A stretch of 64,000 nt of DNA from Eledone cirrhosa (Eukaryota). Every line of letters begins with the position of its first letter. Within the stretch, counting starts at the first letter, position 1. The stretch covers positions 27,280,001-27,344,000 of the forward strand of contig OZ024754.1 in NCBI GenBank assembly GCA_964016885.1. The letters are read 5' to 3'. Below, piece by piece: positions 1-64,000 of this stretch. Both the position numbers and the translations under genes were made by a program. The notes beneath the pieces are model-generated. The model had not been told where the DNA came from and searched no databases. It worked only from the letters and a program-made list of their open reading frames with translations.

Positions 1-776
1 TGTATCTAGACTTTCACAGACTCATCATCAGGTTAGCAAGTCTTGTTACCTTCTACACAGCCTCTTTTATTATAAACATATGTCAAAACACATACATATT
101 CTTCAACACATAATCTATTAAGTATATCCTGCCCTGGTTAGCTTTGCCTTTTATCCATATGGGGTGTTGATAAAATAAAGTACCAGTATTGCGCTGGGTC
201 GATTTAATCGACCCCCCCCCCCCCCCCTCCCACCTCTCCAAATATTGTTGGTCTTGTGCCTATAGTAGAAATCATTATTAAGTAAACAACCTATCAAGTA
301 ATCCTGATACTTCTTGGTATCATTTTCGGTAATAAATCTTCCATATATTTATTCAATTAACAGAAATATCTCCTTATTTACCAAATAGTAACGGTCAGAG
401 TATTGTGTACAGATTTATAAACCTGGAGTAATCTTTGGGCAGAATCTACACGACAATGTATAACAAGTTTTGAAGTCTATTTCTGCAATATATGCAACTG
501 ACAGTTTTTTTTAGACTAAAGTCACATTCAGCATTTTTGTCGCCTAATGTCCTAATATTATTTTCCTAATTAGTAATTGTCACTATAAATTCTTATTACT
601 AATTAGTTCTCTATAGTACCCGAAGCATCACTTGGGAGTGAATAGATAGAAATTTCACCAGTGCCATATATGACTAACTCAATAATGCTTAAATCATCAA
701 TATTCCACGTAGAAAGCAATTAACTGCTAAGTGAATACGTTGCAAAAACTGCCAGCTATCACAAATGCTTGCATAA

Positions 777-1036
777 GGGTGGTGGATTGGTAGAGCGTCG
801 GACGACATGCTTTATGATATAAAGTTATGCTCGTTAGCGTTTGTTTGGACGTTAAGTTCTAAAAAGACAGACACAACGAGCAGAGAAGAAGAGAATTCAA
901 ATCCCGCCAAGCTTATCTTTGCCTTTCATCCTTACAAGGTCGATAAAATAAATACCAGTAAAATACTGGGGTCGATTTAATCGACTTTCCCCTCCCCCAA
1001 CATTGCTGTCCTTGTATCTATAGTAGAAATCATTAT
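777..1036 (+). mobile_element. tRNA-derived SINE, degenerate copy with internal insertion
   Basis: GGGTGGTGGATTGG head, B-box-like GAATTCAAATCCCGCC, central TTTGCCTTTCATCCTTAC..GGTCGATAAAAT, end GTAGAAATCATTAT; matches other copies in the window. Confidence 0.75.
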
Positions 1037-1180
1037 AAATGCTTGCCTGCAATAATAAGTGCTATCTCGCAAGTTTCATATTTTCTTCCCTTAAAATAGT
1101 AATAATTGAACCGTTGTTAAACATGTGTTATGTAGGGTCTGAACATTTATACAGAGGTGACACTACTAAATCAGGAGAAT

Positions 1181-1458
1181 AAGCACCCAGTCCACACTGT
1201 AAAGTGGTAGTGTAGGAGTCACGACAAAAAGCACCCAGCCAACACTGTAAAGTGGTAGTGTAGTTGTCACTACAAAACGCACCAGTCCACACTGCAAAGT
1301 AGTCATGCAGGTGTCACGACAAAAAGCACCCAACACACACTCTAAATGTGGTTGGCGTTAAGGACATACAGCTGTAGAAATCTAGCCTGGGACAACACGT
1401 CTAACCTATGATGGCGTGGAAGCAGGATATTAAACGGTGATGATTATGATGATGATGA
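1181..1458 (+). mobile_element. 3' part of a second SINE family with an internal ~49-bp segment tandemly amplified and a (GAT)n tail
   Basis: AAGCACCCAGTCCACACTGTAAAGTGG repeated 3-4 times, then GTGGTTGGCGTTAAGGA..CAGCTGTAGAAA and GATATTAAACGGTGATGATTATGATG; reverse-strand relative near 3405-3480. Confidence 0.6.
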
Positions 1459-2187
1459 GTATGAATTTCCAACATTAGCAAAGCTAGTAGGCTAGCCATT
1501 ATGCAGGGCTGTTAGGTGTAAGGAAAGGTTTTAATATAGTGTTCTGATAGATTTATGGGACTTATGACGAGATGGAGATACACGTGTTGGATGACGGTTA
1601 AACATGGGGAAACCCTATTTGAAGTATTCGTAGGGGCGCCTTTGTAGTATTCGGGGTCTTTGGGGCATTAACACCTGGTAGAAGTGATACCTCTCCAGGT
1701 TGGAAAGCAGCCGATTTTTTCAAGAGAAAATATAGTGAGAGAGTGAGCAGTAGTGTGAGAGAGATATACACGAGAGGAATCGACACGAGTTTTGAACAGG
1801 CACTTCGTTTATCGACCTCCTCGAACTGAAGAGAAGCAGGGCAGAACTCTACTGGATTTGACATTAAAGTGTAGAGTGGCAAACGAAACATGGCAAAACA
1901 TTCTATGTGAAGCTCGTATGAATTTGATAGGACAATAATATATTTAAAAAAATTCAGATCTCTTGTTAAAATTGTATTAATGACTGGTGCAATTCTATTC
2001 TCCATTCTATGTGGTAGTTGGTTTATAAGATTTAATAATCCATAGGAATTTATACATACAAGATATGGTATATATGCTTTGATTTCGAATCGATGATATT
2101 TGTACAGCTATTGGCGGTAGCGCTGATTGAAACATGTAGAACTTAAGCAGCTGTACGATGAACTATTGTATGCATATAAATCAAACA

Positions 2188-2382
2188 TAATAATTGTTTC
2201 TACTTTTTGGCACAAGGCCAGCAATTACCCGGTGTATTACTGGTACTTTATTTTATCGACCCCGTAAAGATGAAAGGCAAAGTTAAACTCGACGGGATTT
2301 GAACTTAGAATGGCAAGGGCCGTAACTCTGTGCGTCAAAGCATGGCGTCCGACCCTCTACCGATACTGCCAATCCATCGCCC
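2188..2382 (-). mobile_element. Full-length ~195-bp tRNA-derived SINE (dominant family)
   Basis: Minus strand reads GGGCGATGGATTGGCAGTATCGGTAGAG (A box) ... AAGTTCAAATCCC (B box) ... TTTGCCTTTCATCTTTACGGGGTCGATAAAATAAAGTACCAG ... GTAGAAACAATTATTA. Confidence 0.85.
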
Positions 2383-2673
2383 TCAAACATAATCAAAGAT
2401 AATAATCCGTGTATGTTTGTATATTTACACACACACACATACATACACACACAATTACATACACATATTTAGACACACATACACACACATATATATATAT
2501 ACAGTTCAAGAGTAACCAATCTTAAAGAGAGAGATGGAGATAGGAGAGGAGAAGAGAGATTGGTGAATTAGTTAGAAGCCAAAACGTAAAGGCATGTGCT
2601 CAATGTGCAATATGCAGTTGAAGGCAGCTAGGTGGCTAGGTTCAAGCAGAGGTTAGGTGCACCTAGCTGGAAA

Positions 2674-2771
2674 TATTCATTAATTAAGCAAAACAAGACC
2701 ACAAATTTCACAAGGAAGACATTATTTAAAGATTGTCAACATAGTTTTAGTTTAATGTAAGGACTGTAAAG

Positions 2772-2802
<31 letters not shown>

Positions 2803-2957
2803 CATTATATGGAGTAGCGAAACAATTGCAAACGGACATTATTAGTATTATTATTATTATTATTATTCTTTACATTCCTTACATTAAACTAAAACTATGT
2901 TGATAATCTTTAAATAATGTCTTCCTTGTGATATTTGGTCTTGTTTTGCTTAACTAA

Positions 2958-2963
<6 letters not shown>
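2674..2963. repeat. Fold-back element, arms ~2674-2797 / ~2838-2963, abutting (TA)n
   Basis: TATTCATTAATTAAGCAAAACAAGACC... is the reverse complement of ...GGTCTTGTTTTGCTTAACTAATGAATA; spacer contains GAAACAATTGCA (HHR 3'-half-like). Confidence 0.85.
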
Positions 2964-3038
<75 letters not shown>

Positions 3039-3978
3039 GAACATATGTATAATCATTCTCCTTTAACGACGGTTTTCCCTGCTAGTCGTGAGAGAAACAC
3101 AAAGCAATACCTAACCGAGGTCTCTGACCTTTCAAAAGGCTGAGGTCCACATCTCACTTACAGTTCGACCTTTTACATAGTTTACAGTAGATATCTATCT
3201 AAGCCATACATACGTACAGTACATGCTATCATTCCGTTACCGAATGTACCTCCGTGTCTTTTGGGTCTGTACTATTGTAAGTACTCTACGTAATGTGTCC
3301 ACTTGCTAGCATTGTGTAGAGTAGCATTTTATAGTAGTTCCTGCACTAATGATTTTGTCATCACTTTGGTATAATTAAGGCATCTTCTCAATCCTTTGTC
3401 CAGCAACCTTTCTACAGTTGGATGCCCTTCTTAAAACCAACAACGTTACAGATTGTATTGAGTGCCTTTCTCCTTGACACCAGAACTATACGGTTTGGAA
3501 TGTTTTTGACTTTGCTGAAGTGTCCTCTCAACTCTTTTGGCATGCTTCCTATAACTGGTTGCCCGTCATAATACATGGTGTACTGGGTGCATTTAATCAT
3601 GACAACAGCTCTAGGTAAGTTGTCGGTGATTGATTCACCTTCAAAACTCTCTAATCTATTGTCTGTATGATAATGGGCTGTGTCAACTGAGACTTGATTA
3701 AGGATTAGGGACGGATATTAAGAAGGATATAAGTATGATGTTGAATTTGAGTGACAAAATATGTTAGGGACGTGAGGAGGAATTTAGTTCCCTGATGTAT
3801 AACAAGGGTGATTGTCTTTAAGGAATGATGTGAAGGAGGGACACGAATATGAATCTGGATTGAGTGGAGAGAGGGATGATAATGATGGTGAGAATGGTTA
3901 TTAGGTAACGATGGTGAAGAATAGGTATGATCGAATCAAGTTAACTTCTCGTTTCCATATATGTATGTACATACACAT

Positions 3979-4027
<49 letters not shown>

Positions 4028-4032
4028 TATAC

Positions 4033-4107
<75 letters not shown>

Positions 4108-4110
4108 TAC

Positions 4111-4157
<47 letters not shown>

Positions 4158-4162
4158 CCTAT

Positions 4163-4370
4163 ATAGGAAAATGGTCAAGACCCAGACGGCAGAGCTCAAG
4201 CCGTTTCAACGGCTATTTCTGGACTATTGAATCCAGAAATAGCCGTCGAAACGGCTTGAGCTCTGCTGTCTGGGTCTTGACCATTTCCTATTACCCACTC
4301 TACTACCCCAAGTATTGAGTACTCTGGTGCGTTATAGTCCATCTGGTTCCTTACCACACTTCCTTCGTTA
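4163..4370 (+). mobile_element. Fold-back family A copy 1 (~62-bp hairpin + ~80-bp tail) next to (TA)n
   Basis: ATAGGAAAATGGTCAAGACCCAGACGGCAGAGCTCAAGCCGTTTC... mirrored by ...GAAACGGCTTGAGCTCTGCTGTCTGGGTCTTGACCATTTCCTAT, then tail ending CTTCCTTCGTTA. Confidence 0.85.
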
Positions 4371-4675
4371 TATAGTGGTAATAACTTGGTAAAAACATAC
4401 AAGGTATAGAGCAACTCATGTCCTCCGGAAAAGTACGTTCCTGGTATGACTCTGTTGTAGCAACTCGTACTAACCAATAATTATAATAATTATAATTATG
4501 GGTTAGTGATAAATATTCTCTTATTTGTAAATAACCGTGAAGACTATTCGAGCATTAGTGCTATTTGTATCGATTACCTAAACAATGTACCCCTAGCGGT
4601 CGACTGGTGTGATAGGACTGTCTGTATTCGTTCATTCTCCTGTCTTCGGCAATATTTTTTAGGTGTGTGTGTATG

Positions 4676-4740
<65 letters not shown>

Positions 4741-4745
<5 letters not shown>

Positions 4746-4927
4746 AAAAAGTATGACCCCAACGGCAGAGCTCAAGTCGTTTCGACGGCTATTTCTAGAA
4801 ATAGCCGTCGAAACGGCTTGAGCTCTGTCGTCGGGTCATACTTTTTCCAGTTTCCCACTCTACTACCCTAAGTATTGAGTACTCTGGTGCGTTATGGTCC
4901 ATCTGGTTCCTTACCACAATTCCTTTG

Positions 4928-4930
<3 letters not shown>
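4741..4930 (+). mobile_element. Fold-back family A copy 2
   Basis: Hairpin centred on CTATTTCTAGAAATAG, same tail; (TA)n on both sides. Confidence 0.85.
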
Positions 4931-4964
<34 letters not shown>

Positions 4965-5267
4965 TACATACATGGGTACATATATAGTTACATGTGTACA
5001 TGAGCATATATGTAGGTATGTGTCTATGTGAGCATGTAAGTATGCTAATTCATTCTGATTGACATGAAGGGAGAAAACATATCCTGTGAAACCGAGAGAG
5101 AGAGAGGGAGAGAAGAGGGGAAAGAGATGCGTAGTGGATACAGAAACTTTAATAAATGCAAATAACTGATAAAGAGCGGAAGACGGCGAGGACGAAGACA
5201 GCAGTGAAGCTGGGATTTAATAGTTAAAAGGTAGAGAGAGAAATTGATAGATGGAGGCGAGAAAGAC

Positions 5268-5640
<373 letters not shown>

Positions 5641-5649
5641 TATATATTA

Positions 5650-6000
5650 TCTAGAGCGGGTAAAATTCCAGAGATCCCCTGACGAGTTCTCTCCAGCTGT
5701 CTCTGTCATTCACCATCGCCGCTATGTCCTGCGTCTTCAAGAGACCTGTATCTGTCCTTAGGGCATCAACATATGTCAACCTCGGTCTCCCTCCTCTAGT
5801 GTGTCCGTGCAGGGCCTCCCATAGGTTTACTGGGTGCAGTGTCAACTCTGAATGTCGGTGAACAGCCCAGCTAACCTCAATCTTCTCTGTGTTACTTTCG
5901 AGCTGACTTTTGGGAGACTCCCTTACTGCTCTGAATTCTTCATCCTCAGAATATACTGATTAATGTTCAGAGCCATTCTCAGCATTGGCGTGTAGCACCA
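5650..6000 (-). pseudogene. RTE-clade LINE 3' fragment, frameshifted
   Basis: Encodes LWEALHGHTRGGRPRLTYVDALRTDTGL...DRDSWRELV; paralogous to 29489-30123. Confidence 0.85.
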
Positions 6001-6042
6001 TATATTATATATGTGTGTGTATGTATATATATATATATATAT

Positions 6043-6183
6043 TAGGAAAAAGTATGACCTCGACGGCAGAGCTCAAGCCGTTTCGACGGCTATTTCTGGA
6101 CTATTTCCCACTCTACTACCCTAAGTATTGAGTACTCTGGGGCGTTATGGTGAATCTGGTTCCTTATCACAATTCCTTTGTTA
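6043..6183 (+). mobile_element. Fold-back family A copy 4 (second arm deleted)
   Basis: Inverted arm joined directly to the tail at a CTATTTC microhomology. Confidence 0.8.
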
Positions 6184-6199
6184 TATATATATATATATA

Positions 6200-6623
6200 T
6201 CGAAAAGAATGAAACGAAATTTCATTTCCCCCTCTTATTACGGCTGATACTTAAATATAAGTATGTACACGTACATGCACGTATGTATACAGACGTACAG
6301 TAGTATGTGTATATATACATACATGCACACATATATATGTGTACGTATGGGTTTACCGAACATTTATTATAATGTTCTGTTTGTTTGTAAACAAACAGCC
6401 CGAATTAAGCCGTACAAACAACTTTTGGCACAAGGCCAGCAATTAATCCAGTATATTACTGATACTTTATTTTATCGACCCTGTAAGGATGAAAGGTAAA
6501 GTTAACATTATAATAATGTTCGGTAAACCCATACGTACATATATGTATGTGTGCATGTATGTATATACATACTACTGTACGTCTGTATACATATAAGTAT
6601 GTACGTATACATACTTATATTTA
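6200..6623 (-). mobile_element. Fold-back family E; arms ~6252-6376 / ~6504-6623, SINE fragment in the spacer
   Basis: GTACGTATGGGTTTACCGAACATT mirrored by AATGTTCGGTAAACCCATACGTAC; tail 6200-6251 recurs inverted at ~15200-15262. Confidence 0.7.
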
Positions 6624-6635
6624 TATATATATATA

Positions 6636-7525
6636 TATATTGTTATACTTGGGGAGGGTCATATTTGTGTAATATTGCCAGAATTAATAACAGAACACAC
6701 TCACTGTTTGGTTGGTTTTCGCTTTTCGCTTCTGTGTCTTTTATATCGGTAATCTAATATACTCGGTCCTCAATGTTGCCATTGACTGACCGACGGTCAA
6801 AAATAATACAGATACAATATAGACACAAACACATATATATAGTTTATCATAAATCTTTCGTTGCACATCTGCAACATCGTCAGTTGTGCTATTGTTTCCT
6901 CCTGTTGAATTGTATGGCTACGCCATTTTTATTCAGTCTGTCTATATATTTATTTATTTATTTGCTTGTTTGTTTATTTTATTTTGTCTTCTTTGCGCAT
7001 GCGTTTGCGTGTGTGTATAGTGTACACAAGCACAATAACAACAAACACATAAACACACATTAGTCACCCAATCACGAACACACATCACACATCAAACAAA
7101 ACACTATACACACACGCAAACGCATGCGCAAAGAAGACAAAATAAAATAAACAAACAAGTAAATAAATAAATAAATATATAGGCAGACTGAATAAAAATG
7201 GCGTAGCCATACAATTCAACAGGAGGAAACAATAGCACCACTGACGATGTTGCAGATGTGCAACGAAAGATTTATGATAAACTATATATATGTGTTTGTG
7301 TCTATATTGTATCTGTATTATTTTTGACCGTCGGTCAGTCAATGGCAACATTGAGGACCGAGTATATTAGATTACCGATATAAAAGACACAGAAGCGAAA
7401 AGCGAAAACCAACCAAACAGTGAGTGTGTTCTGTTATTAATTCTGGCAATATTACACAAATATGACCCTCCCCAAGTATAACAATATTTGTTTCGACACA
7501 CGATTTCATATAAAAAACCTCGCAA

Positions 7526-7530
<5 letters not shown>
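6636..7530 (+). mobile_element. Fold-back family D: ~385-bp arms (6636-7023 / 7101-7486) + ~45-bp tail
   Basis: Near-identical inverted arms (the ORF track gives the same peptide on both strands); flanked by (TA)n; related pieces at ~16036-16450 and ~63420-63580. Confidence 0.9.
7229..7310 (+). ncRNA. Hammerhead-ribozyme-like motif (mirror copy at ~6815-6897 minus)
   Basis: CTGACGA-T-GTTGCA-GATG-TGCAAC-GAAA-GATTTATGATAAAC-TA; stem I pairing displaced or imperfect. Confidence 0.55.
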
Positions 7531-7603
<73 letters not shown>

Positions 7604-7679
7604 GGGGGGAGAGAGTTAGATAAGTAGATAGCTAGATAGGCACAGATAGATAGATAGATAACTGAATATGTGTGTTACT

Positions 7680-8070
7680 CTCAAATGATGTGTATTTTGA
7701 TAAAACATTTTTATATCAAAAGCATCATGTAAAATGTAATCTAAATTGTATTAAAACTCCAAGCGTAATTCCCCTGGAGCACATATATACATATTTCCAT
7801 CCAAATTCTGCAATTTTCACCGATGTTTATATCATTATACACTGAATTTTCAGTAACATGTTTCCTCTAATATACAAGATGCTAAGCTCAGAGATATGGA
7901 TAAAGCTCCACTCCATATAGGAAAAATGAAAAGAAAATATATTTATAAAATAGTTTTATTAAAAAAAACAACGAAATGTAATTTTTACTATGATGTTTTT
8001 GACCGGCTGAGTCGAGATTTTGGGTAGGTTTTTTGTCGTAGACCCGTAGAATCCGTATAACGCGAGTTAA
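7680..8070. mobile_element. Probable DNA-transposon (piggyBac-like) terminal fragment
   Basis: AT-rich block ending ...ATAACGCGAG|TTAA; partner end not found. Confidence 0.3.
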
Positions 8071-8820
8071 AAAAACAAACTCTTCTGGTATTTACAGATG
8101 CACTTTAGCGTTCAGATTTCAAATCCCACTCATTATAGATCATGTTTCTCATAGACAAATTCTGGAATTTGTCTAATAGTATTCGCTCTTCTCCTGCCTT
8201 TCCTCTCATTTATGGCATTTACAGTCCTTTCCAATATTGCTTTCTTTTTCTGTGTGTTTAAGCAAATAAAAGTTTCATAAAATAAAAAAAAAACAATTAT
8301 ACATATTTCTGGTATTACTTCAACACTTTGGGTACCAAACAACCAGAACCGCACCTGGTTCTGGGGTACAAAACTGTTTTGAAAACATTCCTTCATAATT
8401 TTATGTGAGAACATTGGGTTAAGCTATGTTGTAACAACAAGTCTAATAATGGTTTCTGATTTAGGCACAAGGCAAACAATTTGGGAGGGGGGAGGAGAAG
8501 GTCGATTAAATCGATGCCAGTGTATTACTGGTACTTTATTTTATCAAGTGATATGACAAAATATCGAACGAAGAAGTTCTCCAGCAAGCGAATTGCACAA
8601 GAATCGAACTTTGATAACAAATTCTTAGCTACGATGTGTCGGTAACCCGTTACACATCTTTGGGACTTGCATCTTGGGACTTGCTCTGATCTGGCATTGG
8701 AATTCGTTGGCAGGGTGTTATACGAAAATGTAACTTCAATTAACAGAGACAATAGCTAAAACTGCGTGAGAAACTGCAAGCCCGGTAGGAAGATTTTGCT
8801 GTAACTACCTACTAGAGTTT

Positions 8821-8960
8821 CACCACTCTCACAGATTTTTAAGCACCCTCACTGCTATTCTGTCACTCTCATGGTTGATCCATCACTCTCATAGGTCTTT
8901 AAGCACTCTCACAGATGTTTCATCACTCTCGCAGGTGTGTCATCACTAACTGTAATTCCG
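8821..8960. repeat. Degenerate 20-bp tandem repeat, ~7 units
   Basis: CACCACTCTCACAGATTTTT / CATCACTCTCATAGGTCTTT / AAGCACTCTCACAGATGTTT at 20-bp period. Confidence 0.8.
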
Positions 8961-9208
8961 TACCACGAAGAGAAAGACTAACACTGCACAATAACAGGAT
9001 TCTCTATTCCTATGTATGTGATCAGTGTGCTCCATGTGTTATGGTTCATGCAGCGTCAGGTGATCCCTGTTAAATTAATACACTGTTGAGGACAAAAAAG
9101 GAAAACCACCGCTCCTTAGATAGAACCAAAGGAACTATATATTCATTTGTATTTCCAAGTATTGTATTGAATGTACTCCACACAATGCTAGCAAGTACAC
9201 ACACATAT

Positions 9209-9543
<335 letters not shown>

Positions 9544-9544
9544 C

Positions 9545-9900
9545 ATATCCTGTTTGTCTGGTAAAAGCCATATCTTTCATCATTTTCAAATATTTATAAC
9601 AAACTAGTATTTCACGAAACACTTGGTACTTTATAACACTGGTTGGTATCTCATCTATTTACAAATGGTGCTCTGAATTATGAGCCAGTTAAATTTGTTG
9701 CTCGTAGATATGATAGAAACTCTTCCAGGTCTTTCGATGAAAATTCAATGTTCTTACACAACGGAGTATCCAACACATGGATTAACGTGTAAGTGGTTAT
9801 GTATTCCACAAGCATGTGTACAGCGTAATTCCCAAGCGTAAGATATGTGACTAGACTGGACCTTCGACTTACAAATACAACCTATCTTGTATTACGTAGT
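9545..9900 (-). pseudogene. Decayed piggyBac-like transposase fragment
   Basis: Interrupted minus-strand peptides SYAWEL..LVEYITTYT, KDLEEFLSYL and VFREILVCYKYLKMMKDMAF resemble from memory the PGBD N-terminal motifs (xxWxLF..., E+xxF+xxL, F..xMSRxRFxxIxxxLRFD). Confidence 0.4.
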
Positions 9901-10250
9901 TGAATATTACGATTACAGGTCCAATCTCTTCGACGGGATTCTACACAGTTTCCGTCTACAAAAATACACTTACAAGGGATGAGTTGATATGAATCTATGG
10001 TAAATGAAACTTGAATCGAACTCGGAACCTTATGATCGCGAAACGAACTTTTTAACGTTTCATTTGTAGACATACTGAAATGATGTTGGATGACTGAAAA
10101 GTACTGAATTTTTAGTGCATAAAGTAGTATTCTTATCCTATCGTTGTAGTTAGGCTTGTTTCAAACTATTCTTTTACATATTTCTAATGAACGACAATGC
10201 CTATTATATTCAAATCATTTAAAAAATATAGTCAAACATTTGGGGCATTT

Positions 10251-10441
10251 AATAATTGTTTCTACTTTAGGCACAAGGCCAGCAATTAACCAGTACATTA
10301 CTGGTACTTTATTTTATCGACCCCGTAAAGATGAAAGGCAAAGTTAACCTCGGCGGGATTTGAACTAAGACTGTAAAGGGACGTAACTATGTTAGAAAGC
10401 GTGGCGTCCAACCCTCTACCGATACTGCCAATTCGCCGCCC
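10251..10441 (-). mobile_element. Full-length tRNA-derived SINE (dominant family)
   Basis: Colinear with 2188-2382. Confidence 0.85.
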
Positions 10442-10975
10442 TATTGGGGGATTTAATAATATAACTTTCTCTTTATTATATGATAAAGTTTCTTACGTAA
10501 AACTTTCACAAACGATTTTTTCAATAAATATAAACACTTTTAAAATATAGAGGTTTGTATTGTAGACGCAGGAGTGGCTATAGGCGGGTTAGTACCAAAC
10601 GGGTTAAAGTAGTAAGATAACGAAATATTTTGTAATATAGCACACTCCTTATTAAGTTTATGTTTGGAACATAAATAACCAAAGGCCATTGAAATCACAT
10701 TATGACGGATGGATTTTAGATAAACACTTTAAAATAATCAGCTTTCTATAATTGGACCAGGTATGGTTCCAGGCATGCTGGTATCAAATGTGTTTTAAGG
10801 TGATAAGATGATGAAGTATGTGACATATATATACACTCAGAACACCTTATTGTTATGAAGGTGTAATGAATCCTTGTCAAATGCCTTTCATTTCAATTTT
10901 CTTGACATCACAAATGTATACAGTGAATAATAGTCTATTGATTTCTAATTTGGCACAAGGTTACTGAAAAATAGA

Positions 10976-11170
10976 TTATGGCTGATGAATATAATGAATA
11001 TGATGAATACAAATACGATGGTGATGTTGTTGTTGTTGATGATGATGATGAAGATGATGATGATGATGATGATGATAACGATGATGTTGATGACGACGAT
11101 GATCTTGATGATTGTAGGGGTGATGATGAATACAATTATGATAATGATGATAACGATGGTAGATATGATG
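10976..11170. repeat. (GAT)n-rich low-complexity tract
   Basis: Imperfect GAT triplet array. Confidence 0.85.
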
Positions 11171-11439
11171 AGCTTAATAATCACGATAAATATCTATACA
11201 TTCATCCATATATCGATCTCCTGGAGGCCTTAAGACACATTATCTGCTCTACTTTCTTCTGTCGTTGTTTTCTATAGCCTTCGGTTGGGCCTCACGCATG
11301 CGTGCACACATTCATATGAATTAATAGATGTGCATATTTTTTAGGTTATGATCATATGTTATATTAGCTCGGCACCTAATTCTGTTTCTACGAAAGAAGA
11401 ATTACTCTATATCAAATACTGTTTCAGAGTAGCTCCCGT

Positions 11440-12325
11440 TGTTGCTGATGACAAACAACCATGAGTCTACCAGGAACTAGCAGAAGCAGAATAGAGGTAA
11501 ATAAAGCTACAAAAGTGTAAGAAGTGTGAGTATTCTGGGGAGTATTGTGTGTAACAGAGAATTCGCCATGCACAGTAATAGTAAGAAATACATGCACAAC
11601 CCATGAACAACCCTGGGAAGATATAACAACTGAAAAAAGCAGGCAACTAGAAGGCAGTAAAAAGAAGTAGGCAACTAGACATGGCAAAATCCCAAACTTT
11701 TGGTAGAATTATTTAATTGGGATCCTTGGTGTACTTGCAAAAAAGTTTGATGAGATGTTAAAGGAACCAGAAGTGAGTTTTGACTAGCTCATTAAGGGGA
11801 AACCACTTTAGTCTCTAAGAATAATTGTTTCTACTTTTGGCACAATGCCAGCAATTACCCAGTACATTACTGGTACTGCAAACACTCAAAACTACAGACT
11901 CATATCATGCTTTCCTACAATCTATAAGACCTTAAATGAAATAATATCGCAGAAACTGACCAACCTGTTCCAGAAAGGTAAAAAGGATTTTACAAAGATT
12001 AATACGGCTGTACAGGCCAATTACTAATCCACAATGAGGGGAAAACTGCAGATGAAGAAAAGTACAATCCCCGCATTGTAAGGACGGATTACCAGAAGAC
12101 ATTTGAGAGTGCTCTATATACGTGGATATGTAAACAAAGTAGTGCTCACGTTAGAAAGATACCTTAGCTATACCATGAGCAAGAGGCAAACGATTTTGCA
12201 GATATTGAATATGGATTAATAGAGGGATTTTTCAAGGTGGCACAATGTCACCACTCCTTCTCTGCTTAGCATTGGCACCATTAGCTGAAATACGAAACAG
12301 GGCTGGACTTTGTTATAAATGCTAC
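11440..12325 (+). pseudogene. Decayed Dong/R4-clade non-LTR reverse transcriptase fragment, interrupted by a SINE piece at ~11820-11877
   Basis: Interrupted peptides KIPNFW, LAKKFDEMLKEPE, NYRLISCFPTIYKTL, YGC..QLLI, DYQKTFES, RGIFQGGTMSPLLLCLALAPL (RT motifs NYRPI, DxxKAFDS, QGDSLSP). Confidence 0.8.
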
Positions 12326-12671
12326 AGCAAACAATACAGTACAATGATAACGCAAGAAAAAAAAATTATCATTTCGGACGCTAGTCCATCAGAAGATAGA
12401 ATGAAAAATAAAGGAAATAAAAAAAAAAACATAAAGAGAGTGAGAAGAGGGAGAATGGGAAAAACATTTTGGAGAAAATTTAGGATAAGACAGGATAGGA
12501 AAGGTGGGGAAACTATCCTGTCCTATAATAATATCTACACTACTCTCTTTTCCTTACGTACAGAGTACTAAGTTGAATAATGGACTTACTAGGCTTAACT
12601 AGTAATAACACATCCCTCTTTTTTCACGCGCTCTCTCTCTGCCTTTATAGATATATATATATACATATATT

Positions 12672-12726
<55 letters not shown>

Positions 12727-13102
12727 GGATTAACAAATAATAGTTAAATGCAGTCCACTTAGGTGAAGTCCAGTTATGGTATTCCAGGTAGTGGATGATA
12801 TTAACGCTTGGCTTGGTTTGACTCAACAAGGCGTTTTCATAGTGATGCTGCGGGTATGCTGTAATTCCTATGTTGTAAACACTTGGAGTAATAATAAATC
12901 AGGAAAGAAGGTTTACATGGTTTGCTATACAAAAAAGTTTTTAATCACATAGCTTACATTTGTTTCACTGAACTGGTATGTCTAGAGATCGCTATCCGCC
13001 TAATTTTGCGTCACTCGATCGCCAATACAGAATTATAACCAGTCAGATCTTCGGAGCATGCGAGAATGAAGAAAATACACAGGCAAGAAAATAAAAGAAA
13101 AT

Positions 13103-13531
13103 AACTGCAACTGTCACCTCCCAGATAGGTGCCCATTGGCGAATAGATGTCTCGATTCGAGCCTGGTGTACATGTGCACTGTCATCTCGGGTAACTCCAC
13201 TTGGAATTACATAGGATCCACCGCGGGTTCTTTTAAGAAAAGATGGTATGTGCACAGGCACTCGATGAAAAACCGAGCTCTTATGGGTTCCACCACCCTC
13301 GCCAGAAAAATATGGGAATTGAAGGACAGCAACGCTAGCTACACTATCAACTGGTCGAAGTTGTCGGCTGCTAAAACCTATAGTACAGGTATGTCCTATT
13401 GCGGGCTGTGTGATCTTGAGCTATTGTATATCCTTAGAAATGTTAAAAGACTACTTAATAATAAGTTAGAAAGATCTATCTTCTGCAGGCATAGAATAGC
13501 CACTAAATTCATAAGATTCAAACCTCCGTGA
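13103..13531 (+). CDS. C-terminal GIY-YIG endonuclease domain of a Penelope-like element (Neptune/Nematis-like), 5'-truncated, no RT
   Basis: Uninterrupted frame NCNCHLPDRCPLANRC (Cys knuckle) - LVYMCTV...NYIGST..FKKRWYVH..S - STTLARKIWELK - INW - CGLCDLE - LLNNKLE...CRHR, the typical PLE endonuclease signature. Confidence 0.9.
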   Translation, partial: NCNCHLPDRCPLANRCLDSSLVYMCTVISGNSTWNYIGSTAGSFKKRWYVHRHSMKNRALMGSTTLARKIWELKDSNASYTINWSKLSAAKTYSTGMSYCGLCDLELLYILRNVKRLLNNKLERSIFCRHRIATKFIRFKPP

Positions 13532-13867
13532 ATCGAACCAACATAACATAGCTTTAAATTAGGATACCTACTACCCACAAAAAATATATATTCATTAAGT
13601 ATACTATTTCCTTCACAAGTCTATACCACACAATAGTCTGTAAATACCTCATCTACCAACAATCTTACTCCTTCTCAGCTGCTGCAATCATTTGATCCTA
13701 GATCCTAGTTTTTCTCATTTCACTACTACAATGTTACTTTACCTTCTTTTTGCCATATTACAATTAGCACGCTTTTCTCTTTGCATGTATGTATATTTTT
13801 GTACGAGTGTATATTAGTGTGTATGTATGTGTCTATGTACACATATATGTGTATATGTATTTATATT

Positions 13868-13922
<55 letters not shown>

Positions 13923-14278
13923 AGATATATGCGTATATTAATTCGTTAACCTCTGTATTAACTCTACAACTATTGAGCTTTGACAGTGGTCCCACTCATG
14001 TATACGGTTGAAGATGAAGAGAAAGACTGTAAAAACTAGCTTATCTTTATAATTTAAAATTGATACACACTACGATACTTTTTGCCTTATGACAGCTGGT
14101 TTTCACGCCGTAACATTAGATACATTATATACCCCCCACCTAAGTAATGTCAGGGTCTCCTTAAATAGTTTATTGATAGCATTGTTGTAATAATTGTTGT
14201 AGTTTATTGTTCTAATTGAATGCCATAACTACTCCATATTTTCTTTTATTTTCTTGCCTGTGTATTTTCTTCATTCTC

Positions 14279-14393
14279 GCATGCTCCGAAGATCTGACTG
14301 GTTATAATTCTGTATTGGCGATCGAGTGACGCAAAATTAGGCGGATAGCGATCTCTAGACATACCAGTTCAGTGAAACAAATGTAAGCTATGT
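14279..14393 (+). ncRNA. Type I hammerhead-like ribozyme with extended stem II (mirror at ~12947-13061 minus)
   Basis: CATGCT-CCGAAGA-T-CTGACTGGT[~60 nt]ACCAGTTCAG-T-GAAAC-AAAT-GTA^AGCTATG; core has U4->C. Confidence 0.65.
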
Positions 14394-14440
14394 GATTAAA
14401 AACTTTTTTGTATAGCAAACCATGTAAACCTTCTTTCCTG

Positions 14441-14507
<67 letters not shown>

Positions 14508-14518
<11 letters not shown>

Positions 14519-14636
14519 GTACACGTACATACATATATGTATACAGACGTACAGTAGTATGTATATATATATACATACATGCACACATATATATATGTAT
14601 GTACGTGTATACATATATATGTACGTGTATATATAT

Positions 14637-14667
<31 letters not shown>

Positions 14668-14678
14668 CGTGTATATAT

Positions 14679-14711
<33 letters not shown>

Positions 14712-14980
14712 CGTGTGTATATATATATATGTATATGTATATATATATACATATAAGTATGTACACGTACATACATATATGTATACAGGCGTACAGTAGT
14801 ATGTATATATATATACATATAAGTATGTACACGTACATACATATATGTATACAGACGTACAGTAGTATGTATATATATATACATACATGCACACATATAT
14901 ATATGTATGTACGTGTATACATATATGTACGTGTATATATATATATATGTATATGTATATATATATATGTACGTGTATAT

Positions 14981-15013
<33 letters not shown>

Positions 15014-15262
15014 CGTGTATATATATATGTATCTGTATATATATATATACATATAAGTATGTACACGTACATACATATATGTATACAGACGTACAGTAGT
15101 ATGTATATATATATATACATACATGCACACATATATATATGTATGTACGTGTATACATATATGTACGTGTATACATATATGTATGTACGTGTACATACTT
15201 ATATTTAAAGTAACAGCCGTACTAAGAGTGGGAAATGAAATTTCGTTTCATTTATTCCGTTT
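14508..15262. repeat. Family E-derived TA-rich minisatellite (unit CATATAAGTATGTACACGTACATACATATATGTATACAGACGTACAGTAGTATG x4) plus family E tail
   Basis: Unit at ~14508, 14750, 14816 and 15050 matches 6256-6310; 15200-15262 is the reverse complement of 6200-6255. Confidence 0.75.
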
Positions 15263-15280
15263 ATATATATATATATATAT

Positions 15281-15678
15281 TTAAAAGAGTAGAGGTGTAA
15301 CACACAAGTTATTATATGTTGGTAAACGGAATAGAAAATGCTGACAAATTGTTCACAGTGAAAAATAGTTTAATTAGGAATAAGTGAGAATTAGTAATTG
15401 TATTGGTTAGTATTCAGTTTTGGTTTTAAGTTTTACCGGTTGCGCATTTCTAATGCTTTTCAAAAATAATTTTTTGCGTCCGTGATGTTTGCTCTGATCA
15501 GAGCAAACATCACCGACGCTCTATCTCAAAATTATTTTTGAAAAGCATTAGAAATGCGCAACCGGTAAAACTTAAAACCAAAACTGAATACTAACCAATA
15601 CAATTACTAATTCTCACTTATTCCTAATTAAACTATTTTTCACTGTGAACAATTTATCAGCATTTTCTATTCCGTTTA

Positions 15679-15684
<6 letters not shown>
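15281..15684 (-). mobile_element. Fold-back family B copy 1 (~180-bp arms, ~35-bp tail)
   Basis: Palindrome centred at 15497/15498 (TGCTCTGA|TCAGAGCA); TTGGTAAACGGAATAG ... CTATTCCGTTTACCAA; tail 15281-15313; in (TA)n. Confidence 0.9.
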
Positions 15685-15758
<74 letters not shown>

Positions 15759-15866
15759 AATATATGTATATATATATATAAAGACAGAGAGCGCTTGCCA
15801 GCATTAGTTCTGATTTTTGCGTTCCGTTTCGCCTTTTCTACCCACCGAAATGCGATTCTCGCTGAA

Positions 15867-15940
<74 letters not shown>

Positions 15941-16618
15941 CATGTAAAAGGTAAACAGAAATAACAACACAATCAGTACAGTATATGGAAGAGATATATT
16001 AGGTTAACGCTTGATATAGCAGGAAGAGGGTCTATATATATTGTTATACTTTGGGAGGGTCATGCTGCCAACAAAAACACACGCACCTGTTGGTATTCAC
16101 TTCAATATATTATAAGTTTCCGGTTGGTTGGTTCGATAACCGGAAGGTTTTTTTATATATTGTCAAAGCTCTTTCGACACACATTCTGTGACTTCCTCGG
16201 TGACTAGGTTTTTAATTTGTGTCTCTCCTTTCTTCTGTCCTAAACCATCTTGTTTTTGTGTGTTGTGTGTTGCGTGCTTAGTTTGCGCATGCGTTACATC
16301 TGGGTGTGTGTGTATGTTTTTATTTATTTATTTATGTGTTTGTTTACTTGTCACCAATGTGTTGTTTGTTCTATCTGTGTGTGTCTGATTTGTTTTGTTA
16401 GTTTGGTTTCTCTGTGTGTCTGTATGTCTTCATGTTGTCCTGAATTACTAGTTGTGATGTTGCTATTCCACTCATGTTTCTCTTTAATTCTGATTTCTTA
16501 TCTGAAAACGTGTATTGAAAGAGAGGCTACAAATATAAACGAACTCCAATCAAAATTAAACAGAAACATGAGTGGAATAGCAACATTACAACTAGTAATT
16601 AAGGACAAAATGAAAATG

Positions 16619-16679
<61 letters not shown>

Positions 16680-18016
16680 AAGTGTCTTTGTTTTCCTCAT
16701 CCCTCCTATTTATATTTTCATTCAACTTGATTTTCCCTTCTTTACATTGATATTTTCCACCCCTGTAATTTCTTATTTTTAACTTTGTTTTGTCTTTTCT
16801 TCCTCTCTTTCGTCATTTGTCTTTATAATTATTTCTCTCTGTCACCTTCGATTTCTTTCTTTCTTTTCTTCTTACTTCCTTCCATCGTTTGTGGCCATGC
16901 TCTTCTTTGAGTAAGAAACAAAGAAATATCAAGTGTATGCATGGATAATTTCACTTTTACTGAGATTCTTTATTATAATCTACTCCTTCCTTCCTTCCTT
17001 CCTACTTTCGATATTTCCCTTTCTTTCAACTTCTCAATCAATTCCGAGAGACATAAAACAAAGTACAGCATTACATCGACAACAATAGATGTTGCCATAG
17101 CTAACAAGATGAGAAATCCAAGTCCTAACGACGTAATTTCATGTGCAACCTAACCCCCTGACACCATGGTCTCAAGAGTTTTTCTTTTTTCAAAACTAGT
17201 CTCGTGTCAATTGAATCATTCTCAGTGAAATTTAGTACAAAAGACACTTTATGGAAGTCGGTCAGTTTTACCATTCCTATTTCTTGAGTGGGAGACTTAA
17301 TCTCTCACCCAGTTTAACACTTTTAAATTACACTTCAGTATTTTTACAGAAGTCCATAAATTGTATGCGTTCAAGTATACCCCTTGTCAATGAAATTTGA
17401 TAAAAGTGAAACTTTGCAGAAGGTCGTTGGATTTACAAGCGTTTATTTTTGGAGTGGTCGTCTTACTGTGTAGCACTGTTTATGGCCCTGGCCAGACGAT
17501 GAATGAGTTTATTATGTTGTAAACTTTCAGGACATATTTGTGTGAGTAAAATTAGTTAGAGGGGACATTTGCGGAAACCCGTCGTTTATACCATTCATTT
17601 TTACAGTAGTAGACATAATCACATGTCCGGTTTAACACCAACCTGTCTCAGAATGATAATGGTCACTGGACGAACGGTAAAAAGAAAATTTCTAGTAAAA
17701 ATGAAAATATTTGCAGAACAAAATATATTGACAATCTTGGTCACCGGTAAAATATATTATCTGAATGAGAGGTGCTACAAAAATCGATTAGCAGCATTCC
17801 GTTTTGGACAGGATGGTAACATTTCCCACTGCATCAGCCATTCCAGTTCATATGGTTCCTTTCACAGTGAAAATACCCTCCTTCCAATATGGCTGAAAAA
17901 ATATACAGTCCGTGGTGAACATGACCAACACAAAAAAGGAAACGGTCAAGGATGCTGTGGTTCTTCCTTTGTATAGACCAATGAAGCTACTACATTAATA
18001 TACATGCATATATATT

Positions 18017-18098
<82 letters not shown>

Positions 18099-18167
18099 TG
18101 TAATAAAAAGCTCTGTAGCCTACACAGAGCACTCTCTTTTCCTTTACCTTTCCTACGGAAATACTTC

Positions 18168-18335
<168 letters not shown>

Positions 18336-18854
18336 AGAGAGAGAGAAAGAATTGCGTTTTTCATTCACTCGTTCATTTATTATATTTTTATTCTCGCTCA
18401 TTTTCGGGAATATTTCAAAATTTCTTCTTCTTCTTCTTCTTCTTCTTCTTCTTCTTCTTCTTCTTCTTCTTCATTTACCAATTATTCTGTTTGTCTTATT
18501 TATTTACCCATTCGCTAATTCAACCCTTTATTCATTCATTTTGCTTTTTCCTTCATTCTCTCCATCATGTCATTAAAATTCCTAAGAAGAAAATGTTATG
18601 TTTTTTTTTCAATTTTTCTTCTTCAATCTCTTTCATCTAAACGTTCATTCAATTCTGTTTTCATCCTTTTATTTTTTCTTCTTTCCCAAAACAATAATAA
18701 AACAAATAAAATAATATGCAGCCAAAGCTTATTCCTTCTATTCTTTTCTTCTTGAATTTCATTCGTTCAAGCATTCATTCAATCTTTTATTTATCTTTTT
18801 AAATTCAGTATTTTTTCTATTTTCTTTTCCTTCTTTCACATTATCTATAGTAAA

Positions 18855-19545
18855 AATAATTGTTTCTACTTTTGGCACAAGGCCAGCAATTATCCCAGTA
18901 CATGACTGGTACTTTATTTTATCGACCCCGTAAGGATGAAAGGCAAAGTTAACCTCGGCGGGATTTGAACTCAAATCTATAGTAATAATAATAACAATAT
19001 AGTAATAATAATAACAATAACAATGGTTTCTGGTTTAGGCACAAGGTCATACAATTTTAGGGGAGGGGAAAGTAGATTAAATTGACCCCAGTGTATTACT
19101 GGTACTTTATTTTATCGATCCCGTAAGGATGAAAGGCAAAGTTAACCCCGGCGGGAATTGAGGTTAGCTTTGTCTTCCAGCCTTACGTGGTCGATAAAAT
19201 AAAGTACCATATAATAATTGTTTCTACTATTGGCACAAGGCCAGCAATTACCCAGTAGATTACTGGTACTTTATTTTATCGACCTCGTAAGGATGAAAGG
19301 CAAAGTTAACCTCGGCGGGATTTGAACTCAGAATGGCAAGGGCCATAACTCTATGCGTCAAAGCATGGCGTCCGACCCTCTACCGAAACTGCCAATCCAC
19401 CGCCCTCTATCGATACTGCCAATTCAAATATAAAAATGATTTCTAATTCCGGCACAAGGCCAACAATTTTAGCGGAAAGAAAAGTCAATTAAATCGACCC
19501 TAGTGTTTTACTGGTATTTTATTTTAACGAATGATGAAAGGCAGT
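18855..19545. mobile_element. Cluster of ~5 SINE copies and fragments (full-length at 19212-19405 minus)
   Basis: Repeated GGCACAAGGCCAGCAATT and TACTGGTACTTTATTTTATCGACCCCGTAAGGATGAAAGGC; one inverted fragment at ~19162-19209. Confidence 0.85.
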
Positions 19546-19679
19546 AATTAGTACAGGTTAAATTAACTGCTGTGATGGGGTTTAGATTGGAATTAGGTGA
19601 CTGAAATAAAAAAAAAATATTTAAATGTACATTACTTCTGGGGTCGATATGATCGACAGAATCAAGGCTACAGTCAAAT

Positions 19680-19805
19680 GACATGGCTGTGTGGTTAAAG
19701 AATTGATTTTACAACCACGTTGAGCACGTGACTTCTCCTTTAACCTTCTACTAGAAAACCTCGTGAGTGGAATTTGGTAGACAGAAAACTGCAGAAGCTC
19801 GTCGA

Positions 19806-19808
<3 letters not shown>
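19680..19808 (+). mobile_element. Fragment of another tRNA-derived SINE, followed by (CA)n
   Basis: A-box-like TGGCTGTGTGGTTAA; GAGTGGAATTTGGTAGACAGAAAACTGCAGAAGCTCGTCG; relatives at ~9925-10040, ~32300-32440 and ~62765-62915. Confidence 0.55.
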
Positions 19809-19888
<80 letters not shown>

Positions 19889-20075
19889 TATATGCATGTA
19901 TATATGCATGTATATATATGTAAATTTTCAGTATATGTTCGTTGTTTACCGACACCTCAGTGTGCAGATTGGAGCATTCGACGAAGTACGCAGGTTGGTT
20001 TGTTTACTCCGTAGTAATGTAAAATAAAATAATTAAGTCAAATATTTAAAATTTGGCTTCGTTTATTAAAGGTGT

Positions 20076-20130
20076 ACTGCTATATATATTTCGGTGACAG
20101 CCATCCTTGGCTGTGACCTCTTCAGGCAGT
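20076..20130 (-). ncRNA. Type I hammerhead ribozyme (left arm)
   Basis: Exact reverse complement of 20366-20420. Confidence 0.85.
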
Positions 20131-20365
20131 CCGAATTGGTGTGGTAGAGACGGGTACACATGTTGTTGAGGTGTTTAACTTCGTCAATACTCCGATATGC
20201 CCAGTTCCTGGTTGGGTTGTTATTTCTCTGAGGAACTGGAATCATATAATATGATTCCAGTTCCTCAGAGAAATAACAACCCAACCAGGAACTGGGCATA
20301 TCGGAGTATTGACGAAGTTAAACACCTCAACAACATGTGTACCCGTCTCTACCACACCAATTCGG

Positions 20366-20420
20366 ACTGCCTGAAGAGGTCACAGCCAAGGATGGCTGTC
20401 ACCGAAATATATATAGCAGT
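20366..20420 (+). ncRNA. Type I hammerhead ribozyme (right arm)
   Basis: Stem I ACTGC/GCAGT; core CTGAAGA; stem II GGTcACAGCCA-AGGA-TGGCTGTcACC; GAAA; minimal stem III T-ATAT-A; cleavage triplet AUA. Confidence 0.85.
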
Positions 20421-20499
20421 ACACCTTTAATAAACGAAGCCAAATTTTAAATATTTGACTTAATTATTTTATTTTATATATATATATGTATATACGGAT

Positions 20500-21220
20500 T
20501 ACACATATGTGAACCTTGATCCCGAGAATCTACCGCATCCCAAGGATTTTACTCAGCATTCCACCACATCCCTTTACGGAATTACCTTTACGACTCACCC
20601 CGGACATACACCCCAAAAAATGTTTTCCCCACACGTCACCTACATCCACAACACGCATAAACACCACACACACACGTGCGTACCACCACATATTTACACC
20701 TTCAGCCTCCGGAATCCTCTCCCCCCACCCCTCTATCCACACGCACACACACTCCGACCTACACCCCACTCCACACACATCTCTTCCTGAACATGCAACC
20801 CCGTTCTTCACCCAACCCTTGCTTTCACATACACACACACACACACACACGTACACCTACACACACACACCACCTTCAGCCCTCCCTGCTCGGACACCCC
20901 GTCTCCCTCTTCCCACTCCACCCGCTATCACTCCTACATGCCCCACACCCTTCCACCACCTGTTTCACTCCATTTTAATTTTATTTTGATCATGCCTTTA
21001 TTTTTAATTTCATTTGCACCGTTTCCTCTCACCCCCTCTTTTCTATATGTCTCTCCACCACTCCCCTACACACCCTTGGAACTCTGTTCCCACACACTTT
21101 TCACCTGAAGAAGGGCTTATGCCCGAAACGTCGTTCCCCACCACCACCCCACTCTCAAGAGCGTGAAACTAATAAACCTTTGTTCGTACTGCCTCTCTGT
21201 TTTGTTCCCGTTCAATTTTT

Positions 21221-21225
<5 letters not shown>
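20500..21225 (+). mobile_element. Probable PLE 3' UTR / pseudo-LTR (C-rich) ending in (TA)n
   Basis: HHR at 21101-21136 followed by AATAAA (21171) and (TA)n; bounded by TA runs. Confidence 0.55.
21101..21136 (+). ncRNA. Minimal type I hammerhead ribozyme
   Basis: CTGAAGA-A-GGGC-TTAT-GCCC-GAAAC-GTC; loopless palindromic stem III; weak stem I. Confidence 0.7.
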
Positions 21226-21270
<45 letters not shown>

Positions 21271-21429
21271 CTGTTTATACGTATATATATGTATATACAT
21301 ATATATATATATAAATATTTATATATATATATATGTATATATATTTATATATATATATATATACATATACGTATATATATACATGTATACATATACGTAT
21401 ATATGTATATACATTCTGTATATACATCC

Positions 21430-21620
21430 GGCATTGAATTGGCAGTATCGGTAGAGGGTCGGACACCATGATTTGACGCCTAGAGTTACGGCCCTTGCCA
21501 TTCTGAGTTCAAATCCCGCCGAGGTTAACTTTGCCTTTCATCCTTACGGGGTCGATAAAATAAAGTACCAGTAATGTACTGGGTAATTGCTGGCCTTGTG
21601 CCAATATTAGAAGCAATTAT
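21430..21620 (+). mobile_element. Full-length tRNA-derived SINE (dominant family)
   Basis: TTGGCAGTATCGGTAGAG A box, GAGTTCAAATCCCGCC B box, conserved central domain. Confidence 0.85.
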
Positions 21621-22414
21621 CTATGTTTACATGTGTTTCTCTTTAGGTCTTGTAATTTAGCGTTTCATAAGAAAAAGTACCAGACTTGAAAAAGTAAGTA
21701 GTTACTTTGCTTTTTTTCTATATTGAATTCATTCACTAGACTACGGGTTGGACCTTTGGAACCCTCCCTTGATTGACTTGATCGACTATATCAATGCGTT
21801 GCTCCAGCCTGGTCATAGTCTAATGACTGAATCCAGTTGAAGAAAATTTAAAAACAAACTATATAGAAATAATAAAAAAATCAAAAAATCCAAACTAAGC
21901 ATCAGAAGTAAGAAAAGAGGTGTATAGTGGCAGTGGCAGTAGTCGTAGTCAATTGGTTGATGGTATAGAGTTAGATAGAGAGTGGCAGCAGGAGTTCATT
22001 GATGAGGTGGTGGCGGTCGAAAGGGGGAGAGTGAGAGGTAGTAGATGATGAGAACGTTATTATCTATATATGTCGGCGTTTCTGTTTCACATTGATTGAC
22101 TAAAGAAGGAGGAAGGACAAGGAGGAGGCGTAAGGAAAGACGAAGGTAGCAGGAGAAGAGGTTGTTATCGGAGAGAGGGGGGTGTGTATATATAAAGATA
22201 CAGAACAGAGAATATATATGAAGGACCACAGTAGCGGTAACAGTGGGAGATGATGGAGATAGAGAAGAGAGAGAGAGTGAGGGTGAGGGAGGAAATAGAG
22301 AGATAAGGAAGGAGAATGTGAGGGGGGGGGGATAGAAAGGAGGAGTAATACAAATGGATGTTATTGAAGAGAAGAGACAGAACATTGAAGGAACAGGTGT
22401 AGAGTATTGGTAGC

Positions 22415-22574
22415 AGAGAGAGAGAGAGAGAGAGAGAGAGATAGTACATGAGAATAAAAGATAAACATAGAGCGAAGGGGGAGAAGAGTGTAAGAAGGAA
22501 GAGAGAGTTGTGTTATAGAGAGAGAGAGAAAGAGCCAGTGTAACAGAGAGAGAGAGAGGAAGAGCGAGTGTAAC

Positions 22575-22608
<34 letters not shown>

Positions 22609-22735
22609 AGAGTGAGAGACGGAAAGGGAGGTTGTGTTATAGAGAGAGAGAGAGGAAGAGCGAGTGTAACAGAGAGAGAGAGAGTGAGAGTGAGAATGAG
22701 TGAGAGATGGAGAGAGAGAGAGAAGAGATAAAAGT
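22415..22735. repeat. (GA)n compound repeat with recurring GAGCGAGTGTAACA / GTTGTGTTATA interruptions
   Basis: Direct reading. Confidence 0.75.
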
Positions 22736-23003
22736 AGCGGATGCTATATTAATATTTGTGCTTGTCGCATAATAAGGGAGTTAGTAGCTGTGTTGGGGAG
22801 TTTTGGTGGTAGTAGTGGGGGTTATGGTTGATGGTAGAGACGGTGGTACCGGTGGTGGTACATATGTTGATATAGGTAGGGGTCATAGTAGTTGTATTGG
22901 TGAAAATAATGGTGGCGGTGACAGTAGTGTTATTGGTACTAGTATAGGTGACTGACTATATAGTTGGTAGTACTGGCGGGGATATAGAGGTGATAGCTGT
23001 GTG

Positions 23004-23050
<47 letters not shown>

Positions 23051-23103
23051 ATGCGCACACACATATACATACATATTTATACATGTGCATATATATATAT
23101 ATA

Positions 23104-23449
23104 TAACGAAGGAATTGTTGTAAGGAACCAGATGGACCATAACGCACCAGAGTACTCAATACGTAGGGTAGTAGAGTGGGTAATAGGAACAAGTAGGACC
23201 CCGACGGCAGATCTCAAGCCGTTTCGACGGCTATTTCTGGACTAAATTCTAATTTAGTCATAAATTCTAATTTAGTCGTACCTTTTCCTATATATATATA
23301 TATATATATAAAACGAAGGAAATGTGGTAAGGAACCAGGTGGACCATAACGCACCAAAGTACTCAATACTTAGAGTAGTAGAGTGGGTAATAGGAACGAG
23401 TAGGACCCCGACTGCTGAGCTCAAGCCGTTTCGACGGCTAATTCTGGAC

Positions 23450-23452
<3 letters not shown>
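23104..23452 (-). mobile_element. Two tandem family A copies (6: 23104-23290; 7: 23311-23452), short arms collapsed or lost
   Basis: Each has tail + long arm up to TTCTGGACTAAA; separated by (TA)n. Confidence 0.8.
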
Positions 23453-23483
<31 letters not shown>

Positions 23484-23696
23484 TATATATATAAATATGT
23501 ATGTATATGTGATGTGTGTATGCGTTTTTCTGTGTGTGTGTGTGTGTGTGTGTGTTTTTCTGTGTGTGTGTGTGTGTCTGTGTTTCTGTGTATTTCTGTA
23601 AATATAACCAAGGCAGGAGCTAATAATAGTGTACTAACTATTGCGATAAGATTCTTAGCAACTGATTTATCTAAAGGTGAACGTGTGGGCGGACAA

Positions 23697-23731
<35 letters not shown>

Positions 23732-25982
23732 CCATAGACACACACACACATACATACAAACACACATGTATGTATACATACTCACACGCATACGATATAT
23801 TAATATGTTAATATATTATCATGTTTATTAATTCCCACTTAACTACATAGCGTTTGCTGTCAACATTATATGTGAGATCTGCATCATTTTTAAAAGCCTC
23901 TTCTTTAAAAGAAAACATAATAGTTACATCACAATTTTTATCTCATGCTAGGGGGAGGAGGGCGTACATTGAATAAGTCTGATCATATTGTAGGTGTTTT
24001 AGACTTTCATTAGAGAACGAATACCTAACTTCTGTTCAAGGAGAGCTTACATGCATGGGCCTTGAACTCCTGCTGGAATCGCAGCGACGCCGTTCCTGAT
24101 ACATACCCAATTTCCACCAGAGAAAGAAGAGAGAGAGAGGGGGGGGGGGGACAGGCAGAGAAATAAATATATACAGAGAGAGAGAGAGAGAGCAAGGAGA
24201 GATCTATATTGACAACTAAAGGCGAAGTTGATTACGGTGGGATTTGAACTCACTGTACTCAGAGCAGAAACAAATAGAGCGATGCATTCAATCCAACAAT
24301 CTAATGGCTGCCAATTAACTGACTATAGGGAGAGTTTAGTAGCTTATAACTATTTATAGTTCTCACGTATTCGGACTCAGCTTAACAGGTGAGTTTAATT
24401 TGCATAACAATGCATGTGTAAGAACATGGAGTAATTAATCAGGTCAGCATGATATCTCGGCTTCGAAGAAATCAAATTCGAAATCTTTCGTAAATCACAT
24501 TCTATCCTTGCCCCTTCACAAAAATGAAAGGGTTGGAAAATGTAGTCCTTTATAAACTGTGTCTGTGTAAAAGAAGAAAGATCACAGATGAAATGTTGAA
24601 AGGTGGTTTGCCTGAGTGTCACTGCCATGTATTTAACGCAGGGAATTTTCTTTAAATCTTTCTAACACTGAAAGATTGTTAGAATATGTTCTAATCTTTC
24701 AAACATCAATCCCAGATTCCAACGCCCTTGTTATTTGGATAAGGTCAAAATACTGGACAGATTTTATATGGACGGAAACTTTATACATTGGCGCAAAACA
24801 CGTTTAAGATGTGTATATAACATATGTAACATTTACTCCGCCAAAATATTTTTCAGACAAGAATGAAGGGTAAAATCTAAAAAATGGCTAATTTTTATAT
24901 ATTTCCATATAAGTGAATATTTGTTTTTGTTTATTTTAGGCTCGGATATCAGCTTTAACCGGTCAAATCATCACATCGCACAGTTTATTCTCATTCACTA
25001 CAAACTTTACTTCCTGTTGCCAGCTGTAAACCTATTCATGTTTTGTATCACTTTCAGCTGACAGTTCTCATTCTAACAAGGCAAACAGGTGAATGCAGTA
25101 ACAGCATATGTACCTGCAGGCAGTAAGGTTTTGAAATTCATAATAGTTTTGTAAATGCATTTTCCAAGTAGAAGCCCCTTAGTGATAATTGTAAATGATT
25201 AAGGATTTAACAGATTAAGTTGTCGCATTGAAGCTGTAGAATATAAATTATTCTTTAGTTGTAATAATTATAAACAAATGAAAACAATTGTAATACCTCT
25301 ATAGCCACGGCTGAGTCTTGTTTCCTCTAAGGAAGGCATGTACGTAGTCACAATGCCTAATAGAGACACCATCTAATTTTTCTCACAGATAACATCCTCT
25401 CATCGTTTATCCACAACAGGCATAGGATGAAGAGATATCATCCACGCCCCCCCCCCCCACATATATATATATTCATAGAGCAAGTGGAAAAACTCAGAGC
25501 TATGTTCTTCCAATATACGTTGGTAGAAACCCTCAGATGAAAGATCAAGGAAAACAGTGCTCTGTCAGTTGGAAGGGAACTTATTTAGTGTAAACTAAAT
25601 TTCATGCATTTAACATGAATGTGCTACTAATGGTTCCGGGGTCTAGTCGTCACCACCACTGTATAATGGAGGGGGCACTTTTAAAGTGGCCCTTCATTCA
25701 GTCACGTGGACAAAAATATGAAAAAGGGAATTTGATCAACCATTGGTAGCACGTACATATTAAATGTATCAAACTTTGTTTAGACTATACACACATACAT
25801 TATATATATATATATAATATTTGTTAATCGAACTTTAGTTGCAGTACAGTATGTACTTGTTTTAAGGCTATCACAAAAACTCAATGGATCGAAACTTAAA
25901 AACAAACATTAAGTCCAGAGTTAAACGCCGCAGGTGCACCAACCGAAGGCACAAACTATACATACAACAAAATAACGATATT

Positions 25983-26125
<143 letters not shown>

Positions 26126-26652
26126 AATTAAGTCAAATATGTAAAATTTGGCTTCGTTTATTATAAATTATAGATATATTGCTATATATATTTCGGTGAC
26201 AGCCATCATTGGTTGTGACCTCTTCAGGCAGTCGGAATTGGTGTGGGAAAGGCAGGTACACATGTTGTTGAAGTGAGTTTTACTCCGTCAATACATCAAT
26301 ATGTCCAGCTCCTGGTTATGTTGTTGTTTCTCTGAGGAACTGGAATCAGAGAAATAACAACATAACCAGGAGCTGGACATATCGATGTAAATGACGGAGT
26401 AAAAAACACTTCAACAACATGTGTAGCTGTCTCTACCACACCAATTCGGACTGCCTGAAGAGGTCGCAGACAATGATGGCTGTCACCGAAATATATATAG
26501 CAGTATATCTATAATTTATAATAAATGAAGCCAAATTTTACATATTTGACTTAATTATTTTAAATTACTCCGGAGTAAACAAACCAATCTGCGTACTTCG
26601 TCGTGTGCTCCAATCTGCATACTGAGGTGTCGGTAAACAACCAAGATATACT

Positions 26653-26655
<3 letters not shown>
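26126..26655 (+). mobile_element. Fold-back family C copy 2, HHRs at 26178-26232 (-) and 26450-26504 (+)
   Basis: Arms 26126-26333 / 26347-26556, tail to 26655; ACTGC-CTGAAGA-GGTCGCAGACAATGATGGCTGTCACC-GAAATATATATA-GCAGT. Confidence 0.9.
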
Positions 26656-26689
<34 letters not shown>

Positions 26690-26950
26690 CACAGTGAAAA
26701 CCATCACTGAAAAATACATCCAAATTTCAGTTATACAATATTCTGGCACTGTGCTCACAAATCTCTAAAATTATCAAATGTTTTAAATTCATTTCACTAT
26801 TTGTTTATCTAGATATTTTTTAAATTAAAGTTTAATAGTTATTTCGGTAAGAGTGTATGTTAATTTGCTTGAGGTGTATAAAAAATGTGAATCAATTTTG
26901 CATTATGCATATTTGAATAGTATTAAATATCAATTAAATTTGCTCTAAAC

Positions 26951-27267
26951 CAGTGGTTCTCAACCTTTTGTGCACCATGCCCCACCTCAACATCTAAACA
27001 ATTGTCATGTCCACCTTTGACATGAAAACAGCAATGATCAACTACAAAGTCTTAACAAATTGGTGTATAAGTGGTGCGAGATACACAATAACAAATGGAG
27101 GAAGTGAGACAGCAGTTTCTGACAGTAATGTGTACCAATATTGCCTTGGTGTAAAAGTAATAAAGTAAAACCTGAGGTTTGTTCTCATTAACATCATTTT
27201 CAAATGGCCCCCTTAAATATTCAAATTGCCCCCCTGCAGGGTGGGAGCCCCACGTTGGGAATCACTG
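26951..27267. mobile_element. hAT (Charlie-like) MITE with 8-bp TSD
   Basis: TIRs CAGTGGTTCTCAAC / GTTGGGAATCACTG; identical CTCTAAAC at 26943-26950 and 27268-27275. Confidence 0.92.
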
Positions 27268-27307
27268 CTCTAAACATTAAATAGAAAAGATTGTGTGTTG
27301 TCAAATA

Positions 27308-27469
27308 TTACAAAGACACAAATTTACGAAATATGTGGGCGGTACTTGTTAGAACTAGTTTTGGGATTTTATAAATGCTAAGTTTACCAGGTATGCTTGC
27401 TAGAAAGTTTTGAAAACCTTTTAAAGCTTCTATCACTACCGGAATAGTTTGTGTTTTAAGTTGCCACAT
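27308..27469 (-). pseudogene. Dong/R4-clade LINE extreme C-terminus (copy a)
   Basis: MWQLKTQTIPVVIEAL..KGFQNFLASIPGKLSIYKIPKLVLTSTAHIFRKFVSL*, typical end of the restriction-like endonuclease (RLE) domain. Confidence 0.75.
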
Positions 27470-27814
27470 TATTATTATTATTATTAATTTTTGCGTCTCA
27501 GTTATTGATGTTATTTAACTGGAAAGTTTGTTGAAATGAATATCAAGCCACTACCTGCAGCCTCAGATATTTAGGACGTATCGGAGGGTTGTTGCTGTTC
27601 CCAGCAAGCATGCCTTTTGAAGTGTTCCAAAAAGCGGGGCTGGACTAATCTTCTTTAACCATCCTTGAAACTCTTTGAGATAGTACCTAGTGCTCCTATG
27701 ACAATCGGGACAACCTTGATCTCATGACAGTCCCAAATCCTTTTTAACTCCCACTTTAAATCCTGGTATCGTTTAATTTTCTCCTCCTTTTCTTGCACTT
27801 TCGTGTCAAATGGG
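27470..27814 (-). pseudogene. Dong/R4-clade LINE RLE domain + 3' UTR + (TAA)n tail (copy b)
   Basis: PFDTKVQEKEEKIKRYQDLKWELKRIWDCHEIKVVPIVIGALGTISK, frameshift, FGTLQKACLLGTATTLRYVLNI*; (TAA)n at 27469-27487. Confidence 0.85.
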
Positions 27815-28135
27815 TCGATAAAATAAAGTGCCAGCAACGGACTGGGATCGATATAATCGACCCCCCCCCCTCCCCTCAAGAAATTGCTGGCCATGTGTCT
27901 AAATCTGAAACCTTTATTATTATTATTACTAGGATGGTGAATTTGTAGATCCGTTAGAGCGTCGGACAACATACCGTTGCGCCATTTAATTATGGTGCTT
28001 TACGTACTGAGGTCAACTTTGCCTCTCATTCTTTCGAGGTCAATAAAATAAATTACCAGTCAAGTACTGGGATCAATATAATCAGCTTTCACCTTCCTGT
28101 AAGTTGTTGACCTTGTGCCTAAATTAGAAAGCATC
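27812..28135 (+). mobile_element. Two degenerate SINE copies
   Basis: GGGTCGATAAAATAAAGTGCCAG...; GAGGTCAACTTTGCCTCTCATTCTTTCGAGGTCAATAAAAT. Confidence 0.7.
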
Positions 28136-28505
28136 ATTTGATTTCAGTTCCCACTAAATTCTATTCTCTTGGTTTTATACTTTCGAGACCGATAATAAAA
28201 TTGGTAAAGCTAATTTTTGTTTTATCAACTTTACTCAAGTGGTATTGAATGAATGCCTAATTTAAATAAATTATCATGATGGGGATCATTAAAATAGTCA
28301 TAAAGATTAACGTATTGACTCCATGAAATGATCTGACAAGGTGTGGGCTGTTCTTTTAAAAATAACAACACGTTCCCATTTGATACTTTCAATACCATTG
28401 TCTCAAATCTCGACTACTCTTTCGGATGTGGTCTTTATATATTACAACTGGATAATGGCGATAAAAATAAAGATTGGAAAGTCGAAGCTGAAACAAATAC
28501 CTTGG

Positions 28506-28875
28506 TAATAATTGTTTTTACTTTAGGCACAGGGCCAGCAATTACCCAGTGCATTACTGGTACTTTATTTTATCGACCCCCGTAAGGATGAAAGGCAAAG
28601 TCAACCTCGGCGGGATTTGAACTCAGATCGTAAAGGGACGTAACTATGCTGGAAAGCATGGCGTCCGACCCTCCACCGATACTGCCAATAATGATTTCTG
28701 ATTTAGGTACAAAAGGCCAGCAATTTTGGAGGAGAGGAAAGTCGATTAAATCGACCTCAATATGTTACTAGTACTTTATTTTATCGAACTTGTAAGTATG
28801 AAAGGCAAAGCAAACCTCGGCGGGATTTGAAATCAGAACGTAAAGAGCCGTAACTCTATGTCTCGTAGCATGGTA
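28506..28875 (-). mobile_element. Two tandem SINE copies (short and long subfamily)
   Basis: 28506-28688 and 28690-28875; the second has the extra TTTTGGAGGAGAGGAAAGTCGATTAAATCGACC segment. Confidence 0.8.
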
Positions 28876-29401
28876 CTAATGCACAAAGACCAGATTGGAC
28901 CTGGGACTAATTATCGTCATCATCAATAACAACATGTCAAGTAAGGATGATTAATACAATGTCAGTGTCGTTTGGATTTGTTTTTCTTCAAAATTAAAAT
29001 TGAATTCTTCAGAAAATGAACTCCTTAAACATTCTCACCACCATTTCTCACTTTTGATTTATGTTACCCTAGTGTCTCGGAATGAGACAACGGTAAACTG
29101 CAGAAGTAAAATGGCTTGCGCTATTTATCTCTAATTTCATTTGTTCCAGTCGAACCACTAAGCTATGAGACATATACACTGATATAAATACAGATATAGA
29201 CACAAACGTAAACACAAATACACATATATACATACATACGTACATACATACATGAGGTTATAGTGTGTGAGTTCAGTATTTTCATTGGCAAGATAAGTAA
29301 AGCTCAATGTCTCTTTTACCCTTCATTCTGTGGGAGCGAATAGTTATAGCAGCAGAACATTTACAATTCAACATTCAGTATGACTAGATTTCGAATCTTA
29401 T

Positions 29402-29438
<37 letters not shown>

Positions 29439-29488
29439 TATATATATATATATATATGCTATATATATATATGCTATATATATATATA

Positions 29489-30118
29489 GAGTGAATGTTG
29501 AGAAGCCAGAGGGGATCACTAATTCTAGGTGGGAAGCCGCTGGAATTGGTTGAGGACTTCCTGTATTTGGGAGCAAAGATTGGGAATACGGAAGATGATG
29601 TGGTTGAGAGGAAGAGCAAGGCCTGGGCGGCGTGCCACAGCTTGAGATCGGTGTGGAAGTCGGACCTTCGTAGAGACCTGAAAATCCGCCTCTTTATTGC
29701 TGTAGTAGAGTCTGTGCTGCTGTATGGGTCTGAGACTTGGACACTGACCAAGAAACTCACTCAGATGGTGGATGGGTGCTACACGAGAATGCTGAGGATG
29801 GCTCTGAACATTAATCAGTATACACTGAGGATGAAAAACTCAGAGCTGTATGGGAGCATCCCAAAAGTCAGCTCAAAAGTGACACAGAGGAGACTGAGGT
29901 TGGCTGGACATGCTCACCGACATCCAGAGTTGACATTGCACTCAGTGCTCCTTTGGGATCCCCTACATGGACACACTAGAAGAGGAAGACCAAGGTTAAC
30001 ATATGTTGATGCCCTAAGGACAGACACTGGTCTGTTGGAGATGCAGGATATGACAGCGATAATGAGGGACAGAGACCGCTGGAGAGAACTCGTCCATGGA
30101 TCTCGGGAATTTTACCCG

Positions 30119-30123
<5 letters not shown>
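29489..30123 (+). pseudogene. RTE-clade LINE, 5'-truncated; open frame covering RT thumb and C-terminus; between (TA)n tracts
   Basis: LELVEDFLYLG, AW...LRSVWKS, LKIRLF.AVVESVLLYGSETWTL, DGCYTRMLR, RRLRLAGH, RRGRPRLTY, DRDRW. Confidence 0.92.
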
Positions 30124-30149
<26 letters not shown>

Positions 30150-30152
<3 letters not shown>

Positions 30153-30520
30153 GTAGAACACTGGAAGGTAATATCCGTAGTGGTAGAGCACTCAGTCCAT
30201 GGGACGAGTTAGGTAGAAGTGGTACCTCAACAGTTAGTTCACCATACGGTTGTCCTTCCCGTTCCGTATAACCATGTCCATTACGAGCTGAGGATCCGCT
30301 AAGATGAAACAATTGTTCTCGGTATAGAGAACTAACTGTTGTGTAACCACTTCTATATATATATATTTCATTATAATATTTAACTCCGTAATAGCACCAC
30401 CAACTACAAAAACAAAGACGGTTGAACTGCTTTACGTTGAGTACTCTCAATATTATTACATTACGAATGACCATACGGAATAGACCAGCTCTATACAGTG
30501 GTGAACCTCAAACCTGAATA
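30150..30520 (+). mobile_element. pLTR-like element family F copy 1 with HHR at 30284-30321
   Basis: CGAG-CTGAGGA-TCCGCTAAGAT-GAAAC-AATT-GTT^CTCG; enclosing IR AGAAGTGG..CAACAGTTAGTTC / GAACTAACTGTTG..CCACTTCT; tail related to 32111-32232. Confidence 0.7.
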
Positions 30521-30640
30521 AATATATATATATATTTATTTATTTATATTCATATATACATCGGGAATTTGAAGAACAAATAGGCATAAATTTGTCTATT
30601 ATTTCCTCGTATTTTTAATTATATATATATATATATATAT

Positions 30641-30991
30641 ATTGGTAAACGGAATAGAAAATGCTGACAAATTGTTCACAGTTGAAAAATGGTTTAATTA
30701 GGATTAAAAGAGTATTAGTGATTGTATGGGTTAGTATTCAGTTGTGGTTTTAAGTTTTTAAGTTTTTACCGGTTGCGCATTTCTAAATGCTTTATTTTTG
30801 AAAAGCATTTAGAAATGCGCAACCGGTAAAAACTTAAAAACTTAAAACCACAACTGAATACTAACCCATACAATCACTAATACTCTTTTATTCCTAATTA
30901 AACCATTTTTCAACTGTGAACAATTTGTCAGCATTTTCTATTCCGTTTACCAATATATAATAACTTGTGTGTTACACCTCTATTCTTTTAA
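30641..30991 (+). mobile_element. Fold-back family B copy 2
   Basis: Arms 30641-30792 / 30802-30954; tail TAACTTGTGTGTTACACCTCTATTCTTTTAA; in (TA)n. Confidence 0.9.
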
Positions 30992-31073
30992 CTATATATA
31001 TATATATATATAAGTATATATATATATATATAAGTATATATATATATATAAGTATATATATATATATATATAA

Positions 31074-31112
<39 letters not shown>

Positions 31113-31134
31113 TATATATATATATATATATATA

Positions 31135-31171
<37 letters not shown>

Positions 31172-31264
31172 GTATATATATATATGTATATATATATGTA
31201 TATATATGTATATATATATATGTATATATATATGTATATATATATATATGTATATATATATTTG

Positions 31265-31313
<49 letters not shown>

Positions 31314-31314
31314 G

Positions 31315-31503
31315 TAGGAGGTGAGTTTTATTGTAGTACAATAAAGCAATGCAGATATCGGATAAGAAGCACTCTACAGTTTGTAGGACTGGAGTATACA
31401 TAATATATAAGATCAAAAGATGGTTAAAGGAGTTCCATGTATTTGAAATGCGCATAATAAAATACATGGAACTCCTTTAACCATCTTTTGATCTTATATA
31501 TTA
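31315..31503 (-). mobile_element. Short fold-back element; arms 31400-31444 / 31459-31503, tail on the left
   Basis: ATAAGATCAAAAGATGGTTAAAGGAGTTCCATGTATTT mirrored; spacer GAAATGCGCATA is an HHR 3' half. Confidence 0.75.
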
Positions 31504-31697
31504 TATATGTATATATATATATATATGTATATATATGTATATATGTTTGTATATATATGTTTGTTTACCCTAGCGTCCCCTTTATTTACGTGTCCCAACG
31601 ACTTATTTTAGCCGTGCTCGTACCAATATGAGGTATATGGCCTTTAATGCGACGAAATGCCTACGACGGTTGGAAGGCCACTGATGAGGACAAACTT

Positions 31698-32300
<603 letters not shown>

Positions 32301-32992
32301 AGGGCTTTTACTAAATTTGACCCGGAAGCCATAGTCAACCCGAAGCTATAGAAGACACTTGATGAACGTGCTGCGAAGCTGGATTGAAATCAGAACTTTG
32401 TGTTTAAGAAGTTAACATCTTAACCTCAAAGACATATCTGTTATTTATGATGTGGTGTTATGTTTGGGGCATTGAATGGCTTGACATGACCTTCATGCCT
32501 GCGCAGTGGTATTTTAAGGTGGGGGTGCAGTGTACGAGTAGCTGGCTCCAATCTTTACACCTGGGGGGGGGGGGGGATCGTCTGTCGTGGCCAGGCAAGC
32601 CGGAACTGTGACAGCGATGTCCACAAGTCGTAGGTTTTCCTTTGGAGTGTCCTTCTCTTACGTAGTTGCCAACCAAAGCTAAGGAGTCTATTATATAAAT
32701 GATGTTTGTTTGACAATCTTCCAGTTGAAGACTTCCTACCTATTTCTACACAGTATTTACTTTTCACCACCACCTTTTCTTCCCCTGGTTACATTGTAAA
32801 TTTCATCACACTTTCTTCTCACCTATCCTTGTGTCGTTCCTCACTCACATCTACCTGAGTTGTGACATTTTTAAACGTTCATTGCTTGCCTTTTACATTC
32901 TGAGTTCAAATCTCACTGATGTTACTTTCGCCTTTCACGTTTCTCAGATCGATAAAATATAGTGACCAGGGGTGAAATAATCGACTTGCTTT

Positions 32993-33525
<533 letters not shown>

Positions 33526-33657
33526 ATACAGTAATTGTAGTAGATATAATACTGTAGTTGTGTTGCTGTTAATGCTGCTGCTGCTGCCGCTGCTGTTATA
33601 AACTATTTCAACTATTTAGAATGACGACCAAATACTTACATCACTAAAATTATCATT

Positions 33658-34445
33658 ATCGTCGTCGTCGTCTACCTCGCCCTCATCGTTGTCGTCTACC
33701 TCGCCCTCATCGTTGTCGTCTACCTCGCCCTCATCCACTACATCGTCGTCGTCTACCTCGCCCTCATCGTCGTCGTCTACCTCGTCCTCATCGTCGTCGT
33801 CTACCTCGCCCTCATCGTCGTCGTCTACCTCGCCCTCATCGTCGTCGTCTACCTCGCCCTCATCGTTGTCGTCTACCTCGCCCTCATCCACTACATCGTC
33901 GTCGTCTACCTCGCCCTCATCGTCGTCGTCTACCTCGCCCTCATCCACTACATCGTCGTCGTCTACCTCGCCCTCATCCACTACATCGTCGTCGTCTACC
34001 TCGCCCTCATCCACTACATCGTCGTCGTCTACCTCGCCCTCATCGTCGTCGTCTACCTCGCCCTCATCGTCGTCGTCTACCTCGCCCTCATCGTTGTCGT
34101 CTACCTCGCCCTCATCCACTACATCGTCGTCGTCTACCTCGCCCTCATCGTCGTCGTCTACCTCGCCCTCATCGTCGTCGTCTACCTCGCCCTCATCCAC
34201 TACATCGTCGTCGTCTACCTCGCCCTCATCCACTACATCGTCGTCGTCTACCTCGCCCTCATCGTCGTCGTCTACCTCGCCCTCATCGTCGTCGTCTACC
34301 TCGCCCTCATCCACTACATCGTCGTCGTCTACCTCGCCCTCATCGTCGTCGTCTACCTCGCCCTCATCGTCGTCGTCTACCTCGCCCTCATCGTCGTCGT
34401 CTACCTCGCCCTCATCGTCGTCGTCTACCTCGTCCTCATCCACTT
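33658..34445. repeat. Minisatellite of 24-bp and 33-bp units (TCGTCGTCGTCTACCTCGCCCTCA +/- TCCACTACA)
   Basis: ~29 highly homogeneous, CpG-rich units. Confidence 0.92.
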
Positions 34446-34585
34446 CATCGACATCGTCGTTGTCATCGCCGTTGTCATCGCAATCATCGTTATCATCGTT
34501 ATGATAACAATAGAACTACACAGTCACCGCTACTGTCATTGCTGCAACTACAACACGCCGCCGCCATTGTCATCATCACCACCTT

Positions 34586-34616
<31 letters not shown>

Positions 34617-34699
34617 GATGTAACCATTACCCTCGTCACTATCGTAGTAAACATCAGTGGAACATGTAACAACATAAATGTATAATAGGGTGTAAGGTG

Positions 34700-35727
34700 A
34701 CAACAACAACAACGACAACTACCACAGCTACCACTATTACTACAACTACCACTACTACTATCACCACCACCACCACCACTACCAGAACTACCACTACTAC
34801 TACAACTACCACTACTACTATCACCACCACCACCACCACTACCACAGCTACCACTATTACTACAACTACCACTACTACTATCACCACCACCACCACCACT
34901 ACCAGAACTACCACTATTACTACAACTACCACTACTACTATCACCACCACCACCACCACCACTACCAGAACTACCACTACTACTACAACTACCACTACTA
35001 CTATCACCACCACCACCACCACTACCACAGCTACCACTATTACTACAACTACCACTACTACTATCACCACCACCACCACCACTACCAGAACTACCACTAT
35101 TACTACAACTACCACTACTACTATCACCACCACCACCACCACTACCACAACTACCACTATTACTACAACTACCACTACTACTATCACCACCACCACCACC
35201 ACTACCAGAACTACCACTACTACTACAACTACCACTACTACTATCACCACCACCACCACCGCTACCACAGCTACCACTATTACTACAACTACCACTACTA
35301 CTATCACCACCACCACCACCACTACCACAACTACCACTACTACTACAACTACCACTACTACTATCACCACCACCACCACCACTACCACAACTACCACTAT
35401 TACTACAACTACCACTACTACTATCACCACCACCACCACCACTACCACAACTACCACTATTACTACAACTACCACTACTACTATCACCACCACCACCACC
35501 ACTACCACAGCTACCACTATTACTACAACTACCACTACTACTATCACCACCACCACCACCACCACTACCACAACTACCACTATTACTACAACTACCACTA
35601 CTACTATCACCACCACCACCACCACTACCACAACTACCACTACTACTACAACTACGACTACTACTACTACCACCACTACTACTATTACTACTACTGCAAC
35701 TACGCTTACAACAACAACTACTACTAC

Positions 35728-35772
<45 letters not shown>

Positions 35773-35821
35773 TACTACTATTACTACTACTGGAACTACG
35801 CCTACAACAACAACAACAACA

Positions 35822-35864
<43 letters not shown>

Positions 35865-35946
35865 TGACTACTACTATTACCACCACTACTACTATTACTA
35901 CTACTGGAACTACGCCTACAACTACAACAACAACTACTACTACTAT

Positions 35947-36006
<60 letters not shown>

Positions 36007-36087
36007 ACTACTACTATGACTACTACTACTACTACTACCACTACTATTATTACTACTACTGCAACTACGCCTACAACAACAACAACA

Positions 36088-36123
<36 letters not shown>

Positions 36124-36296
36124 GCTGCTGCTCCTGCTGCTGCTGCTACTAATACCACTAATAATGCTGTTGCTACTACTACTACTATGACGACCACCAC
36201 CACCTCCACTAACGTCACTACCAGAACCACTAGCAACTTAGCCACAACAACCACCACCACCAGCACCACAACAACACCACCACCACCACAACCACC

Positions 36297-36327
<31 letters not shown>

Positions 36328-36540
36328 CAACAACCACCACCACAACAACACCACCACCACCACCACCACCACAAGAACTATCAACACCTTCATCAGCACC
36401 ACCCCACTACCACAACAACACCAACACCACCACCACCACCACCGCCACCACCACCAACAACAGCAACAATAGCAGCAATACCGTCACCAATAGTAACAAC
36501 AACGGCAGCTGCAATCATAACAACAACAACAACAACACCT
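34700..36540. repeat. ACC/ACT-based ~60-bp minisatellite grading into simple triplet arrays
   Basis: Unit ACCACTATTACTACAACTACCACTACTACTATCACCACCACCACCACCACTACCACAGCT repeated ~15 times to ~35640. Confidence 0.9.
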
Positions 36541-36908
36541 GCAAGAGTAACAGCTAGTCATTACAACAACAATATGATAATTCATAATTTGTTGACAACT
36601 TGCTATTGTTGTAGTTGTTGCTGTTGCTGTTGTTGTTGTAGCTGTTGTGGATGGTTTTGTAGTAGTGGTCTTGTCGATGGTGTTGCTAGTGTTACTGTTG
36701 TAGTTGCTGTTGTTAGGTTGGCGGTGTTGTTGTAGATGTTGTTGTTGTGGTTGTTGTTGTAGTTGTCGTTGTTGTTGTTGTAGCCGTTGTTATATAGGTA
36801 AAGTAGCAACACCTGGAAGTCTGCCTGGTTTCTGTAACAGGTATTGGCATTTAACATTAACATACTATAGCAGAAGAGAATAAATATAACATGATTATAT
36901 AAAAAAAA

Positions 36909-36954
<46 letters not shown>

Positions 36955-37010
36955 TACATTCATTTGTATATATACATACACACAAGTGTATATATGTGTA
37001 TATATATATA

Positions 37011-37204
37011 TAGGAACAAGTATGACTCCGACGGCAGAGCTCAAGCCGTTTAGACGGCTATTTCTGGACTGAAATAGCCGCCTAAACGGCTTGAGCTCTG
37101 CCGTCGGGGTCATACTTTTTCCCTTTTTCCCACTCTTGTATCCTAAGTATTGAGTACTCTGGTGCGCTATGGTCCATCTGGTTCCTTACCACAATTCCTC
37201 TTTG

Positions 37205-37207
<3 letters not shown>
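37011..37207 (+). mobile_element. Fold-back family A copy 8
   Basis: Hairpin + tail in (TA)n; both arms carry TAAAC where other copies have GAAAC. Confidence 0.85.
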
Positions 37208-37286
<79 letters not shown>

Positions 37287-37773
37287 GTATGTATATGTAT
37301 GTATATGTATGTATATGTATGTATGTATATATATATATATGTATGTATATATATATGTATGTATATATATATATGGTAATAGGATAGTAATTAATGACTA
37401 TCTCTCACTATTTAGGGTTTGTGTATATATAATATATTACCATTAAAGGTTTTATTACATACATAACCATAAATAGTACCCTTAATACTATATATATATA
37501 TATATATATATAAGAGGAAAATACACGCAAACTTAAAAGTTGCAACACGAGAAGTATATACGAACAAAATTGCACATATGCAAGCATCAACAAAATCAAT
37601 ATACACACCACCTTATAACAATCAAACACACACAGACACTCTCTCTCTCACACATGCAAGAATGAATAACATCAATATATACACATATACATACACATTA
37701 ATTAGGTTTGCACTGACAGCTACAGTGTGTGCCTGCATATATGTATGTATATATATGTGCATATGTATATGTA

Positions 37774-37832
<59 letters not shown>

Positions 37833-37974
37833 CATGTGTGTGTGAGTGTATAATTTTTATTAAGGAAACCAGTCGCAAATGGCTGACTAAACATACATGT
37901 GCTTGCTCATCCCTATTATTTCCCGCTTCTTCTTCAACTTACTTTCGCCTCTCTAGTTCTTTCATATCTCTTTT

Positions 37975-38015
37975 ATTTTTCTGATGAAGGACTAATGTCC
38001 AAAACGTTACAACTC
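37975..38015 (+). ncRNA. Degenerate HHR-like motif
   Basis: CTGATGA-A-GGAC-TAAT-GTCC-AAAAC-GTT (G12->A); stem I not evident. Confidence 0.4.
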
Positions 38016-38683
38016 ATTCTTGTACTATGTCAACCATTAATGCAATATATATCTTCATTATACTCTGCCGTTGCCATGTATATATGCATGTATGATTGTA
38101 TGAATGTACCTTTGTATATGTGCTCATGTGTATGTGTATATGTGTTCGTGTATATGTGCTCACGTGTACATCAAAGTATGCATGATATGTGAAATGTAGA
38201 GTGATTACCATGTTACCAACTAATGTAACCAGGTGGACACCCTTTCGCACCAACGCCCACACATAATCAGGCATAAAACATGAGAAGTAAAAGTAAAATG
38301 AAGAGTGGAGTATGGCGGCGTGTAACACATTACGTTTCTTTTTCATTCTGGTTATTTTTCCTCTTTTACGAAATCTTTATCAATGGCGACCAAGCTGTTA
38401 TATTTTAGTAGACTAAATATCTTGTCTTATTTAATCATATATTTCATTTATATTTTGTCAATATTGTAAGATTTTCCTCTGATATATGAGGTCGATACTG
38501 GTAAATTTTACCCCCCCCCCCCCACAAACACAAAGACCCCGCTCTCAGCACGGCTTCTCTTCTGTATATGCACATGAGACTATGAAGCAACATTGATCGG
38601 AGGTCTTGCACTCCAGAGAGATAGAACGATCATAGGAATGCACGTGGCAACGTTTCGTTGCTTGATTCATTCTCTTACCGCTA

Positions 38684-38715
<32 letters not shown>

Positions 38716-38740
38716 CGTGGGGTGTGTGTGTGTGCGTGTA

Positions 38741-38781
<41 letters not shown>

Positions 38782-40842
38782 CATCCTACCACCACCACTA
38801 CTACATTTAACCAGCTACGTGATCACTCAGTTTACAAGAAATAGCAACCAAATTTCTCTCAAATTTCTTGTCTTCTTACCGTCTTTAATACAATGGAATA
38901 TACATATGAGATTATTGTTTGTAGACACTCTCTGATAAATATAATAAATAATAAATAAACGAGATGTTCACTTCTGGAACGCTTTTGATCCTGGATCTGA
39001 TCTATCTTGGTTGGTTTTCTACTGAATGAAAGCTAATAACAGTTTCACCTACCGAACAACATTTTATTCTGATATATGTTATATATATATTGAGTACAGT
39101 TAACATCAGTAGAAAATATCCTTTGTGTCAACTGCTGTCTTTTAAGTGAACAGGATCAATAAAATATGTATCAATCAAGTCTCGTGCTTCATTGATTATC
39201 AATCCATTAAATGGAATAGATTTTATACTAACATGTTTAGGTTTTGCTTACGTTATACATCAATATAGAAAATGATCAGAGGTCTATGGGTTGGCAGGTT
39301 ACGGTCAGATACTTTACTTTGTAGTGTCACAGTCCTTTAAATACTGACTAGGTAAACTTTACTGGTCGTCATTTCAGTATAGATAATATATAGAAATAGA
39401 TATGTCATCATCATCATCGGTTATCATATGCTCTAAGCGGGTTGAATCGTTGACCTCACAAGGCATCACAACGCCCTGATGCTAATATTTTTGGGTGACC
39501 TTCATCTTAATTAACAGGTATGATACATAGAACAGACAAAATGCTGTCTCATCATACCTGCAACTGGTTGCAATTTCCCACCTTTAAAATCCCTTTGCTT
39601 TGTTTCTAGATTCAACACCAAGGATCTCCCTCTAAATCTTTTGTTTCCCTTATACATTCACAATATTTTAAGTTTGTCCAATTCTTGATATAAACCCTTC
39701 ACGCCACTCCCCGTTTTCCCTTCTTTTCCTATCCATTTTGCCTTCTATTTACAGTCTCTGTTATTCCTTGGTTCTAAATAAATGTTCAAAATAATTTAGT
39801 CTTCTCTCTTTTGTGGTGTCTAATAAATGGGGGCTTTTAGTTTTTTATTATTCTTATAACTTCGTCTGTGGATGTGGTTTCTGACCGTGATGTGTCAAAA
39901 CATCTTTTATACCAACATCTCAAAGGCTTCTATATAATAATACATATATTAACGTCCATGTTTTATGTCCTGTCCATGATATTCTCAAACGTCTTATATA
40001 TATACATCTTGGAATTTTCTCATTTGTTTCATGATACATATATTAACCTCCGTATTTTGTGATCTCTCAATGTTATACTCAAATGACTTCTATAGATCCA
40101 TATCTCAAATAACTTCTATACGACCACATCTTAAAGGCTTCTGATCTGTTAAATAATTGTTTCTACTTCTGGCACAAGGCCAGCAATTATCCCAGTGTAT
40201 TACTGGTACTTTATTTTATCGATCCTGTAAGGATGAAAGACAAAATTAACCACATACATTAATGTACTTCTTGGTCCTTCTGTTCACGATATTTTCAAAA
40301 TTTTCTATATATCTACATCTCACCCATTTGTGATCTACGTAGTAATACTTTCATTTATGTCTACTCCTTTGCTTCTTATTGAAAAGTCTAGCAAACATAG
40401 AATGTTAATAATAGTTTTCTGGTTTCCATATTAATATTATATCACATATGGTCGATATAATCAACTCCACTCAGCTCACACATTTAAAGACTAACGTGCT
40501 ATAGTAAACACACGGTATCATATAGGTTATTGATTGGAGGAAATGTTAAAATCTCTAACTAGAGTCAAAACATTGAAAATATCAGCTTTCTCGGAGTTGT
40601 ATTTTTCTGGGAAATGACATGATCTGAGACCAATTGTTGAAACTAAAGCAATTACATCGTGAAAAAATTATTTTAGCCCACCAAACACACACACGAAATT
40701 TGTTAATTTAATTTTACACTTGTCATTTATTTCTTAACATCAAAATGTTCGTTTCTTCTGCAAATGACTTGATTTCAGATCATGTATTGAACTAAATCAA
40801 TTGCGTGGTGGAAGAGTCATTTCAGCTATTCAAAAATACAAG

Positions 40843-40916
<74 letters not shown>

Positions 40917-41434
40917 ACAGAAAATACAAAAAGACACAAACTGTTATAATTTCTTTTTATATGCATTTATTTTATATTTCTTTGTGTCATAATTATCGTC
41001 ATTGACACAAAAAAAAATAGATAATAAATAAATAGTAAATTTAATAGAGGGAATTTTAGGGACTGTTATGATTATTCACGATGTAATTGCTGATCACGTG
41101 ATCTATTTATTATATTATGGGGCCATGTTTTGTAGCATTCAAATACAATTATTTACGCTCTGAGTACAAATTTCACTGAGGTCAAATTTGCCATTTATAC
41201 TTCCAATTTTTATAAAATAATGTACCAGTTGAGTACTACGGTCAATATAAGCACCCCACTCCATCGAGTTGCTGACCTTGTGGTTAAATTATATGACTTT
41301 TGGCAGAATCTTTAGTACGATGAACGTCCTCACTCCTAAATTTCTGGCTTTGCGCCTAAATTAGAAATCGTTATCACAGGATCACGGTTCCAGGCCAAGT
41401 ACAAATAGTGTTATGTACTAATTAATCGAACTCC

Positions 41435-41530
41435 TTAACCCTTTGATACCAATCCTCTTAAAGGCACCCTGCTTTTATGATACAAAGCTCTGTCTTAAAG
41501 TGTTTGGATTTATCTAAAATTCTTCCATCA
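41435..41530. mobile_element. TTAA-type (piggyBac-like) MITE end; related end in opposite orientation at ~10550-10606
   Basis: TTAA|CCCTTTGATACCAATCC...ATGATACAAA versus TTTGTATTGT...GGGTTAGTACCAAACGGG|TTAA. Confidence 0.5.
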
Positions 41531-41606
41531 TAATTTTATGTAAGAATCTTTAAGTTAAGATTAATAATTAGAAAGCTAAATCCTTCCAATTCTTTTTCTT
41601 TCAAAG

Positions 41607-41713
41607 TTATTTGAAAAAAATAAGCTCTTTTATTATTTGAAAATAATAAGGTCTGTCTTTATTTGAAAATAATAAGCTCTATCATTATTTGAAAATAATA
41701 AGCCTCTATCATT
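41607..41713. repeat. ~26-bp tandem repeat x4
   Basis: TTATTTGAAAATAATAAGCTCTATCA-like units. Confidence 0.75.
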
Positions 41714-42449
41714 AGAAACATACTAAAGAAATAAACATTACATGCCCTCGAAGATTCGACATTGTCATATATTCTCTAAACATTGAGTAATAATTGGTTT
41801 CCTTGTTTATTTTCTTTTTCTTTTCTTGGTATAAAGAAGAGGCAATGTTTATTTATTTCTATACATGATGGGAAGTTGTGGCACTCATATGCATTACAGT
41901 GTATATAGTGAAGGGAAATAGAACATCGAAAGAGAATAGGTTCTTCGTTTAAATAAAGGAAAAAATAGAAAGAAAAAAAGAAAAAAGGTATGGAAGGAAA
42001 AGTTGAAGGAAGAGGGTGGGGAAGAATATAATAAGCAAAAAAGGAACAGGTGAAGCAAAGGAGGGGAATGTGGAAGAAGAAGAAGAAGAAGAAGAAGAAG
42101 AAGAAGAAGAAGAAGAAGAAGAAGAAGAAGAAGAAGAAGAAGGGTTAGGAGGGGGAATGGAGAAGTAGGAGTGGCAAGAAAAGATGACAAATGCTATTCA
42201 GATTAATATTAAAATAACGGATAACTGAATAAATTAGTTTCTTTAGTAATATATTCGGCTTTACCTACAGAAATGGGGCAGGTGGTATTTCTGTAAAGGT
42301 GTTTACTTATGAGTAAATTTAAGCAGAATTTGAAACTGCGTCATCGCCCTTCACATCCTGGGCTCTAATATCGTGCAATATTCCACAGAAACATTTTACA
42401 AGAGATAATTTATGGGTTTGTATATGTGTTGCTGTTGGATTCCCATCGG

Positions 42450-42741
42450 TTGCAACGATGAGTGGTCAGTTGTTCTAGCAAGGGAAGAGGTTGCTCAAGT
42501 AAATAAGGTGCCACTGAAGGAACATTCCAGAGTCACATATGACCCTAACGTTTTTATCATGGAAATGCAGCGTGATACAGTATGTGACACATCGGGCCTT
42601 TTGAATAAAAATTACACCTCATTTTTTCCAGCTAAGAGAAATAAAATGCATTTCTGACTGAAAGAACGTACTGCAGGGAATCGAACTCGCGACCATACGA
42701 TAGTGAACCAAATCCCCATAAAAACTAAGCCACGTACCTTC
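42450..42741 (-). mobile_element. Degenerate tRNA-derived (CORE-type-like) SINE
   Basis: Minus strand GAAGGTACGTGGCTTAGT...GGTCGCGAGTTCGATTCCC (A and B boxes); family assignment from memory. Confidence 0.6.
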
Positions 42742-42977
42742 ACAACAGGAGAAAATATTTTGTGAGATACGCAGTTTCAAAGGGAAAAGCGTAATGATCT
42801 TGGATGGAATAGAATTGATTTTACGTGATCCCTGTACGGACTGACATGTGGCTAAACTACAAACGACTACTGGTAGTAATAATTAAGGATTTTAGGGGTT
42901 CAGTCGGGGATTTATGTCAAAGACACCGTAGTGAAAAGTTATTGCACATATAATGGGATACACACGTTGTATGTATG

Positions 42978-43067
<90 letters not shown>

Positions 43068-43068
43068 C

Positions 43069-43100
<32 letters not shown>

Positions 43101-43442
43101 ATATATGTATATATACACACACATATATATATATGTATATGTCCGTATTTGTGTGTGCACGTGTATGTGTGTAAAGTTATATAGATGGGCATGGTTATTT
43201 GAATATACGCATTAAAATGTGTATACATTATAATTCGTGAACATATACACACATACACACACACACACACATATATATATATGTGTGTATGTGTGCAGCA
43301 GTGCAAGCCAGTACAAATTACGTACAACTCTAGACCATGTGTCATCTTCATAGTTGATCATGGAATCAATGTATTGTTGTGAACAGAACAAATGAAACTA
43401 GACTGGTGTTGTAGTCTCAAGTATATTACAAACACACACACA

Positions 43443-43590
<148 letters not shown>

Positions 43591-43641
43591 GAGAGATATA
43601 TAGTGCCAATTTATACGGGAACAAAACAGAGAGGCAGACAA

Positions 43642-43698
<57 letters not shown>

Positions 43699-43849
43699 TA
43701 TTAAATTGTTAAACAATATTCGATGATTATGTCAAAGAATGATTTTTAAAGCACTCAACGAAAAATAAATTTCAGGAGTTATTAATATAAGTATTTACCT
43801 TGATTAAATCTTAACCATTTAATATCTCAGGTATGTCATGTATCATTAT

Positions 43850-43902
43850 ATTTTGTCTGATGAGGACGTACTGTTGTACATCCGTAATATGTATAATAAA
43901 AT
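43850..43902 (+). ncRNA. HHR-like motif in a TA-flanked element (~43697-43940), probably inactive
   Basis: ATTTTGT-CTGATGA-GGACGTAC-TGTT-GTACATCC-GTAA(GAAA mutated)-TATGTA-TA^ATAAAAT. Confidence 0.65.
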
Positions 43903-43938
43903 GTAATTGATCAAAAGAACATCTATTTTATTAATGCT

Positions 43939-44008
<70 letters not shown>

Positions 44009-44036
44009 CATACACACAAATATATATATATATATA

Positions 44037-44236
44037 TATTTTATAGAAGGAGCTTATACAGGACTAGTACTGTTTCATTCAGATGAAATCTTCAGGAAGC
44101 TTCCTGAAGATTTCATCTGAATGAAACAGTACTAGTCCTGTAGAAGCTCCTTCTATAAAATAAAAAAAAATTTTACTCTGCCATGTATTGAGTACCTTAC
44201 TTACTGTGGTTATCCCCGACTCAACCCGGGACCTAC

Positions 44237-44240
<4 letters not shown>
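44037..44240 (+). mobile_element. Fold-back element: 63-bp arms centred on AAG|CTT, back-to-back HHR cores, ~78-bp tail
   Basis: CTGAAGA-TTTCATCTGAAT-GAAAC-AGTACTA-GTC at 44104-44137, mirrored at 44062-44095; (TA)n both sides. Confidence 0.88.
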
Positions 44241-44273
<33 letters not shown>

Positions 44274-44516
44274 CACACAAGTATCTCGCCCTCTCTACAT
44301 ATATACACAAATATAATCGAAAAAGCTTAGGCTTCAAACGGAGGGCTTATATGTCTACTAATGTTAATTATTTTTAATAATGAAGTTAATAATGAAGTTA
44401 GGGGCTGAAACACTCGCTTGAGGACACAGGGTCTTCAGGGGAGACCTTGTGTCCAGCTCAACTAAGAGTTTCTTACCACGAGTCTTAAAACTGAAAATTG
44501 ATAAAATATAAACCAT

Positions 44517-44567
<51 letters not shown>

Positions 44568-44574
44568 TATGTAG

Positions 44575-44721
44575 TTGACAGCTGAGAGAAAGAAGTACTC
44601 AATACAGAAGTAGATGTTAAATGTTCATTTTATTAAGGCTAAATAGTTTTGTTACTCTGTTCTTGAGTGATGAACCTGTGATAAACAGGCGAAACTCTAG
44701 AGTAACGAGCCTTATTAAAAC

Positions 44722-44725
<4 letters not shown>
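44575..44725. mobile_element. HHR-bearing element family H copy 1 (degenerate fold-back)
   Basis: GTGATGA-A-CCTGT-GATAA-ACAGG-C-GAAAC-TCTAGA-GTA at 44667-44704; short IR TTTTATTAAGGCT / AGCCTTATTAAAA. Confidence 0.6.
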
Positions 44726-44818
<93 letters not shown>

Positions 44819-45192
44819 TTTGTTAAATACATTCATTCGGGACAGTAGTGTAAATGTCATTTGTAAGTGAAATATATTACACACACTCCTCACCTTATAT
44901 TTATTACGGAACAACATTCTAATCTTATTCCTTCTGCTCCTATCCCAATCTCTCTTGCGCACTCTCTTCCCCATTTCCTCCCTCATATGTACATGTATAT
45001 ATATAGGTATACATATATATACACACACACACACGCACACACACACTAATATATATATATATATATATATATGCATATATATATATATAGGCGATAGGGT
45101 ATAACAGTTATGTAAAGGTGGGGATTTTCGGGTCTAAAGACATGTTTTCAAGTCTTAGAGTCACAAAGTAGATTAACACTTCTACTCCCCGC

Positions 45193-45270
<78 letters not shown>

Positions 45271-45489
45271 TATATATTTGTATGTATGTATGTATGTAAT
45301 TATACACACATATATATATATATATACACATGCACACATATAACATATATTACTTTTATCGTTTACTGAGTTTTTCTTCTCCAGTTTATGAAAGCTAGAG
45401 TATATAATGTAATGTGAGAGTAGATTATACATAAATACTGACACAACACACACAAACCTACACACACACACAGATATATACACACACAC

Positions 45490-45539
<50 letters not shown>

Positions 45540-45568
45540 ATGTTGATGTAAATATATATATTTATATA

Positions 45569-45786
45569 TAATAAAGGAATTGTGGTAAGGAACCAGATGG
45601 ACCATAACGCACCAGAGTACTCAATACTTAGGGTAGTAGAGTTGGAAATAGGAAAAAGTATGACCCCGACGGCAGAGCGCAAGCCGTTTCGACGGCTATT
45701 TCTGGACTATTTGAGTCCAGAAACTATTTGAGTCCAGAAATAGCCGTCGAAACGGCTTGAGCTCTGCCGCCGGGGTCATATTTTTT

Positions 45787-45790
<4 letters not shown>
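45569..45790 (-). mobile_element. Fold-back family A copy 9
   Basis: Hairpin with duplicated loop segment CTATTTGAGTCCAGAAA; in (TA)n. Confidence 0.85.
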
Positions 45791-45834
<44 letters not shown>

Positions 45835-46005
45835 CTATACTGTATGAAAAACAATCTCAATATCACGATTGTAAATACTACATGTACCGACCCCACCCTC
45901 ATATATACGGAATATATAAGAAAATAAGAAACAACAGATTTTTTTAAAATGAATAATTACAACAGAATCCATGTGTTAATAAAATAATTAATATTTTTCC
46001 TATAC

Positions 46006-46123
<118 letters not shown>

Positions 46124-46144
46124 AAATATATAAATATATATATA

Positions 46145-46334
46145 TATGCAGACCTTATATTTAATTTGTTGGGATTCAACAATGTTAAATTTTTTATAAC
46201 TGATATAAAGCACTCAACAATGTTTTATCTGATGTAGGCGCACCATAATTTCCCTTGGTTGCCCTTGAAATATATATAATAAAATAATAAAATAATTATG
46301 GTTTTATAAATATAGTTTCCATTTATTAATATAT

Positions 46335-46424
<90 letters not shown>

Positions 46425-46515
46425 ATATATTAATAAATGGAAACTATATTTATAAAACCATATTTATAATAGAATATTTACGGTTTTATAAATATAGTTT
46501 CCATTTATTTAATAT
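46145..46515 (+). mobile_element. HHR-like element related to 43697-43940, with IR copies around an internal (TA)n
   Basis: TTTTAT-CTGATGT-AGGCGCACC...GGTTGCCCTT-GAAA-TATATA-TA^ATAAAA (46223-46284); shared AAAGCACTCAAC; GGTTTTATAAATATAGTTTCCATTTATT at ~46300, inverted at ~46431-46460 and direct again at ~46482. Confidence 0.6.
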
Positions 46516-46610
46516 CATTGAATATCCAGAAAACTATCGAGTGCTCTGAATCGGTTATAAACATCTATATTTGTTGGATTTCCAACAAATTAAATATCTC
46601 TTCTACATAT

Positions 46611-46792
<182 letters not shown>

Positions 46793-47180
46793 TATATATA
46801 CATATACTTATATATATATATATACATGGATACTTATATGTATGTTTATATACACACACCAAGACACACACATAAACACACACACACGTATATATATAAT
46901 GTTTTGTGTGTGTTTTTCTCTGTTTGTCTGTGTCTGTGTGTGTGCATGTGTCATTAAGTATGTCATATGTATATAGTTGTATAATTTAGTAGTAAAGTGT
47001 CTTGCCGCCTTACCTGTGTTGTGTCTGTCCTTGCTTGATGCAGCGTATCCCGGGGGTAAAAAAAGTATCTTGTTTTTTTTTTTCTTTTTGTGGCGGCGGC
47101 GCTTAAATCCACACACACACACATAAAGTACCAAAACACTTCCACCACCACCAATAACAACAACAAAATGATAATAATAA

Positions 47181-47229
<49 letters not shown>

Positions 47230-47599
47230 GTAATAATAATAATAATAGTAATAATATTAATGATAATAGTAATGTTAGGATCACAACGGGGGCTATGATG
47301 ACGATGGCCTAAAGATCATCCAGTGTAGAACCTCATGCGCAGGTACCCAGAACATTTAGAAAACATACACACCCCTGCTGTGAACTTTTTCCCCCCACTT
47401 CTTACTCTTTGTTTTGTTCTCTTTTTCTGTGTGTTTTATCTTCGTTTCCCCCTGCTTTGCCTCCCCTCCACCTTCCACTCACATCCATTCACTAACTCCT
47501 TTGCCATCCGCTCCGCTGTCGTGTGTTTTGGCGATGTTTCTTTTTTACGGAAGCGGTGCTTGTTAGATTGGTAGATGTGTGGTAGCGGCAGAGTCGTTG

Positions 47600-47757
47600 T
47601 CTGTGCTTGATGGTGGTGATGGTGGTGATGATGATGGTGATGGTGTTGTTGTTGGTGGTGGTGGTGGTGTGGAGACTGTAGCAACAGCAACAGCACTTGC
47701 AGCGGCAACAGCAACAGGAGTAGAATTGGCACTACCAACAAGAGCAGCAGCAGCAAT

Positions 47758-47790
<33 letters not shown>

Positions 47791-49290
47791 GGCAGCACTA
47801 GCACCAACAAGCGCAGCTGTAAGAAAACTAACAACTCCACTAAGAAACAACTGCAGCAGCAATAACCACCGCAGCAGCAATAACTCTAACAATCAGCACC
47901 AGTATTCGTACTAACTATCACAGTGGTAATAACAGTAACAACAATAACAAACTGCAACAGTAGCAGCACTACAATAACAACAACATCAGCAGCAACAACA
48001 GCAGAAACCGCAGCAGTAATAGATAAAGATTGCTATCAAAACTATTGTAAGTGCGGCAACAGTAACACCAACAACAATTACTATAACCACATAAGTTATA
48101 ACAACACCAACCGCAGCAACAATAACTACAGCAGCAACAATAGCTACAGAAGCAACAGTAACTGCAGCAGCAATAGTAGCAACATCAGCAACAATATCTA
48201 CATCAGCAACAATAACTACAGCAACAACAATAACAACAACAGCAACAGCAGCAACAATATTGCAGCAGCAACAGTAGCAACAGTAGCAACAGTAGCAACA
48301 GTAACTACAGCAGCAGCAATAACTACAGCAACAGCAATAACTACAACAGCAACAGCAGCAACAATAACTGCAGCAACAGCAGCAACAATAACTGCAGCAG
48401 CAGCAACAGTAGCTACAGTAGCAACAGTAGCAACAATAATTACAGCAGCTACAGTAGCAACAGTAGCAGCAATAACTACAGCAACAGCAATAACTACAAC
48501 AGCAACAGAAGCTACAGTAGCAACAGTAGCAACAATAATTACAGCAACAGCAATAACTACAGCAGCAACAGCAGCAAAAATAACTGCATCAGCTACAGTA
48601 GCTACAGTAGCAACAATAATTACAGCAGCAACAATAACTACAGCAGCAACAGCAGCAACAATAACTGCATCAGCTACAGTAGCTACAGTAGCAACAATAA
48701 TTACAGCAGCAACAATAACTACAACAGCAACAGCAGCAACAGTAGCTACAGTAGCAGCAATAACTACAGCAGCAGCAATAACTACAGCAACAGCAATAAC
48801 TACAACAGCAACAGCAGCAACAATAACTACATCAGCTACAGTAGCAACAATAATTACAGCAACAGCAATAACTACAGCAGCAACAGCAGCAACAGTAGCT
48901 ACAGTAGCAGCAGCAACAGTAGTCACAGCAGCAGCAATAACTACATTAACAGCAATAACTACAACAGCAACAGCAGCAACAATAACTGCATCATCAACAG
49001 TAGCTACATCAGCAGCAGCAGCAGTAGCTACAGCAGCAACAGTAGCTACAGTAGCAACAATAACTACAGCAACAGCAACAGTAGCAACAATAACAACAAC
49101 AACAATAACTATAATCACACCAGTTATAGTAGCATGAGCAGCAGCAGCAACATGAGCAGAAACAACCGCAGCAGAAACTGCAGCAACATATTTGATTTAG
49201 AAGTAAAAACTACTACAAACAAGTATTGTAAGTGCGACAACAACAACAGCTACAACAACAACAACAACAACAATAGTTACACTATAACAG

Positions 49291-49322
<32 letters not shown>

Positions 49323-49410
49323 GCAATAATAACAATAACTATACTCTAGTGACAACAACAGCAACAATAGGAATAACAATAATAGCGATACTATAACGAC
49401 ATCAACAACT

Positions 49411-49445
<35 letters not shown>

Positions 49446-49647
49446 TGCAGCAACAACAACAACAGCAGCAGCAAAACCAACAACAGCAGCAACAACAACT
49501 GCAGCAGCAACAATAACAGCAGCAGCAACAACATTTGCAGCAGCAACAACAACAGCAGCAGCAAAACCAACAACAGCACAACAACAACTGCAGCAGCAAC
49601 AACAACAGCAGCAGCAAAACCAACAACAGCAGCAACAACAACTGCTG

Positions 49648-49694
<47 letters not shown>

Positions 49695-50035
49695 GCAACA
49701 ACAACTGCAGCAGCAACAATAACAGCAGCATCAACAACAACGGCAGCAGCAACAACAACTGCAGCAGAAACAATAACAGCAGCAGCAAAACCAACAACAG
49801 CAACAACAACAACAACTGCAGCAACAACAACAGTAGCAGCAACAACAACAGCAGCAGCAGAAACAACAACTGCAGCAGCAACAACAACTGCAGTAGCAAC
49901 AACAACAGCAGCAGCAACAACAACTGCTGCAGCAACAACAACAGCAGCAGCAAAACCACAACAGCAGCAACAACAACTGCAGCAGCAACAACAACAGTAG
50001 CAGCAGAAACAACAACTGCAGCAGCAACAACAACT

Positions 50036-50070
<35 letters not shown>

Positions 50071-50167
50071 TACAGCAGCAGCAACAACTACAGCAGCAGC
50101 AACAACAACTGCAGCAGCAACAACAACAGTAGCAGCAGAAACAACAACTGCAGCAGCAACAACAACT

Positions 50168-50202
<35 letters not shown>

Positions 50203-50246
50203 TGCAGCAGCAACAACAACTACAGCAGCAGCAACAACTACAGCAG

Positions 50247-50280
<34 letters not shown>

Positions 50281-51063
50281 AGCAACAACAATAGAGGCAC
50301 TATAACAACAACAACAACAGCAACAACAATAGAGGCACTATAACAACAACAATAACAACAACACCAACAACAATAGAGGCACTATAACAACAACAACAAC
50401 ACCAACAACAATAGAGGCACTATAACAACAACAACAACAACAACACCAACAACAATAGAGGCACTATAACAACAACAGCAACAACAACAACAGCAACAAC
50501 AGTAGAGGCACTATAACAACAACAACAGCAACAACAGCAACAACAATAGAGGCACTATAACAACAACAACAACAACAACAACAACAGCAACAACAATAGA
50601 GGCACTATAACAACAACAACAGCAACAACAACAACAGCAACAACAGCAACAACAATAGAGGCACTATAACAACAACACCAACAACAGCAACAACAATAGA
50701 GGCACTATAACAACAACAACAACAACAACAACAACAATAGAGGCACTATAACAACAACAACAACAACAACACCAACAACAATAGAGGCACTATAACAACA
50801 ACAACAATAACAACAACACCAACAACAATAGAGGCACTATAACAACAACAACAACAGCACCAACAACAATAGAGGCACTATAACAACAACAACAACAACA
50901 ACACCAACAACAATAGAGGCACTATAACAACAACAACAACAACAACAACAACACCAACAACACCAACAACAATAGAGGCACTATAACAACAACAACACCA
51001 ACAACAATAGAGGCACTATAACAACAACAACAGCAACAACAGCAACAACAATAGAGGCACTAT

Positions 51064-51099
<36 letters not shown>

Positions 51100-51520
51100 A
51101 CCAACAACAATAGAGGCACTATAACAACAACAACACCAACAACAACACCAACAACAATAGAGGCACTATAACAACAACAACAACAACACCAACAACAATA
51201 GAGGCACTATAACAACAACAGCAACAACAACAGCAGCAGTAACAACTAGATATAGTAATAACTGTTGTGATGTGAGCGGAAGGTAGAGAGAAATGAAGGA
51301 AAAGAGGAAAAAAGTAAAGAAAGAAAAAATGTTAACAAAATTATGAATGAAAGGTTAAAGGAGGAGAAAAAGTGGCGATACTCGGAGTAGTTAATAAAAC
51401 ATACAGCAGCAACTACTACTACAGCAGCAGCTACTACTACTGTTACTACTAATAATAGTACTGCGGCTGACACTACTACTACTACTACCACTACTACTGC
51501 TACTACAGCTGCTGATATTG

Positions 51521-51576
<56 letters not shown>

Positions 51577-51620
51577 GTTGCTGCTGCTACTACTACTACT
51601 GCTGCAGCTGCAGCTGCTTC
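47600..51620. repeat. Large CAG/CAA triplet-derived satellite complex, including an ATAGAGGCACTATA(ACA)n array at 50290-51220
   Basis: Direct reading; ~25 copies of fixed ATAGAGGCACTATA separated by variable-length CAA runs. Confidence 0.9.
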
Positions 51621-52434
51621 ACAGAAACATAACAGTAACTATTACAGTCAACGAAGCAATTAGCGCAGGTAAACTACAAAAATAAAAACACCTTTAGAAT
51701 GAAAACAACAACAATAATAAAAGCAACAACAACAATGCCCTCAACATCAATAACACTAGCACCCCACCACCACCACTTACACCACCACCATCACCACCAC
51801 CAACACCCCACCACACCCCAACAACAGCAATAACAACATTGTCCTCAACATCAATAAATCTAGCACCACCACCACCACCACCACCACCACCACCACCACC
51901 ACCACCAACACCCCACTTACACCACCATCACGACCAATGCCCCATTTACCCACCAACACACCCACCAAATCCCCAGCAACGACAACGACATCAACAACAA
52001 CAACCACAGTAAAGCAAAAGATAGTACAATTGATATTAGCAAGAGTCTCAAATTTAGGCAGAATTTGGTGAAAGGTGGGAATTGACCCAAAGACTGGTAC
52101 TTTATTTTATCGACCCTGGTTTCTTATTTAGGCACAAGACCAACAATTTGGGGGACGGGAAAGTCGATTATATCGACCCAAATGTCTTACTGGTACTTTA
52201 TTTTATCGACTCTGTAAGGATGAATGACAAAGTTTACATGGGTGGGGCTTGAGAGCAATGATATAGATTACAGTCACAACAACATAGAATTGAATCACAA
52301 CAGTAACTAGAATAACAAAAATAACAAAAATCAAATACAACAGCATGAATAATAACAACAATAAACAACAGTATTAACATCAACAATAACGATAAGAGTA
52401 ATAAAATATATATTAATCATAATAAATTAATACA

Positions 52435-52785
52435 AGAACAGATTAGGATTGCACCGAGGGTACTTTGGAGTAAGGTTACTCGATAGAGTGCGTAGCTCGG
52501 TGATCGTTACTCCAGGTAGAGCTGCTACTAATCTGAATTGAAAGATCACAGCTTCGATATGATGGGCATGGGGTTGTCTCAGGAAAGAACTGCTGGACAG
52601 ATTTTACGGACAAAAGTAACCGACTGGAGAATTAGGGCTAGACCCCGAAAAAGATGGTTGGATAATATCCATAACCTCGGCTGGTCTCACTTGGGGATCC
52701 AGCCGGATCAGTTGGAGACGGTTGCTTTTGACGGGGACCCGCTGGAAGGATGCTTGGTCCTCTCAAGAAGAAGAAGAAGAAGAAG
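52435..52785 (+). pseudogene. RTE-clade LINE 3' fragment (second family) with (GAA)n tail
   Basis: GVRLLDRVRSS..., IERSQLR, SQERTAGQILRTK...RPRKRWLDNIHNLGWSHLGI; paralogous to 61200-61460. Confidence 0.75.
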
Positions 52786-52841
52786 GACGACACTATAGAT
52801 CTGAACCTACAACAAGAACAACGACAATGATAGTAAAATAT

Positions 52842-53240
52842 ATAATTGTTTCTACTTTTTGGCACAAGGCCAGCAATTACCCAGTGTATTACTGGTACTT
52901 TATTTTATCGACCCCGTAAGGATGAAAGGCAAAGTTAACCTCGGCGGGATTTGAACTCAGAATGGCAAGGGCCGTAACTCAATGCGTCAAAGCATGGCGT
53001 CCGACCCTCTACCAATATTGCCAATCCACCGCCTAATAATTGTTTCTACTTTTGGCACAAGGCCATCAATTATGCCAGTGTATTACTGGTACTTTATTTT
53101 ATCGACCCCATAAGGATGAAAGGCAAAGTTAACCTCGGTGGGATTTGAACTCAAACCATAAAGGGCCGTAATTCTTTGCTGCAAAGCATGGTGTCCGACC
53201 CCCCCCCCCCCTCTCTACCGATACTGCCAATCCACCGCCC
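52842..53240 (-). mobile_element. Two tandem full-length SINEs (52842-53033, 53034-53240)
   Basis: Both colinear with the dominant SINE. Confidence 0.88.
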
Positions 53241-53319
53241 TTTTGTAAACAAATAATACAATATCAAAATATATAAAAAAGTAATAAAAAAAATTCCTCC
53301 AATGATTCCTTAGCATGGC

Positions 53320-53398
53320 CTGGACACTGGCCGCGTACCGGTAGCTGATGGCTCGCGTACCGGCAACGGTCCGCGGACCACCACTTTGAGTAGCACTG
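53320..53398. mobile_element. hAT-type MITE terminal fragment
   Basis: ...GGTCCGCGGACCACCACTTTGAGTAGCACTG resembles a hAT TIR end; partner end not seen. Confidence 0.5.
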
Positions 53399-53419
53399 AT
53401 GTAGGTGACAGTATTGCAG

Positions 53420-55255
53420 CTGGTGGTGGTTTTGGTGTTGGTGGTTGGGTTGTGGTGGTGACGGTATTGGTGGTAATAGCGGTGATGGTGGTGGTGGTGT
53501 TGGTGGTAACAGTGGTGATGGTGGTTGTGGTGACGGTGAAGGGTTTGCGTTGGCGGTGGTGATGGTGTTGATGGAGGTTCAGTGGTGGTGGTGATGGTGT
53601 TGATGGAGGTTCAGTGGTGGTGGAGGTGTTGGTGGTTGGGTTGGTGGTGGTGACGGTATTGGTGGTAATAGCGGTGATGGTGGTGGTGGTGTTGGTGGTA
53701 ACAGTGGTGATGGTGGTGGTGGTGGTGTTGGTGGTAACAGTGGTGATGGTGGTTGTGGTGACGGTGAAGGGTTTGCGTTGGCGGTGGTGATGGTGTTGAT
53801 GGAGTTTCAGTGGTGGGGGTGTTGGTAATAGTGGTAATGGTGGTTGTGGTGATGGTGGTTGTGGTGAAGTGGTTGTGTTGGCGGTGGTGATGGTGTTGAT
53901 GGAGGTTCAGTGGTGGGGGTGTTGGTAATAGTGGTAATGGTGGTTGTGGTGATGGTGGTTGTGGTGAAGTGGTTGTGTTGGCGGTGGTGATGGTGTTGAT
54001 GGAGTTTCAGTGGTGGGGGTGTTGGTAATAGTGGTAATGGTGGTTGTGGTGATGGTGGTTGTGGTGAAGTGGTTGTGTTGGCGGTGGTGATGGTGTTGAT
54101 GGAGGTTCAGTGGTGGGGGTGTTGGTAATAGTGGTAATGGTGGTTGTGGTGATGGTGGTTGTGGTGAAGTGGTTGTGTTGGCGGTGGTGATGGTGTTGAT
54201 GGAGTTTCAGTGGTGGGGGTGTTGGTAATAGTGGTAATGGTGGTTGTGGTGATGGTGGTTGTGGTGAAGTGGTTGTGTTGGCGGTGGTGATGGTGTTGAT
54301 GGAGTTTCAGTGGTGGGGGTGTTGGTAATAGTGGTAATGGTGGTTGTGGTGATGGTGGTTGTGGTGAAGTGGTTGTGTTGGCGGTGGTGATGGTGTTGAT
54401 GGAGTTTCAGTGGTGGGGGTGTTGGTAATAGTGGTAATGGTGGTTGTGGTGATGGTGGTTGTGGTGAAGTGGTTGTGTTGGCGGTGGTGATGGTGTTGAT
54501 GGAGGTTCAGTGGTGGGGGTGTTGGTAATAGTGGTAATGGTGGTTGTGGTGATGGTGGTTGTGGTGAAGTGGTTGTGTTGGCGGTGGTGATGGTGTTGAT
54601 GGAGGTTCAGTGGTGGGGGTGTTGGTAATAGTGGTAATGGTGGTTGTGGTGATGGTGGTTGTGGTGAAGTGGTTGTGTTGGCGGTGGTGATGGTGTTGAT
54701 GGAGTTTCAGTGGTGGGGGTGTTGGTAATAGTGGTAATGGTGGTTGTGGTGATGGTGGTTGTGGTGAAGTGGTTGTGTTGGCGGTGGTGATGGTGTTGAT
54801 GGAGGTTCAGTGGTGGGGGTGTTGGTAATAGTGGTTTTGGTGATGGTGGTTGTGGTGACGGTGAAGGGTTTCTGTTGGCGGTGGTGATGGTGTTGATGGA
54901 GGTTCAGTGGTGGTGGAGGTGTTGGTGGTAACAGTGGTGATGGTGTTGGTGGAGGTTCAGTGGTGGTGGTGGTGGTGATGGTGTTGGTGGTAACAGTGGT
55001 GATGGGCTGGAGGTGACGGTGGAGGGGTTGTGTTGGCGGTGGTGGTGATGGTGGTGGTGATGATACAGTTGGTGCTGTTGTTGGTAGTGGTGGTGCTGGT
55101 GATATTGATAGTGGTGTTGATGGTGGTGATGGTGGTGGTGGTGGTGATACAGTTGATGCTGTTGTTGTTGGTGCTATTGTTGGTGTTGTTGTTGGTGTTA
55201 TTGTTGGTGTTATTGTTGGTGTTGTTCTTGTTGGTGTTGGTGTTGGTGTTATGCT
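53420..55255. repeat. GGT-rich satellite with an exact 100-bp unit x10 (53801-54800)
   Basis: GGAG(G/T)TTCAGTGGTGGGGGT recurs at 53801, 53901 ... 54801. Confidence 0.92.
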
Positions 55256-56781
55256 GGTGCAATCGGAACAGTAACGTCTTTCATATAAAGCAATAGTCAA
55301 TTGTTACTATTAACGACGTCCCCCGCCCCCATTCACCAGTGGAAAGAATATAAAGAAATACTAACAAGAACGAAAATTACAAAAAAATAAAAAAGTATGT
55401 TGAATGTGATGTGGCGTGGATTCTGTGAGATAAACCTTCTCTCTTTCTTCTTCTCTCTCTCTCATAACCCTCTCACTTTCTACCTCTCTCACTGTCTCTT
55501 TCAGTCACCCTCTCCCTCTCTCCCCTCTCTCTCTCTCTATTTCTCATAGATGTTTCTCTCACTTTTCTTCCTTCTCTGTCTCTTAGTATATTTCTTTCTC
55601 GGTCTCTCTCTCTCTCTCTCTCTCTTTTATTTCCACTCCATCACACCTCAACTTCGCGGATCACCAACCTACCCTAATTAAGGTTTCTAATTTAGCACTA
55701 GCGCAGCAATTTAGAATTAAGGGAAAATCGATTTTGTCAACCTCAGCACAGAGTTGTCGACCCTAGCAATAAGTTGTCGACCCCAGCACGGAGGGATGAA
55801 ATACAATGTTGACCCAAATTGGAACAAATATGGCTCAGAATTTCTTTTTTTAAATTCTGAAACTGCTTGTCAATTCTTTTAATGTTCGATTTATAATGAA
55901 GGTAAAATACAGGTTTATCCTCAATACATGTGTTTTCAGTCACAAAGTTGTCTTAAACACCATTGATAATTACAAAAGTATGAAAAAGAAAAAAATTAGG
56001 TAATGGGGGGGGGGGGGGATTCTGAATTAATTTTCCGTATCAAATTTTACATATACTTCGTACGAGCATTTATGTAGTTTGCATTAGAATTTTTGTAGCG
56101 TGGCGGCACCCTCAGAGATAGTATTAGTATTCTTTTTCGGGATTCTGAATTATTATTTTGTATTAGTTTATTTTTTTTGCACTGGGTGGTTGCTGGCCTT
56201 GTGCCTGGGGTAGAAACCTTTATTTCGTACTGGTCTCGGGACTCCGATTTATTATTTCGTGGTAGTTTCTTTAGTATTTTGGCCCCCCACTTGTTGACCT
56301 GTCACCGTAAGATATATTCAGTTGTTTACTTATACCCCTTAAAAGGGTCTCATTATAATTTCGTCCCACCTAGTAAACCTTTCTTTAGTCTTGATAGCTG
56401 TCCATAGGTTATAGTAACCAGAAATTGTTTTTTTCTTTACACTTGATTGTTTTTTAACACTCCCGGTATTTTTCTATATATTTACCCCATATTGTTTTAC
56501 TTATTGTTTCGACTTCCTCCCCCTCCCCCCTAGTATCTTCTTTGACCTCCTGCCCAGCCGTAGTTGGCACTATCAACGCACGACCGGGTTTCTCCCACCC
56601 CCTCTCCCTCTTTCTTCTACTGGCAGGTTCAGCTACCCCCTTCCCTCCACAAATTGCCTTGATAGAATTATTATGTCTCAACAACAAACTTTTGACCAAT
56701 CCTTGTGACAATCACTTTTACCATATATGGAATTACCCCCTGAGAAACTCGGCTATTCAAATACCAGGATAAAAATGTTCA

Positions 56782-56840
56782 TTTAGTCCAAAATTAGCCG
56801 TCGAAACGGCTTGAGCTCAGCCGTCGGGGTCCTACTTGTT

Positions 56841-56844
<4 letters not shown>
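56782..56844. mobile_element. Family A single arm (copy 10)
   Basis: AGTCCAAAATTAGCCGTCGAAACGGCTTGAGCTCAGCCGTCGGGGTCCTACTTGTTCCTA-(TA)n. Confidence 0.75.
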
Positions 56845-56908
<64 letters not shown>

Positions 56909-56954
56909 CATGCATATATATATATACATATATATATATATATGAATGTATATA

Positions 56955-57247
<293 letters not shown>

Positions 57248-58201
57248 TTGAGAGAAAAGATGAAGTTGGAAATAGCACGGAAAACATATTTTATGGTCTG
57301 TTTTTCTTTTTTCTTTTTCTTTTCTTTGATTCGTCAAAGTGACCTTATTGAAAAAATGAGAGGGACAATTCTTTTAAAAATGAGTTTTATAAAGTATATT
57401 AAGTATATAAAGTATTACCTGTTTCAACGTATTATTAAAATTCATCTTATCAAATGTTGAGTATTACAATTAAAATAATTTTTAGATTTGAAATTAAGTG
57501 TTGGAGTAAGTTTTTCCCCTTTTCCCTTGCTCAGAAGCGGACTGGAGAATGAGTTCTTGTGCATAGTGAGAGGGGTGTGTCGTCATGATAGTAGCAGCAG
57601 TGTTGGTAGTTGTGTTTCTTCGTGGGGCAAAGGAAATATTCTGTAAATATTGTGTGTGTATATCTGATTGTTTTGATTGACTGGTCAAGAGTTCAAATGG
57701 GGGTGGGGAATTGTAAGCTAGAGACAAATTCTATTGGAATATAGTTTTAAGGAGTGTGTGTATAGTGTGAGGGTGTATATATAACAAACGAAGAAGAAGG
57801 AAGCGACGAAGAAGAAGAGGGAGGGGCAGGGGATTGGTGTGGTAGTAATATCAGGGCTATGGTAAGGAAGGGGAAGACGAAGAAGGGGTGGGTGGAGTAG
57901 AAGGAGACGGCAAGCAGCTGTAGTGGTGATAGAGTCACTGTTAATAATTGTTTCTACTTTTGGCACAAGGCCAGAAAATACCTAGTGTATTACTGGTACT
58001 TAATTTTATCGACCCCGTAAGGATGAAAGGCCACTGTTAATAATGGTAAAGGCAAGCTGTACGTGGGATTGGTTTGAATGATTGAATGACCTTAGAGTTG
58101 ACTGAGGAAGTGATTGTTTATATATCTATCATGGTCTTCCTGTCTGAAATGCTGGCATTCTTAAATTGACCTGCAGTGTGGGTGTTTCTAAGAGGTCTTC
58201 C

Positions 58202-58435
58202 TTAACCTTCCAGCATTTACACCACTCCACATATACTGTACCACCATATTTTCACAGTAAAGGTTCCATGCTACATAATGATCTCACACAATATTGAGTC
58301 CAAGAGACGCTGATATTACTCACCCCAAGAACACTACCCCAACATCAGCATGAGCAGCCGGCCACAGCCAACCTGAACTGAAAGAGGCGAGAGAACTCCG
58401 CCCGGACACAGCCGGTTCAAATGCCAAAGGGTTAA
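58202..58435. mobile_element. TTAA-flanked piggyBac-like MITE
   Basis: TTAA|CCTTCCAGCATTTACACC ... GGTTCAAATGCCAAAGGG|TTAA (imperfect TIRs). Confidence 0.6.
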
Positions 58436-58901
58436 TTTGTTCAGGGTGCTAATTTTAAAGTGTGTCAGCAGTAGTTTCGTCCGAAGTAGATGCAGTCAGG
58501 GAACATAAGTGTTGTGCTTCTCATGGTACGAAACAAAGGAAAAGAAAGTAAGAAAGGGAAACGAAGACTAAAAGAAAGAAGAAAGTAAGATATCATGTTA
58601 AAAAATGTAAGCCATTGAAATTAATCGGGGTTAAGAGACAAGAGATAACACGTTCGTCACAGATCAGTAATGATATATATATATAAATAAAAGTAGTCCT
58701 TCATCAGTGATCTTCCAACCTTCATTGGTATTTCTTCGCTTTAAAGATCATATACCTCTGGTGGGTGCGAGCAATAACTAAAGAAAGTTATTGGGACACG
58801 TAAAATAGGGTGAAGCGAGCGAGACATGTAAACAAACAAAGGTGGTAATGCAACGGAAAGATAGGAAGAGACAAGTCCGTGATATCTATGAACTTAAGCT
58901 C

Positions 58902-58941
<40 letters not shown>

Positions 58942-59195
58942 TATAGTTTAGGGATTGTAACGTCCAGTTACTGTAGGTTCACCAGGGTGAGCACTCGATG
59001 CGTTGTTACCAGTGAGGGAGTCATTCTGTTATTACCATAACAGAAAACAAAAGTCCGACGAGCTTTTGATTCCAAAGTCGGGCCAGATCGATACATATCG
59101 AGCTTTGAGCTGATAAATCGTGAAAGGCACGTGATTTGACATCTCAGTAAATGTAATGAAGATCTAACACTTTGTCCTCTTTATTATTATTAGTA

Positions 59196-59248
<53 letters not shown>

Positions 59249-59505
59249 TTTTGCAATACGGTTGCAATCGGTCGTAGTATTGTGTACACGGTCAGAGGCT
59301 AATGGATATGTACTTAAAAAGATATAGAGCTCTACTCTCTATATAAATATATATATACAAATGGAGCTAATCTGATTATCCCTGTATGTTTATATTTATA
59401 AAGAAAAATAGACTAGATGATGTGACGCTCATATATACAAACCTTTGGCATATAGAATATATAGTTCCTGTAAATGAGCTACAAATGAACTGTGCTACAA
59501 ATACT

Positions 59506-59547
<42 letters not shown>

Positions 59548-61199
59548 AATATATACAAAAAGCCCATTCGTATACTCTACTAGATATACAAACGCGCGCT
59601 CTCTCTCTCTTTCTCTCTCACACACAAATATTGGCAATACACACAACACAAACATGGATCTAATCACATACGCTGACACACATGTACATACATGCACTCA
59701 CTCATCCCACCTCATACTGACCTACCGTGACAATCGGTTTTGATATCTGTTAGCCATTGTATCGATCCAGCTTAGCCTCCATCCTTAGTGTGACACACCA
59801 TGTACCCCAACTTGATCCTCTTTATATTCGTCCACTGGTCACCAAAAGGTTACCACAATGCATTCTGAACCAATGAAGTTCATACACAAAAAATAAATAG
59901 GAAAATAGAGGAAAGGACTATAAGTGCCATAAATATGAAGAAAATGAATTGTTTTCGCTTCGCAAGGTATACTGGTATTTTCTAATCACTTCTAAAATGA
60001 AAACTAGGATTTAACTTGTCAGAGTCGATAGAAAGTCAGATAGAATGCGTCGCTAAATTCGTTTTGGCTCTCCCCGCCCTCTGAAATCAAATACTGGGTG
60101 GGTAAATTTTGCGTTTTTTTTTTATTTTTTATTTCGATAAATATAGTAGCACTCTTGTACTGGAGATTGATTCTTCTTTTATATACCTTTTTCACTCTCT
60201 GTTTATCTATGTCTTTGGACGAAATTTGTTGTTTTCAGACGATAAGCCCTGGTGAACGATAGGCCTTGTCAGGTCTAAAATGTTCAAAACATTAGCTCCT
60301 TTTTAGGACTTCTCCAGGATTTTAATTTACTTCAGTTTTCCACCCTATGTATCCAAAGTTTAATCACAACCTTAATGAAAAATCAGTGACCTAACCATAC
60401 ACATGCCATGCCATCCCATGAGCCTTTAACTCCTACTAAAGTCATGAGCGTGTTGTCTTGACAAAAAACGTAACAGGGCATTTAAACCTTGCAGAGAAGG
60501 TGAGAACGAGAGAGTTAAAATGGAAAGGAGATAAAGAGAATGAATGGACCTCAGTTACTCTACTGGCACTTCCTTTTTCTTCATCGAAATGAGGTTTTGA
60601 TTCCTAAACAGGATGGTTAGATGAAGTCACAGGCAATGTATGGCAAAGCAGACAATGAAGCATGCACGGACTTGTTTCCTCACTGCAATCAAACCTACGC
60701 AGTTCGAAAGACATTTTAGACTTCCATCACAAAAAAGAGAATTGTCTGGAGGGATGGGAAGCCGTAAAATGAGCACCAAGCTTGCTTCGAAGAAACGACA
60801 AGAACAACAGGATGAAGAACATAGCTAATATTGTGAATATTAAAACTGTTTAAACATTGCATTTATAATTGATTCATAAACTTGAGCTTAATTCTGTACT
60901 GTGTATAGAAATGATTTTATCATGTGTTCAGTGGAACAATTGCAGAGTTATGGTCTGGTTGGCTGATAAATTTCTAGTGAAGCGAATGAGATAACATTTC
61001 TGGATATATTTTAGGCTGAAGATTATGCAAATTGAATGAGCGTAATCGGTTATGTGGTTGTGTGTTCAATATGCGATAGATATGTTGTTTGCGTAGTGGA
61101 TATATCAATATATTCAGAAAAAGAAATAGCTAAATACATTTCAGAAAGAACATGGCAAACGGTGTACATTGATAGAATGTTTTTAAAAACATCCGTTAC

Positions 61200-61460
61200 T
61201 ACATATTGGGCAGGTGGTTAGAATGTCTCAGGAAAGAATCGCCGGACAGATTTTACGAACAAAACCAACCGACAGGAGACCCAGGGGTAGACCCCGAGCA
61301 AAATGGTTGGATAACATCCATAAGCTTGGCTGGTCTCGCTTGGGAATCCTGCCGGATCTGTTGGAGACGGTTACTTCTGACAGGACCACCGGAAGGAGTA
61401 TTTGAGGATTCTGCCTCCACAACCCTCTCATTAATAAAAGGGCAAAGAAGGAGAGAAGAC
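61200..61460 (+). pseudogene. RTE-clade LINE 3' fragment
   Basis: VRMSQERIAGQILRTKPTDRRPRGRPRAKWLDNIHKLGWSRLGILPDLLETVTSDR. Confidence 0.8.
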
Positions 61461-61781
61461 GACTACAGATTATGCTCCGCAGTAGAGATGGAACCATACT
61501 TCTATGCAATAAAGACTTTAAATAGTCTCTTCTATCAATATCTTGGGTGTTAAAGTTCATAGGTGTCTATGTGCGCATGTCCTGCGACGTAGCGGTTTGA
61601 GAAAATGAGTTCGATAAATTATGTAGCAGGGATGAAACAGGTTTCGGGACCAAATATATATCATTAAGTCTGTGCCCCTACATATCCACAGTCTAGTAAC
61701 TGCAACCGGTATTATAATAAAGTAGACATGTAAGTATGTACGGATTTACGTACGTATGTATATATATGTATGTATACACAT

Positions 61782-61862
<81 letters not shown>

Positions 61863-61885
61863 GTGTGTATGAGTGTGTGTGTATG

Positions 61886-61926
<41 letters not shown>

Positions 61927-61944
61927 ATGAGTGTGTGTGTATGC

Positions 61945-62022
<78 letters not shown>

Positions 62023-62955
62023 CAAAGAAGGTGTGGTGAGATACTAGGTGGATCATAACACATATATATAGGTAACCAGACTTTAGTCGAGGTAGAGCTG
62101 GTCTGTGTTGGCAAAATGAAAATTTATTGGTAAACCCTAGAATTATCACTGAAATTCGTATGCCTTTGGGAAAAGTTATTTTCAAGAAGTTCTCACCACG
62201 TCCTTCATGCTAGCAAGACAATAGCATTTAGTTTGCTTCTATGGAAGTGTGTAAATGGCTTTGAATTAGTTTCTGTAGCTACTGAGTAAAGGGAGGTGGG
62301 GCAGGAATATGGGAGAACTAGCAGAGAGAGTGATATTGAGTGTAGTGAACGAAAGAGAAAGAGGGAGAGAGGGGGCGAGATAGAGAGAGAGATAGTTATA
62401 TTGGGTCTGGTGAGGAAAATAAAAGAAATAAAAAAAAGAGAGAGAGAAAGAAAGAAATGAAGGAGGAAATAGAGCATTAGAATAAATAGGAAGAAGAGTG
62501 TGAATTCATTGAACAACTTACAAATGATAAGGGTGTCAGTTGTAGGTTAGTGGGTTCGTAAACAACATAAGCCAATAACAATGTATATATACATGTTCAG
62601 TATGTATGGTAAATTTCACATACATGCAAAAAGTTAAGTGCACGCTAACACACTAAATGTCATGATCTTAACATTTTTTTTTTGCAGCAAATTGAAATTA
62701 TGCCGCTCACTTTCATATCGACACAAACACTCACAAGCACGTATATATGCAAAGCAAATATGTTGAAGACGTGATTGTGTGGTTAAAAGGTTCATTTCAC
62801 AACCATATAATTCCAAGTTTGATCTTACTACGAAGTTTTCAGCAAGTATATTTAGTCTTGATTTGACCAGTGCCTGGTGTGTTGGATTTGATAGAGCGCA
62901 GCTGAACAGAAGATAAGTGTCTTTTGACTTTCTACTCACACACAGTATATATATA

Positions 62956-63030
62956 TAGGAAAAAGTTTAATCCCGACGGCAGAGCTCTAGCCGTCGAAAC
63001 GGCTTGAGCTCTGCCGTCGGGGTTAAACTC
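62956..63030. mobile_element. Family A collapsed hairpin (copy 11)
   Basis: TAGGAAAAAGTTTAATCCCGACGGCAGAGCTC...GAGCTCTGCCGTCGGGGTTAAACT. Confidence 0.75.
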
Positions 63031-63032
63031 CC

Positions 63033-63234
63033 TCCCACCGCTTGCTACTGCTGGACTTGGAAACAGTCGAGAATATATAGTTTTCTCGTCTGTGTAAATG
63101 AGGTGATTAATCTCATTTGCATATGAAGCTGCATAAGCTGGCTCAACTCTCGACTGTTTTCAAGTCCAGCAGTAGTAAGCGGTGGGACGGACCTTCCTGA
63201 CGAAGGCCAGTCAAGCCTGAAATACATAGACGGT
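63033..63234 (+). ncRNA. ~39-bp-arm stem-loop followed by a type I hammerhead ribozyme (63191-63234)
   Basis: IR TCCCACCGCTTGCTACTGCTGGACTTGGAAACAGTCGAGA / TCTCGACTGTTTTCAAGTCCAGCAGTAGTAAGCGGTGGGA; ACCTTC-CTGACGA-AGGC-CAGTCAA-GCCT-GAAA-TACA-TA^GACGGT. Confidence 0.72.
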
Positions 63235-63725
63235 TGTCCCCCTTGCTTCTGCTGGACACCACGAGAGGGCGTTAGCCCCCCGGTGTTTGCATAGCTACGG
63301 CTTCTTAAATCCGCATTTCTTTAGAATTACGAAATTTCTATACATATTATATAAAGTTATGCTTGAAGCGAAATCTTATTTCTTTTATATATATATATAT
63401 ATACATATATATAAAATATACAGAAGCAAAAACCAACCAAACACTGTTTGTATTCTACCCTTGTTTATTTGTGTGTGTTTATGTGTGGTTGTTGTTATTC
63501 TACTTGTGTATATTTATTTATTTGTTTATTTATATTTGTTTCAATACACGATTTCATATTGAAAACCTTGCAAAACAAATATATATATATTTATATATTA
63601 ATATGTGTAGAAGTAAACAATGCTCAGTATTTATACTTTGAGCTTGTGAATTGCAGGGTATCTATATGAGTTAATAACTCTATATTTTATTTGTATATTT
63701 ATATATATACATTTATATGTTCATC

Positions 63726-63895
<170 letters not shown>

Positions 63896-64000
63896 TTTGA
63901 ACGTATTTCTGTCTAAGGTAAACATTATTTTAGAAAGCATTATTTCGTTCGTATTGTCGATTGTATACATCAGTTGAGTGTGGAGGAATTACGGTTAATG

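Follow-up and report, generated by a model that had tools for sequence, protein, structure and literature searches.

A Probably Hydra-Clade, 5′-Truncated PLE Copy with an Inverted Arm and a Long One-Sided Tail in a TA Repeat of Eledone cirrhosa

The locus at positions 12,672–14,507 of the DNA analysed here (a stretch of 64,000 nucleotides from Eledone cirrhosa, referred to as the window; all coordinates are those of the window) raises the question of which mobile element left an endonuclease-like ORF between two inverted arms, only one of which carries a tail, and how this arrangement was made. In our judgement the locus probably represents a 5′-truncated copy of a Hydra-clade PLE that lies inside a TA repeat and faces, head-to-head, a shorter and inverted copy of its 3′ end. 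The arrangement was likely made by the RT-endonuclease of a full-length relative, which would have nicked the two strands and copied RNA from each cut end, with two fixed internal start sites. The clade, the (TA)n target, the inverted truncated 5′ copy, and the one-sided tail have already been published for PLEs; the 168-nt tail, the 80-nt stem II, the C at hammerhead position 4, and the bulged stem that opens the tail are less ordinary.

Layout of the Element

The features of the element are given below (coordinates, strand, description, and basis).

12674–12725, no strand: left (TA)n, target repeat (sequence).
12726–12893, minus strand: one-sided tail of 168 nt, family sequence between site 1 (the common end) and site 2 (the further end); left side only, deeply covered by other copies in runs X1, X2, and X12.
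12821–12889, minus strand: predicted bulged stem, ACUC/GAGU, 2-nt bulge, CAAG/CUUG, 51-nt inner part; starts 4 nt past site 1 (minimum-energy fold).
12894–13103, minus strand: left arm, an inverted and heavily 5′-truncated copy of the element 3′ end (100% complementary to 14237–14446).
12955–13054, minus strand: type I hammerhead motif, antisense copy, from core to cleavage site (pattern scan).
13103–13531, plus strand: end of a 5′-truncated ORF with CxCx5C linker and Hydra-type GIY-YIG endonuclease domain (LVY, YIG, R, H, CxxC, E, N, CxH); from homologues and fold, with other copies extending upstream of 13103.
13532–14236, plus strand: unique part of the long 3′ untranslated region, including a microsatellite at about 13776–13946; other copies cover 13532–13780.
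14237–14446, plus strand: right arm, which is the pLTR part at the 3′ end of the sense copy and stops at site 1 (complementarity).
14286–14385, plus strand: type I hammerhead motif with core CCGAAGA (C at position 4), 80-nt stem II region, GAAA, short stem III, and predicted cleavage after 14385 (pattern scan; compared with file S2 of PMC8557442 and 43 relatives).
14444–14507, no strand: right (TA)n, target repeat (sequence).

Most of the layout proposed in an initial annotation, which had been made from the sequence alone, was confirmed. The two inverted repeats described there as apparently identical and 210 bp long are 100% complementary, with 1133 nt between them; each holds a hammerhead-like motif; the tail sits on the short antisense arm on the left and has no counterpart on the right; and (TA)n borders both ends. 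The ORF-bearing copy does end in (TA)n, as stated, at 61 nt past the predicted cleavage site and not at the ~50 nt given previously. At the inversion junction, arm and body have a single base in common (13103, a 1-nt overlap), and the microsatellite in the 3′ untranslated part, which the initial annotation does not list, is of the (TA)n/(TG)n type. Given that more than 100 runs of (TA)6 or longer occur across the window, a TA flank by itself is weak evidence.

The Truncated ORF and its Endonuclease Domain

The stop-to-stop frame at 13070–13531 (153 aa) has its stop codon (13529–13531) directly after the domain. Its coding part proper begins at 13103, as the first 11 codons are the inverted arm read backwards, and the first in-frame ATG (13172) lies inside the GIY-like strand. 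A profile built from 115 full-length relatives had its sole match in the window at 13073–13501. The term “intact”, previously applied to this GIY-YIG domain, is thus appropriate for the domain and not for a gene; the copy holds no RT, is truncated at 13103, and lacks a start codon upstream of the domain, so that no enzyme can be made from it.

A full HMMER search yielded 3666 relatives at E ≤ 0.001, the best 150 of which share 31–48% identity with the query; a word-index search for longer relatives gave none among 116 candidates. A search against Pfam GIY-YIG had been suggested as a check, and Pfam gave no match at the cut-off, either with the domain or with 16 homologues (one weak GIY-YIG match, E = 0.019); the GIY-YIG call rests instead on homologues and fold. 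A PDB sequence search with the domain gave no significant match, and in a Foldseek search with the domain model GIY-YIG enzymes ranked first at a best E of only 0.25, which is not significant. The ESM Atlas returned unnamed clusters at 0.96, one of which contains GIY-YIG in 11% of its members, a lead only. The query retains Y34, Y47, G49, R58, H62, E117, and N130 (numbered from 13070), each conserved in 138–149 of 143–150 aligned homologues, and deviates from the homologue majority at a few conserved sites (e.g., L118 instead of K). An AlphaFold model of the domain, built on an alignment of 63 sequences (including 62 of the best 150 matches, chosen as short ones), reached a pLDDT of 93.6 and presented the I-TevI catalytic domain as its best structural match (89 residues at an rmsd of 2.2, Z = 9.9); EndoII (7.8) and UvrC (6.7) came next. 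Because of the conservation among homologues and the I-TevI-like fold of the model, we identify the encoded protein as a GIY-YIG domain with a predicted I-TevI fold.

Assignment to the Hydra Clade

The available text of Craig et al. 2021 (PMC8557442) describes the Hydra clade as having a CxCx5C linker, lacking CCHH, and carrying CxxC and CxH around E and N, an RT with RWK and DKT, canonical hammerheads, and (TA)n targets, the latter used by nearly all Hydra families. The query contains the linker (CNCHLPDRC, 13106–13132) as well as CGLC..E and N..CRH; the corresponding patterns CxCx5C, CxxCxxE, and N..CxH are found in 99, 147, and 131 of the best 150 homologues, respectively. No CxxC lies between GIY (LVY) and YIG in the query or in any of the 188 parsable homologues (of 269), i.e., there is no CCHH, and the query also lacks a Cx2-5CxxC linker, a pattern present anywhere in 15 of the 150 homologues. 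Among relatives of at least 650 aa (n = 115, at about 40% identity to the query; a biased sample, as most were found with one full-length match as query), RWK was found in 87, DKT in 89, and YRDD in 114; as the copy itself carries no RT, the RT motifs considered here come from these relatives.

The PLE origin of the ORF, as first proposed, was borne out, and we assign the element to the Hydra clade, on motifs rather than on a tree with Neptune or Nematis proteins. The resemblance to Neptune/Nematis-like PLEs that had been suggested did not hold: Neptune and Nematis both require CCHH, which is absent here, and are excluded on that ground, and the relatives further present DKT/DKS and RWK at the RT N-terminus, so that an origin in either clade is scarcely credible. 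A PLE of the Naiad/Chlamys type, with an N-terminal endonuclease before the RT, was also considered and rejected; the stop codon follows right after the domain, and the domain matches near the C-terminus (last ~140 residues) of all 115 full-length RT proteins.

Hammerhead Motifs

A pattern scan for type I hammerheads gave eight matches in the window, including one per arm, as compared to 0–2 in 10 shuffles; Rfam gave no match anywhere in the window at its gathering threshold. In a free fold of the element's hammerhead region, stems I and II form and stem III does not (z = −0.33). For comparison, 79 Hydra-type loci were taken from metagenomes, many of them near-duplicates; no nucleotide similarity between the element and these loci was found. 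A sense hammerhead is present in 60 of the 79, and in 43 it lies 3′ of the ORF; position 4 is U in all 43, their stem II regions span 11–29 nt, and one hammerhead 5′ of the ORF among the relatives reads CCGA. The distance from stop to ribozyme, 754 nt in the element, ranges from 67 to 771 nt in these relatives and is longer in only one of the 43. In file S2 of PMC8557442, as far as available, all 26 Hydra rows have a CUGA core and a short stem II. The CCGA core of the element is shared by contigs of runs X1 and X6, and 247 reads of X12 represent a sister form or subfamily with a canonical core. According to the accessible portions of the respective papers, U4C lowers activity in vitro, yet is sufficient in a viroid (PMC3088659), and PLE hammerheads are weak or protein-assisted and were dispensable for insertion in vitro (PMC4209133 and PMC11167929). 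We regard the motif as a putative hammerhead of Hydra form with C4 and an 80-nt stem II, which may act as a ribozyme. Lunse and co-workers reportedly studied PLE hammerhead variants in 2017, work that may bear on such ribozyme variants.

Other Copies of the Family

Reads and contigs from 4 of 14 listed runs, aligned to 12500–13780, indicate a multi-copy family (16 contigs in X1, 1032 contigs in X2, and 4377 reads in X12, depths that do not equal copy numbers), with deeper coverage by other copies on the tail and arm than on the ORF. An 819-nt X1 contig and five X2 contigs run upstream of 13103 with different sequence, and the copy in the window is therefore 5′-truncated at this position; the 30 letters seen of the X1 continuation form an open frame by hand translation. 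At the other end of the arm, 200 X12 reads pass from 12894 into (AT)n (agreement 0.77), as does one X1 contig; site 1 is therefore the common, TA-flanked end of the family. This read-end evidence on TA concerns site 1 and comes from 17 of 233 loose ends listed, rows at repeats being excluded. The bias toward TA flanks that had been anticipated for other copies is thus seen at the common end, and it was already published for the clade.

Run X12 also contains eight other arm-to-body joints (with the body starting at 13390–13720) and three arm-to-arm fold-back joints, each with 2–15 reads. All come from one restriction-site library, six joints in the main table have two start places each, and fold-back joints can be artefacts; we take the joints to represent further two-armed insertions like this one, some of which lack an ORF, with library artefacts being possible.

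Among the differences listed for the coding stretch, 14 of 15 are synonymous (27% expected), indicating that the family diversified under purifying selection on the endonuclease. A recent insertion had been proposed from the open frame and the identical arms; the open frame says little about age, since selection among family lineages also explains it. The arms, which an X1 contig matches without a difference over 167 nt, plausibly favour a young insertion; gene conversion or assembly polishing could give the same picture.

The One-Sided Tail and its Bulged Stem

The tail, at 168 nt, contrasts with published PLE tails of 30–40 bp. Because it is deeply covered by other copies in all three runs, it does not represent local flank. 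A possible origin of the tail as the ORF N-terminus was also evaluated; two frames looked suggestive by eye, and profiles of the 115 full-length proteins and of their first 70 residues scored nothing, so this origin was rejected.

A bulged stem of the form ACTC CAAG [51 nt] CTTG TT GAGT starts 4 nt past site 1. It is the minimum-energy fold of the tail start (pair probabilities of 0.86–0.98 for seven pairs and 0.51 for the eighth), has a folding z of only −1.7, and is followed by CAA, not by the usual ACT. A short hairpin considered at the same place was weak (z = −0.22) and was replaced by this long-loop pairing. A first, strict short-loop search had missed the stem, and the loop limit of 70 nt was set after the tail was seen; the long-loop motif occurred in 0 of 5000 shuffles, a figure flattered by this post hoc limit.

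Of the 79 Hydra-type loci, 51 yielded a total of 55 distinct post-ribozyme segments; the motif GCTC-stem-loop-stem-NN-GAGC was found in 28 of these segments, as compared to 1–7 in 30 shuffles. The first stem lies at +33 to +54 after the cleavage site, i.e., in the 5′ leader, and in six cases a second copy follows 60–66 nt on. The first inner position of the stem alternates between C-G and T-A (28 and 21 of 55, respectively), and a pairing test with sequence-only anchors gave 152 inner pairs against a mean of 109, a value as high being reached in 0 of 2000 re-dealings, uncorrected for relatedness in a set with many near-duplicates. Under a relaxed search, 5 of 25 relatives had inner lengths of 67–85 nt, which may represent pairings that span two stems; given these lengths, the long loop is possibly not unique to the element. 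The bulged stem is conserved in Hydra relatives, and it likely marks or positions the start of RT, a role we infer. Two Hydra-type loci (L063 and L075) run into (TA)n at +106 and +103 post-ribozyme; this point lies ~60 nt beyond the first stem, at the usual start of the second.

No description of the bulged stem, or of tails of such length, was found in the literature searched, which comprised sources other than subscription papers and Repbase reports. The available text of PMC8557442 does not contain the word “hairpin” and gives tails as 30–40 bp; that of a preprint on animal retrozymes (bioRxiv 10.64898/2026.07.22.740005) contains neither “hairpin” nor “tail”.

Bulged Stems in Fold-Back Repeats of the Window

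At the nucleotide level, the element resembles none of the other elements in the window. In its strict form, the bulged-stem motif occurs 15 times in the window, as compared to 0–4 times in 20 shuffles; it is found in seven copies of a small fold-back family (4297, 4857, 5426, 6110, 9422, 23384, and 45642, with one copy counting twice), and the other strict motifs include one at 30383, behind a Hydra-form hammerhead. It opens 4 of 16 one-sided extensions (this element, 26126, 44040, and 45651), as compared to 0–1 in 300 shuffles and none on the other strand; the extensions were drawn automatically at 30–260 nt, and the motif offsets are 7–15 nt as drawn. The motif is missing from the remaining 12, of which six are satellite matches (four of these being one and the same), and the elements at 15320, 30643, and 6641 (tails of 39–45 nt) have no bulged stem. 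The locus had been presented as a Rosetta stone that ties the hairpin families to PLEs. This link is partly supported: the stem shared at the tail start connects several of the families to Hydra-type elements; the element itself has no nucleotide similarity to them, and families with 39–45-nt tails have no such stem. The idea is thus valid for a part of the families, by way of the cis stem they share and toward Hydra, and does not name the family of this element as the helper.

Proposed Mechanism and Alternative Explanations

In the preferred reading, a full-length Hydra RT-endonuclease would nick both strands of (TA)n, cleavage at TA being a presumed property of the enzyme, and RNA would be copied from both cut ends, with priming at two fixed internal sites. 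The cDNA primed at site 1 (14446) would extend for 1344 nt and end just upstream of the CxCx5C motif; the second cDNA, primed at site 2, which lies 168 nt further 3′, would reach a length of 378 nt. The aborted 5′ ends of both cDNAs would then be joined over one shared base, and the one-sided tail would be the stretch between sites 1 and 2. The bulged stem 4 nt past site 1 likely sets the register of RT, and protein-less hairpin repeats with the same stem would borrow a Hydra-type enzyme. A second stem is predicted past 12726 (site 2), where none is visible. Two-ended priming is likely by analogy with in vitro work on a Poseidon element; according to the available text of that study (PMC11167929), both strands are cleaved and extended and two internal start sites bound the tail. 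As a more tentative proposal, possible rather than probable, we suggest that a conserved bulged RNA stem (RCUC, 2-nt bulge, GAGY) is the feature to which Hydra-clade RT-endonucleases respond, with RT starting a few bases before it, that two such stems set both ends and the tail, and that protein-less hairpin repeats spread by carrying only the stem.

The inverted arm of the same Hydra element could instead have arisen when a single cDNA folded back, through self-priming or a template switch, with the tail marking where second-strand or repair synthesis ended. Self-priming was proposed for head-to-head PLE palindromes (PMC3846280, available portions), a single template would account for the identical arms, and arm-to-arm joints are present in X12. 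However, the junction is no palindrome, with 1133 nt between the arms and one shared base, the element meets TA with a 3′ end on either outer side, and purified PLE protein extends both strands (PMC11167929, available portions); we consider this origin quite unlikely. A further alternative leaves the stem real and gives it another role (a promoter or UTR element, RNA packaging, or an aid to ribozyme folding); its position would be incidental, and base pairing between AU-rich RNA and the nicked TA primer would define the ends. Site 1 (...GAUUUAU-UAUU) could indeed pair with a TA primer, the first stem of the relatives lies in the 5′ leader, 33–54 nt past the cleavage site, and short TA runs are found just before the first stem in 4 of the 79 loci. 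Site 2, however, ends in ...AAUCCG and has no TA likeness, the stem lies 4–15 nt from the end in families that are unrelated and whose inner loops range from 3 to 51 nt, and the two loci that enter TA at +103 and +106 do so where the second stem usually starts, leaving this alternative somewhat unlikely.

The perfect 210-nt inverted repeats and TA flanks also look MITE-like, and the inner microsatellite is not bridged by reads, as would suit a DNA transposon or fold-back element with TIRs that captured a GIY-YIG fragment, or two unrelated insertions that meet at the microsatellite. The repeats are unequal, however, owing to the 168-nt extension, a sense hammerhead lies downstream of the ORF as in 43 of the 79 Hydra-type loci, and other copies show arm-body joints at many points, as expected from variable 5′ truncation; both versions are very improbable.

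Two-ended copying by a Hydra-type enzyme, as preferred here, can be compared with several known systems, all cited from the portions of the sources available. The closest are Hydra-clade PLEs with a C-terminal endonuclease, such as Hydra-1_Obim and Penelope-13_HM (PMC8557442), which share with the element CxCx5C, the absence of CCHH, CxxC/CxH around E and N, the (TA)n target, a type I hammerhead of CUGAnGAU...UGAAAC form, and an inverted 5′-truncated copy at the 5′ end; Penelope-13_HM has the same layout, with an inverted truncated 5′ copy. They differ in having a CUGA core and a short stem II, as compared to a CCGA core and an 80-nt stem II region here. The Poseidon element PAc of Anolis (Frangieh et al. 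2024, PMC11167929) has a two-ended tail and an AT-rich target, and its two-strand cleavage and extension serve as the model for the two arms; it belongs to another clade, has a tail of 30–40 bp, and its start sites lie inside an AC-rich stem-loop within the ORF, whereas the tail here is 168 nt long and non-coding by profile search, with a stem just past the first site. Insertions of the Pen2a_Av type (inverted pLTR and a one-sided 31-bp tail; PMC3846280) likewise have inverted repeats flanking the unit and a tail on one arm; they present a 9-bp target duplication and a direct pLTR pair, whereas the element lacks a direct pLTR and its (TA)n surroundings allow no duplication to be read. The element also resembles opposite-strand hammerhead pairs 100–700 bp apart that were ascribed to truncated PLEs (PMC4209133) and animal non-LTR retrozymes, proposed to be non-autonomous PLE derivatives (bioRxiv 10.64898/2026.07.22.740005); it differs from both in having coding sequence and no tandem array. 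The link to the small repeats of the window is the shared stem, which is not mentioned in the available text of PMC4209133 or of the preprint.

If the stem has the role proposed, it would be the first defined cis signal for PLE retrotransposition: a short conserved stem at a fixed distance from the end, present in families with and without coding sequence and accommodating loops from 3 to 51 nt in length. To our knowledge, the choice of internal start sites by PLEs has been studied in vitro in only one element. The locus adds a coding anchor and the extreme of a long loop with a long tail, serving as a natural test case (51-nt loop, 168-nt tail, and the same 4-nt register). Many TA-flanked “MITE-like” hairpins in such genomes could then be assigned to a PLE clade.

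Other Repeats in the Window

The small palindromic family lies between TA runs (4145–4374, 4744–4928, 5355–5539, 6042–6181, 9349–9507, 23311–23453, 37013–37205, and 45533–45788); its copies are ~140–260 nt long, with an ~80-nt tail that opens on a perfect bulged stem, and no hammerhead core was seen in them. Two other fold-back copies (19896–20494 and 26096–26686), 82% alike, carry outward-facing hammerheads (CTGAAGAGG...CCGAAATATATATA) and a tail of ~90–98 nt; a damaged bulged stem, whose upper helix is 7 bp long, opens this tail. A 120-nt fold-back at 44039–44237 contains a Hydra-form hammerhead (CTGAAGAT...TGAAAC) and a 78-nt tail with a bulged stem. At 30190–30522, a hammerhead-like motif (CTGAGGAT...TGAAAC) is followed by a short TA run and a bulged stem with a 40-nt loop, with 139 nt to the next TA run; this is a second case of a long loop with a long tail. 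On the plus strand at 1826–1900, CTGAAGA...GAAAC encloses an ACTC/GAGT stem, possibly another hammerhead variant.

Two fold-back copies at 15280–15682 and 30642–30992 have a one-sided tail of 39–40 nt; no hammerhead or bulged stem was found in them, and they may follow another PLE clade. A longer fold-back between TA runs (6637–7528) has 387-nt arms, 99% complementary, a 77-nt spacer, and a 45-nt tail on the right; no hammerhead was found in it. On the plus strand at 11900–12330, frameshifted remains in three frames look like a non-LTR (LINE) reverse transcriptase, presumably R4/Dong-like; Pfam gave nothing on the last frame, and this RT-like stretch was considered as a partner of the element and rejected, as the Hydra profile does not match there. 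To the right of the element, 14508–15260 is a TA-derived minisatellite with units of the TATACATATAAGTATGTACACG type, which has an inverted relative near 31000 (30790–31316). Long, strongly skewed tandem repeats were identified at 47675–51263 and 53456–55251, with a related inverted array at 34819–36572.
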